Of a stretch of 64,000 nt of DNA, positions 1-64,000 are shown in pieces. Under the pieces are notes generated by a model. That model had not been told where the DNA came from. It worked only from the letters and a program-made list of their open reading frames with translations, and ran no database searches. Positions within the stretch are counted from its first letter, which is position 1. Every line of letters starts with the position of its first letter. The stretch comes from Alphaproteobacteria bacterium (GTDB lineage Bacteria; Pseudomonadota; Alphaproteobacteria; Bin95): the NCBI GenBank assembly GCA_964291285.2, contig OZ219785.1, positions 736,001 through 800,000 on the forward strand, read 5' to 3'. Position numbers and translations under genes: made by a program.

Positions 1-13580: not shown

Positions 13581-15082
13581 TCTTCGCTGTCCTTTTCATG
13601 GTAGCCGGCCAGCCCGTCGTATCCGCCGAGATCGTGATCGCGCACGGCGATGTCGCGCACGCGCGGGTCCCTGGGCAGGTCGATGGGGATCGGCGGCGGC
13701 CTGTCCTGCAGTTCGCGCCGCCGTGTGAGGCTGAGGCGCACGGCATTGGGATGGGGGACGCCGCGTTCGAGGGCCTCGTCGATGGCGGCTTCGAGCTCGG
13801 CGGCGCCGTATTGGTCGAGCAGGCGCAGCAGGGCGGCGACGGTGGCGCCGATATAAGCGCCGCGGGGGGCGGCCTCGGCGATCAGGCGCTCGCTGTTGGG
13901 CGCGGCCTGGAGCAGCCGGCTCTGCCCGCGCAGGCTGCGGGCGTGACGCTTGCGCCTGACCAGCTCCTCAATGTGTTCGGGGTTCTCGATGCGGGCCGCC
14001 TTGTCGAAGCTGCGCGGATGGCGGGCGATGACCTCCATGCCGTCGAGGATGCGCACCTCTTCCAGCGTCGCGGCCACGGTGAGGGTGCGCCGGACATGGG
14101 TATGCGGGACGCTGTAGTCATTGAGGTCGAACCTGGCATAGGGGGTCTTGGCGATCCTGACCTCGACCCTCTCGTCGACGGGGGGACGGTCGTCGGGCAG
14201 CGCCATCAGGGAGCCGCGCTCGCGCTCGAAGGCCTCGCTCACGGTGAGGGAGCGGTCGTCCGGCCAGGGGCGGTCGGCGGCGACGCCCTCGCACCACTCC
14301 CGGGCCTGGGCGTTGAGATCGTCGAGGTCACGCCAGGCGCGGGCGGCGAAGAAGCTGTCGCGCACATAGCGTATGGCCCGCTCGACGCGGCCCTTCTCGT
14401 TGCCTCGGGCGACCGCGACCGGCTTCGGCAGGAAGCGGTAGGCGCCTGCGAAGTCGAGAAGCCGGGGATTGAAGCGGATGGCGTCGCCGCGCCGCTCCAG
14501 CACGACGCTCTTCAGATTGTCGTACCAGAGCTCGCGGGGCACGCCCTGCCAAGCCTCGAAGGCCTCGACATGGCCGCGCAGGAAGTTGTCCATCCCGGCG
14601 TTGAGGTAGAAGCGCAGGAAGAGGCGGCGCGAGTGGCCGAGCACCATCACGAAGGCCATCAGCGGGCGCTCCGCACGCCCGATCCTCACCTTGCCGAAGT
14701 GGGCCCAGTCGACCTGGGCCTGCTCGCCGGGCAGGGCCTTGAGGCGCAGATAGGCCTCGGCCACCGGCCGCGGACGCTCGGGCGCGATCATGCGCCGGAA
14801 GTGGCTCTCGCACCCCCGGTAACCGCGCTCGACCGCCATCCGGTAGAGCCGGCTGGAGGGCAACTTCGGCCAGACCGCCAGGGTCTGGCGGACGAAGGGC
14901 AGGAACGGATCGATCATCGAAGATCTGCGCCGCTTCTCAGGCGTGGGCGCCCCGGCGGCCGCCACCGCGCGCTCGACCGTGCCGTGGTGGACGCCGAGCT
15001 GGCGCGCGATCGTGCCGATCCGCCACTTCTCGGCAAAATACAGCCGCAGGATCTCGGCCCGGGTCTGCTGGTCGATCGCCAT
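13577..15082 (-). CDS. istA: IS21 DDE transposase IstA
   Basis: N-terminal HTH, PGEQAQVDWAHFG, WYDNLKS, EKGRVER; start MAIDQQ at 15082 after GGGAG. Confidence 0.95.
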   Translation of the reverse strand: MAIDQQTRAEILRLYFAEKWRIGTIARQLGVHHGTVERAVAAAGAPTPEKRRRSSMIDPFLPFVRQTLAVWPKLPSSRLYRMAVERGYRGCESHFRRMIAPERPRPVAEAYLRLKALPGEQAQVDWAHFGKVRIGRAERPLMAFVMVLGHSRRLFLRFYLNAGMDNFLRGHVEAFEAWQGVPRELWYDNLKSVVLERRGDAIRFNPRLLDFAGAYRFLPKPVAVARGNEKGRVERAIRYVRDSFFAARAWRDLDDLNAQAREWCEGVAADRPWPDDRSLTVSEAFERERGSLMALPDDRPPVDERVEVRIAKTPYARFDLNDYSVPHTHVRRTLTVAATLEEVRILDGMEVIARHPRSFDKAARIENPEHIEELVRRKRHARSLRGQSRLLQAAPNSERLIAEAAPRGAYIGATVAALLRLLDQYGAAELEAAIDEALERGVPHPNAVRLSLTRRRELQDRPPPIPIDLPRDPRVRDIAVRDHDLGGYDGLAGYHEKDSEE

Positions 15083-15083
15083 C

Positions 15084-15518
15084 TCACTCCCTTCGCGCCG
15101 GGCGCAGGCCCGGATAGACCGCCCGGGCGCAGAACCGCCCGCAGTGATCGCAGCGGAACACTCCGGCGGGACGGTCGGGTCCGAAGGGCCTCCTTCCCGA
15201 GCGCCCCGCCGGCATGCCCGCCACAACAGGACGGCGCGGTGAACGGGTCAAAGGGTGATGCGTCACTTTCTGCGCACGGCGCCCCTCCTCAGGCGCACGG
15301 ACGCGACGGCGCTCGCGGTAGCGCCGCTGGCGTTCGGCATGCTTGTGACGGCCCCGCCGGCTGTTCTGGTAGCGACGCCCGGCAAGGCGCAGCGAGCGCC
15401 GCCGCGCCCGGCCGCTGCACGGACGCGAGCAGTAGATGTTGCCGTGGTCGCACCGCCGGCACAGCACAACCTGGCGATGGCACGAAGCGCAGGTGAACAG
15501 GCGGGCGGCGTTCCTCAT
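15084..15518 (-). CDS. Cys-rich, Arg-rich putative zinc-binding protein upstream of istA
   Basis: CASC..CRRC..YC..PC plus a C-terminal CDHCGRFC; stop lies 1 nt before the istA start. Confidence 0.6.
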   Translation of the reverse strand: MRNAARLFTCASCHRQVVLCRRCDHGNIYCSRPCSGRARRRSLRLAGRRYQNSRRGRHKHAERQRRYRERRRVRAPEEGRRAQKVTHHPLTRSPRRPVVAGMPAGRSGRRPFGPDRPAGVFRCDHCGRFCARAVYPGLRPARRE

Positions 15519-15899
15519 CGCAAAGACCGATGAGAACGGGGTGGACCCACGCCCGAACGCCTACGATACTGCGCATACGGGCCGTGCCTTGCATGGCTCG
15601 GGGGGTGCGGCGCCGGTCGTTGCCACCTAGCAAACGGGGCCGGCGCCGCATCGTTCTCAGCAGCCCCAGTCTACCCCCTCGCGCAGCCCGGCGACCCCCG
15701 CCGACAGCGCCAGGACACCCTCCCCTCGGCAGGCGAAAATATCAACGCGACGGGGGCCGGCGACTCCAGTCGGGCTACGCCCTCCTTCCGTCCCAGGCCC
15801 CCGTCACAAACACCGCCGCACCACAATCACTGCGATCATCACGCCCCGCAAAAACGCGCAACGCCAGCAAATAAGCGCCTTTTACGACCGTCACCTACA

Positions 15900-16851
15900 G
15901 GAGGACGTCGCCGGGACGCTGGAGGTCATTCCGCGCCAGTGGAAGGTGATCCAGACCGTGCGCGAGAAGTTCACCTGCCGGGACTGCGAGAAGATCAGCC
16001 AGCCGCCGGCGCCGTTCCACCCGACGCCGCGCGGCTGGGCGGGCCCCAACCTGCTGGCCATGATCCTGTTCGAGAAGTATGGGACGCACCAGCCTCTGAA
16101 CCGCCAGCGCGACCGCTATGCGCGCGAGGGCGTCGATCTCAGCCTGTCGACCCTGGCCGACCAGGTCGGCGCCTGCACGGTGGCGCTGAGGCCGCTGCAC
16201 GACCTGATCGCAGACCATGTGCTGGCGGCCGAACGCCTGCATGGCGACGACACCCCGGTGCCGGTGCTGGCCAGGGGCAAGACCGACAAGGGCCGGGCCT
16301 GGGTCTATGTCCGTGACGATAGGCCGTTCGGCGGGCCGGACCCGCCCGCGGCTCTGTTCCGCTACTCGCGGAACCGGTCCGGCGACCATCCGGTCGAGCA
16401 TCTTCGCGACTTCGCCGGCATCCTCCAGGCCGACAGTTTCGCCGGCTACAACCGCCTCTACGCGGCCGGGCGATTGCCCGGACCTGTCACCGGGATCCCC
16501 TGTTGAGCACACGGGCGCCGCAAATTTTTCGAGCTTGCCGATATTGCGGCCAGCAAGGGGCGCGGCAGGAACGCGCCGCCGATCTCGCCGCTGGCGATGG
16601 AGGCGGTGAAGCGGATCGACGTGCTGTTCGGCATCGAGCGCTCCATCAAGGGCGAGACCGCTGCGCGGCGCCACGCCGTCCGCCAGGAACTGAGCGCGCC
16701 GGTGGTGGCCGAACTCAAGATCTGGATGAAGGCCGAACGCGCAAAGCTCTCCCGCCATGCCCCCGTCGCCAAGGCCATGGACTACATGCTCAAACGATGG
16801 GACCGCTTCGCCCGGTTCCTCGACGACGGACGCATTTGCCTGTCAAACAAT
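15900..16851 (+). pseudogene. tnpC: IS66 TnpC middle fragment with nonsense mutation
   Basis: LHGDDTPVPVL, LQAD; conserved CWAH reads C*AH (TGA at 16504-16506); ends DDGRICLSNN at the IS1595 insertion. Confidence 0.88.
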
Positions 16852-16886
16852 GGGGGGTATATACATTAGTGACCACCCTCCCGGCG

Positions 16887-17039
16887 TCAGTCGGACTTCC
16901 GCTTGAGATATTCCCACTCGTCCTCGCGCTTGTTCGGCGTCGCCAGAACCGACCGTAGGATGCTCTCCGGCGTGTCTGGAATCGGCTCCGGCAGCGGGTA
17001 TTTCACGGGACGGCCACGCTTCGGCTTCTCGTCCGTCAT
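16887..17039 (-). CDS. 50-aa small protein at the end of the IS1595 element
   Basis: MTDEKPKRGRPVKYPLPEPIPDTPESILRSVLATPNKREDEWEYLKRKSD; strong GGAGG RBS; AT-hook-like KRGRP. Confidence 0.6.
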   Translation of the reverse strand: MTDEKPKRGRPVKYPLPEPIPDTPESILRSVLATPNKREDEWEYLKRKSD

Positions 17040-17053
17040 GGCTTCCTCCGGGG

Positions 17054-17962
17054 TTAGATGACGCGGGCCGCGTGATGGAAGACCTCGTTCGTGAAGTCGT
17101 CCCAACGCTCGCCGTCTTGGGCAATGTCGTCCAGCAGATAGACCTTGACGCTCCCGATAGCGGCGAGGCGCGTTCTCATCTCCGGCGTGATGACGCCTGC
17201 CACTAGGAAATTCACGCAGCCCGGCGGCGTCTCGGCAAAGCTCTTCGACATGGCGCCGAGCCGTTCCAGAGCGCCGGCCGGGTCGCGGCCGCCCTTCACC
17301 TCGATTGTCGCGATGAGTTGGTCATCCCGATGGAAGTCTATATCCGGCTCTGACCCGAAGCTCATGATCGTGTTGCGAGGCAGCAAATACCGCCCATGTT
17401 CCGGGCAGTCCGGCGGAATGACGCCGTTCGCCTTCAGCCATCCCACGAGACGATTCTTGACAAGCTCCTCTGCCACATCGCCTATCCGGTTGCGGAACAT
17501 TCCATCGAGCGAAATGCCCATTGTCGCAACGATGTTCCGGTAGCCGTTTTCCAGCGTCCAAGCCGACGAGCCTTCGATGATCGACGAGATCATGGTGTTG
17601 TAGAGGCAGGCGACCTTCCGGGCCGTTGGCTCTCGAACCGGCGTCTTGCGGCTCCCGTCTTCCCAGCTATCGACAGGGGATGCAGCCTGCCCGACACGCT
17701 TGCGGGACAGGAGGGCCATGCCGCGATAGTAGAGCGAGGTCGTGGGGTGCGCGCGGAGCAAGTCGGGATGCGCAAACACCACCTTCGGCTCAATGCCAAG
17801 CGATTGCACATGGTCCCATGCCGCGCTGCTGATCATCAGTTTGTCGAGAGGGTCGAAGTCGAGCGCCGCCGCGAATTCGTCAATGAGACGGCGCTGCGCC
17901 CGATCCTTCCGCTGGCTCAGAATGTCGGCGAAAAGGCGGGAGCGGAGAACATCATCAGTCAT
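17054..17962 (-). CDS. Type II restriction endonuclease, PD-(D/E)xK, XcyI-like family
   Basis: FGSEPDI..IATIEVKGG.DPAGALERLG..KSF catalytic region; start MTDDVL overlaps the MTase stop. Confidence 0.75.
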   Translation of the reverse strand: MTDDVLRSRLFADILSQRKDRAQRRLIDEFAAALDFDPLDKLMISSAAWDHVQSLGIEPKVVFAHPDLLRAHPTTSLYYRGMALLSRKRVGQAASPVDSWEDGSRKTPVREPTARKVACLYNTMISSIIEGSSAWTLENGYRNIVATMGISLDGMFRNRIGDVAEELVKNRLVGWLKANGVIPPDCPEHGRYLLPRNTIMSFGSEPDIDFHRDDQLIATIEVKGGRDPAGALERLGAMSKSFAETPPGCVNFLVAGVITPEMRTRLAAIGSVKVYLLDDIAQDGERWDDFTNEVFHHAARVI

Positions 17963-19346
17963 CGGCGCGCACCCATCGATAGACGCATTTCCGCAGTTCG
18001 CGCCGGCCAAATCGGGCCATCTGCTGGCTCGAATTGCCCTTGCCGCGGGGCAGCTTCCATATGTGCTCGCACCGGAAGCCAGCGCCTTCGGCGAAGTCGG
18101 CCAGAATGAAGTCCACCGGCAACTCCTCGCCGTGATACTGCACATTGTCGTTGACCATGATGACGGACCCGCCGGGCCGGACGATGCGCCCGAGCTCGGC
18201 TATGACCACCGCCATTTCGAAGAAATACTGCTCGATCAGCGTCAAGACATTCCGGTTGCTCAACTCGTCCTGCCGACCGCGCAGGATGCCCAGGACCTCA
18301 TGAACCGCGCTTTGGTCCCGATAGAGGCGTATCGCACAGTCCAAGGTCTCCCGGTGTTCCCCGTAGATCGTATTGAGCGTTTCCGTCTTCGCCTTGTTCT
18401 CAACGGTGGCGGAGAGCATTCGCTGGCGCAGGGAGGAAAATCCCGCCTGATCGAACCCCATCCATGCGAGCTCCAGCGCATAGGTCCGCGTGTAGTCGTA
18501 TCGGTTCGCGTAAGGCGGCGAGGTCACCACCATGTCGAATTCGCCGTCCGGGATGTTCTTGAGCAACTCCAGGCATGAGCCGGTCAAGAGTGTCGGCCTG
18601 CCGCCACCGAACTGCTTCTTGAGCGCCGGGATGTCGGCGGCGATCTCGTTGAGCCGCCGCTCCAGGGCCGCGCTGAAACCGGCGATAGGCCCTATGTCGA
18701 ACGATGACCGCAACTGCCTCGGAGCGCGGCTGTCCCATCGCAGATATTGGCCATCCTTGCGCGTGTAGCTGGCTTCCTCCAGGACCGACATGCAGGCCAA
18801 GTCCAACAGCGCGTGCAGCCCGCCGTTATCCATGTGCGAGAGGAACCGCCGCGCCGCCGCTATCTCCTTCTCCGTCTCGCTCGCAAAGGCTCCCTCGGTT
18901 ATGCGCACATGCGGGAACGCAAACTTGGGCGCCGCGCGCCGCGCTTTCACCGCCCGGAGAAGCGCCGCAGATTGCTTGTCAAAGTCGGACTGCGTAAGGC
19001 CGTTTGCCGCTTCGGCGATAGCGGTCCCGGCCAGAACACCGACCGGCATGATCTCGATTCCTGTTGCCGGAATCCCTTGCCCGGCGGCAACCAGGGGCGT
19101 TGTGCAAATCCCGGCGAAAGGATCAAGAACTGCCGTTGGACGCTCCTGCTGGATCAGGTCGGCGACAAGCTCGCACGAGAAGCCTTCCTTGTATTTCATC
19201 CAGCGAAGGCCCGGTGCCTGGCGGTTCCCCTGATAGGAGACGACACGGCGGCAGTAGATTTCGTTCGTGCTCAGCAGCGGGGCAAAGCGGTCCGAGAGGG
19301 CTTGCCGTTCCTCCACTGGTCCATCGTGCGGGGATATGGCCGTCAT
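17955..19346 (-). CDS. Amino (N4-C/N6-A) DNA methyltransferase, alpha motif order
   Basis: W.KYKEGFS, VLDPFAGICTT (motif I), VVTSPPY (motif IV); ATGA overlap with the transposase stop. Confidence 0.88.
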   Translation of the reverse strand: MTAISPHDGPVEERQALSDRFAPLLSTNEIYCRRVVSYQGNRQAPGLRWMKYKEGFSCELVADLIQQERPTAVLDPFAGICTTPLVAAGQGIPATGIEIMPVGVLAGTAIAEAANGLTQSDFDKQSAALLRAVKARRAAPKFAFPHVRITEGAFASETEKEIAAARRFLSHMDNGGLHALLDLACMSVLEEASYTRKDGQYLRWDSRAPRQLRSSFDIGPIAGFSAALERRLNEIAADIPALKKQFGGGRPTLLTGSCLELLKNIPDGEFDMVVTSPPYANRYDYTRTYALELAWMGFDQAGFSSLRQRMLSATVENKAKTETLNTIYGEHRETLDCAIRLYRDQSAVHEVLGILRGRQDELSNRNVLTLIEQYFFEMAVVIAELGRIVRPGGSVIMVNDNVQYHGEELPVDFILADFAEGAGFRCEHIWKLPRGKGNSSQQMARFGRRELRKCVYRWVRADD

Positions 19347-20335
19347 GCGGCGGGCCGTGCGCCAGAGGACAGGCCATTGTCGGCAATCAGGTCGCGATAG
19401 CGCAGCCGCTTCCCGACCATGCCGATGACGACGGAGCGCATCATGTCCAGCGTGTCGCGGGGCCGGATGTTGTGACGGCCCGAGAGCTCCCTGACATATC
19501 GATCGAGGTGCTTTTCCGAGAACTTGTGGAAGGTCCCCTGATAGCCCCGCTTCAGCATGGACCAGAAGGACTCCAAGCCGTTCGTGTGCGCCATCTCCCA
19601 CACATACTTGCCGACCGAGTGATTGACCGCCTCGTGGTCGAACTCCGGCATACCCTTGTAGGCTTTCGCCTCGTCCGTATAGAGCGTCGCGCCCGGGGCG
19701 GCATGGTGGCGGACGAAGCCCTGTAGGGCCGTCGCGTCGGTCTGCGAAATGCGCTGCGCCGCGACCCGGCCGCTCTCCCGATCCTTGACGCCTACCACGG
19801 CGGCTTTGCTGACCGTCCCGCGCCCGGCGCCCGCTTCCGCCAGCTCCTTCCGCTTCGCGTTCGACATGTTCTTGCGCTTGCCACCGATGTAGGTCTCGTC
19901 CGCCTCCACCGGCCCGGAGAACATGTTGCCGCCGTTCTCGTTCCACGACTCCCGAATGCGGTGCGCCAGATGCCACGCTGTCTTCTGCGTTACGCCCAAA
20001 TCCCGGTGCAGCTTCATGCTGGCCTGCCCCTTGAGCCCGGTGTTCAGCAGGTAGAACGCCAGAACCCAGATTTGCAGGTCCAGCTTGCTGCTCTGCATCG
20101 GCGTCCCGGTGCGGACCGAAAGCCACTTCCGGCAGTCCTTGCAGCGGTGCGTCATGGTCTTGTGCGCGACCGGATGCGTGATCCGGTGACTGCCGCAATG
20201 CGGGCAAACCGGACCTTCCGGCCAGCGGACGCTCTCGATCCATGCGCGGGCCGTGTCGTCGTCCGGGAACATCCGCGTGATCTCGACCAGCGAGAGACCC
20301 TTGCGGTAGTGCTTTCCGGGAGCGTTGCGAGCCAT
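19343..20335 (-). CDS. IS1595-family DDE transposase
   Basis: Zn ribbon CPHC..CKDC, HTH (QKTAW..HRIR), VEADETY, LYTDE, HTNGLESFWS.LKR. Confidence 0.93.
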   Translation of the reverse strand: MARNAPGKHYRKGLSLVEITRMFPDDDTARAWIESVRWPEGPVCPHCGSHRITHPVAHKTMTHRCKDCRKWLSVRTGTPMQSSKLDLQIWVLAFYLLNTGLKGQASMKLHRDLGVTQKTAWHLAHRIRESWNENGGNMFSGPVEADETYIGGKRKNMSNAKRKELAEAGAGRGTVSKAAVVGVKDRESGRVAAQRISQTDATALQGFVRHHAAPGATLYTDEAKAYKGMPEFDHEAVNHSVGKYVWEMAHTNGLESFWSMLKRGYQGTFHKFSEKHLDRYVRELSGRHNIRPRDTLDMMRSVVIGMVGKRLRYRDLIADNGLSSGARPAA

Positions 20336-20727
20336 TTCCTGCCTCCGTCTTTATGCAAGTATAGTGACACAATCCGCCTGCCGTGGCAACAGAAAAAGTC
20401 ACTGTTCTTCGTTTTTCTGCCCCCGTTGTCCTCGCTGGAACGGCGGTCTTTCACCTCGCCATCCGGCCCGATCAGCCGCGCCTCAAACTGCTCGCCTATC
20501 GCCATGCCTTCCTCGAATTCCACTTCCAGCGGGGTGTTGCGCCCCGTCTTGGGATGCACAATCTCTGCCGGGCCGTGGAGGTGGTAATGGATGTTCTGGT
20601 CGCCGTGGATGACCGTTACGCCCCCGCCAGCTTTGATGACGAGCTTGCCCGCTTTCTTCCTGCCGAACATGCGCCTCAACCACTTCCCGCTGGCGCGCGC
20701 CGCGCCGATGATCCCGAACCACTCCAT
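20152..20727 (-). CDS. Hypothetical passenger ORF inside the IS1595 element (3' part overlaps the transposase; doubtful)
   Basis: ORF track; first ~110 aa look protein-like. Confidence 0.3.
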   Translation of the reverse strand: MEWFGIIGAARASGKWLRRMFGRKKAGKLVIKAGGGVTVIHGDQNIHYHLHGPAEIVHPKTGRNTPLEVEFEEGMAIGEQFEARLIGPDGEVKDRRSSEDNGGRKTKNSDFFCCHGRRIVSLYLHKDGGRKWLATLPESTTARVSRWSRSRGCSRTTTRPAHGSRASAGRKVRFARIAAVTGSRIRSRTRP

Positions 20728-20801
20728 CCGGTCATCATGGCCGGAGTCCTCCCGGAATCCGAGTCCGTTTGGTCATTTTGGTATATAAATCCCCAAACAA
20801 T

Positions 20802-21049
20802 GCCGCTGGAAGGGCGCTCGGAGGTATTGCCCTCGGCCCAAGTCGTGGCTGTTCGCAGGCTCCGATCGCGGCGGCAGGCGCGCCGCCGCCATGTACACCC
20901 TCATCGGCACCGCAAAGCTCAACAATGTCGATCCCCAGGCCTGGCTCGCCGACGTGCTCAAGCGCATTGCCGGCACCCCGCAGAACCGCCTCGGCGAACT
21001 TCTTCCCTGGAACTGGCAGGACACCCGGCGGCACGACCGGGCCGCATAA
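20802..21049 (+). pseudogene. tnpC: IS66 TnpC C-terminal fragment (frameshifted)
   Basis: SWLFAGSDRGGRRAAAMYTLIGTAKLNNVDPQAWLADVL...ELLPWNW, TAA at 21047-21049. Confidence 0.85.
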
Positions 21050-21582
21050 CCAAAGACACCGCCCGACGGTCTCCGATCAACTCCACGCCCGCCACAAACT
21101 CAGACCTCGATACACTGCGGTCTTCGGCGGATGCTTACGATCCAGGAGGCCTGCATCAAGGGCGTATCCACCCGCTCGGTCGACGACCCGGTGCAGGCGA
21201 TGGGCATGTCGGGCATCTCCAGGAGCCGGGTGTCGCGGCTGTGCGGGGAGATCGACGGCAAGATCCGCGACTTCCTCGACCGGCCGCTGGAGGGCGACTG
21301 GCCGTATCTGTGGCTGGATGCGACCTGTGTGAAGATGCGCGAGGCCGGGCGCATCGTCCCGGTCGCGGTCACCATCGCGGTGGCGGTCAACGATCGGGGC
21401 CGGCGCGAGGTGCTCGGCATGGCGGTCGGCGCGTCCGAGGCCGAGACCTTCCGGACCGACTTCCTGCGCTCGCTCGCCCGCCGCGGCCTGCGCGGCGTCA
21501 AGCTGGTGATCTCCGACGACCACAAGGGCCTGAAGGCCGCCGCGACCCGCATCCTCGGCGCCACATGGCAGAGATGCCGCGT

Positions 21583-23110
21583 GGGGCTGTTGAAAAAGCT
21601 CGATGTCTGTGACTCACTGCATCGATATCTTGTGTTCGAGGAAAGAGAGCCACCAGATGTTGGATCACAAGAGCCGCGATCAGTTGGAACTTTTCATCAC
21701 GGGCTCGCTTCGGCAGCTGGTGCCCGAGGATCATGTTCTGGCGCGCGTAGACCGGGTTTTGGACCTTGGCTGGCTGCGCGAGGAAGTGGCGGAGTGCTAT
21801 TGCGCGGACAACGGCCGGCCGGGCATCGACCCGGAAGTTGCGGTGCGGCTGATGTTGGCCGGTCTGCTGCTCGGGATCGTTCACGACCGCAGGCTGCTGC
21901 GGGAGGCGCAGGTCAACCTCGCGATCCGCTGGTTCATTGGCTACGGTCTGCACGAGCGTCTTCCCGACCATTCGAGCCTGACCCGGATCCGCCAGCGCTG
22001 GGGCGAGGAACGCTTCCGGTCGATCTTCCGGCGTATGGTGACGGCCTGTCTGGAAGCGAAGATCGCCATGGCCGATGTCGTGCATGTCGACGCGTCACTG
22101 ATCCGCGCCGATGTCAGCTGGGAGAGCCTGGTCGAGCGTCATGCTGACGAGGTGATGGCAGAGAACCGTGGCGGGGAGGAGATCGAGGCGGAGAAGAAGG
22201 GCCGGCAGAGCGGCAAGTACAAGAAGGTGAGCCGCACCGATCCGGATGCGAGCATGGCGACCACGTCGCGCAAGCAGCGTCTTGAGCCTTGCTACAAGCA
22301 GCACACGGCGGTCGACGACATGAGAGGCGTGGTTCTCGATGTCGCCGTGACGACCGGCGAGGTGAACGAGGGCGATACGATCGAGGCCCGGCTCGACGAA
22401 GTTCGCAGGATCTCGGGTCGCGAGATCGGAACGGTGACGGCCGATGCCGGCTACGCCTACGCCAAGGTCTATGCCGGTCTTGAGCGCCGCAGCATCGACC
22501 CGGTGATCCCGGCCAAGAAGGAACCGATCAAGACCCGCGTCCCCTTGCGCCGCTTCCGTTACGATGCCAGGCACGACATTCTCAAATGCCCACGCGGGAA
22601 GATCCTGCGTCCGCAACGGCGCGTAAAGCATGGCCGTTTCTTCTACTCCAGGTCCGAGGACTGCAAGCGCTGCCCGCTCAAGGGTGACTGCCTGTCGAAA
22701 GGACGCGTCAACAAGGCGGTCGTCGTCGGCGACCATTATCCGGCGCTGCTTTGTGCACGGCGCCGACGCATACGCTGGAGCGACGAGGATCGGCGGCTGT
22801 ATCGGCGTCACCGCTGGCGCTCGGAGGGCTTCCACGGCGAGGCCAAGACCTGGCACGGTTTGAGCCGAGCCGTCCGCCGCGGCCTCGACAACATGAAGAT
22901 CCAAGCCTACCTGACAGCGGCGGCGATCAACCTCAAGCGGCTCGCGGTCGCCCTTCTTGCCGCCCTGTCGGCCATCTGGACGGCTCGGACGGTCGCTTCG
23001 GGCCTCTTACGGGCCCGTCACGCCTGACCCGTCCCCAATGTGCCGGCGACCGCCGAAGCAACGGGATGAGGCGAGAACCGCGCGACAAGACTGAGTTCTT
23101 CAACAGCCCC
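21583..23110 (+). mobile_element. IS1182-family element
   Basis: IRs GGGGCTGTTGAA / TTCAACAGCCCC; TSD CGCGT (or CCGCGTG if the IR is one base shorter). Confidence 0.9.
21657..23027 (+). CDS. IS1182-family transposase (apparently intact)
   Basis: LVPEDH.L, GRPGIDP, PDHSSL, HVDASLI.A, S.TDPDA, ADAGY, R.RSEG.HGE.K. Confidence 0.9.
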   Translation: MLDHKSRDQLELFITGSLRQLVPEDHVLARVDRVLDLGWLREEVAECYCADNGRPGIDPEVAVRLMLAGLLLGIVHDRRLLREAQVNLAIRWFIGYGLHERLPDHSSLTRIRQRWGEERFRSIFRRMVTACLEAKIAMADVVHVDASLIRADVSWESLVERHADEVMAENRGGEEIEAEKKGRQSGKYKKVSRTDPDASMATTSRKQRLEPCYKQHTAVDDMRGVVLDVAVTTGEVNEGDTIEARLDEVRRISGREIGTVTADAGYAYAKVYAGLERRSIDPVIPAKKEPIKTRVPLRRFRYDARHDILKCPRGKILRPQRRVKHGRFFYSRSEDCKRCPLKGDCLSKGRVNKAVVVGDHYPALLCARRRRIRWSDEDRRLYRRHRWRSEGFHGEAKTWHGLSRAVRRGLDNMKIQAYLTAAAINLKRLAVALLAALSAIWTARTVASGLLRARHA

Positions 23111-23816
23111 CGCGTGCACTTCATGCGCAACCTGCTCGCCCATGCCGGCAAGCAGGGCCGGCGCGTCGTCTCCGCCTTCGTCACCACCGCCTTCGCCCAG
23201 GAGGATGCAGACGGCGCCTCCGCCCAGTGGCGCCAGGTCGCCGACCAGCTCAGGCCCAGGGCGCCGAAGCTCGCCGCCATCATGGACGAGGCCGAGCACG
23301 ACGGTCTCGCCTGCATGACCTTCCCGGCCGCGCATCGCCCAAAGCTGCACTCGACAAACCCGCTCGAACGGCTCCACGGCGAGATCGAGCGGCGCACCAG
23401 CACCAACACCGTCGGCATCTTCCTCAACGAGGACGCCATCACCCGGCTGATCGGTGCCATCCTGCTCGAGCAGAACGATGAATGGGCCGTCCAGAGAGCC
23501 AGATACGTGACGCTGGAATCGATCGCTCCCGTGAGCGACAATGCAACCGTCAAGCTGCCCGCCGTGGCAGCCTGAGCCTAACGGCCCTTCCCGCCGGATA
23601 CCGCGACGGGCGCCAGGCTCTTACACCACGGCTCGGGACACGATCTAACCGGTCATCGTCCTGTCCTCTCCAGTCCATGTGAGTCCTCTCCTGGGTGGTC
23701 GATTGGGGGGTGCAGTTCGACCATCCCCGACGCCCGTTTTTTCCGCTTCGATGGCCGCACATGCGTCCGCGCCACCCTGATCGCGGGCGGGGTCCATCGA
23801 AGACGAGGAGACGGGA

Positions 23817-24041
23817 ATGACGGAGCACATCAGCTTCCTTGATACGCAGCAGGCGGCGCGGGTTCTGGGGCTGTCGGCGAAGACGCTGGCCCGCTACCGG
23901 GTCTCGGGCGAGGGGCCGGTGTTTCACCGGTTCGGCAACCGGATCCGGTATCGGCAGGACGACCTGGAAGGCTGGGCGGAGACGCGCCGGCGCGCGTCGA
24001 CCGTCGACGACGGCACCGTGCTTCCGGGGGCCACCCCGTGA
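23817..24041 (+). CDS. Excisionase/AlpA-like HTH (HTH_17) DNA-binding protein
   Basis: FLDTQQAARVLGLSAKTLARYR..G.GP.F.RFG.RIRY...DLE.W; GAGGAG RBS. Confidence 0.85.
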   Translation: MTEHISFLDTQQAARVLGLSAKTLARYRVSGEGPVFHRFGNRIRYRQDDLEGWAETRRRASTVDDGTVLPGATP

Positions 24042-24139
24042 GCGGCGGAGCGAGGACGGTGCCGGGGGCCTGCCTCCCCGGCTCGGGGGCCGGGGCAGGC
24101 TCTCCCCGATCCGGGGCCTGTGCGGCCCGCCCGGGGACC

Positions 24140-24430
24140 ATGCTGCGCGGGCTCGCCGTGGCGTTCCTGGCGGCCGTAGCCCTGCTGGCGGGGCCGGAGG
24201 CAGCGCTGGCGACCACGGACACCACGTTCGGCACCCCGCTTGACACGGTGGAGAACATCGTCGGCGGCACCGGCGGGCAGCTTGCCGCGGCGCTTGCCGT
24301 GGGCGCGGCGCTGATCGGCTCGGTGCTGCGCTTCAATGCGATGCAGCTGATGGGCGCGGTGGGCGTCGGCATCGCCGCCGGGGCCGGCACGGGGATCGTG
24401 ACCGGCCTGGTCGGCACGGCGATCGTGTGA
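24140..24430 (+). CDS. traA: Putative conjugative pilin (TraA-like)
   Basis: Signal peptide ending AALA, two hydrophobic helices, position directly before traL. Confidence 0.65.
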   Translation: MLRGLAVAFLAAVALLAGPEAALATTDTTFGTPLDTVENIVGGTGGQLAAALAVGAALIGSVLRFNAMQLMGAVGVGIAAGAGTGIVTGLVGTAIV

Positions 24431-24723
24431 TGAGCGAGACCCGCCGCCACACGATCCCGCGCCGGCTCGACGACCCGGAGCGGTGGCTGTTCTGGACCGT
24501 CGACGAGGCGGCGGCGCTGATGGGTCCGGCCCTGCTCGGGCTTGCGGCGAACCAGTTCGTGCCGGGCCTCGTTGCCGGCGTCGGCGGCTGGCTGCTGCTG
24601 AGGCGGGTCAAGCGCGGCGGCGGGGCGAACATCGCGCGCCATGCGCTCTACTGGTTCCTGCCGGGCTTCGTGCTGCGCCTCAAGGCCACGCCGCCGAGCC
24701 ATCTGCGGCGGTATGCCGGCTGA
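24430..24723 (+). CDS. traL: F-type conjugal transfer protein TraL
   Basis: IPRRLDDPER.LFW..DE...HALYWFLP...PPS..R.Y.G. Confidence 0.88.
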   Translation: MSETRRHTIPRRLDDPERWLFWTVDEAAALMGPALLGLAANQFVPGLVAGVGGWLLLRRVKRGGGANIARHALYWFLPGFVLRLKATPPSHLRRYAG

Positions 24724-25295
24724 TGCGGCGCGGCGAGATGGATACCGCCTTGCGCCGGGTGCGGGACATCAGGCTCGTGCTGGCGGGCCTGCTGGTGCTG
24801 TCGATGACGGCCAACCTGGCGCTGACGGCGGGCTTCGCCGGGCGGGAGACGGTGACCGTGCTGGTGCCGGCGACCGCTGGACCGGCCTGGGCGGTCGGCA
24901 GCGGCGGGGCCGGCATCGGCCGGGCCGGCGCGCGGTATCTGGAGGACATGGCGCGCACGGCGGCGGTGACGCTGCTGACGCTGACGCCGGAGAACGCGGG
25001 CCATGTGCGCCTCGCGGCGGCGCGGATGAGCCATGTCTCGGCGCGCGGCGCGATCGGCGCCTGGGTCGAGGCGGAGGCCGCCCGCATGGCCGGGCGCGAT
25101 CTGGCGAGCGCCTTCTACCCCATGGAGATCGAGGCCGACCCGGCGCGGCTCGCGGTCGAGGTCGCGGGCGAACTCGTGACCTGGATCGGGCGCGAGGAGG
25201 CTTCGCGCGAGACCCGGCGCTACCGGCTCGTGTTCCGCATCGACGCCGGGCGGATCGGGCTCCTGCGCTTCGAACAACTGGAGGACGGCACATGA
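24723..25295 (+). CDS. traE: TraE
   Basis: N-terminal TM, TVLVP, YLEDMAR...LLTLTPEN, SAFYP; gene order. Confidence 0.82.
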   Translation: MRRGEMDTALRRVRDIRLVLAGLLVLSMTANLALTAGFAGRETVTVLVPATAGPAWAVGSGGAGIGRAGARYLEDMARTAAVTLLTLTPENAGHVRLAAARMSHVSARGAIGAWVEAEAARMAGRDLASAFYPMEIEADPARLAVEVAGELVTWIGREEASRETRRYRLVFRIDAGRIGLLRFEQLEDGT

Positions 25296-26125
25296 CACGC
25301 TTCTCTCGCCGACGGCCCCTTGCGCCGCTGTTCGCCATCGTTCTTGCCTGCATGGGCGTCCTTGCGGCGCCGGCGCTGGCGATGCAGGTCCTCGACGCGG
25401 CGGACCATGCCGAACTCGCGGCGGAGATTTCCGCGACCGGCGTCAACCGCATTGCGCTCGCCGGCGACCGCATCGCGAAGGTGGTGCGGGCGCCGGACGG
25501 CTTCGCGGTCGAGCACGACGCCGCCTCGGGCGACCTCTACCTGCGGCTGGACGGTTCCGGGGACGGCGGCCGGGACGCGGAGACCAGCCTCTTCGTCGGC
25601 ACCGAGAAGGGCTTCACCTACCGGCTGACGCTGACGCTCGCGGACCGCGGCCCGGCGCAGATCCTGATCCGCAACGCCAGGGCCCCGGCGGCGGGCGGCG
25701 AAACTGCCGCGCCGGCGACGAAGTCCGATCCCCATGTCGCGGCGCTGGTGCGCCTGGTGCGCGCCGTCGCCCGCCGCGACCTGCTGCCGGGCTATGCGGT
25801 CCATGCGGGCGGAGGCTCTCTTTCTGCCGGCATCCGGATCATCGAGACCTGGCGGGGGACCGGGGCGGTCCGCCGTCCGCGCTACGCGGCGCTCGTCTTC
25901 GGGGTCGCACCTCCGGCATCCCCCGGATCGTGGTCCGGGGCAGGCGAGGATGCGGACGGGTCCGGGCTTGCGGGCCTCGCCGGGACCATCGGGAGCCTGT
26001 CCGGCATCGGTCCGACCGCGGACGGCGCCCGTCTTGCCGCGCTCTGGCTGGCGCCGCCGGACCCCTCGGGCGGGCGGCTCGGCGTGGCGGTGTTCCAGAC
26101 CGCCGGCGCGGGAGACCCGCGATGA
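25292..26125 (+). CDS. traK: TraK
   Basis: Signal peptide, IS..GVNRI...GDRI, GDLYL, LFV.TEKG.TY.L.L. Confidence 0.82.
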   Translation: MTRFSRRRPLAPLFAIVLACMGVLAAPALAMQVLDAADHAELAAEISATGVNRIALAGDRIAKVVRAPDGFAVEHDAASGDLYLRLDGSGDGGRDAETSLFVGTEKGFTYRLTLTLADRGPAQILIRNARAPAAGGETAAPATKSDPHVAALVRLVRAVARRDLLPGYAVHAGGGSLSAGIRIIETWRGTGAVRRPRYAALVFGVAPPASPGSWSGAGEDADGSGLAGLAGTIGSLSGIGPTADGARLAALWLAPPDPSGGRLGVAVFQTAGAGDPR

Positions 26126-27450
26126 ACGCCCGCGCGAACAAGCGCCCCGCCGGCGATGCGAACGGCCCCGGCTCGTGGGCAGGCGCCGATGCGGTGCGGC
26201 GGCGCCAGCTGCTGCTGTTCTCGGTCATCGCGGCGGTCGTGCTGGCCGCGCTTGCCGCCTGGCTCGGCATGGGCGGCGGACCGTCGCCGGCGCCCCGGAG
26301 CGGCATCGAGGCGGAGATCGCCGGCCCGGACGCGGCCGAGAAAGTGTGGACCCGGCGCTCGGAGGCAAGGCTCACCAAGGTCGAGGACGCGCTCAGGCGG
26401 ATGGAGCGGGAGGCGCAAAAGCTCAGGACCGAGAACGAGAGGCTCCGGATGAAGCTGGAGGGCGACGCCGCCAACGCGCGCGAGGTCATCGACGCGCAGA
26501 AGGCGCAGATCGACGAGCTGGAGCGGCAGTTTCAGCCGGCCGTGCCGGGCGGGGCGCAGACCGGGACGCCGGCATCGGGCGAGTATTTCCGGGCGCAGGG
26601 CGGTGCTGCGTCCGGCGGGCAGCCGGCCGCGGCGCGGCCCATGATCGAGACCTTCGAGCTGGAGGGCGGGCCGCACTCGTCGGCGGCCGATTTGCGGATA
26701 CCCGGAACCGGCCCTGACCGGGGCAGGCCCCGCACCGGCCCTGAACTGGTGGCGGATGCGGTCGCGAAGCCGGTGTCGGCATGGCTGCCGGCGGGCGCCC
26801 ATGCCGGGGCGGTGGTGCTGGCGGGGGTCGACGCCTCGGCGGGGGTCGCCTCCCAGGGCGATCCGCGCCCGGTGCTCATGCGCATTACCGGGCCGGCCTG
26901 GACCGCGGCCGAGGACGGCGCCGCCCTCAGGGTGGATGTCGACGGCTGCACCGTCACCGGCGCGGCCCATGGCGACCTCTCCTCGGAGAAGGTCTATGTG
27001 CGGCTTCGCACCATGACCTGCGCCGCGCCGGGCACAGGGGACCGCCCCGGTGCGGTGATCGAGACCGACGTGGCGGGCTTCGTCGCGGGCTCGGGCAAGA
27101 CCGGGGTGCGCGGCCCCGTGGTGAGCCGCGAGGGGGCGCTGGTCGAGAAGGCGTTTCTCGCCGGCCTGGTCTCCGGCGCCGGCCAGGGCGTCAGCCAGGC
27201 GTTCCAGCCGCAGGCGGCGGCGACCGGCGCGGCGGCGGCCAACAGCGCGCTCGGCGACATCGGCCGGGCGGGCCTCGGCGCGGGCGCCGCGTCGGCGGGG
27301 AACAAGGTCGCCGACTACATGATCCGCCGCGCCGAGCAGTACCAGCCGGTGATCCAGCTCCAGGCCGGCACGAAGGTGACGCTGGTGTTCCTCGAGGGCG
27401 CCCGCATCGACGGCCGCGGCCCCGTCCTGACCGCGCAGAAAGGAGAATGA
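26122..27450 (+). CDS. traB: TraB (VirB10-like)
   Basis: TM plus coiled coil, LPAG...A.VL.GVDA, GC...G.A.GDLSSEKVYVR...MTC, G..G.RG.VV.REG, Y.I.RAEQYQPVI. Confidence 0.9.
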   Translation: MNARANKRPAGDANGPGSWAGADAVRRRQLLLFSVIAAVVLAALAAWLGMGGGPSPAPRSGIEAEIAGPDAAEKVWTRRSEARLTKVEDALRRMEREAQKLRTENERLRMKLEGDAANAREVIDAQKAQIDELERQFQPAVPGGAQTGTPASGEYFRAQGGAASGGQPAAARPMIETFELEGGPHSSAADLRIPGTGPDRGRPRTGPELVADAVAKPVSAWLPAGAHAGAVVLAGVDASAGVASQGDPRPVLMRITGPAWTAAEDGAALRVDVDGCTVTGAAHGDLSSEKVYVRLRTMTCAAPGTGDRPGAVIETDVAGFVAGSGKTGVRGPVVSREGALVEKAFLAGLVSGAGQGVSQAFQPQAAATGAAAANSALGDIGRAGLGAGAASAGNKVADYMIRRAEQYQPVIQLQAGTKVTLVFLEGARIDGRGPVLTAQKGE

Positions 27451-27451
27451 C

Positions 27452-28033
27452 ATGACGCTTTCCACGAGATATCCGCGCCGCATGGCGCTTCCGGCCGCCG
27501 CGCTGGCGGCGTTCCTGCTCGCCGGCTGTTCGTCGGGCCATGTCGGCGAGAGCTGGCAGTGCCCGCTGGCCGATACCGGCGCCTGCGACAGTGTCGCCGC
27601 CGTCGATCCGGCGGTGCCGGATGCCGGCGCGGACCGAAGCGTGGTTCTCACGGAGCCGCGGGTACGAAACACCCGGCCGCCGAACCCTGAGAACGAGGAG
27701 TCCTGCGATAGCGCCTGCGATGGCGGGTTCGATCCCTTCGCCTGGCTCGCGCGGCTGTTCTCCCCTGAAACCGCCGGCGGGGAGAAGGCCGCCGCGCCCG
27801 GCCCGGTCCGGCTTCTGCCGCCCGAGGACCCGGCGCCCCACGCCCTTGCGGCCGGAACGGATGCCGCGGAACTACGCACGGTCACCGAAGACTTGCGCGG
27901 CGGCGGGCTCCGCACGGACGAGGTGGTGGCGCGGATCTGGATTGCGCCCTTCGTCGACGACGACGGGGTCTACCGCGAGGCCAGCCATGTCCGGGTCGTG
28001 CTGGAGCCGGCCGGCTGGAGGCTCGGGCGGTGA
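27452..28033 (+). CDS. traV: TraV lipoprotein
   Basis: Lipobox LAGC, W.CP...C, LRT.E.V.RIWIAPFVDDDG.Y..V...W. Confidence 0.85.
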   Translation: MTLSTRYPRRMALPAAALAAFLLAGCSSGHVGESWQCPLADTGACDSVAAVDPAVPDAGADRSVVLTEPRVRNTRPPNPENEESCDSACDGGFDPFAWLARLFSPETAGGEKAAAPGPVRLLPPEDPAPHALAAGTDAAELRTVTEDLRGGGLRTDEVVARIWIAPFVDDDGVYREASHVRVVLEPAGWRLGR

Positions 28034-30711
28034 AGCGGCTGCTGGAGCTGTTCGAGGGGCCGGAGGCGCCGGGTCCCTGGACGCCGCCGGAGATGCCGGC
28101 CGCGCTGCATGCGCTGCTGCCCTGGCGCGCCTGGGACGAATCGAGCGAGCTCTACGTCAACGCCGCGAGCGCCGGGTTCGTCATCGAGCTGCCGCCGTTT
28201 GCGGGGATCGACGCCGAGACCCTGGGCGCGCTGGCCGGCACGCTGGCCGATGCGGCGCCCGAGCGCTGCACCATCCAGGTGATCCACTGGGCGAGCCCGC
28301 GCTTCGGCGCGGCGAGCCGGGCCTGGGCGGAACCCCGGATCGCGGCAGGCGGCGATGCCGGCGGCGCGCTGGCGAGGATGGGGGCGCGGCGGTGCGGCCT
28401 GCTCGCTTCGGGCGGCTGGCGCCGGCTGCATGAAGGCGGCCCGCCCTTCACGCTCTCGGACTACCGGGTGTTCGTCACCGCCTGCCTCGCGGCCCGGCCC
28501 GGCCCGGCGGCGGAGACCGCGCTCGGCGCCTTTCGCCGGGCGCTGGAAGGCACGCTGGCGTCGGCGGGCGCGCAGACCCGCCGGCTGGAGCCGGATGCGC
28601 TGCTGTCGCTGGCGGCCGAGCTGATCGCGCCGGACATTGGCGGGCATCGCGACGGAGGGACCGGGCGCCCGCGGCGGCGCTGGTCGCCGCGCGATCCGCT
28701 GCACGAACAGTGCATTGCGCCGGGCCGGGCGCTCACGGTCCATCCGACCGGCCTCGCCTTCCACCATCCCGACGGAGAAGACGTGGCCGTGCGGGTTCTC
28801 TCCGCCATCGCCTTTCCCGAAGTGTGGCCGGGCTGGCGCGGCAGCGCGCTGATCGGCGACTTCCACCGCGACTTCCTCCAGCCGGGCTGTCCGGTGCTGA
28901 CCTGCCTCACGGTGATGACCGGCGACGAGGCGGCGGGCGAGAGGGCGCTGCTCAAGTCCGCCCGCGCGACCCAGCAGGCCGGCACCGGCATTGCGCGGTA
29001 TCTCCCCGGCCTGCCCGAGAAGGCGCGCGACTGGCAGGCGGTGACCGAGCGGCTGAAGGACGGCGAGAAGCTGGTCCGCGCCTGCTACATGGCGGCGGTC
29101 CATGCGCCGCTCGACGCCCTCGACGAGGCCGAGCAGGCGGTGCGCGCGATCTATCACGGCCAGGGCTGGCGGGTGAACGCCGAGCGCTACATGCAGCTCC
29201 CCTCCTGGCTGGCGTGTCTTCCCATGGCGTCCGCCGGCGGCCTCGATGCCGACCTCGACCGCATGGGCCGGATGAAGACGCTGCTGACCTCCTCGGCGGT
29301 CAATCTCGCGCCCCTGCACGGCGAGTGGCGGGGTCAGGCGCACGACCCCGACAACCCGCCGGCCCTCTTCCTGATCGGGCGAAGGGGCCAGCCGGCCTGC
29401 TGGTCGCCCTTCGCCAACGAGGCCGGCAACTACAACGTCGCGGTCACCGGCAAGTCCGGCTCGGGCAAGTCGGTGCTGATGCAGGAACTGGTGGCCGGCA
29501 TCGTCGGCGCCGGCGGCGAGGCGGTGGTGATCGACGACGGCAGGTCGTTCCAGCACACGGCGGAAGCTCTCGGCGGCGCCTTCATCGCCTTCGGCAAGGA
29601 CCCGGCCTGCCTCAACCCCTTCGCCATGATCGACGCCGGCACGGCCGGGCATGACGGCGACTACCGCGAGGAGTGCTTCGCCATGCTGGCCGGCGTCATC
29701 GGGCGCATGGCAAGGCGGCGGGGCTCGATCGACGACATCGAGGCGGCGCTGATCGCGGAAGCCGTCGCCGCGGCCTGGGACGAGGCCGGCAACGACGCCG
29801 ATCTCGGCACGGTCCGCAAGAACCTCAATGCCCGCGGCGACCGCCGGGCGGAGGACATGGCCACCGCGCTCGGGCCGTGGTGTCCGGGCGGCGCCATGGG
29901 CCGGCTGTTCGCGGGCTCGAACGTGCCGGACCTGGAGAACGCGCTCACGGTATTCGAGCTCGCCGAGCTCAAGGGCCGCGGCGACGTCCAGGCCGTCGTG
30001 CTGATGCTGGTGGTCTTCCTCGCCACCCAGCGCATGTATCACGGGCCGCGCACGCGGGCGAAGGCGATCGTCATCGACGAGGCCTGGGACCTGCTCTCCG
30101 GCGAGGACAGCCGCGCCTTCCTCGAAGGCGCCGCCCGCCGGGCGCGCAAATACCGGGGCGCGCTCGTCACCGGCACGCAGTCGGTCAACGACTACTACGC
30201 CAACCCGGCCGCACGGGCGGCGTGGGAGAACTCGGACTGGACGATCTTCCTCGCCCAGAAGGACGAGTCGGTCGAACTGCTGAAGTCGGAGAAGCGCATC
30301 CACTGCGATCCCGGCATGGAGCGGGCGCTCAAGAGCCTGACCACCGCCGAGGGCAGATACGCCGAGCTGGTGCTGCACGGCCCGGACGGCTGGCGGGTGG
30401 CGCGCCTGGTGCTCGATGCCTGGTCGGTGGCGCTGTTCTCCTCGCGCGGCCCCGCCTACGCGGCGGTCGAAGACCTCAAGGCGCAGGGGCTCACCACCGT
30501 CGAGGCGATCGACCGGCTCGCCGGGGGCGAAGCTCGTCTCGCTGACGCTCCCCTCGCCGGGGACGAAGCTCGTCTCGCTGACGCTCCCCTCGCAGGGGAC
30601 GTTCCCCTCGCGGGGGACGAAGCCGGTCTCCCGGCCTCCTCCACCGCCGGGGGCCGCCTCCCGGCCGCTGCCGGGCATTGCGAAACGACAGAAACAGGAG
30701 AAACCCCATGA
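28030..30711 (+). CDS. traC: TraC (VirB4-like ATPase)
   Basis: LLPWRAWD, NYNVAVTGKSGSGKS, IDDGRSF, IDEAWDLL, RRARKY.G...GTQS. Confidence 0.93.
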   Translation: MKRLLELFEGPEAPGPWTPPEMPAALHALLPWRAWDESSELYVNAASAGFVIELPPFAGIDAETLGALAGTLADAAPERCTIQVIHWASPRFGAASRAWAEPRIAAGGDAGGALARMGARRCGLLASGGWRRLHEGGPPFTLSDYRVFVTACLAARPGPAAETALGAFRRALEGTLASAGAQTRRLEPDALLSLAAELIAPDIGGHRDGGTGRPRRRWSPRDPLHEQCIAPGRALTVHPTGLAFHHPDGEDVAVRVLSAIAFPEVWPGWRGSALIGDFHRDFLQPGCPVLTCLTVMTGDEAAGERALLKSARATQQAGTGIARYLPGLPEKARDWQAVTERLKDGEKLVRACYMAAVHAPLDALDEAEQAVRAIYHGQGWRVNAERYMQLPSWLACLPMASAGGLDADLDRMGRMKTLLTSSAVNLAPLHGEWRGQAHDPDNPPALFLIGRRGQPACWSPFANEAGNYNVAVTGKSGSGKSVLMQELVAGIVGAGGEAVVIDDGRSFQHTAEALGGAFIAFGKDPACLNPFAMIDAGTAGHDGDYREECFAMLAGVIGRMARRRGSIDDIEAALIAEAVAAAWDEAGNDADLGTVRKNLNARGDRRAEDMATALGPWCPGGAMGRLFAGSNVPDLENALTVFELAELKGRGDVQAVVLMLVVFLATQRMYHGPRTRAKAIVIDEAWDLLSGEDSRAFLEGAARRARKYRGALVTGTQSVNDYYANPAARAAWENSDWTIFLAQKDESVELLKSEKRIHCDPGMERALKSLTTAEGRYAELVLHGPDGWRVARLVLDAWSVALFSSRGPAYAAVEDLKAQGLTTVEAIDRLAGGEARLADAPLAGDEARLADAPLAGDVPLAGDEAGLPASSTAGGRLPAAAGHCETTETGETP
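30517..30630 (+). repeat. 36-bp in-frame tandem repeat in the traC 3' end
   Basis: CTCGCCGGGG(G/A)CGAAGCTCGTCTCGCTGACGCTCCC x2 plus partial units; encodes LAG(G/D)EARLADAP. Confidence 0.85.
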
Positions 30712-31352
30712 CCCGGAAATCAACCCGCCCGCTCGCCTGGCCGGGCGACCCGGAAGACGTGACGGCGGAACGCATCGACTTCGAGGCGCTGGCCCATGTG
30801 CTGGCCAACACCTGCCGCCGGGGCGGCTGCACCCGGCGCTACCACTCGCTCGCCGCCCATGCGGTGGTGGTCAGCGAGGAGATCGCGGCGCTCGACGGGC
30901 TCGGCGGGGAGGACCGGCGCCGGCTCGCGCTGCATGCGCTGGTCGCGGACGCGCCGTCGGCCTGGCTCCGGGGCGGTGCGCCGGCATCGCAGCGCGCGGC
31001 GGAGCGCACAGGAAAGCTTGCTGCCGGGATCGAGACGGCGGTGCGCGAGGCGGCGGGCCTCGGTGCGGTGCTGGAGGAGGAACAGGCCGAGCTTCTGAGG
31101 TTCGTGACGCGCATGACGGCAGCCGCCGAGAGCCGCGATCTTCTGGATGAGCCGGCGGCGGGCGTCGCCTTCCCGCCGCTGAAGCGGCGCATCCGCAGCG
31201 TTCCGCCGGACAGGGCCGCCGAGGCCTGGATGGACCGCTTCCGGGCGCTGGCCGATCTAGAAGCGGGGCTGAACAAGGATGTTGCGGCGGCCCCCGCCTC
31301 GGGGACCGGGGCAGGCACCGGGCCGGGAGGCCGGGATGCCGACGAAGGCTGA
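30708..31352 (+). CDS. YfdR-like HD-fold protein with degenerate HD motif
   Basis: LAHVLANTCRRGG.T...HSLAAHAV...ALVADA resembles the YfdR pattern IAH.L...CRF.G...YSVA.H..LLHDA; CAGGAG RBS. Confidence 0.6.
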   Translation: MTRKSTRPLAWPGDPEDVTAERIDFEALAHVLANTCRRGGCTRRYHSLAAHAVVVSEEIAALDGLGGEDRRRLALHALVADAPSAWLRGGAPASQRAAERTGKLAAGIETAVREAAGLGAVLEEEQAELLRFVTRMTAAAESRDLLDEPAAGVAFPPLKRRIRSVPPDRAAEAWMDRFRALADLEAGLNKDVAAAPASGTGAGTGPGGRDADEG

Positions 31353-31743
31353 CATGGACCGCAGCGGGTCGAGCTGGCCGGTGATGGTGTCGGCGGTGCT
31401 GCTTTCGGGCGCGGTTGTGGCGGCGGTCGCGGCAGCGACGGTGCGGCTTGCCGCGCCCCAGGATGCGCCGGTCGCCAGCGTGCGGCTCGGCGAAATGACC
31501 GCCGCATACACCACCCGCGCGGCCGCCGAGGGCCAGACGACCGAGGACGTTCGCGCCTGGGGCGAGGCCCTTGAAGCCGCGCTCGATCATGTGGCCCGAC
31601 GCCGTGGCGTCGTGCTGCTGCCGGCCCGGGCGGTGGCCGCCGGGGCGCCGGACATGACCTGGCTCGTCGAGGCAATGCTTGAGGAACTGCTCGCACGCGG
31701 CGGACCGGAGCGGGGCGCACCGCCATCGGGAGACGGAGGGTGA
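31336..31743 (+). CDS. trbI: TrbI (F-type)
   Basis: TM, VASV.L, ..LL...AV.AGAPD.T; position between traC and traW. Confidence 0.75.
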   Translation: MPTKADMDRSGSSWPVMVSAVLLSGAVVAAVAAATVRLAAPQDAPVASVRLGEMTAAYTTRAAAEGQTTEDVRAWGEALEAALDHVARRRGVVLLPARAVAAGAPDMTWLVEAMLEELLARGGPERGAPPSGDGG

Positions 31744-32318
31744 CCGCGCGACATACGGTGCCCGCGTTGAAGACGGCGCCATCGAGCCGCGGCAGGATCG
31801 GCCTCGCTGCCATGGTCCTGGCGGCGGCGGCCTGGCTCGCCGCGGTCTCGCATGTGCATGTCAATGCGAGCTGGTCGGACCCGGCCTGGGGCTATGCCGC
31901 CCTCCCGCTGTTCGGCCGGGCGCCGGCGGTCGGCGACCGGGTGCTGTTCGAGCCGTCGGCGGGATCGAAAGTGCCGTATCTCAAGACGGTGCGCGGCGTG
32001 CCGGGCATGCGCATCGCAGTCGGGGCCGACGGCACGGTCACGCTCGACGGCATTCCCGCCGGGCGCGCCAAGCCGCACGCGCTGGACGGGCGGCCGCTCC
32101 GGGCCATCGCGCCCGGGATCGTCCCGCCAGGGCATTACTACCTGCACGCCGATCACGTCGACTCCCACGACAGCCGTTATGCGGAGATCGGGCTGGTGCC
32201 GCGCGGGCGCATCCTCGGCCGCGCCGTCGCCATGCCCGACCTGCCTTGGCTGGGGCTCGACGGGCCGCTGGCCGGGCCGGAAGACGCGGGCGCGGCGGCA
32301 GCGGAGGTGCCGCGATGA
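31740..32318 (+). CDS. S26 pilin-processing peptidase (TrhF/TraF_P-like)
   Basis: VNASWS, YLKTVRGVPG, DSHDSRY..IGLV....I.GRA. Confidence 0.82.
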   Translation: MTARHTVPALKTAPSSRGRIGLAAMVLAAAAWLAAVSHVHVNASWSDPAWGYAALPLFGRAPAVGDRVLFEPSAGSKVPYLKTVRGVPGMRIAVGADGTVTLDGIPAGRAKPHALDGRPLRAIAPGIVPPGHYYLHADHVDSHDSRYAEIGLVPRGRILGRAVAMPDLPWLGLDGPLAGPEDAGAAAAEVPR

Positions 32319-32986
32319 TGCGCCCCGCCGCCCTGCTGTTCGCCGCGGCACTGCTGCCGGCCGCCAGCATTCCGTCCACCGCATTCGCGAAGGACCTGGG
32401 CGTGCGCGGCGCGACCTGGCCGGTTGCCGAACCCGACCTGCTGGCCGGGATCGAGGCGCGGCTCCTCGAACTGGAACGCTCGGGCGCGCTGGCGCGCCTG
32501 GAGGACGAAGCCCGCGAGCGCGCCCGGCGGAAGCTGGAGGAACCCGACCCGGTTCCGGGCATCGCGCCGGCACGGGAAGAACGCAGCCGGCTGTTCGATC
32601 CGGCCATTACGGTCGCGCGGGACATCCGGTTGCCCGACGGCGCGCTGATCGCCGCGGCCGGGACCCGGGTCAACCCGCTGGAGCGGCTCACGCGCGACCT
32701 GCTGTTCGTCGACGGCAGTCGCGCGGCCGAGATCGCCTGGGCGCTCGCCCATGAGAGCCCCGCGAAGATCGTGCTGCTCGCCGGGCGGCCGCTCGACCTG
32801 ATGCGCCGGCACCGCCGGCCGTTCTTCTTCGACCAGGACGGGCTGCTCGCCGCGCGGTTCGGCATCCGGTTCACGCCGAGCCTGGTCACGCAGGAAGGGG
32901 CGCGGCTGCGTATTGCCGAAATCCCGGTCGAGAGCCGGGACGATCCCGGCCCGGAGGCCGGGACAAGCCCCCGACAGGAGGACTGA
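32315..32986 (+). CDS. traW: TraW
   Basis: AKDLGV.G.TWPVAEPDLL, FDP.IT...DI, G.RVNPL, FFDQ.G.L..RFGI...PS.V. Confidence 0.92.
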   Translation: MMRPAALLFAAALLPAASIPSTAFAKDLGVRGATWPVAEPDLLAGIEARLLELERSGALARLEDEARERARRKLEEPDPVPGIAPAREERSRLFDPAITVARDIRLPDGALIAAAGTRVNPLERLTRDLLFVDGSRAAEIAWALAHESPAKIVLLAGRPLDLMRRHRRPFFFDQDGLLAARFGIRFTPSLVTQEGARLRIAEIPVESRDDPGPEAGTSPRQED

Positions 32987-32990
32987 AGCC

Positions 32991-33377
32991 ATGCTGAACG
33001 TGAACCGGGCGACCCTGGTGGGCCATGCGGGACGCGATCCGGAGGTCCGCGCTCTTGCGAACGGCGAGAAGGCGGCGGCCTTCACGCTTGCCACCACGGA
33101 GAAATGGAAGGGCCGGGAAGGCAAACCCGCCGAGGCCACCGAGTGGCACCGGATTGTCGTTTACGGCCCCGCGGCGGTGGAGACGATGCTGAGGAAGGGC
33201 GACCGGGTGATGGTCGAGAGCCTGCCCCGGACTCGATCCGGGGGTCGCATCGCGACGCGCGCCTGGCGCGACCGGGAGGACGTTGCCCGGACGGTGACCG
33301 AAATCGTCGTCGCCGGCAGGCAGGGCATGGTGAACCTGCTGTCGGGCCGGCGGCCGGGTTCGGGGGCGGCGGAATGA
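32991..33377 (+). CDS. ssb: Single-stranded DNA-binding protein (no acidic tail; 8-aa insertion)
   Basis: NRATLVGHAGRDPE, FTLAT.EKW, TEWHRIV, KGDRV.VE[SLPRTRSG]GRI.TR.W. Confidence 0.82.
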   Translation: MLNVNRATLVGHAGRDPEVRALANGEKAAAFTLATTEKWKGREGKPAEATEWHRIVVYGPAAVETMLRKGDRVMVESLPRTRSGGRIATRAWRDREDVARTVTEIVVAGRQGMVNLLSGRRPGSGAAE

Positions 33378-34375
33378 GTCGCCGTTTCGCTCTCCCGGCC
33401 GTGCTGACCCTCGCGTCCCTGCTCTGGTCCGGCGCGGCCCCGGCGCAGTCCTGCACCGGGCGGTTCGTGAACCCGGTCTCGGACGTGTGCTGGGAGTGCC
33501 TGTTCCCGATCTCGATCGGGCCGGTCACGATCGGCAGCGCGGCGGGGGCGCCGGACACGCCCAACCCGTCCTCGCCGGTCTGCCTGTGCGGCTCGCCGAT
33601 TCCGCGCATCGGGCTCGCGCTCGGGGTCTGGGAGCCGGCGCGGCTGGTGGACGCGACCCGCACCCCCTGGTGCTTCCCCAATCTCGGCGGGCTCACCATC
33701 GATCCCGGACTTCACGCCGCGAGGGGCCGTACAGGCTCCTCCGGCGGCGACGGCGCGCAGGGGTCCGTCTGGCACGCGCACTATTACATGTATCCGCTCT
33801 TGTCCTGGATCGGCGCGCTGCTCGACCCCGGCTGCCTGGAGGGCGGCTCGCTCGACATCGCCTGGACCTCGGAGCTCGACCCGGCGTGGCTCGACGACGA
33901 GCTCACCTTCCTGCTCAACCCGGAGGCGGCACTGTTCGCCAACCTGCCGGCCCAGGCCGCCTGCGCCGCCGACTGCGCCGCGTCCTCGACCGGCCTGCCG
34001 CTGGATGCGCTGTTCTGGTGCGCCGGCTGCCAGGGCGGGATGTATCCGCTGACCGGCAATGTGGCGGCGCATGTCGGCGGCGTGCAGGCCTCGCTGCTGG
34101 CGGCCCAACGCCTGGTCTACCGGCTCCACCGCGCCGGGCTCGCCTGGGGCACCTCCGGGTCCGCCGCGCTCTGCGGGCGCTATCCGATGCCGGTGATGAA
34201 GAAGAGCCAGTACCGCTGGCAGATGACCCAGCCCGTGCCGGCGACCACGCCCATGACCGGCTGCAATCCCACGGGGCGGTCGTCGGTGCTGTGGGAATCC
34301 TTGCGCGAGCTGCCGGTCTCGGGGGAGAGCTTCGGCTACCTGCTGTGGCGCAAACGCAACTGCTGTTTGCTCTGA
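33374..34375 (+). CDS. traU: TraU
   Basis: C.GRFVNP.SDVCWECLFP, WEPARL, SELDP.W.DD, FWCAGCQG..YP, YLLWRKRNCC. Confidence 0.95.
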   Translation: MSRRFALPAVLTLASLLWSGAAPAQSCTGRFVNPVSDVCWECLFPISIGPVTIGSAAGAPDTPNPSSPVCLCGSPIPRIGLALGVWEPARLVDATRTPWCFPNLGGLTIDPGLHAARGRTGSSGGDGAQGSVWHAHYYMYPLLSWIGALLDPGCLEGGSLDIAWTSELDPAWLDDELTFLLNPEAALFANLPAQAACAADCAASSTGLPLDALFWCAGCQGGMYPLTGNVAAHVGGVQASLLAAQRLVYRLHRAGLAWGTSGSAALCGRYPMPVMKKSQYRWQMTQPVPATTPMTGCNPTGRSSVLWESLRELPVSGESFGYLLWRKRNCCLL

Positions 34376-34415
34376 ACCCATGGAAAACACCGATAGATCG
34401 AAAGGTGAAGACGCC

Positions 34416-35183
34416 ATGACAGCCGCCCCTTTCCTGCCCCGAAATGTCCTTGCCCTCGCCGCCGTTCTGGCCGCGGCGGCCGGGCTTGCCCGGGCGGAGG
34501 AACAGCCGCCCGCGGGCAATCCGGACGCCGCCCGGCTGGTCGAGGAGGTGCTGCGCAAGGCGGGCGGCAATGACGGGGAGCCGCTCGGCGAGTGGACCCG
34601 TTCGATCCTCGACCGCGCCCTCCGACGCGCCGGGGAGACCGCACGGCAGGCGGTGCCCGGGGCGCCCGAACACCCCACCGCCCTGCTTCCGGCCGAACGC
34701 CATGCGGGGCGTCTTGCCGGGATTGCGGCCGGGCGCGCCGGCACGGCGGAGGTGCTCATCTTCACCAGCCTGTCGGTTCCTGCCGCGAGTTGGCGCCAAT
34801 GGGCCCGCGAGGCCGCGAAGACGGGCGCGCCGCTGGTGCTGCGCGGCGTGTCGGAAAACGGACTGCCCGCTGCCGCGAAGGAAATCGGCAAGCGCCTCGG
34901 CGGGGCGGCGGCCGGGGTCGCCATCGATCCGCGCCTGTTCCGCCTGTTCGGTGTGACCCGCGTGCCGGCGGTGGCGGTCGTGCCGGGCGGTGTGGCGCCT
35001 TGCGAGAGCCGGGGCTGCGCGGACCCCGGATCGGGGTCCGCGGCAGGCTATCCCGCGCCGCCCCACGATCTGGTGACCGGCAACATCGGCCTCGCGGCGG
35101 CGCTGGAAGCGGTCGCGGACGAGGGCGCGGTCGGCCGTGACGCCGCGCGCCGTCATCTCGAACGCCTCGGGAGGAAGCCATGA
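34416..35183 (+). CDS. trbC: TrbC (F-type pilus assembly)
   Basis: IFTSLSVP..SW, LVLRG, IDPRLF..FG.TRVPA, D.V.GN..L..AL. Confidence 0.88.
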   Translation: MTAAPFLPRNVLALAAVLAAAAGLARAEEQPPAGNPDAARLVEEVLRKAGGNDGEPLGEWTRSILDRALRRAGETARQAVPGAPEHPTALLPAERHAGRLAGIAAGRAGTAEVLIFTSLSVPAASWRQWAREAAKTGAPLVLRGVSENGLPAAAKEIGKRLGGAAAGVAIDPRLFRLFGVTRVPAVAVVPGGVAPCESRGCADPGSGSAAGYPAPPHDLVTGNIGLAAALEAVADEGAVGRDAARRHLERLGRKP

Positions 35184-36325
35184 CGGAACAATCCGAATTC
35201 GCCCGCGACCGCATCGAGGTCGCGCTGGACCGCGGAACCCGGATCGTGCGGCTGCTGACCTGGATCGCCATGTTCGCGCTGGTCTGCCTGACGCTGTGGG
35301 TGGTGTCGGGCATGGGGGCCCGGGCCGAAGATCCGAAGGAGGCCGCGCGCGCCGTCGGCATTGCGGGCAATGCGGCGGCGCGGACGATCGCACGGGATGC
35401 CTCCAGCGCGGCGAAGGCGCCGGGTCATGCCGGCACGGACTTGCCGGAGCGGCGCATCGGCGCGGGCCGCCTCCGGGAAGAAGGCCGGGCCAGGCTCGCC
35501 GATCCGGACGATCCGGGCGGCGCCGCGGGGCGGGCGGTGGTCCGGGGCGCGACCGGCCGGCCCCCGGCGAACGTGCCGGCAAGCGATCCCGTGGTGCGGC
35601 GCTCGGAGGCCATCGCGGCCTCGCCGCAGTCGGCGACACACGGCGCGAGCGGCCTCGCGTCCGGCAGCGCCACGGACTGCGGAGCGGACCTTCAGGATGC
35701 GGACGCCGGCGGGACCTGCGGCTCCGTGCGCTGGTGCGTCGGCGCCGGCTGCGAGACCGTGCGGCCGGAGGCCAACGCCGGTTTCGTGAACGCGGCGACC
35801 CGGTTGAACATGGCGGTCGAGCTGGGCGGCGATGAGTTCGACCGCCAGGACATGCGCTTCTTCACCGGGGAGCGCCGGGCCTGCCACATCAGGCTGTTCG
35901 GGCTCGCGAACTGCTGCAGGAACTCGAGCCTCCTGGCGGGGCTCGGCAACTGCTCGGCCTCCGAGATCGAGCTCGCCGGGGAGCGCAACGCCGGCACCAC
36001 CCACTATCTCGGCCGCTACTGCTCGAAGCGCGCCTTCTTCGGCGTCTGCCTCCGCCACTCGCGCGCCTGGTGCGTGTTCGGCTCGAAGCTCGGGCGCCTC
36101 CTCCAGCAGCAGGGCCGCGCCCAGCTCGGTATCGGCTGGGGAAGCTGCCGGGGCTTCACCGTGGCCGAGGTGGAATCGATCGACTTCGCCCGGATCGACC
36201 TGTCGGAGTTCGCCGAGGACCTGATGGACGGATCGAAGGAACCCTCGGTCTCGCTGCCGGACGCCCACGGCACCGGCCAGGCCATGCGCACGCGCATCCG
36301 CGACTTCTACCGGCGGGGCCGGTGA
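35180..36325 (+). CDS. traN: TraN mating-pair stabilisation protein (short form)
   Basis: FF.GE...C...NCC, CS..E..L, HYLG.YCS, C......WC.F.SKL..L.QQQGRAQL, CRGFT..E...IDF..IDLSEF. Confidence 0.88.
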   Translation: MTEQSEFARDRIEVALDRGTRIVRLLTWIAMFALVCLTLWVVSGMGARAEDPKEAARAVGIAGNAAARTIARDASSAAKAPGHAGTDLPERRIGAGRLREEGRARLADPDDPGGAAGRAVVRGATGRPPANVPASDPVVRRSEAIAASPQSATHGASGLASGSATDCGADLQDADAGGTCGSVRWCVGAGCETVRPEANAGFVNAATRLNMAVELGGDEFDRQDMRFFTGERRACHIRLFGLANCCRNSSLLAGLGNCSASEIELAGERNAGTTHYLGRYCSKRAFFGVCLRHSRAWCVFGSKLGRLLQQQGRAQLGIGWGSCRGFTVAEVESIDFARIDLSEFAEDLMDGSKEPSVSLPDAHGTGQAMRTRIRDFYRRGR

Positions 36326-37155
36326 TGGCGCGCGCCGTCATGCGGGCGCTGTACGCCCTGAAGCGCGTCCTCGCCGCGACGGCGGTCTGGGCGGCACTGA
36401 GTTCTCCTGCGGCGGCAGGGGAATGGCGCGAATGGTGCGCCGACGAGGGCGCCGGCGCCTCGCTCGGCTGGCACTTCTACTGCGACCGGAAAGAGGAGGC
36501 GGAAGCGCCGGAGCCGCCGCCCGCGCCGAGAGCGAGCGAAGCCGGGGGATCGGCGTCAGACAGGATTCAGGCGATGCGCCGCGCCCTCGAAGAAGCGCGG
36601 GCGGAAGCGATCCTCGACCCCACCCCCGACAAGGTGAGCGCCTATCTGCGCCTCCAGCAGGAGACGCTGCAACGGGCGGCGGCCTTTTCCGACGCCTTCC
36701 GGCGCACGGTCTGGGCGACGCCGGAGCTCGACTACACGCTGCGCCGCCCGGTCGGCGCGCTTGCGAAGCAGGTCTGGTCGGACGAACGGAGGCAGGCCCG
36801 CGATGCCGCGCTGGCCCGCCTCGGCGAGCGTTACGGGCTGATCTATCTCGGCCATGCCGGTTGCGCGGCGTGCCGGGTGTTCGGCCCGCTGCTGCGCGCC
36901 TTCGCCCGGCGCCACGGCCTTGACGTGCTGGCCGTCTCGCTCGACGGCGCGGCGCTGGAGGGCTGGCCCGAGGCGGCGCCCGATCGGGGGCGCGCCGCCC
37001 GGCTGGGTCTCGGCAATGCGCCCGTGCCCGCCCTGGTGCTGTTCGACACGAAGACGCAACGCGCGATCCCGGTCGGCTTCGGCGTCATGGCCGAGGACCG
37101 GATGGCCGAGCGCATCTTCGCCCTCACCGCCCTGGAGTCCGGACATGATTACTGA
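36325..37155 (+). CDS. traF: TraF (thioredoxin-like)
   Basis: GWHFYC, A...PT...V..Y...Q, P.LDY...RP, CAAC, VSLDG, VPAL.L. Confidence 0.88.
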   Translation: MARAVMRALYALKRVLAATAVWAALSSPAAAGEWREWCADEGAGASLGWHFYCDRKEEAEAPEPPPAPRASEAGGSASDRIQAMRRALEEARAEAILDPTPDKVSAYLRLQQETLQRAAAFSDAFRRTVWATPELDYTLRRPVGALAKQVWSDERRQARDAALARLGERYGLIYLGHAGCAACRVFGPLLRAFARRHGLDVLAVSLDGAALEGWPEAAPDRGRAARLGLGNAPVPALVLFDTKTQRAIPVGFGVMAEDRMAERIFALTALESGHDY

Positions 37156-38566
37156 ATGGAAGAGAAGCGCCGCCGCGGCGCTGGCATCCGCCGTGCTGGC
37201 CGCCTTGCCCGCACGGGCCGACGTGCTCTCGGAGATGAACCGCTTCTGGCAGGGGGCGGCGGTCAACACCACCGGGCCGACCGCCTTTCACGGCCAGGCC
37301 TCCGGCCACTGGACGCTGGGCAACCTCTATCTGCGCTCGCCCGTGCGTTCGGAGCAGATCGCGACGGTGAACCTTCCCTCCTTCCGCTCGGGCTGCGGCG
37401 GCATCGACGCCTTTGCGGGCGCGTTCTCCTTCATCGACTCGGACCAGCTGATCGCCTTCGGCCGCGCGGTGGCGCAGAACGCCGCCGGCTTCGCTTTCGA
37501 GCTGGCGCTGGAGACCATCTCGCCGGTGATCGCCGAGACCATGGCGAAGCTCCGCGCGCTGGCGCAGTGGGTCAACGCGCAGAACCTCAACAGCTGCGAG
37601 ACCGCGCAGGCGCTGGTCGGCGCGGCCTGGGCGAAGAACGACCGGGCGAGTGCCGCCATCTGTGCGGCCGTCGGCGCCGGCCAGGGCATCTTCTCGGACT
37701 ATGCCGCCGCCCGGCACGGCTGCGGCGCCGACGGCCGGCGCAACTCGACCCTGGCCGCCGCCTCCGGGGCGATGGCGGACCAGGCGCCGGTCAACGTCAA
37801 CTACGCCTGGAAGGCGATCCGGGCGTCGTCCTTCCTTGCGGGAGACACGCAGCTCGCCGAGTTCGCCATGGCGGTGACCGGCACGCTGATCGTCACCGCG
37901 CCCGTCTCCGATGCCGATACCTCCGGTCCGCGGGTGCGCATCCTGGAGCCGCTGGCGCTCGACCGGCGCGTCACCGAGACCCTGATGGAGGGCGGCGGCC
38001 AGCTTCCGGTCTACCGCTGCGACACGACGGCCCTCTGCCTCAATCCGAGCCTAGGCACGGTAACAATCCCCGCCAACCGGGGCTTCCGGGCGCGGGTGGC
38101 GGCGCTGCTGCGCGACCTCGTGGACGCGGTGCGCACCGACACCGCCCCGCCCGCCCCGGCGCTCGGGCTGGTCAACCTCACCACGCTGCCGGTCTACCGG
38201 GTCGCCAATGCGGCGGCCGCCTACCGGGGCGCGGTCATCGACCAGGAGATGGACGCGCTTGCGGAAGCTGTCGCGCTCGACGTCATGCAGGTCTGGATCG
38301 CCGACCTGCACCGCACGGTCGAGGAGCGCGCCGGCACGCTCGACATCGCCGATGGCGAGCAGTTGCAGCGCTGGCGCGAAGGGCTCCGGTCCAACCGGGC
38401 GGCGCTCGCAAGGCACCGCCACCAGGGGCTCCAGCGGCTGAACACGGCGCTCGCCGTGGTCGAGAAGCTGCGCCTGATCGAGACCGAGCTCGCGGGCGCG
38501 CTCTCGGCCGACCTTCGCGCCGCGCTCGCCTTCGCCCGCGGCGGCGCCGGCGCGGGCTCGCGGTGA
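37145..38566 (+). CDS. traH: TraH
   Basis: N.T.P.AF.GQ..G..T.G, LPS..SGCGGIDAFAG.FSFI, AF.LAL, NSCE.AQ. Confidence 0.92.
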   Translation: MITEWKRSAAAALASAVLAALPARADVLSEMNRFWQGAAVNTTGPTAFHGQASGHWTLGNLYLRSPVRSEQIATVNLPSFRSGCGGIDAFAGAFSFIDSDQLIAFGRAVAQNAAGFAFELALETISPVIAETMAKLRALAQWVNAQNLNSCETAQALVGAAWAKNDRASAAICAAVGAGQGIFSDYAAARHGCGADGRRNSTLAAASGAMADQAPVNVNYAWKAIRASSFLAGDTQLAEFAMAVTGTLIVTAPVSDADTSGPRVRILEPLALDRRVTETLMEGGGQLPVYRCDTTALCLNPSLGTVTIPANRGFRARVAALLRDLVDAVRTDTAPPAPALGLVNLTTLPVYRVANAAAAYRGAVIDQEMDALAEAVALDVMQVWIADLHRTVEERAGTLDIADGEQLQRWREGLRSNRAALARHRHQGLQRLNTALAVVEKLRLIETELAGALSADLRAALAFARGGAGAGSR

Positions 38567-38609
38567 CGGAAGCCGTGACGGCGGCCGGGGCATCGGGCAC
38601 CCATAGATA

Positions 38610-41531
38610 ATGTACGAGCTCTTCACCCTCGGCGGCGGGACCTACCTCGTCGACCTCCTGAACGCGGTCGCGGCGATCACCTCGGGCGGCGCCTATGTGA
38701 CGCTGGCGCAGCTCGCGGGCGTCGCCGGCCTCGGCTGGGTGCTGTTCCGCACCGCCTTCGGCGGTTCGTGGAAGGACAATGCGAAGTGGATCCTGCTGTT
38801 CGCGGTCGTCTGGGGCGCGATGGTCGTGCCGAAGGCGACGGTGCGGGTCGTGGACCGGCTCGATCCGACGCTGGCACCCGCCGTGGTGGCGAACGTCCCC
38901 ATCGGGCTTGCGCTGTTCGCCTCGCTCACCTCCCGGGTCGGCGACGGGCTGACCCGCCTCACCGAGCAGGCCTTCACCCTGCCGGACGACCTCCAGTACC
39001 ACCGCCACGGGCTGATCTTCGGGGCGAGGCTGGCGGCAAAGGCGACGCGCCTCGAGATCACCGATGCGGTGTTCGCCCGCAACATCCGCAACTACGCAAG
39101 GCAGTGCGTCTTCCACGCGCTGCTGCTGGGCCACGTCTCGGCGGACGATCTGCGCGAGTCGACCGACATCTGGTCCTTGGTGACCGCCGCGGGCTCGCCG
39201 TCCGCCGGGGCCTCGCCGGCGCGCATGGTGGAGTTCGCGGCGCGGCAGGCGCCGACGGCCACCGGGGCCACGCCGATCGATCGCGAGATCGTCACCTGCC
39301 GGGACGCGGCTTCGAGGCTGAACGGCCAGTGGAACGCCGAGATCGCCCGCGCCGGCACGGTGTTCGGGCGGCGCATCTTCCCCGACGCCGGAACCGGGGC
39401 GCTGGCCAGGGCCGAGCTGCTCGCGGCATTGCCCGCCGCGCACGGCTTCCTGATCGGCGCGTCGCGCTCGGCCGCGGAGATCATGCGCCAGCAGATGGTG
39501 CTGAACGCGGTCCACGACGCCGGCGAGCAGTGGGCGGCGGAGGCCGGCAACGCCGCCGCGCTCAGGGCCTGGACCGAAGCAAGGGCCGAAGCCCAGACGG
39601 TCTCGGCCTACCGGGCCATCGGGCGGCAGGCGGAGACCTGGGTGCCCTTGCTGCGGATCGTCTTCGAGTGCCTCTATGTAGGCGCCTTCCCGATGGCGGT
39701 GCTGCTGATGCTGACCCCGGCGGGGACGGCGATCTTCCGGTCCTATGTGACCGGGCTCGTATGGCTCCAGTCCTGGGGGCCGCTCTACGCGGTGCTGCAC
39801 CGGATCAGCATGGGCGAGGCGGCGGAGCGCATGCAGGCCGCGGCGCTCATGCCGGGCGGCGATATCGGCATCTCGCTGGTGGCCCAGGCCGGCATCCGGG
39901 CCGTCGCGTCCGACGTGGCGGTGATGTCGGGCTACCTCTCGATGTCGGTGCCGTTCCTCGCCGCCGCCCTCGCCTACGGGCTCTCGAAAGCCACCGTGCT
40001 TGCGACCTCGGTGCTGGCGGTCGGCCAGGACGCCGCGTCCTCGGCCGCGCATGAGGGCACGACCGGCAATCTCAGCCTCGCCAACACGGGCTACGACACC
40101 CATCGCTTCGCGACCCTGGAAGGCCGCCATATCCGCACCTCGGCCCATGTCGACACCGACCGCTACACCGGCTACGCGCCCATGGGCGCAGGCTTTACGG
40201 TGACCGGCGACGGGACGGCGGTGGCGGATGCCGGCGCCGCCACCAGCCGCATCCCGGCCGCCGGGGTGCGCCTCTCGGAGTCGCTGGCGACCAGCCACGA
40301 GACCCGGGCGGCGGAGGCCCGGACGCTGTCGCGGCACTGGTCGGCGGAGGCGGGCCAGGCGAGGAACGCCGCCGTCACCGACGCCACGGCGATGATCGAG
40401 CGCTACAGCCGCGACGTCTCGACCGGCGAGGCTTACGCGCGCGGCGTCACCGAGAGCGAGTCGAGCCAGGCGCAGGCGCTGGACTCGCATGTCGAGAAGC
40501 TGTCGGAGATTGCCGGGATCGCCGGGAACCAGGCGGCGGTGCTGACCGGCCAGGCCAGCGTCGGCGGCGGCTGGGACTTCATCGTCAAGGCCCGGGCGGA
40601 CGGCTCGGTGATGTGGCGCGGCCAGACCATCGAATCGGAGGCCTGGAACCGGGTGAAGGAGTATGACCGCCAGCATGGCGTCACCGAGACCTGGGGCCGG
40701 GTCTCCGAGGCGTCGCGGCGCTACTCGACCTCCACCGGCAACAGCGAGATGGCGGGCCTCGACGAGAGCCTGTCGGCCAACCTCACCCGCATGCGGACGT
40801 TCCAGGAGCGGGCCGCGCTGGCGAGACAGGAGTCGGAGAGCTGGTCGGAGCAGGCGGCGCAGGTGCGCTCGGACGCGCAGGCGATCGAGCGCGAACTCGG
40901 CCAGCCCTTCTTCGCCTGGCTCTCGGAGCAGCCGGGGACGGACGGGCGCGCGATCGGCGCGGCGGGCGCCATGCGCCTCGCCTCGCCGCAGACGGCGGAG
41001 GATTCCGAACAGCTCCGGGAACATGCCGCGGCGTTCATCGCGGAGAAATACCCGGCGCCGGCCGGACCGGACACGGTCGGCGGCGCGGCGGAGTACGAGG
41101 CGGCAACCGGGGAGCTGCGCGAGGCCTATGCGAGGGAAACCGCTGCGGCTTACGGCGGCTGGGCGGCGGGGGTGCGCGACCGGGCGCGCGAGGCCGGCGC
41201 GCCGGGCGAGCCCGCTGCGGCGGCAAGGGCGGAGCGGGTCGAGACGAAGACCGGGCAGATCATGATGGAGGCGGCCCGCGAAGCGCGCCAGGCCGTGACG
41301 CGCGACGAGGCGGCGGAAGGCCGCGCGGGCGTTGCCGTCGAGACGGACAAGCCGTTCGAGCGGCACGCAACGGAGAACCTGCCGGTGGTCGGCGACCGGC
41401 TTGCGGGCAAGCTGTTCGGCACGGCCCGGAACGCCGCGCCGGACGCAGCGCCGGACGCCGCGCCCGGCAACGGAGAACCTGCCCGGCAGCGGGAGGAGAG
41501 CCAGGCGGGCTGGGGGGCCTCCTCGCCGTGA
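38610..41531 (+). CDS. traG: TraG
   Basis: YELFTLGGG..L...LNAVA, VANVP.GLA, NY..QCV, WLQSWGPLYAVL. Confidence 0.92.
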   Translation: MYELFTLGGGTYLVDLLNAVAAITSGGAYVTLAQLAGVAGLGWVLFRTAFGGSWKDNAKWILLFAVVWGAMVVPKATVRVVDRLDPTLAPAVVANVPIGLALFASLTSRVGDGLTRLTEQAFTLPDDLQYHRHGLIFGARLAAKATRLEITDAVFARNIRNYARQCVFHALLLGHVSADDLRESTDIWSLVTAAGSPSAGASPARMVEFAARQAPTATGATPIDREIVTCRDAASRLNGQWNAEIARAGTVFGRRIFPDAGTGALARAELLAALPAAHGFLIGASRSAAEIMRQQMVLNAVHDAGEQWAAEAGNAAALRAWTEARAEAQTVSAYRAIGRQAETWVPLLRIVFECLYVGAFPMAVLLMLTPAGTAIFRSYVTGLVWLQSWGPLYAVLHRISMGEAAERMQAAALMPGGDIGISLVAQAGIRAVASDVAVMSGYLSMSVPFLAAALAYGLSKATVLATSVLAVGQDAASSAAHEGTTGNLSLANTGYDTHRFATLEGRHIRTSAHVDTDRYTGYAPMGAGFTVTGDGTAVADAGAATSRIPAAGVRLSESLATSHETRAAEARTLSRHWSAEAGQARNAAVTDATAMIERYSRDVSTGEAYARGVTESESSQAQALDSHVEKLSEIAGIAGNQAAVLTGQASVGGGWDFIVKARADGSVMWRGQTIESEAWNRVKEYDRQHGVTETWGRVSEASRRYSTSTGNSEMAGLDESLSANLTRMRTFQERAALARQESESWSEQAAQVRSDAQAIERELGQPFFAWLSEQPGTDGRAIGAAGAMRLASPQTAEDSEQLREHAAAFIAEKYPAPAGPDTVGGAAEYEAATGELREAYARETAAAYGGWAAGVRDRAREAGAPGEPAAAARAERVETKTGQIMMEAAREARQAVTRDEAAEGRAGVAVETDKPFERHATENLPVVGDRLAGKLFGTARNAAPDAAPDAAPGNGEPARQREESQAGWGASSP

Positions 41532-41545
41532 CCCCGGCGGAGGCT

Positions 41546-41908
41546 TCAGCCGCCGCGCATCAGGCGCTCGTGCTGTTCGGCAATGTCCATGTCGACCCCG
41601 CTCTTCAGGGACCAAGTGTCGGTGTCGCGCGGCAGCCCGCAGCGGCGGAAGGCGCTCCAGTCGCCGCGCCGGATGCCGCGGCGCAGCGCGAGGGCCAGGG
41701 ACGAGACCGCGGCCCAGGCGCCGGCGGCGAGCCATGCGGCGGCGATCGCTTCGAGGCCGGAGCCCGCGGCGGCGGACCATGCGGTGACGAGGGCCGCCAG
41801 CGCGAAGCCGCCCAGGACGACGGCGCGCTCGCGCCGGGTCGGGCGGACAGCGTCGGGGTTGTTGCCCGGTTCACGCACCGGGCCGGGCGATGTGCGCGTC
41901 ATGTTCAT
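41546..41908 (-). CDS. Small membrane protein convergent on traG; candidate entry-exclusion protein
   Basis: Two hydrophobic segments; GGAGG RBS; position matches TraG-linked exclusion genes. Confidence 0.5.
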   Translation of the reverse strand: MNMTRTSPGPVREPGNNPDAVRPTRRERAVVLGGFALAALVTAWSAAAGSGLEAIAAAWLAAGAWAAVSSLALALRRGIRRGDWSAFRRCGLPRDTDTWSLKSGVDMDIAEQHERLMRGG

Positions 41909-42054
41909 GTCCTCCGATCATACCGGCAACGGTTCGGAATGGAGTTCCGGCGGCCCCGGACCCCCCTTCCGGGGAGCGCCGCCCTCCGGCCCGTTCCCCC
42001 TCGCCCGGCCCCTGCCGGCCTTCGGCTCCGGGCGCTGCGGCCCGCGGTGCGGCG

Positions 42055-44082
42055 ATGATCCGCGGCATCGGCGGCAGCACGCTGAGGGGCGGCCAGACCG
42101 TCTTCCACGGCATCCGCATGTGGGGCCAGCTGTTCCGGGCCGCCATGCTGTTCGCGGCCTTCACCACCGTCGCCGTGCCGGCCTGGACGCTGTGGCAGCG
42201 CAGCACCGGCGCGGAGTGGTACGCCGCCGGCATGGTGACGCTGGCCGAGGTCAAGCTGGTCCTCGGCTACGACCCGGAGTCCGGCCAGGAAATCCGCTTC
42301 GCCGACGGCACGCGCCGCGTGCTCGCGATCCGCGACATCGCCGCCTCCGTTCCGGCCCGCAAGGCGCGCGAGCGCATCAGGGACGAGCTGTTCGCCAGCG
42401 CCGGTCACGGCGCGGCGTCCGGGGCCGGGCTGATCGTCCTTTTCCTGATCGCGTTCTGGTGGCGCGGCGCCCAACTCGGCCGCCAGAAGCGCATCCGGGG
42501 CGCCGAGATGGTCACCGCCGCCGAACTGCGCCGCCGGGTCCGGCTGGCGCATCACCGCGCGCGGCTGCCCGGCGGCAGGCGGCCCTACAGCATCGCCGGC
42601 ATCCCGTATCCGGAGCGCGCCGAGACCCAGCACACCATCGTCTCGGGCACCACCGGCTCCGGCAAGACCGTGCTGATCTCCGATCTCGTCTCCCAGATCC
42701 GCGCCCGCGGCGAGCGCTGCGTGATCTACGACAAGATGGGCTCCTACACCCGCGCGTTCCTCGACCCCGACCGCGACGTGCTGATGAACCCGCTGGACGC
42801 CCGCGCGCCGCGCTGGTCGCCGTTCCTGGAAGCGCGCCACCCGCGCGACTTCGACATGATGGCCGCCGCCCTGATCCCCCAGCAGAAGGACACGGTCGAC
42901 CCGTTCTGGGTCACCGCCGCGCGTCAGCTCTTCTCCAACGGCGCCGGCGTGCTGCGCGGCAGGGGCGAGACCCGCAACCGGGTCCTGGTCGACCATCTGC
43001 TCAAGACCGACCTCACCGCGCTCGCCGAGGCCATGGAGGGCACGGTGGCGCAGTCGATCGTCGATCCCGAGAACCCGAAGACGGCGCTCTCGGTGCGCGC
43101 CATGCTCACCGCCAATCTCGCCGCCTTCGAGTTCCTGCCCGACGAGGGCAGGCCGTTCTCGATCCGCGAGTGGATATCCCGGGAGAAGGAGGACGGGTTC
43201 CTGTTCCTGACCTCGCGCGGCGACCAGCACGCCAGCCTGCGGGGGCTGATCTCGACATGGCTGGAGATCGCGGTCAACGCGATGCTGTCGCTCGCCCAGG
43301 ATGACGGGCGGCGCATCTGGGTGATCCTCGACGAGCTGCCGACGCTCCACCAGGTGCCGTCCCTCCAGCCGGGCCTCGCCGAAAGCCGACAGTTCGGCGG
43401 CTGTTTCGTGCTCGGCGTCCAGGTCGCCTCGGCGCTCCGCGACCTCTACGGGCGCAACGGCGCGGAGACCGTCTCCGGCCTCTGCGGCACGCGCGTCGTG
43501 CTCGCCGCGCCGGACCGGGACACCGCGCAATGGTCGGCCGACAGCCTCGGGCGCAGCGAGGTCGAGGAAGTCGCCGAGGGCGTCTCCTACGGCGCCAGCG
43601 CCATTCGCGACGGGGTGAGCCTCACGCCGCGCCGCGAGCTGCGCGCCCTGGCGCTGCCCTCGGAGATCATGCGGCTCGAGAACCTCGCGGGCTATCTCAA
43701 GTTCCCCGGCCCGTTCCCGGTCGCCGCCATCCGCCTGAAATACACCGCCCGGCCGAAGGCGGCCGAGCGGTTCGTGCCGCGCGAGGGGGACGGGACGGAA
43801 GCTGCGGCCGAGGCGTCCACCGCGGCATGCCTCGGGAAGGAAGAAGTGACGGTCCCTGATCCGTCGGCCCGGATGGACGCGGGCGTGCCGTCGCCGGAAG
43901 ACACGTCCCACCCCTGGCCGACTCAGCGCGAACTGGAGCTGGCGCCGCTTCCGGGAGAAGCGGAGGAAACGCCGACGGCCGCGGCGCATGACAGGCCGGA
44001 ACCGCAATCCCCTCCGGACGAGGCCCATTCGACGCAGGACGCCGCGGGCCCGGACGCAGGCCGCGCCTCCGACTGGGCCTGA
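42055..44082 (+). CDS. traD: Type IV coupling protein TraD
   Basis: RGGQ...H..RM, two TMs, SGTTGSGKT, IYDK.G, WSPF, DPFW, ILDELPTL, ESRQFGGC. Confidence 0.94.
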   Translation: MIRGIGGSTLRGGQTVFHGIRMWGQLFRAAMLFAAFTTVAVPAWTLWQRSTGAEWYAAGMVTLAEVKLVLGYDPESGQEIRFADGTRRVLAIRDIAASVPARKARERIRDELFASAGHGAASGAGLIVLFLIAFWWRGAQLGRQKRIRGAEMVTAAELRRRVRLAHHRARLPGGRRPYSIAGIPYPERAETQHTIVSGTTGSGKTVLISDLVSQIRARGERCVIYDKMGSYTRAFLDPDRDVLMNPLDARAPRWSPFLEARHPRDFDMMAAALIPQQKDTVDPFWVTAARQLFSNGAGVLRGRGETRNRVLVDHLLKTDLTALAEAMEGTVAQSIVDPENPKTALSVRAMLTANLAAFEFLPDEGRPFSIREWISREKEDGFLFLTSRGDQHASLRGLISTWLEIAVNAMLSLAQDDGRRIWVILDELPTLHQVPSLQPGLAESRQFGGCFVLGVQVASALRDLYGRNGAETVSGLCGTRVVLAAPDRDTAQWSADSLGRSEVEEVAEGVSYGASAIRDGVSLTPRRELRALALPSEIMRLENLAGYLKFPGPFPVAAIRLKYTARPKAAERFVPREGDGTEAAAEASTAACLGKEEVTVPDPSARMDAGVPSPEDTSHPWPTQRELELAPLPGEAEETPTAAAHDRPEPQSPPDEAHSTQDAAGPDAGRASDWA

Positions 44083-44083
44083 C

Positions 44084-47000
44084 ATGCTCTCGATCGGCGC
44101 ACTCTCCTCGGCCGCCCAGGGCGCGTCCTATTACGAGCGCGACGGCTATTACGCGAAGGACGATCCCGAACACCGCGACGCAAGCGTCTGGGCGGGCAAG
44201 GGCGCCGAAGAGCTCGGACTGAAGGGGCCGGTCGACCCGGACACGTTCAGGGCGGTGCTCGAAGGCAAGGTGCCGGACGGCTCCGGGACCGCGCTGGGCC
44301 GGCGCGGCAAGGACGGGGAAGTCCTCCACCGCCCCGGCCGCGACCTCACCCTGTCGGCCCCGAAGTCGGTCTCGATCGCCGCGCTCGTCGGCGGCGATGC
44401 GCGCATCGTGGACGCCCACGACCGCGCCGTGGCGGCGACGCTCGCCTGGGTCGAGAGGAACGCCGCCGAGACCCGCATGAAGGACCCGGAAACCGGGAAG
44501 ATGGCGCGGGTGGGCAATCAGAAGATCGTGGCCGCCGCCTTCCGCCACGACACCTCGCGCAATCTCGACCCGCAGCTCCATACCCACACCGTTCTCGCCA
44601 ACATGGTCCGGGGGCAGGACGGCAAGTGGCGCAGCATGTCCAACGAGGGCCTGTACGCGAACCAGAAGCTGATCGGCATGCTCTACAGGAGCGAACTCGC
44701 CGCGGGTCTCGGGAAGCTCGGCTACGATATCGAGAAGACCCATGCCGACGGGCGCTTCGAGATCGCGGGCGTCTCCCGGGAAGCGATCGAGGCGTTCTCG
44801 AGCCGCCGCGCCGAGATCGAGGCGGCGATGGAAGAGCGCGGACTCGGCGTTTCGGCGGACAATCCGCGCATCGCCGAACGCGCCGCACTGATGACCCGGG
44901 CCGCCAAGCGCGACATCGACCGCGACGAACTCCGGAGCGTCTGGCAGCGCCAGGCCGCCGACCTCGGCCTCGACGCCGGCGCGCTGGTGGCCGGGGCCCT
45001 GGAACGATCCGGCCCGGCGCAACGGGAAGCGGCGGTCGAACCGACCGGCGGATCGGGCAGGACGCCGGACATCGGCGATGCCCGCCTGGAAGGTGCGCCG
45101 GCCGGGGAGCGTGCCCCGTGGCGCGAAGCCGCCGCCGACATGGAACCGTCGTCTGCCGCCGCGGAGGCGGTGGCCTGGGCGATGGCGCACCTCTCGGAGC
45201 GCGAGGCGGTGTTCTCGCGCACCGGCCTGCTGGCCGCCGCGCTCGCCCATGCGCCGGGGGCGGTGACGATCGGAGAGGTGGAGCGGGAGGTGGCGGCGCT
45301 GGAGAAGGCGGGAATGCTGCACGCCGTCGATCTGCCCGGCGCGGAGGCCTCGCTCACGACGGAGAGGACCGTCGGCGAGGAGCGCGAGACGGTGGCGCTG
45401 ATGCGCGGCGGCCAGGCGCGCGGCCGGGCTCTCATGCGCGGCTGGCAGGTGCAGGGGCATCTCAACAAGGGGCCGCTCACCGCCGGGCAGAAGGACGCGG
45501 TGAAGCTGATCCTGTCGGCGAAGGACCGGGTGGTCGGCGTGCAGGGCTACGCCGGGACGGGCAAGACCGCCATGCTGAACCGGGCTCGCGCGCTGGCGGA
45601 GAAGAAGGGCTGGCGCATGGCGGGCCTCGCGCCTTCGGCTTCGGCTGCGCAAACGCTGGCCGCGGAGGCCGGCATCGCCACCGAAACCCTCCAGATGTTC
45701 CTCGCCCGCAATGCCGGCGTCGCCGAGGGCAGGCTCACGGGGAAGGGCGCCCGGGAAATGCGCGCCGCTTTCGCAAAGACGCTCCTGGTGGTCGACGAGG
45801 GCTCGCTGGCGTCCACCGTGCAGGCGCGCGACCTGCTGCGCATCGTCGCCGGGCTGCGCATGCCCCGCGTGGTGCTGGTCGGCGACGCCAGGCAACTCGA
45901 CGCGGTGGACGCCGGCAAGCCCTTCGCCCAGCTCCAGGCGGCCGGAATGCAGACCGCGACCATGGACGAGATCATGCGCCAGCGCGATCCCGTGCTGAAG
46001 GAGGCGGTCGTTGCCAGCCTCAAGGGAGATATCGAGCGCGCATTCGAGAAGCTCGGCGGCAACATCGCGGAGGTGAAGCCGGACAACATCGCCGGTGCCG
46101 TCGCCGCCCGCTGGCTCCGGCTCGACGCGGAGGCGCGGGAGAACACCGGCGTCATGGCGCCCTCCCATGAGCTCCGCCACGCGATCAACGGCCATATCCG
46201 CGAGCGCCTCGCCCGCGAGGGCCGCATCCACGGACCGGCAATGGAGTCGGAACGCCTGGTCTCGATGGGCTACACCAACGCCGAGAAGGCGCTCGCGGGC
46301 AACTACGGGGCCGGCGACGTGGTGGCCTTCCACCGGCCCTACAGGCGCCTCGGCGTCGGGAAGGGCGACGAGCGCCGCGTCACGGGCGTCGATTACAGGG
46401 CCGGCGCGGTGATGCTGGACGACGGCCGGGGTGGACAGGTCGCCTGGAAGCCGGAGCAAATCGGCGGGCGCCGGGGCGGCAGCGAGGTCTACCGGGCCGA
46501 GGAGATCGAGCTCCGCGCCGGCGACCGCATCCGCTGGACACGCAACGACGCCGGCCTCGGCCTCGTCAACAGCCGCACGGCAGACGTGCTCAAGGTCGCG
46601 AACGGGCGCGTGACCTTCCGCCTGGAGGACGGCAAGACCCTCGAACTCGGCAGGAACGACCCGCAGCTTCGCCATCTCGACCATGCCTGGGCCTCCACCG
46701 TGCACGCCTTCCAGGGCCGCACGGTGGACAACGTCATCGCCGCGATGGAGGCGAGGCACCCCCATCTCACCACGCAGAAGAGCTTCTATGTCGAGATCAG
46801 CCGCGCCCGCGACCGGGCCGAACTGGTCACCGACGACGCGGCTGACCTGAAGGCCCGGCTCGAATCCGTCACCGGCGAGCGCATCGCCGCCCTCGAAGGC
46901 ATCGGCAAGATGAAGCGCGAGGCGCCGGACAGGGCGGCCGAGGCCGCGCGGAACCGCTCGATGCGGCCGGAGCCGGAAACCGGCGAGGGCGCCGGGAAGG

Positions 47001-47086
47001 CGGGCGAGGGCATGAAGACGCCGGCAAGGACACCGGAGACGCCGGTGCGCGGCCGCGGCAAGGGGGACATGGACCTTGGATTGTGA
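44084..47086 (+). CDS. traI: MOB_F relaxase-helicase (TraI/TrwC)
   Basis: SYYERDGYY, DLTLSAPKSVS, HDTSRNLDPQLHTH (HUH), FSSRR, QGYAGTGKT, VVDEGS, GDARQ, HAWASTVHAFQG.T. Confidence 0.95.
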   Translation: MLSIGALSSAAQGASYYERDGYYAKDDPEHRDASVWAGKGAEELGLKGPVDPDTFRAVLEGKVPDGSGTALGRRGKDGEVLHRPGRDLTLSAPKSVSIAALVGGDARIVDAHDRAVAATLAWVERNAAETRMKDPETGKMARVGNQKIVAAAFRHDTSRNLDPQLHTHTVLANMVRGQDGKWRSMSNEGLYANQKLIGMLYRSELAAGLGKLGYDIEKTHADGRFEIAGVSREAIEAFSSRRAEIEAAMEERGLGVSADNPRIAERAALMTRAAKRDIDRDELRSVWQRQAADLGLDAGALVAGALERSGPAQREAAVEPTGGSGRTPDIGDARLEGAPAGERAPWREAAADMEPSSAAAEAVAWAMAHLSEREAVFSRTGLLAAALAHAPGAVTIGEVEREVAALEKAGMLHAVDLPGAEASLTTERTVGEERETVALMRGGQARGRALMRGWQVQGHLNKGPLTAGQKDAVKLILSAKDRVVGVQGYAGTGKTAMLNRARALAEKKGWRMAGLAPSASAAQTLAAEAGIATETLQMFLARNAGVAEGRLTGKGAREMRAAFAKTLLVVDEGSLASTVQARDLLRIVAGLRMPRVVLVGDARQLDAVDAGKPFAQLQAAGMQTATMDEIMRQRDPVLKEAVVASLKGDIERAFEKLGGNIAEVKPDNIAGAVAARWLRLDAEARENTGVMAPSHELRHAINGHIRERLAREGRIHGPAMESERLVSMGYTNAEKALAGNYGAGDVVAFHRPYRRLGVGKGDERRVTGVDYRAGAVMLDDGRGGQVAWKPEQIGGRRGGSEVYRAEEIELRAGDRIRWTRNDAGLGLVNSRTADVLKVANGRVTFRLEDGKTLELGRNDPQLRHLDHAWASTVHAFQGRTVDNVIAAMEARHPHLTTQKSFYVEISRARDRAELVTDDAADLKARLESVTGERIAALEGIGKMKREAPDRAAEAARNRSMRPEPETGEGAGKAGEGMKTPARTPETPVRGRGKGDMDLGL

Positions 47087-47474
47087 GGGAAACGGCACGC
47101 GAAAGGACGCGCCGGAAAGCAAAGTGAAAGCAGACCGCCCGGAGGATGCGCGAAGGAACAGGACCATCCGCTTCTCTGATTCCGAGTGGGAGGAGGTCCG
47201 GCGTGCCGCCCTGCTGCACGAAACGCCGCCCGCCGAGTTCGTCCGCGAGACGATCCTGGCGCTCGCGCGGAACCCCGAAAGCGCGGTATCGGACGCTGTT
47301 GCACCGTCGCTGGTGCCGCTGATCGAGCGGGTGTTCCGCTACACATGGTTCCTGGCGACCGAAAAACGCGACGCGATGGTCCGCGAGGGGCGCAAGAACG
47401 AAGTCGACGCCCTGGTCGCCGAGGGCCGCGCCCTGCATGACAAGCTGCGGCGGGGGCTTCCTGACCGGAACTGA
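47076..47474 (+). CDS. Ribbon-helix-helix-like DNA-binding protein (start uncertain)
   Basis: RTIRFSDSEWEEVRRAA....PAEFVRE pattern; directly after the relaxase. Confidence 0.6.
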   Translation: MDCEGNGTRKDAPESKVKADRPEDARRNRTIRFSDSEWEEVRRAALLHETPPAEFVRETILALARNPESAVSDAVAPSLVPLIERVFRYTWFLATEKRDAMVREGRKNEVDALVAEGRALHDKLRRGLPDRN

Positions 47475-47973
47475 TACCAGCGGCGACAGATAAGAACCGA
47501 TAAGCCTCTTTCGGCGGAGGTTACCCCCTGCGGTATGAGGCCCCGGCTCAGGAGTCGGGCTACGGAGGGAGGCTCTTCTATAGGTTCCGATCAACGACCG
47601 GTGGTATGACCAGCGCGTTATGGCATGCAACGCACCGCTCCAGCCAACTGGATTTCTATCCGATCCGGTAAACTCCCGTACGGATTTCGGCGGGTCCGTC
47701 AGCTCACCCATCATCGCCGAAATAGTCCTGAGGCATGAAGTATCTCACCCGGGGACGGAACCCCGACCGCCTGCGGCTCGGGACCATGCGATTTCGGGCT
47801 CTCAGCCCCGTGAGCGCTGCCTCTTGACAGAACCGCGACAAATACTGATCTTCTGTTGGGAAGCGCAGAATCCTCTTGTTCTTCTTCTTCGTCTGAAGCT
47901 TGCCTTCAGGCGGACGCGGGTCGTGCGCTCGTCTCTGGCCCCCAAGCTGATAAACGGTACAGAACAACGCATA

Positions 47974-48376
47974 ATGCCACCCCTACCGTCCGCCAATGTT
48001 CCAGCCGATCTCGGCTCCCTGGACATGGAAAGTCTTGCGCAACAGAGGGATGTTGCCCTGACCGAAATCAAGGCCTACGAGGTCAAGTTCATTCTGAACA
48101 CCGGCGCCATCCTCGCATTGCAGCCGTCTGAGAACCCCCTCCACTGGGACTCCATCAGGTTCGACAAGAGGGAGATTCACCGCGTTCCCAATAATCAGCG
48201 AGGATTATACGCCTTTATTATTGCCGACCAGCGCAAGTTCTTGCCGCCGCACGGTTACATCATGTATATCGGTATTGCTGGCCGCCGCTCCCACCGATCT
48301 CTGCGGGCCCGATACCAAGATTACTTCAAGCAGAGTGAGGTCGAACGCCGACCGGTTCTAGGAACGATGATTGCTA
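47974..48376 (+). pseudogene. GIY-YIG nuclease-like gene truncated by IS5
   Basis: RGLYAF..YIMYIGIAG....SLRARYQDY; lower GC; reading runs into the IS end at 48377. Confidence 0.6.
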
Positions 48377-49152
48377 GGCCCTGTGGACGTATTGACTCAG
48401 GAGCGTGTTCAGGGATTCCCGTGCGAGGATTTGTCTGAATCATGAGGCGTCGGCGATTCGGGGGTTTCGTTGATGTCGACGAAGATGACGAATGGAGACT
48501 GGGAGGTTGCGCTGGAGGTTTTCCGGCTTTGCCTTCCGAGGCGGGGTGCGAAGGCGAAGGACGACCGTCTGTTTCTGGAGGCGCTGCACTTCTTTGCGGT
48601 TCACAACATCACCTGGCGGGCGCTGCCGGAGCGGTTCGGGCACTGGAATACGGTATGGCGGCGTTTTCACCGTCTGAGCCGTTCAGGGGTGTTCGAGGAC
48701 TTTTTCGCCACGCTGGCGGATTTGAGCAGCACGGCGCACCTGGTTCAGATGTTCGATTCGACCGTGACCCGCGCGCATGTATCGGCGGCCGGCGCAAAAG
48801 GGGGCAGCAGGGTCAGGCGCTTGGACGCTCGCGGGGCGGTTTCAGCACCAAAATCCACCTGAAGACCGATTTCGACGGCCTGCCGATCGCCTTCGACCTG
48901 ACCGGCGGCGAGGCAGCCGACAGTCCGCATTTCGAGACCCTGATGGACATCGGCCCCGATGTCCGGCCCCGCGCCATCGTCGCCGACAAGGGCTATGACA
49001 GCGCCGGAAACCGCCAACTCGCCCGGAAAAGAGGCGCCCTGACCGTCATTCCCTACCGGAAGAACATCAAAAACAGGCCAAAGCGCTTCGCAAGCGCGCT
49101 CTACAGAGGACGGGCGCGCATCGAACAGGCCGTCGGCAAGCTCAAACGTTTC
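48377..49152 (+). mobile_element. IS5-family (IS427-like) element, 3'-truncated, two-frame transposase
   Basis: TA|GGCCCTGTGGAC left end. OrfA from 48473 (WRALPERFG.WNTV..RF.R, FDST..RAH); slippery AAAAGGGGG; orfB GRSRGGFSTKIH, ADKGYD, YR.R.RIE, stopping after KLKRF. Confidence 0.82.
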
Positions 49153-49326
49153 AGTATTCCACCGTACGCCTGTCTGTTCGTGGCAACTGATGTCAAAGGA
49201 AATCGTTGTATATCAATGAAGTATTGGTTTTCCCGGTGGACAAGGCGCGCCAGGACTACGCCCCGGTTGACTTTCATGTGTTGACCTGCATGGTGATATT
49301 CAGGGCTGTTTCGAAGGAATATCACT

Positions 49327-50595
49327 ATGTCAACACAGACCGGCAAGCGCACTGCAAACCTCAAGCTCACCCTCAACAAGCGAAACGTCGAAGCCCTCAA
49401 GCCCCGGCACAAACCCTTCATCGCATGGGACGACCGCCTCACCGGATTCGGTATCCGCGTCCAGCCCTCGGGCATGCGCTCCTACATCGTCAACTACCGC
49501 GCCGGCGACGGCGGGCGCAAGGCCGCCAACCGGCGCCTCGTCCTCGGCCGCCACGGCCGCATCACCCCCGAACAGGCCAGGCGCCTCGCCCGGGAGACGC
49601 TGGGCCGCGTCGCCGCCGGCGAGGACCCCGCCGCCGGGCGCACCCGCGCCCGCGCCATGCCGACGGTGCGGGACGCCTTCGAGGACTATCTCGCCGCCGG
49701 GCCGGCGCGCAAGGACAGTACCGTTGCGGTATACCGCAGCACCGTCCACAAGGACCTCGGTGACTGGCTCGACCGCCCTCTCGACACCATCGGGCGCCGC
49801 GATGTCGAGCAGCGCTTCCGGCGCCTGAGCGAGAATGCCGGGTGGGTGCAGGCCAACAATGCGATGAAGATGCTGCGCGCCCTCTACCGCCGCCAGTGCC
49901 TCGACCATGAGGGGCTGCACAATCCGGTGGACCAGTGGCGCGTCGCGGGCGGGCGGCCCCATCGCCCGAAACGGCGCATCATCCAGCCGCCGGCCGAGGT
50001 GCTGCCGCGCTGGCACCGCGGCATCGAGGCGGCGGTGCGTAACCCGGTCGCCCGCGACGCCTTGCACTTCGGCCTCTATACCGGCATGCGCCGGGCCGAA
50101 GTATTCGGCCTCGCATGGGCGCGGGTGGACAGGGCGGCGATGGTGTTCCGGGTCGAGGACACCAAGACCGGCGCGCCGTTGGCGCTTCCCGTCACCCGGC
50201 AGCTCGCGGCCATTCTCGAACGCCGCCTGGCCGAACGCGACCGTGTCCCCGAGGCGAACCGGGGCTGGGTGTTCCCGTCCGAAACCAGCAGGTCCGGGCG
50301 TCTCACCGGCATGCAGCACATGAATGCGCGCATCGGCGAGGCGGGCGGCGCGAAATTCTGGTTCCATGCCCTGCGCAACTGCTTCATCACCGTCGCCGAC
50401 CGCGACCTGATGTTGCCGGCCAGCCTGACCAAGCGGCTGGTCAACCACGCCCGGCCCCGGGACGTGACCGAGGGCTATGCCGCCGACTGGACCATGGAGC
50501 AACTCCGCGACGCCGCCCAGCGCATCTCTGACAGGATCGACGCATTGATCCGCGAAGGCATTCCCGCGCCACCGGCCTTGCCGCCGACAGCATGA
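49327..50595 (+). CDS. Tyrosine recombinase/integrase with N-terminal arm-binding domain
   Basis: WDD.LTGFG.RV.PSG..SY, TGMRRAE, DTKTG, HALR, VNH, EGY. Confidence 0.9.
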   Translation: MSTQTGKRTANLKLTLNKRNVEALKPRHKPFIAWDDRLTGFGIRVQPSGMRSYIVNYRAGDGGRKAANRRLVLGRHGRITPEQARRLARETLGRVAAGEDPAAGRTRARAMPTVRDAFEDYLAAGPARKDSTVAVYRSTVHKDLGDWLDRPLDTIGRRDVEQRFRRLSENAGWVQANNAMKMLRALYRRQCLDHEGLHNPVDQWRVAGGRPHRPKRRIIQPPAEVLPRWHRGIEAAVRNPVARDALHFGLYTGMRRAEVFGLAWARVDRAAMVFRVEDTKTGAPLALPVTRQLAAILERRLAERDRVPEANRGWVFPSETSRSGRLTGMQHMNARIGEAGGAKFWFHALRNCFITVADRDLMLPASLTKRLVNHARPRDVTEGYAADWTMEQLRDAAQRISDRIDALIREGIPAPPALPPTA

Positions 50596-50610
50596 CGCGT
50601 GGACCTTTCC

Positions 50611-50925
50611 CGGGCCCTCGACATGGGTGCGGGTGGTGATGCGCTTGCCGTGCTTCTCGATGGTGGCCTCTTGCAGGAGGTCGAGGTCGCGGATCAGGTC
50701 GTGCCATTCGATGCTGACGCCGGCGGCGGCGCATCGGTCGGCCAGTTCCTTCTGGAGGACCAGCGCGAGGAAGGAGCAGAAGACGTGGCCGCGGATCGCG
50801 GCGTCGCAGGAGTGGTAGATCGGTCGGGTGCGCAACTGGGCCTTCGCCCGGCGGAACAGGTCTTCCACCGTGAGCAGCTCCCGGTAGCGGAGCACGGCGT
50901 TGAGCGGCGTCATGCCGGCGTTGGT
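50611..50925 (-). pseudogene. IS1634-family transposase fragment
   Basis: YRELLTVEDLFR..K..L.TRPIYH..D..IRGHVFCSFLALVL.KEL. Confidence 0.75.
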
Positions 50926-51139
50926 GCGCCGGCCTATCTGGGGATATACCGGTGCGAGCCTCGCAAGGCGACGATGTAGAGGTCCATCGGGTCGCGGGTG
51001 CGGGAGACCGGGCGGCGGATGGCGTCGTGGCCGTGAGCCTCCCGCTCACCGGCGGCCTTGTCCGGTGCCGGCCAGCACGCCGTCGACCCGGGCGCGCGAG
51101 AGGCGGAACCGGCCCGAAGCTGTCCCCGTAGACAGCGCG

Positions 51140-51458
51140 TCGCGTCGACCCGGGCGCGCGAGACGCGGAACTCCCGCGCGATCGCCGCCGGCCTGAGGCC
51201 GGCCTCGAAGGCGGCGAGGATCGGCTTTTCCTGCCCCTGCGTCACCGGCCTGGCGCGCGCCCTTCCTCCGGATGTCTTGCCGGCCTGCCGCCCGCGCCTG
51301 CGGGCCTCGGCTGTCGCCGCTTCGACCGGCCGGTCGAGGTCCGCGTCGTCGAGATGGCGGAGCAAACGGTCGAGGCTCCCGCCGCGCTTTCCCGTCCCGC
51401 CACCCGGGCGCGCCGTCCTTCCTGCGCGTTGCCCCGTTTTCGTGGTCCTTCCTGTCAC
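51140..51458 (-). pseudogene. Degenerate small HTH protein
   Basis: LRHLDDADLDR...EARRRG...T.GQ...I.AAF.AG..PA.IAREF.VSRARV; ends unclear. Confidence 0.4.
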
Positions 51459-51709
51459 CTACAACCGGTGAGCGCATCGCGTGTGCGCTGGTCGATTGCA
51501 GCCCGAACGTGCCGGTGTGGCCATGGCCAGGGTGCTCTCCAGCTACCGGTCACCCGTGCCGCCGGCCCGCCGCCCGCCGTCGGGAACGCCGCCTCCCCCG
51601 CTCCGCGCCGGCAGGAGGGAAGGTCTGGCCGTGAGCGGGGCGGCGGTCGGCGCTTCGGAGAGCGGGGCGCTGCCGCCGGGTTCCACCACGGCACGATGGA
51701 GACGGCAGC

Positions 51710-52042
51710 ATGACGGCAGCAACGATGGCGATGCCCGGCAATACGGCGAGCACGTTCCTGGTCCACTATTTCGGCGGCGGCCTCGACGGCGACGACCGCT
51801 TCGTGGTCGAGCGGTTCCGCGCCCTGGCCTGCGGCGACATTCGTCCGGTCCGGGACGGCGAGGAGAACGCGAAGGGGCGGCGCAAGGTCAGGCGCACCGT
51901 GGTCTCGCGCAAGGAAGCCGAGGCGATGCGCCCGGAGCGCACCGAGATCATCATCTGCACCGGCCTTCGCACCCGCGGCGGGAAACAGGCCTGGGGTTCG
52001 GTTGCGGCGGGCCTCCTGTGCGACCGCAAGCAGCGCGGCTGA
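51710..52042 (+). CDS. Hypothetical protein
   Basis: GGAG RBS, GC3-biased codons, in the + strand gene run. Confidence 0.55.
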   Translation: MTAATMAMPGNTASTFLVHYFGGGLDGDDRFVVERFRALACGDIRPVRDGEENAKGRRKVRRTVVSRKEAEAMRPERTEIIICTGLRTRGGKQAWGSVAAGLLCDRKQRG

Positions 52043-52129
52043 GCGCTTTCCCGAGGGATGTCCGGCCGGCCCACCCGGGTCGGCCGGGCGTCCCTCTTCC
52101 GTTTTCCCCACGGCAAGGAGAACGCTCCC

Positions 52130-53152
52130 ATGTGCGAGCAGCAGGACATCGGGGCGCGGCGCGCGCGGAACCTGGAGCGCTGGCGTCGTCGGGTTGCCGA
52201 CCGGCGCGCGCGCGGCAAGTGCATCGGGTGCGGCAAGCGCAAACCCGAGCCCGCGCGGACCCTGTGCGCGTCCTGCGGCGAGAAGCGGAACCGGGCGAGC
52301 CGGGCCAGGGACGCAAGGCTGCGCACCGCCGGCCTCCCCCGGAGAGACCCCGACAAGGCCCGCGCCCAGGAGCGCGACCGGTCCCGCCGCGAGGCTGAAA
52401 TGCGCCGCGACGCCGGGCTCTGCATCCGGTGCGGCAAGCAGCCGGCCGCCGATGGCCGTGCGTCCTGCGAGCCGTGCCTGGAGAAGCGCCGGGCAGCCGA
52501 CCGCGCGAAATACGCCGCCGGGAAAGCCGCCGGCCTCAAGTATGGCGGGGCCGATGCCGAAGCCAAAAGGCGCGCCGCCCGGGCGAAGAGCAAGCGCCGC
52601 CAGAAAGCCCGGATCAAGACGGGACTCTGTATCCGCTGCGGCAGGCAGCCCCCTGCCGGGGGCGGAACCACCTGCCAGCCCTGCCGGGACAGGAGGCAGG
52701 CGGCGGAACGGCGGCAATACCGGGACCGGCGCCGGGCCGGGCTCTGCACCCGGTGCGGCGCCGCCGTCCATGACGGTCTGTCGCGCTGCGCTGCGTGTGC
52801 CGCCATCGAGGAGGCCAGCCACGACCCGGAGCGCAAGAACGCGCGCTCGCGGCAGTTGTACGCCCGACGCCGGGCCGCCGGCCTGTGCACGGCCTGCGGG
52901 GCGCCGTCACAGGGGGCGGCGCGCTGTGCGCCCTGTGCCGAGAGGTCGTATCACGGCTCGGCGCATTTCAGGGGCATCCCGGTCCACGAGCCGGTCTGGA
53001 CCGTGATCGAACTGGGGACCGGCCGCGAGCACGGTCCGTTCGACGATCCGGCCGATGTCGCCCTCTGCCTCGCCTTCGGGAAGCTCGACCGCAACCGCGT
53101 CGAGATCGTCGCCGACGCCCCCGTCACCGCCTCCTTCACCGCCTGGACCTGA
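52130..53152 (+). CDS. Arg-rich protein with five Cys4 zinc-finger-like repeats
   Basis: G(L/K)CxxCG-x8-10-CxxC repeated five times; AAGGAG RBS before ATG 52130. Confidence 0.75.
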   Translation: MCEQQDIGARRARNLERWRRRVADRRARGKCIGCGKRKPEPARTLCASCGEKRNRASRARDARLRTAGLPRRDPDKARAQERDRSRREAEMRRDAGLCIRCGKQPAADGRASCEPCLEKRRAADRAKYAAGKAAGLKYGGADAEAKRRAARAKSKRRQKARIKTGLCIRCGRQPPAGGGTTCQPCRDRRQAAERRQYRDRRRAGLCTRCGAAVHDGLSRCAACAAIEEASHDPERKNARSRQLYARRRAAGLCTACGAPSQGAARCAPCAERSYHGSAHFRGIPVHEPVWTVIELGTGREHGPFDDPADVALCLAFGKLDRNRVEIVADAPVTASFTAWT

Positions 53153-53320
53153 CATGCTGTCCCGGGCGGCGATGGCGGCGCTCGCCTGGCCGCGATCCGC
53201 CGCGCCGTCCCTGTGTCGTGGAGAGGAGTGAAGCGCCTGCCGGGCGAGTGTCCGGCAGGGCGGAGGAGAGGAACTCCCCGCGCCGATGCCGGATCGGACA
53301 CCGGCAGAGGAGTTCCCGCC

Positions 53321-53527
53321 ATGTTCCATCCCGATACACCCCTCGACCTTCCGCTCGGCTGCGACCTGCTCGCCGAACTCGGCGTCGACCATCGCACCGT
53401 CCGCGAGATCGCCGAGGACGAGCGTGCCATCCGCTGTCCCGACCGGGGCGCGGCCTGTCCGGTGCACGGCTTCGCGAGCCTCTTCCCGGAACCGGCGTCG
53501 TCGTTCTCTCCGGGCGGTCAAGGGTAG
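53321..53527 (+). CDS. Small hypothetical protein (CP.R..ACPVH)
   Basis: GAGGAG RBS, GC3 bias. Confidence 0.45.
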   Translation: MFHPDTPLDLPLGCDLLAELGVDHRTVREIAEDERAIRCPDRGAACPVHGFASLFPEPASSFSPGGQG

Positions 53528-53631
53528 AGGAGGGCCTGAAGAGATTGAACGGGCGGGGGTTCGGGGGAGTGACCCCGGCCCCGGTCGTTCGCAACCCATC
53601 GTCATCAACACGAACCTGAAGGAGTATCGCA

Positions 53632-54078
53632 ATGAGCTTCGGATTGAACAAGGTGCAGATCATCGGCCGCCTCGGCGCGGACGTCACCATCAACCACCTG
53701 CAGAACGGCGGCCGCGTGGCCAATCTGAGCGTTGCCACCGACGAGAGCTACATCGACCGGAACGGCAGCGGCGAGCGGATCGACAGGACCGAGTGGCACC
53801 GGGTCGTGACCTTCCAGGACGGGCTGATCGACATGCTGGTCAAGCACGCCACGAAGGGCCGGCTGGTCTACATCGACGGCAAGCTCCAGACCCGGCGCTG
53901 GAAGAAGCCGGGCGAGGACTCCGACCGCTTCTCGACCGAGATCCTGCTGGTCCCGGGCGGGCGCGTCCAGTTCCTCGACAAGGCGAACGGCAACGCCGCG
54001 CAGCCCGGCCCGGACGCGGCGGACGGTTCCGTGCCGGCCGGCGGCGACCCGATGGACGAGGACCATATCCCGTTCTAG
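53632..54078 (+). CDS. ssb: Single-stranded DNA-binding protein with acidic C-terminal tail
   Basis: LNKVQIIGRLGAD, VATDE, TEWHRVV, KG..VYIDGKLQTR.W, DEDHIPF. Confidence 0.92.
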   Translation: MSFGLNKVQIIGRLGADVTINHLQNGGRVANLSVATDESYIDRNGSGERIDRTEWHRVVTFQDGLIDMLVKHATKGRLVYIDGKLQTRRWKKPGEDSDRFSTEILLVPGGRVQFLDKANGNAAQPGPDAADGSVPAGGDPMDEDHIPF

Positions 54079-54261
54079 AGCTTCCCGTTCTTCCCCCCCC
54101 CACAGGGCCGGCGCCTCGTGCGTCGGCCCTTTTCTCATGCGGGCAGGTTCGAGTCTCGCCGCGGCGCATACGGGAGTGGGAGCGAGGCTGGAAAGCGGGT
54201 GAACCGCGCGAGGAGGAGAGGGAGCCCGCTCGCGCACCCGTCACGCGACCCGGAGAACCCG

Positions 54262-54489
54262 ATGAGCACCATCTCCTTCCGCCGCATCGCCCCCGACGAA
54301 TCCCGCATCTACCGGGACGGCGACCATGTCGGCGACATCCACGCCTTCGACGACAGCATCCGGCCGGGGCGCAGGGTGTTCGCCATACATCTCGACGAGG
54401 ACCCGCGCGGGCCGGTGTATCTCCACGACCGCACCCGCATCCGCGAGACCGCCCGGCAGCGGGTCGACTCCCATCCCCTGTGGAACTGA
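54262..54489 (+). CDS. Hypothetical protein
   Basis: GGAG RBS, MSTISFRRI...HL.EDPRGP; GC3 bias. Confidence 0.55.
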   Translation: MSTISFRRIAPDESRIYRDGDHVGDIHAFDDSIRPGRRVFAIHLDEDPRGPVYLHDRTRIRETARQRVDSHPLWN

Positions 54490-54862
54490 CGCAAGGGCGG
54501 GCAACGGCGCCTCCCGCTCCGGCGCCGTGCCGGGCCGAAACGACGATGGGGTCCGTGCAGGGCGAGAGAAATACGCCACCCCGCTGTGATCTCCAATCGT
54601 GTCACACGTGCTCGCGACAGCAACCCCTGCGGGGTCCTCCGGTCGCTCCGCTCCCTGCGGCCCGGGCAAGAAGCTCCAAGGGCGGACCGTGAAAGTCGAC
54701 GACCGTGAAGATCGCAGGGCGATCTTCCGCACCATCGCCGACTTTCCGCACCACTCCGCCCCAAGAGCTTCTACGCCCGGGTGCTTCTGCTGCGCGCGCG
54801 TGCCCCGACAGGACATCACAACGGGGATCGGCCCCGAACGTGAAAACCGAAAGGAAAACGAC

Positions 54863-55789
54863 ATGACCTTCCATACCGATACCACCGAAACCGCAGCACA
54901 GTCCGCAACCGCGATCGTCTGCGACAACGCCGTTCTCTTCGGCGCAACCCCCGAGCGCGACGAGTTCGACACCCGGGAGATCTGGGACCAGGACGAGGCC
55001 ATCACCGCCGTCGCCGAAGCCTTCCGCATCCTCAGCCAGGGCGTCGCGCCCGACGGATACCAGATGGCAGACGAACGCGAACACCTCCTCTGGGGCTTCG
55101 TCAACATGCTCCACGCACAGACACAGCGCCTCGACCGCGCCGCCGACAGGCTCACCCCCGAACTCCAGGACCTCCAGCGCACACAGGACGGCTCCGAGAT
55201 CAGGTCGCTGGAACTGGAACTCGTGACCGACCGCGCACAGTGCCTCACCGCACGCCGCGACGCCTTCGAGACCCTGCGCAACGAGGCCGCCGAAGCCTAC
55301 CGCGCAGACACCGGCGACACTTGGCGGCCCCGGCGCGGCAGCCACGCCAGCCAGACCGGACATCTGACCTCCGCTGCCATCGACGCCCGCGACTTCGTCC
55401 GCGCCCGAAAGGACCGCAAGACACAGGCTCACCTGCCCCAGGGAACCCTCGTCGCCATCGCAGGCGGAAAGGACATCGCAAACCCGGCGGCGGTCATCGA
55501 GCGCCTCGACAAGGTCCGCGCCAGGTATGCCGACCTCGTGCTCGTGCATGGCGGCGGCCCCGGCGTCGAGAAGATCGCCGCAAGCTGGGCAGAGCGCAAC
55601 GGCGTCCACCAGGTCGTCTGCAAGCCCGACTGGGACCGCCACGGTCGCGCCGCACCCTTCCGCCGCAACGACGAACTGCTCAACCTCCTGCCCAAGGGCG
55701 TCATCGCCTTCCCCGGCTCCGGCATCACCGAGAACCTCGTCGACAAGGCGAAGCAGCTCGGCATCCCGGTGATGAAGGTAGCAGCCTGA
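54863..55789 (+). CDS. DUF2493 (YspA/SLOG-like) domain protein
   Basis: LLWGFVN.LH, W.P..GS, VAIAGG.D, LVHGG, G.E.IA..WA, PDW..HG.AAPF.RND, FPG.GIT.NL..KA; AAGGA RBS. Confidence 0.8.
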   Translation: MTFHTDTTETAAQSATAIVCDNAVLFGATPERDEFDTREIWDQDEAITAVAEAFRILSQGVAPDGYQMADEREHLLWGFVNMLHAQTQRLDRAADRLTPELQDLQRTQDGSEIRSLELELVTDRAQCLTARRDAFETLRNEAAEAYRADTGDTWRPRRGSHASQTGHLTSAAIDARDFVRARKDRKTQAHLPQGTLVAIAGGKDIANPAAVIERLDKVRARYADLVLVHGGGPGVEKIAASWAERNGVHQVVCKPDWDRHGRAAPFRRNDELLNLLPKGVIAFPGSGITENLVDKAKQLGIPVMKVAA

Positions 55790-56427
55790 CCGCAACGCAT
55801 CGCGGGCCGTGTCGTCGCTCCGGCGGCGGCACGGTCCGTTTCCTCTTTCGCACATCGATGACGCGGCAACGCCAACCTCGCGCGCTTCGCGCCGCACTCG
55901 TGCTCCGGCTTCGCCGATCGCGCTTGCGTTCCGCGTCCGCGTCACGCGCCGCTGCACCATGCTTCGCCCGGGTGCATCGCCGTCCGCGCCGATCCCGGCG
56001 CACCGCCCGCCGCACTTCCGCCAGCGTGACTGTCGACGGCACTGCCGGCGCTGCCGCCCGTCCGCTCGGCACGGTGCTTCGCACCAGTGCCCGCGCTCGC
56101 GCCGGCGAGGCCGTCCGCTCACACGCCGCGGCGGCTCCCCTCCGCCGGGTTCCCCGGCGTCGATTTCCCCATCGTGAATGCTATCCCTTCCGGCTCTGTC
56201 TCGACGGCGGAGCCGCTATTTCGTCACACCCGACGCATCCCTGATGCAAAGAGCGAGGCCCGGCCGGCCTGCATCGGTCGGCAGTTTTCCGTTGCGTGAC
56301 AGACGGTTGGGCCTGGCCCGGCCTCTGACCGCGGTTTCGCGCGCGGGTCGCGTTGTCCGTTCAGGAGCGCCGTTCCGTTCCCCCGGGACGGACGGCGCCC
56401 GAGGGAACAGACAACGGAGACACGCCC

Positions 56428-57564
56428 ATGCGCATCCATGCCCCTGTCAACGAGCGGACGGTCCGCCGCACCTTCAGGGAGAAGAAACCCGGACGATACG
56501 GCCTGACCGTCATCGACAGGGACCTGCCCGCCTTCGGCTTCACCGTCGCCGGGAACGGAACGAAGACCTTCTTCGTCCGGACCTCACGCCAGTTCGGCGC
56601 GCCCAGGGCGATCCTCGGCACGACCGACGACATGACCGCCGCCGAGGCGAGGGAGAAGGCCATTGCCGCCATCGCCGAAGCCGGGGCCGACCGCGAGACC
56701 GGGCCGCTGTTCGCCGACTTCGCGGCCGACTTCATGCGCCGCCAGGGGCGGCGCTGGAAACCCTCCACGAGGAAGGCCAACGCCCATCTGATCGAGCGCC
56801 GCCTCGTGCCCTTCTTCGGCGCGATGCCCGTCGCGAAGATCGACCGCGCCGATGTGCGGCGCTGGTTCGATTCCCTCAGCGGAACCCCCGGCAGCGCCAA
56901 CCGGACCCTGCCGGTGCTCTCGGTGATGATGCGCCAGGCGGAGCTATGGGACCTTCGCCCGCAGGGTTCCAACCCCTGCCGCAACATGCGGCGCTACAGG
57001 ACGGCGCCGCGCGAGCGGTTCCTGTCCCTGGACGAGTTGAAGCGCCTCGGCTTCGTTCTCGACCATGCCGAGGACCGGCAGGCCGCCGCCGCCATCCGCC
57101 TGCTGCTGTTCACCGGCGCCCGGTCGTCCGAGATCGCCGGCCTGCAATGGGACTGGATACGGGACACCCGCGCGGTGTTGCCGGACTCCAAGACCGGACC
57201 GAAGGCGCTCCAGCTTCCCCCGCCCGCGCGGGCCGTCCTGAATGGCCTGCCGCGCGAGGGACGCTTCGTCTTCCCGAACGGGAAGGGCGACGGCCCGATG
57301 ACCGGCCTCGGCCTGCGCTGGCAGAAGCTGCGCGGTCTCGCCGGGCTGGACGATGTGCGCATCCACGACTGCCGGCATACCTTCGCCTCCCATGCCGTGA
57401 TGAGCGGCCTCGACCTCTACACCGTCGGCCGCCTGCTCGGCCATGCCGATACCGCCTCCACCGAACGCTACGCCCATCTCGCCGACGAGCATGTCCGCGA
57501 GGCGGCCGGGCGCATCTCCGGCATCGTCCACGAGGCCATGACCGGGAAGGAGAGCGGGCGATGA
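56428..57564 (+). CDS. Tyrosine recombinase/integrase (first of tandem pair)
   Basis: Arm-type N-terminus D..LPAFG..V...GTKTF, TGARSSE, DSKTG, IHDCRH, LLGH, TERY. Confidence 0.92.
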   Translation: MRIHAPVNERTVRRTFREKKPGRYGLTVIDRDLPAFGFTVAGNGTKTFFVRTSRQFGAPRAILGTTDDMTAAEAREKAIAAIAEAGADRETGPLFADFAADFMRRQGRRWKPSTRKANAHLIERRLVPFFGAMPVAKIDRADVRRWFDSLSGTPGSANRTLPVLSVMMRQAELWDLRPQGSNPCRNMRRYRTAPRERFLSLDELKRLGFVLDHAEDRQAAAAIRLLLFTGARSSEIAGLQWDWIRDTRAVLPDSKTGPKALQLPPPARAVLNGLPREGRFVFPNGKGDGPMTGLGLRWQKLRGLAGLDDVRIHDCRHTFASHAVMSGLDLYTVGRLLGHADTASTERYAHLADEHVREAAGRISGIVHEAMTGKESGR

Positions 57565-58937
57565 GCGGCGGCAGGCATCGTGTCCGGCTCACCGTGAAGG
57601 CCGTCGCCGCCGCCAAGCCGGCGGAACGGGAATACACCCTGTGGGACAATCTGCTGGCGCATTTCGGGGTCAGGGTGCAGCCCTCCGGCGTCCGGTCCTG
57701 GATCGTCCAGACCCGCGTCCGGGGACGCATGCGCAAGATCACCCTCGGGCGCTTCCCCGAACTGCCTCTCGACGCAGCCCGCCGGGAAGGCGCGGCCGTG
57801 CTCGCCCACCTGTGGGGCGGCGAGGACGTGACGCCGCCGCGCAAGGAGAAGGCGCCGCTGTTCCGGGACTTCGCCGCCCGTTACCGCTCGCGGCGAAAAC
57901 ACCGCTGGAAGCCGTCCTCGCTCAAGACCTTCGATAGCTACATGAAGAACCGCCTGATGCCGCATTTCGGCAGGCTCCGGCTCGACGCCATCGACCATGC
58001 GCGGGTCTCGGCGTGGTTCGACGCCGCCAGCGCGGACAGGCCCGGCGCCGCCAACCGCGCCTTCGAGATACTCCGCGCCATGCTCGGGACGGCCCGGCAG
58101 TGGGGCGACATCGGCGAGCATGTCCCCGATGCCTGCGCCAACATCGTGAAGAACCCCCGCAAGCCCGTCGCGCGCTACCTCAGCCGCGAAGAGCTGGAGC
58201 GTCTCGGAGCGGTGCTCGACCGCCACCGGAAGGAACACCCCTGGCCGGTGGCGGCCATCCGGCTGTTGACGCTCACCGGGGCGCGGCTCTCCGAAGTCAT
58301 CAACCTCAGGTGGGACGAGATCGGAGAGCTGGGCGGAGACGGCGCGAGCGCGCGCATCGAAGACTCCAAGACCGGCCCGCGCACCATCTGGCTCGGACCC
58401 GAAGCGGCAAGGCTGGTCGAGGCGCTGCCGCGACCGGATGGCCGGGAGCGGGTGTTCCCCGAGACCCTCACATCGGCAAGGCTCTACACCTTCTGGTGCG
58501 GTATCCGCGACGAGGCGGGGCTTCCGGGCCTTCGCATCCACGACTGCCGCCACACCTGGGCCTCGCAGGGCGTCATGAACGGCGTCGGGCTCACCACCGT
58601 CGGACGGCTGCTCGGACACCGCAAGCGGGAGACCACCGCGATCTACGCCCATCTCGACGATGGCGCGCTGCGCGACGCCGCCGCCCAGGCCGCGGCCGTC
58701 ATCGCGCGAGCGATGGGGTACAGGGCGGAAGCGCCTCCGCTGCCGGACGAGGCGAAGCACGGCGATGTGTCGGCTGCCGTGCCCGACTTCTCAATCACTG
58801 ACGGGCCGCCTCATCCGCCCGAAGAGGGGCAAACTCCCCTTTGCGTGAGACCCGAGGGGACCGAGCGGATAGATGGCATCGAGTTGGATAGTGACCCGGA
58901 TGCGCCGACCGGACACCCGGCCCTGGACTGGTTGTAG
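57561..58937 (+). CDS. Tyrosine recombinase/integrase (second of tandem pair)
   Basis: LWD..LAHFGVRVQPSG..SW, TGARLSE, DSKTG, IHDCRH, LLGH, TAIY; ATGA overlap with the first. Confidence 0.92.
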   Translation: MSGGRHRVRLTVKAVAAAKPAEREYTLWDNLLAHFGVRVQPSGVRSWIVQTRVRGRMRKITLGRFPELPLDAARREGAAVLAHLWGGEDVTPPRKEKAPLFRDFAARYRSRRKHRWKPSSLKTFDSYMKNRLMPHFGRLRLDAIDHARVSAWFDAASADRPGAANRAFEILRAMLGTARQWGDIGEHVPDACANIVKNPRKPVARYLSREELERLGAVLDRHRKEHPWPVAAIRLLTLTGARLSEVINLRWDEIGELGGDGASARIEDSKTGPRTIWLGPEAARLVEALPRPDGRERVFPETLTSARLYTFWCGIRDEAGLPGLRIHDCRHTWASQGVMNGVGLTTVGRLLGHRKRETTAIYAHLDDGALRDAAAQAAAVIARAMGYRAEAPPLPDEAKHGDVSAAVPDFSITDGPPHPPEEGQTPLCVRPEGTERIDGIELDSDPDAPTGHPALDWL

Positions 58938-59213
58938 ACCTGTCCCCGCGTTGGGGCGTGAATCTCGTATGGCGATGATGGCGCTGGGCTGAGGGTCAGG
59001 GTTCATGCGGCGCGGCTGTGTTGGTTTCCGGCGCGTTTGTTTTCGTTGCCGTGAAAATTGTTGGGGATCGGGCGCACAAAACCCCTCCCCGCCAAAGCAC
59101 TGCTCCCGAGGCGTCCGATACTCGCCATCTGCGGCGCCCGTCTTGCGGACCGTGACCGGTAGGCAACCCCGTAAAAGCCCGAAGTCCCGCCCGCGCGGCC
59201 GGCACCTGTTTTC

Positions 59214-60293
59214 ATGATACGGGGTGGCCGACCCGCCCGGCAATGGACGTTTGTGATGGCGGGGACGCGGCTTGTTCCGGATGTCGAGGTGGCGCCGGGC
59301 AACCATCACCATTCGAGGCGCGCGGCGCCGTCCTTGTGGGCGTTGCTCGACCGTCTTGGGCGGGATCGTTGGCCGCGTCTGGTGCGGGGCGACAAGGACT
59401 GGGGCAGCGAGGCCAACATGGCGTCGTGCGAGGCTGCGGGTCCGGACTATCTGTTCAAGCTGCGCCTGACGAAGGGGGCGCGCCGGCTTGCCGAGCGTCT
59501 GATGGCGCGGGACGGCTGGGAGGATGCGGGCCAGGGCTGGTCGGGGATCGGGGCCGATCTGCGTCTGCAGGGCTGGAGCCGGACGCGCCGGGTTGTGGTG
59601 CTGCGCCGGCGGCTTCCTGCGACGCTGGCGCTGACGCGTGGCGACAAGGCCCGGGGCGAGCTGTTCTGGACCGAGGCGCAGCCCGGCACCGGGGTATGGG
59701 AGTTCGCGGTGCTGGCGACCTCGCTGGACCTGGAGATACGCTCGCTGGCCCGGCTCTACCGCGACCGGGCGGACGCGGAGAACGGCTTCGACGAGTTGAA
59801 GAACCAGTGGGGTTGGGGCGGCTTCACCACGCGCGACCTGACGCGCTGCCGGCACATGGCCCGGCTGATCGCGCTCATCTACAACTGGTGGAGCCTGTTC
59901 GTGCGCCTCGCCGACCCCGACCATCACCGCGAGGCGATCACCAGCCGGCCGCTGCTCCTGCACGGGGTTGCCCGCCAGACCCACCACGCCGGCCAGACCC
60001 GGCTGACGGTGACCTCCCATCACGGGCGCCGCAAGACGGTGATGGCGGCGCTGCGCCGGATCGCCGGCTTCTTCCGGTCGCTGACGCAAACTGCGGAGCA
60101 GTTGAGCACCGGGGACCGCTGGCGCTGCATCCTCGCCGAGGCGCTCAGGAAATACCTCCATGGCCGCGAACCGGGGCGTCAACCATGGCTGCCGCCACCC
60201 AGGGCCGCGCCCACAGGCTGAAATCCACGCCCAAATCCGACCGTTCACACTACCCCGAGACAGCGATCAAGCCCGTCAAATGCCGGATTTAGG
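59214..60293 (+). pseudogene. IS1380-family transposase C-terminal remnant with right end
   Basis: LVRGD, YLFKL, LYRDRADAENGFDELKNQWGWGGFTT; end TGCCGGATTTAGG at 60281-60293. Confidence 0.7.
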
Positions 60294-60406
60294 ATGACTA
60301 CAGTCTGCTCGAGAAGCCCAAAATGCCGGAAATCGTGGCTTTGGGGATGCTGCAGCGAGAAAAATGGGCAACGTGCCGAACCTCGATTCCATTCTCAAAC
60401 GGACTG

Positions 60407-61657
60407 TCAGAACTGTCGCACGAAGGAGAGTTCGGCGCGGTTGCGGTCGTAGTCGAGGGCCTGGGCGTTGGTATCGCGCTGCTCGCGGATGAGCGAGAGG
60501 CGGGGGCTGAAGCCGAGCACGGTGACGGCGCGGTTGTGCACGGAGAGCGAGAGGCTGCGCGTCTCGTCCCGGCGCGGCCTGCGGTCGATGGTGTTGTGGG
60601 CGAAGCCCTGTCCCTGGTATGCGGCGCGCTGCAGGGAGGCGCGCAGGCCGAGGGTGAAGCCGGCCGGCAGCGCGAGCGTCGCGCCGAGGCCGGCCCGGGG
60701 TCCGCGGTTGCGCCAGTGTCCGGCATTGGCGCGGGTCCAGTTGTATCCGGCATGGCCGCCGAGGCGCAGGACGGGCAGGGCGGCCCAGCTTGCGCCGAGC
60801 ATCGCATCGCCCGCCGGGCCGTCGAGATGGTTGCAGCCGCGGCAGTTGCGCCGGGTGGCGCTGGCGTGGGCGAACATGAAGAGGCGCGGCGTCAGGCGGT
60901 GCGCGCCTTCCAGCCGGACGCCGAAGCGGTCGGTCTCGGGCCGCCCGGCGGTCCATTGCCGGTCCACCACCGCCAGCAGGCTCGCCTCCGTGCTCCCGTC
61001 GATCAGCCGGCGCGGGCCGATATGGGCCGAGAGCGAATGGCGGTCGAACGCCCCGCCCTTGTATTCCCGCGCGCTGGCGTCCGCCCCGGCGCGCAGCCGC
61101 AGGGCCGACGACAACGGAACCTGGTATTCGCCGCCGCCCCACAGCGAGACGCCGATGCCCGACTTGCGCGACACGTCGCCGTCGAGGGTGAAGGGCAGGC
61201 GCCCGAACGGCGTGTCGAGAAAGACCGTGCGCTCCCCCGACGCGGCGTTGAGGTTGCTGTCGGGCGCCACCGCCAGGCCGAAATGCGCCTCCCAGCGCCG
61301 CCGCGCGCGCATGATGTCGAGGAAGCGCCAGATGTTGGCGGCCACCGCCGGCGGCGGCGTCCCCGCCAGCACCTGTTCGAAATGCCGCCGCGCCAGGCTG
61401 TCCTCCTCCTTCAGGAAGAAGGCGTGCGCGAGTTCGAGGCGCACCCGCACCAGGTCCGGGCGGTCCACCAGGATGGCCCGGAACGCCGCAATCGCCTCGT
61501 CGAGCTTCCCGTCGCGGGCGTCCCGGTCCGGAGCGGCCTGCGCGGCGGCAAGCGCCTCCATGCCCGCCCGGAACCGCTCGCCGGTCGCGTCCTGGCCGTG
61601 GGCGGCGGCGGCGAACAGGCACAGCCCGGCGGCAATGACGAGAGCGGGTATGCGCAT
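60407..61657 (-). CDS. Surface lipoprotein assembly modulator (Slam)-like OM protein (TPR + DUF560 barrel)
   Basis: Signal peptide, TPR (RVRLELA.AFF....D.LARRHFEQVLA), APDSNLN, C-terminal Y.RNR..LSF.RQF. Confidence 0.85.
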   Translation of the reverse strand: MRIPALVIAAGLCLFAAAAHGQDATGERFRAGMEALAAAQAAPDRDARDGKLDEAIAAFRAILVDRPDLVRVRLELAHAFFLKEEDSLARRHFEQVLAGTPPPAVAANIWRFLDIMRARRRWEAHFGLAVAPDSNLNAASGERTVFLDTPFGRLPFTLDGDVSRKSGIGVSLWGGGEYQVPLSSALRLRAGADASAREYKGGAFDRHSLSAHIGPRRLIDGSTEASLLAVVDRQWTAGRPETDRFGVRLEGAHRLTPRLFMFAHASATRRNCRGCNHLDGPAGDAMLGASWAALPVLRLGGHAGYNWTRANAGHWRNRGPRAGLGATLALPAGFTLGLRASLQRAAYQGQGFAHNTIDRRPRRDETRSLSLSVHNRAVTVLGFSPRLSLIREQRDTNAQALDYDRNRAELSFVRQF

Positions 61658-61772
61658 GAAAACCATTGTCCGTGCAAGGGGAACCTCCGGCAACCCGGAG
61701 GGCGCCGGAGGAAAGAAGGCCCCGGCCGCCTGAAGCAGCCGGGGCCCGAAAAGGTGATGCTCCGGGAGCCGG

Positions 61773-63518
61773 CTACTCTGCCGGCGCTTGTATCCTCGTC
61801 GAGAATCCGCCGGTGGCGCTCCCGTCCACGAAGTGGGTGATGAAGGTGCCTATCATGCCGGCCGGGCGCCCCGGGCCGCCCTGGTGGAAGGCTCCAGCCT
61901 GCCAACTGCCGGGCTTGTCGAAGGCGGTGCCGCCGCTGGAACCCGTGGCCAGACCTTCGACATCGAAGTTGTTGTTCGCGCCCTCCGCGAGCTTGACGCT
62001 CCAGTTCTCGTTGACGGCATTCCCCTTGAAGTTGTCGATCTTGCCTCCCATTTTACGGGCGCCTTCCTTCCCGAACTTGGCGTTGAGCGTCACATCCGCC
62101 GTGAACCGTGCGGACTTCTGCCCCGTGTGCTCGCCGGCGGTGTAGAGCTTCAGCGCCGACAGGCCAAAGGCTTCGCCCTTGTAGGTGGCGGTGGCGGGCA
62201 GATCGGAGTTCACGCCTAACTCCCCGCGCTCGGGGGCAGGGCTGTCTGCGATGGCATGGACCTTGCTCCTTTCATCGCCATCTCCAGACAGCCAGTACCC
62301 GTAGCGGGCATATTCATTCCACTGCGTGTAGTGGGAGTTCCTCGGCGTTATCCAGTAGTAGCGATAGTGGCCCGCGTAGTTATCGTCGAATTCGTCGGCC
62401 GCCTTGAAGAACAGGTTGCCGGTCAGCTTGCCGCCAGGGGCAGAGCAGGTGCCCTGGCAATACAGCGTCCCCTTGACCCCCTTGTAATACTGGTCCCCGG
62501 AGATGTCGGAGGGATACGCCGTCAGGACCGTTCCATCCGAGCCGGTGAGTGAGGACAGGGGCATCCCGGCAAGGGGCAGGACATCGACATCCATGTTGTC
62601 GGTGCCGAAAGCCTTCTTCACGAGCATCCCATCCTTGGCGGCAATCTGCTCCCAGGTCATGACGCCGGCCGGAAGTTCGCCGTCGTCATACTTGTGATAG
62701 AACAGGGATCTCCGATCGGCGTTAGTCCCGGTGGCGATGACCTTCGTCGGCGGAGTACTGTTCCCACCGTCTTTGTAGAGATTTGACGGCCTGTGAAGCC
62801 ACATACTCGTGGATACGCCATCGTAACCGCCGGCGCGGGTGCCGGTACGAGCTGTTTCCGCAGGCGACAAGACAGCAAGCATCCGCCTCGCGGGCCTTGA
62901 CGAATTAAGGTTGTCGAAGCCAGCTGTAGCGAGGGTTTCGCCGGCGCGGTCCTTGATTTCCGCCTCGGTATCGACCCTCGAGAAATAGTCTCCGATCGTG
63001 CCGGCCCCGGTCAGGGTCTTCTCGATGGCCTTGATCTCCGCTTTCACTGTTTCGATCTGACCCGTGACCACCTTCTTCTGCGCCGCAAGGCCGGTCGTGC
63101 CGGCCGACAGGGCGTTCAGGTCCGTCTGCGCCTTCTCGGCCGCCTTCAGCGCCGCCTTGGCGTCCGCCAGCGCCTTGTCGGCCGCCGCCTTCGCGTCTTT
63201 CACGAGCGCGGCGTTGGTCCGGACCACCGAACTGTCGCCTCCGGTGATGTACATTTGCCGAGAGAATTGGGGCGGCTCGACCGCCTTCTTGACCGCGGCC
63301 AGCTGAGCTTCCGCTTCCTTCCTGGCCGCCATCGCCGCCGTCTCGGCTGCCGCGGCGGCGTCGTAGGCCGCCTGCGCCTTCTGGACGTCCGTCATCTCCA
63401 TCTGCTGGTCGCCGTCCATCGGCGCGGCCGCCTTCTTCCCGCCACCGCCTCCGCAGCCCGCGAGCGCCAGGCCCGCAGCGGCCATCGCCGCCAGAGCCAC
63501 ATGTCTCATGGTTCCCAT
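61773..63518 (-). CDS. Surface lipoprotein with TbpB-like C-terminal beta-barrel
   Basis: Lipobox LAGC+GGGG, Ala/Lys coiled coil, YGYWL, ATATYKG.A.G, FTADV.L.A.F, G.W...F...P..MIG.F...F..G...GGF. Confidence 0.75.
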   Translation of the reverse strand: MGTMRHVALAAMAAAGLALAGCGGGGGKKAAAPMDGDQQMEMTDVQKAQAAYDAAAAAETAAMAARKEAEAQLAAVKKAVEPPQFSRQMYITGGDSSVVRTNAALVKDAKAAADKALADAKAALKAAEKAQTDLNALSAGTTGLAAQKKVVTGQIETVKAEIKAIEKTLTGAGTIGDYFSRVDTEAEIKDRAGETLATAGFDNLNSSRPARRMLAVLSPAETARTGTRAGGYDGVSTSMWLHRPSNLYKDGGNSTPPTKVIATGTNADRRSLFYHKYDDGELPAGVMTWEQIAAKDGMLVKKAFGTDNMDVDVLPLAGMPLSSLTGSDGTVLTAYPSDISGDQYYKGVKGTLYCQGTCSAPGGKLTGNLFFKAADEFDDNYAGHYRYYWITPRNSHYTQWNEYARYGYWLSGDGDERSKVHAIADSPAPERGELGVNSDLPATATYKGEAFGLSALKLYTAGEHTGQKSARFTADVTLNAKFGKEGARKMGGKIDNFKGNAVNENWSVKLAEGANNNFDVEGLATGSSGGTAFDKPGSWQAGAFHQGGPGRPAGMIGTFITHFVDGSATGGFSTRIQAPAE

Positions 63519-63600
63519 CGAACCCTTCTCCTTCCTTCTCTCAAGCCCGGACAAACCGGGCAAACCGTTTGAACCGTTCCTTCGCCGCGCGAAACGCAGG

Positions 63601-64000
63601 TCAGAAGCTCAGCGTGATGCCGGTCACGAACCCGGCGCCCTCGACGTTGCTGCCGGCGGCATTTTTGCCGGTGCTGGGCGCAGGCTTGCCTCTTTCCGCC
63701 GCCGGCACGCCGAAATCGTGCTTGCCGGGCATCGTGCCGCGGTCCCTCTCGGCCATGAACAGCGAGCTTCTCCAGGCAATGCCCGGCGCCAGCATGTAGC
63801 TCGCCGAAAACAGGCCGCCCGACTGCTCCGTGCCGTCGTCGGCCTCGGTCATCGTGCCGCTCAGGCTCACCGCCAGCGCGCCCTCCGAATACATCACCCC
63901 GGCGGCCACGACCTCGACATCATCCGAGGAGTCCGTCTTCATCCCGTCGTCCGCCGTGGCATAGGCGACATCGAAGCTGAACGCCCCCATGCCCACCCGC
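63601..64000 (-). CDS. Gram-negative porin, C-terminal part (5' end outside the window)
   Basis: Amphipathic beta-strands, ASYMLAPGI, terminal GFVTGITLSF. Confidence 0.7.
   Translation of the reverse strand, partial: RVGMGAFSFDVAYATADDGMKTDSSDDVEVVAAGVMYSEGALAVSLSGTMTEADDGTEQSGGLFSASYMLAPGIAWRSSLFMAERDRGTMPGKHDFGVPAAERGKPAPSTGKNAAGSNVEGAGFVTGITLSF

What the first reader, a model, noticed from the sequence alone, without database searches (positions are those of the whole stretch)
16852..20793. IS1595 element that mobilises a translationally coupled restriction-modification system
Seen: IRs and a perfect 8-bp TSD (CAAACAAT) bound a 3942-bp unit. Transposase, alpha-class SPPY MTase and PD-(D/E)xK endonuclease are chained by overlapping stop/start codons (ATGA at 19343-19346; 8-bp overlap at 17955-17962). 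No controller gene is visible. Known: IS1595 members can carry passengers (tIS), and type II R-M acts as both defence and addiction module. Inference: a minimal, recently moved defence transposon whose R-M expression is tied to the transposase transcript, with the slot after the transposase possibly being a variable cargo site.
Basis: partly seen in the sequence, partly recalled or inferred. Interest (0 to 1): 0.8.

Follow-up and report, generated by a model that had tools for sequence, protein, structure and literature searches.

The report
Insertion sequence carrying a restriction-modification pair
This is a real 3.9-kb jumping gene of the IS1595 family that carries a DNA methylase and its matching restriction nuclease behind its transposase; close relatives carry other genes in the same slot, so it is a clear new example of a known kind of element.

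Summary
Window 16852-20793 is a 3942-bp IS1595-family element with imperfect terminal inverted repeats (17 of 24 positions match) and a perfect 8-bp target duplication (CAAACAAT). It sits inside an IS66 transposase gene, and three paralogous IS66 copies in the same genome are uninterrupted at that octamer.

On the minus strand it encodes:
- an intact transposase;
- a 463-aa N4/N6 DNA methyltransferase (motif I before SPPY);
- a 302-aa XcyI-family PD-ExK endonuclease.

These are chained by ATGA and ATGACTGA stop/start overlaps, and neither cargo gene has its own Shine-Dalgarno sequence.

The variable-slot idea is supported:
- A same-genus genome has the same backbone (transposase 95.8% aa identical) but a C5-methylase plus GIY-YIG nuclease in the slot.
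- Another keeps the same R-M pair behind a 60%-identical transposase.
- 9 of 20 delimited relatives carry a DNA methyltransferase, and 20 of 20 have at least 471 bp of extra DNA after the transposase.

Not shown: "recently moved", R-M activity, specificity, and co-transcription. Transporter ISs of this family are already in print, and this scan has noted similar elements in other genomes, so this is a new member of a known kind.

The parts
16844..16851 (.). Target-site duplication, copy 1 (CAAACAAT)
   Evidence: Paralogous IS66 copies have one CAAATAAT at this site.
16852..16875 (-). Distal terminal inverted repeat (element right end, GGGGGGTATATACATTAGTGACCA)
   Evidence: It matches the other end at 17 of 24 positions. 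The same end is 93% identical in G006.
16887..17039 (-). Conserved 50-aa micro-ORF (RGRP...PIPDTPE motif) with its own GGAGGAA ribosome site. It is a backbone gene, not cargo.
   Evidence: It was found next to the distal repeat in relatives that carry unrelated cargo. 18 database homologues, all unnamed. pN/pS is 0.22-0.60 in 7 pairs. No Pfam or NCBIfam family.
17054..17962 (-). Restriction endonuclease, XcyI family, 302 aa, PD...ExK
   Evidence: Pfam RE_XcyI 1.2e-13. 867 homologues, and those that carry a name are called XcyI family restriction endonuclease. P206, D207, E221 and K223 are invariant in 27 sequences.
17955..19346 (-). DNA methyltransferase, N4/N6 type, 463 aa, motif I then target-recognition region then SPPY (alpha order)
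   Evidence: Pfam N6_N4_Mtase 1.8e-6. Partial matches to motif I and motif IV of beta-class enzymes in swapped order. At least 7937 homologues, and those that carry a name are called site-specific DNA-methyltransferase, DNA modification methylase or, for one, hypothetical protein.
19343..20335 (-). IS1595-family transposase, 330 aa, full length, own GGAGG ribosome site
   Evidence: Pfam and NCBIfam matches. D146, D221 and E255 are invariant in 15 relatives.
20386..20727 (-). Upstream ORF of uncertain status (the frame stays open to 20152, overlapping the transposase start)
   Evidence: Found only here and in G006 (68.6% aa identity over 86 aa). Differences by codon position are 13/10/21. No family.
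20770..20793 (-). Transposase-proximal terminal inverted repeat (GGGATTTATATACCAAAATGACCA on the minus strand)
   Evidence: 97% identical over 61 nt in G006.
20794..20801 (.). Target-site duplication, copy 2 (CAAACAAT)
15946..16851 (+). 5' part of the interrupted IS66-family transposase gene (the target)
   Evidence: Pfam DDE_Tnp_IS66 in two frames.
20794..21049 (+). 3' part of the interrupted IS66-family transposase gene
   Evidence: Pfam DDE_Tnp_IS66_C 6.1e-19; alignment to paralogues.

Best explanation
This is a transporter insertion sequence (tIS) of the IS1595 family. Its ends look like those of the ISNwi1 group (group name recalled, not from a call).

Shown here:
- The transposase recognised the two GGG..TATATAC ends and inserted the whole 3942-bp unit into an IS66 transposase gene, duplicating 8 bp.
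- Between the transposase stop codon and a conserved 50-aa micro-ORF lies a cargo slot. Here it holds a type II restriction-modification pair: an alpha-order N4/N6 methyltransferase and an XcyI-family PD-ExK endonuclease.
- The slot's content differs between close relatives, so cargo is replaced while the backbone (ends, transposase, micro-ORF) stays.

Inferred:
- The methylase and nuclease genes have no ribosome-binding site of their own and overlap the stop codon of the gene before them (ATGA, ATGACTGA). They are therefore most likely translated by ribosomes that have just finished the upstream gene.
- That would tie their output to transposase translation and keep nuclease output no higher than methylase output, without a controller protein.
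- The pair would protect the host from unmodified DNA and penalise loss of the element, which would favour retention and spread of the IS.
For: Insertion as one unit:
- 8-bp duplication, imperfect repeats, and an uninterrupted site in three paralogous IS66 copies.
- Contigs of three runs bridge the junctions.

Gene identities.

The trio travels together:
- G012 has transposase-M-R inside GGGGATTATGTAG repeats with duplication TTCATGAA. M is 85.7% and R 85.1% aa identical to ours, and synonymous divergence is similar in all three genes (pS 0.58, 0.55, 0.46).
- 4 of 4 metagenome loci with a full-length R relative have M directly upstream and an IS1595 transposase before it. The transposase is whole in 1 locus; in the other 3 only partial matches were found.

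Variable slot:
- G006 shares the backbone at 90-97% nt identity (transposase 95.8% aa, pS 0.24) but carries PF00145 (C5 methylase) plus GIY-YIG.
- 9 of 20 delimited relatives carry a Pfam-supported DNA methyltransferase, and 7 of those 20 also have a recognisable nuclease.
- On a 19-row transposase tree the methylase label needs 6 changes. Starred branches force at least 3, and 219 of 500 shuffles were as low.

Coupling architecture:
- The transposase stop overlaps the next start as ATGA or GTGA in 7 of 9 junctions examined.
- The M stop overlaps the R start by 8 nt (ATGACTGA) in ours, G012 and L081; L082 has ATGAATGA.
- There is no GGAG or AGGA before the M or R start. The transposase and the micro-ORF each have GGAGG.

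The family is mobile in this genome: a 2574-bp relative is present in 3 identical copies with 3 different 8-bp duplications.
Against: - This element is single-copy here, and no second insertion site of this exact element was seen, so its present mobility is unproven.
- No RNA data exist. The promoter and terminator scans found 0 and 0 sites, so a single transcript is not shown and an internal promoter is not excluded.
- The methyltransferase's Pfam score barely passes (28.5 against 26.7 bits), and the motif order rests on short partial matches.
- Specificity is unknown. CCCGGG is no more depleted in the genome (observed/expected 0.56) than other palindromes (0.30-0.50 for the twelve lowest).
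- The similar synonymous divergence of transposase, M and R against G012 means that pair may simply have co-diverged. Only the G006 comparison and the tree argue for cargo replacement.
Confidence: 0.85

Rival explanations
1. It is a fossil insertion. The unit transposed once but no longer moves, and the R-M pair now behaves as an ordinary chromosomal system whose link to the transposase has no present function.
For: It is single-copy in the genome. It lies in a nest of decayed ISs: the IS66 target is itself frameshifted, and the neighbouring IS256-type gene is split by another IS. For three of four metagenome relatives only partial transposase matches were found, which I read as decay.
Against: The transposase is full length, with all family domains and invariant acidic residues. 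Both repeats and the duplication are intact. Sister elements in the same genome are present in 3 and 4 near-identical copies.
Confidence: 0.25
2. The cargo serves the element and not the host. The methylase-nuclease pair acts mainly as an addiction module that kills cells that lose the IS, or the methylase times transposition through methylation of the ends. Phage defence would be a side effect.
For: Methylase with or without nuclease cargo recurs in this IS lineage (9 of 20 elements), with several unrelated enzyme families. This fits selection for any R-M as a stabiliser. Tight translational linkage to the transposase is what a selfish unit would favour.
Against: Four different methylase types (alpha-order N4/N6, C5, D12, beta N4/N6) in related backbones cannot all target the same site in the repeats, which argues against methylation-timed transposition. 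11 of 20 relatives carry no recognisable methylase. Nothing here separates addiction from defence.
Confidence: 0.3
3. It is a chance neighbourhood. An R-M pair happens to lie next to an IS1595 transposase, and the repeats and octamer are coincidental.
For: None beyond the repeats being imperfect (17 of 24).
Against: Uninterrupted target site in paralogues. The same ends occur in G006. The same trio lies inside its own repeats and duplication in G012. GGG[GA]ATTATATAC ends with 8-bp duplications occur in relatives from other record sets.
Confidence: 0.03

Closest known systems
Transporter IS (tIS) of the IS1595 family (Siguier, Gagnevin and Chandler 2009)
   Same: An IS1595 transposase with a Zn ribbon, short imperfect terminal repeats, an 8-bp duplication, and passenger genes inside the repeats. 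I saw the concept only as cited passages in PMC3129680 and PMC11891212. PMC2853133 cites the 2009 paper for R-M systems and solitary M genes flanked by IS elements. The group name ISNwi1+ and its consensus ends are recalled from ISfinder and come from no call.
   Different: The 2009 paper itself is not held, so I cannot say whether an XcyI-type pair, the stop/start chaining or the 50-aa micro-ORF are described there.
XcyI / Cfr9I restriction-modification systems (CCCGGG)
   Same: The nuclease passes the Pfam RE_XcyI gathering score, and homologues carry that name. M precedes R on one strand. Translational control of Cfr9I is in print: Lubys et al. 1994, of which I saw only the title in reference lists.
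   Different: The match to the family model is distant (51 bits). Specificity was not tested. The prototypes' gene layout is recalled, not read (PMC334515 is not held). As far as the passages I read show, the prototype systems are not described inside an IS.
Transposon-like R-M units with inverted repeats and an 8-bp duplication (Xanthomonas oryzae; Furuta, Abe and Kobayashi 2010, PMC2853133)
   Same: R-M genes bounded by imperfect inverted repeats, an 8-bp duplication, and an empty site in a comparison genome (passages read).
   Different: Those units have 65-bp repeats and no transposase of their own; the authors could not say what moved them. The element here is autonomous and carries its own IS1595 transposase.
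Sister elements in the same genome and genus
   Same: Same family, same end motif, same 8-bp duplication, and the transposase stop overlapping the methylase start. Examples are the 2574-bp element in 3 copies (N6_N4 methylase plus an HNH ORF) and the roughly 2.4-kb element in 4 copies (methylase-HNH fusion).
   Different: Other cargo families. The 4-copy element carries its cargo convergent to the transposase and therefore uncoupled.

Membership tests
IS1595 family insertion sequence | DDE transposase of the ISXO2/IS1595 type with an N-terminal zinc ribbon | tested here: met
   PF12762 1.4e-37 (profile positions 2-152 of 153), PF12760 3.2e-11, NF033547 7e-53 (1-215 of 215).
IS1595 family insertion sequence | Terminal inverted repeats and an 8-bp target duplication | tested here: met
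   17 of 24 matching positions at the ends. CAAACAAT on both sides. Uninterrupted paralogous target.
IS1595 family insertion sequence | Ends of the ISNwi1 group type (consensus recalled from ISfinder, not from a call) | tested here: inconclusive
   The ends read GGGGGGTATAT and GGGATTTATAT. Relatives read GGG[GA]ATTATATAC. No ISfinder comparison could be run.
Transporter IS (tIS) | Genes unrelated to transposition lie inside the repeats and move with the element | tested here: met
   M and R lie between the transposase and the distal repeat. The whole unit is what interrupts IS66.
Type II restriction-modification system | Separate methyltransferase with AdoMet-binding motif I and catalytic (S/D)PP(Y/F) motif IV | tested here: met
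   DPFAG region at aa 55-102 and SPPY at aa 253-282, matched to known methylases. Pfam N6_N4_Mtase is just above its cut-off.
Type II restriction-modification system | Separate endonuclease with a PD-(D/E)xK core | tested here: met
   P206-D207...E221-V-K223 are invariant in 27 homologues of 54-85% identity.
Type II restriction-modification system | Site-specific methylation and cleavage | not testable with these tools
   No methylome or enzyme data. The CCCGGG count in the genome is uninformative.
XcyI family endonuclease (Pfam PF09571) | Score above the family's gathering cut-off | tested here: met
   51.4 bits against a cut-off of 25. All 120 listed homologues carry PF09571.
XcyI family endonuclease (Pfam PF09571) | Recognition of CCCGGG | not testable with these tools
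   Distant from the model, and no REBASE copy is on hand.
C-protein-controlled R-M system | A small helix-turn-helix controller gene beside the nuclease gene | tested here: not met
   No HTH family in any ORF of the element. The 50-aa ORF occurs with non-R-M cargo too, so it is not an R-M controller.

The most novel reading that the evidence does not exclude
This IS lineage works as a small cassette platform. The slot is bounded on one side by the transposase stop codon and on the other by the ribosome site of a conserved 50-aa proline-rich micro-protein (RGRP...PIPDTPE).

Methylase-nuclease modules enter and leave the slot by recombination at the shared ATGACG stop/start microhomology. Each new module is then automatically coupled to transposase translation.

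The micro-protein would be an undescribed transposition accessory factor, perhaps binding the AT-rich TTATATA core of the repeats through its AT-hook-like RGRP.
Probability: 0.2. Interest if true: 0.55.

Novelty: new member of a known kind. Interest (0 to 1): 0.35.

Why it matters
It shows concretely one way that restriction-modification genes move: inside a 4-kb autonomous insertion sequence, with expression probably slaved to the transposase through overlapping stop and start codons.

Within one genus the same backbone holds unrelated R-M pairs, and within one genome three related elements carry three different methylase-nuclease sets. That makes the lineage a tractable model for three questions:
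- how defence or addiction genes hitch-hike on the smallest transposons;
- how a controller-free R-M pair is kept safe;
- what the conserved micro-ORF does.

It does not change what is known about the class. Transporter ISs of this family are in print, and this scan has noted similar elements in other genomes.

Tried and rejected
- **Transposase with micro-protein complex** (complex prediction): no verdict (score 0.00, mark 0.32). This says nothing either way.
- **RNA evidence:** no RNA holder listed, so expression and transcript structure are untested.
- **Promoter and terminator scan:** 0 promoter-like and 0 terminator-like sites, against shuffle means of 1.0 and 3.7. Uninformative.
- **CCCGGG avoidance as a clue to specificity:** observed/expected 0.56, with 3049 sites in the genome and 1 in the element. 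This is unremarkable among palindromic hexamers.
- **Solved structures:** none for the nuclease (best E 0.1, an unrelated repressor) and only short motif matches for the methylase.
- **The "empty-site" contig in run X1** (joint 16843 to 20794): it carries 3 other letters and the paralogue's 1-base insertion, so I read it as a paralogous IS66 copy and not an allele lacking the element.
- **"The cargo moved between backbones", from ours against G012:** rejected as proof, because synonymous divergence is similar in transposase, M and R.
- **Generic repeat finder on the region:** its listed output (20 direct-repeat families and 25 of 830 inverted pairs) held only scattered matches and not the terminal repeats. 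The ends were read directly instead.
- **Papers not held:** Siguier 2009, the 2014 FEMS review and Withers 1992.
- **Literature searches** for an IS1595 element with R-M or defence cargo: they returned the tIS concept and Furuta 2010, but no paper describing this element or cargo exchange in this lineage.
- **Scan index look-ups** by place and by sequence: nothing.
- **R in the wider class:** 2 of 401 sampled genomes, own genome included. The second hit (45% identity) was not followed up.


Full report
**1. The observation**

The stretch 16852-20793 is a discrete insertion.
- The octamer CAAACAAT lies directly outside both ends, at 16844-16851 and 20794-20801.
- The ends are imperfect inverted repeats, GGGGGGTATATACATTAGTGACCA and GGGATTTATATACCAAAATGACCA. 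They match at 17 of 24 positions, counted on the printout.
- The flanks are two halves of one IS66-family transposase gene: Pfam DDE_Tnp_IS66 profile positions 174-257 just before the element, and IS66_C just after it.
- In a script I joined the two flanks with one copy of the octamer. The join aligned without a break (400 of 401 columns, one gap) to three other IS66 copies of the same genome at 93%, 88.5% and 88.5% identity. A fourth copy aligned over only 167 bases. The three have a single CAAATAAT at that point. This is the classic signature of transposition with an 8-bp duplication.
- Contigs of three public runs of one study bridge the junctions. One is a 4094-nt contig covering 16806-20899 with no differences. 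These runs may be the source of the assembly, so I count them only as showing that the join is not a scaffolding artefact.

**2. The genes (all on the minus strand)**

- *Transposase (19343-20335, 330 aa).* It matches DDE_Tnp_IS1595 over the whole profile, the IS1595 zinc ribbon, and NCBIfam transpos_IS1595. D146, D221 and E255 are invariant in an alignment of 15 relatives.
- *Methyltransferase (17955-19346, 463 aa).* It passes Pfam N6_N4_Mtase narrowly (28.5 against 26.7 bits). Residues 55-102 match the C-terminal AdoMet-binding motif of beta-class enzymes, and residues 253-282 (SPPY) match their N-terminal catalytic motif. The order is therefore motif I, a roughly 195-residue middle region, then motif IV. 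At least 7937 homologues exist. Of the four listed ones that carry a name, two are called site-specific DNA-methyltransferase or DNA modification methylase and one hypothetical protein.
- *Endonuclease (17054-17962, 302 aa).* It matches Pfam RE_XcyI (1.2e-13, 51 bits against a cut-off of 25). It has 867 homologues, and the few with names are called XcyI family restriction endonuclease. In 27 of them, at 54-85% identity, P206, D207, E221 and K223 never vary. That is a PD...ExK core.

**3.

Two more ORFs lie inside the repeats.
- *A 50-aa ORF at 16887-17039.*
  - It begins 14 nt after the R stop codon and has its own GGAGGAA ribosome site.
  - It is conserved next to the distal repeat in relatives whose cargo is quite different: G006, G010, G003, L046, L050, L052 and others.
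  - It has 18 unnamed database homologues.
  - Differences fall in excess at the third codon position, with pN/pS of 0.22-0.60 in 7 pairs.
  - R8, G9, R10, P11, P17, P19-D22, P24, E25 and P35 are invariant.
  - It is therefore a backbone gene of this IS lineage and not an R-M controller. No Pfam or NCBIfam family matches it.
- *An ORF at 20386-20727, between the proximal repeat and the transposase.* It is shared only with G006 (68.6% aa identity over 86 aa). It shows only a mild third-position excess (13/10/21 differences). I leave its status open.

**4. Relatives and the cargo slot**

A DNA search covered the 37 genomes of the family, own genome included, and 18 had a match. A protein-seeded scan of genome contigs gave 34 loci.

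I delimited 20 distinct elements by their GGG[GA]ATTATATAC-type ends, most of them with perfect 8-bp duplications.
- In all 20, the distal repeat lies at least 471 bp beyond the transposase stop.
- Pfam found a DNA methyltransferase in 9 of the 20. A tenth, L068, has a DPPF-containing 76-aa fragment that I recognise by eye only; Pfam gave no hit.
- 7 of the 20 also have a recognisable nuclease. For G012 this rests on 85% identity to this element's R.

Methylase cargo by element:

| Element | Cargo |
|---|---|
| This element, G012 | Alpha-order N4/N6 methylase + XcyI-family nuclease |
| G006 | C5 methylase + GIY-YIG |
| 3-copy element of this genome | N6_N4 methylase + separate HNH ORF |
| 4-copy element of this genome, L056, L058 | N6_N4 methylase-HNH fusion |
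| L052 | D12 methylase + unknown 242-aa ORF |
| L071 | Decayed methylase fragment |

The remaining elements carry a KilA-N/P63C protein (G010), DUF1508 (L072) or ORFs without a family.

**5. The two most telling comparisons**

- *G006 (same genus).* It has the same ends, upstream ORF, transposase (95.8% aa, pS 0.24) and micro-ORF at 90-97% nt identity. Between the transposase stop and the micro-ORF's ribosome site it has a C5 methylase and a GIY-YIG protein in place of the XcyI-type pair. Homology breaks just after ATGACG on the left and resumes at GGAGGAAGCC on the right. One end of that copy lies at a contig end, so its duplication could not be checked.
- *G012 (same genus).*
  - It has the same M-R pair (85.7% and 85.1% aa) behind a transposase only 60.5% identical.
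  - It lies inside its own repeats (GGGGATTATGTAG) with duplication TTCATGAA, and again has ATGA between the transposase and M.
  - Synonymous divergence is similar in the three genes (0.58, 0.55, 0.46). This pair is therefore compatible with long co-inheritance of the trio, with a faster-evolving transposase. It does not by itself prove transfer between backbones.

Further support:
- Four of four metagenome loci with a full-length R relative (69-72% aa) also have M directly upstream, with an IS1595 transposase before it. The transposase is whole in one locus; in the other three only partial matches were found.
- A sponge-metagenome contig holds M-R with 131 differences over 2377 bases (about 94.5% identity), while most of the transposase stretch fell under the 90% threshold.
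- On a 19-row transposase tree this element groups with G006 (support 100/98) and then L046 (95/98), apart from the other two XcyI-bearing rows. The methylase-cargo label needs 6 changes. Starred branches force at least 3, and 219 of 500 shuffles were as low, so the label is not clustered.
- Cargo has therefore been replaced several times in this lineage.

**6. How it most likely works**

Shown: insertion as a unit; an intact transposase; an intact M and R with conserved catalytic motifs; a slot whose content varies.

Inferred:
- M and R have no GGAG-type ribosome site and overlap the preceding stop codon, whereas the transposase and the micro-ORF each have GGAGG.
- The same (A/G)TGA overlap between the transposase and the next gene is present in 7 of 9 junctions examined. 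L056 and L058 have small gaps instead.
- Overlapping ATGA pairs are the usual substrate for termination-reinitiation coupling (abstract of PMC6728339, seen in the listing).
- So M output would follow transposase translation and R output would follow M. This would give a controller-free way of keeping R at or below M.
- Translational control is in print for the related Cfr9I system (Lubys et al. 1994). I saw only its title in reference lists, and its content is recalled.
- No transcript data are available.

**7. What is not shown**

- *"Recently moved".* The element is single-copy. Its G+C (about 0.59-0.65 per 400-bp window) is below the genome's 0.68, which fits acquisition from elsewhere. Nothing dates the insertion.
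- *Specificity.* It is unknown, and the CCCGGG count is uninformative.
- *Defence against addiction.* Nothing here separates the two.

**8. Comparison with what is known**

- Elements with passenger genes inside IS ends were named transporter ISs on the basis of this very family (Siguier et al. 2009). I saw this only through citing passages in PMC3129680 and PMC11891212.
- Furuta et al. 2010 cite that paper for R-M systems and solitary M genes associated with IS elements. They also describe transposase-less R-M units with inverted repeats and 8-bp duplications in Xanthomonas oryzae (passages read).
- The 2009 paper is not held. I cannot say whether this cargo or the micro-ORF is listed in it.
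- Five literature searches found no paper on this element or on cargo exchange in this lineage.
- This scan has noted IS1595 elements with R-M cargo in at least seven other genomes. Those are unchecked notes on other DNA. I used them as leads only.

**9. Verdict**

This is a real, well-delimited, probably functional IS1595-family transporter IS carrying an XcyI-family type II R-M pair. It is a new member of a known kind.

Its modest extra interest lies in three points:
- the within-genus cargo swap at exact stop/start boundaries;
- three related methylase-carrying elements in one genome;
- the conserved micro-ORF of unknown role.

Noticed in passing
window 13577-23575: An IS nest. It holds an IS21-type transposase (13577-15226, Mu-transpos_C_2 and rve). 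The IS66 gene is both frameshifted (two frames, 15946-16506 and 16597-16869) and interrupted by this element. An IS256-type (Transposase_mut) gene is split into 21131-~21600 and 22751-23575 by a DDE_Tnp_1 IS (21603-23027).
   Followed up: partly
L079 (G000:C3:1207871-1210444) and two identical copies at C1:811248-813821 and C2:1112284-1114857: A 2574-bp sister tIS in 3 identical copies with three different 8-bp duplications. Its transposase (59% aa identical to ours) has a stop that overlaps (GTGA) a beta-class N6_N4 methylase, followed by an HNH ORF. This shows the family is active in this genome.
   Followed up: partly
L080 (G000:C3:2119239-2121671) and three more copies: A roughly 2.4-kb sister tIS in 4 copies with a convergent methylase-HNH fusion gene. 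Two copies on different contigs have exchanged flanking octamers (CATTACTG / AATCCGAA), which suggests recombination between copies. Copies also differ by a 66-bp block of an 11-bp tandem repeat near the distal end. The same flank swapping is seen among L049, L050 and L055.
   Followed up: no
window 16887-17039; alignment A3: The 50-aa micro-protein is proline-rich with an invariant RGRP (AT-hook-like, my reading) and PIPD.PE. G012, L058, L057 and L068 have a different small ORF at the same position, with a loosely similar C-terminal pattern (my reading). It may be one wider family of IS accessory micro-proteins.
   Followed up: partly
window 17960, 19344, 17037 and the matching starts in L045 and L040: Every cargo and micro-ORF start in this element, G006 and G012 reads ATGAC (Met-Thr), and the sequence at both slot boundaries is ATGACG. 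This is a possible microhomology for cassette exchange, or simply a by-product of ATGA overlaps in G+C-rich DNA.
   Followed up: no
loci L056-L072: Transposases 44-59% identical with the same GGG[GA]ATTATATAC ends occur in records titled as several phyla (Acidobacteriota, Rhodothermota, Chloroflexota, Fidelibacterota). One hit at 49% identity lies in a record titled Cenarchaeum sp.; its ends were not found. This suggests wide horizontal spread of the lineage.
   Followed up: no
window 20336-20385 (minus strand): The transposase leader contains AGTGAC...GTCACTATAC, which resembles the GTCACTAATGTATATA of the distal repeat. It may be an internal transposase-binding site over the promoter (my reading, untested).
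   Followed up: no
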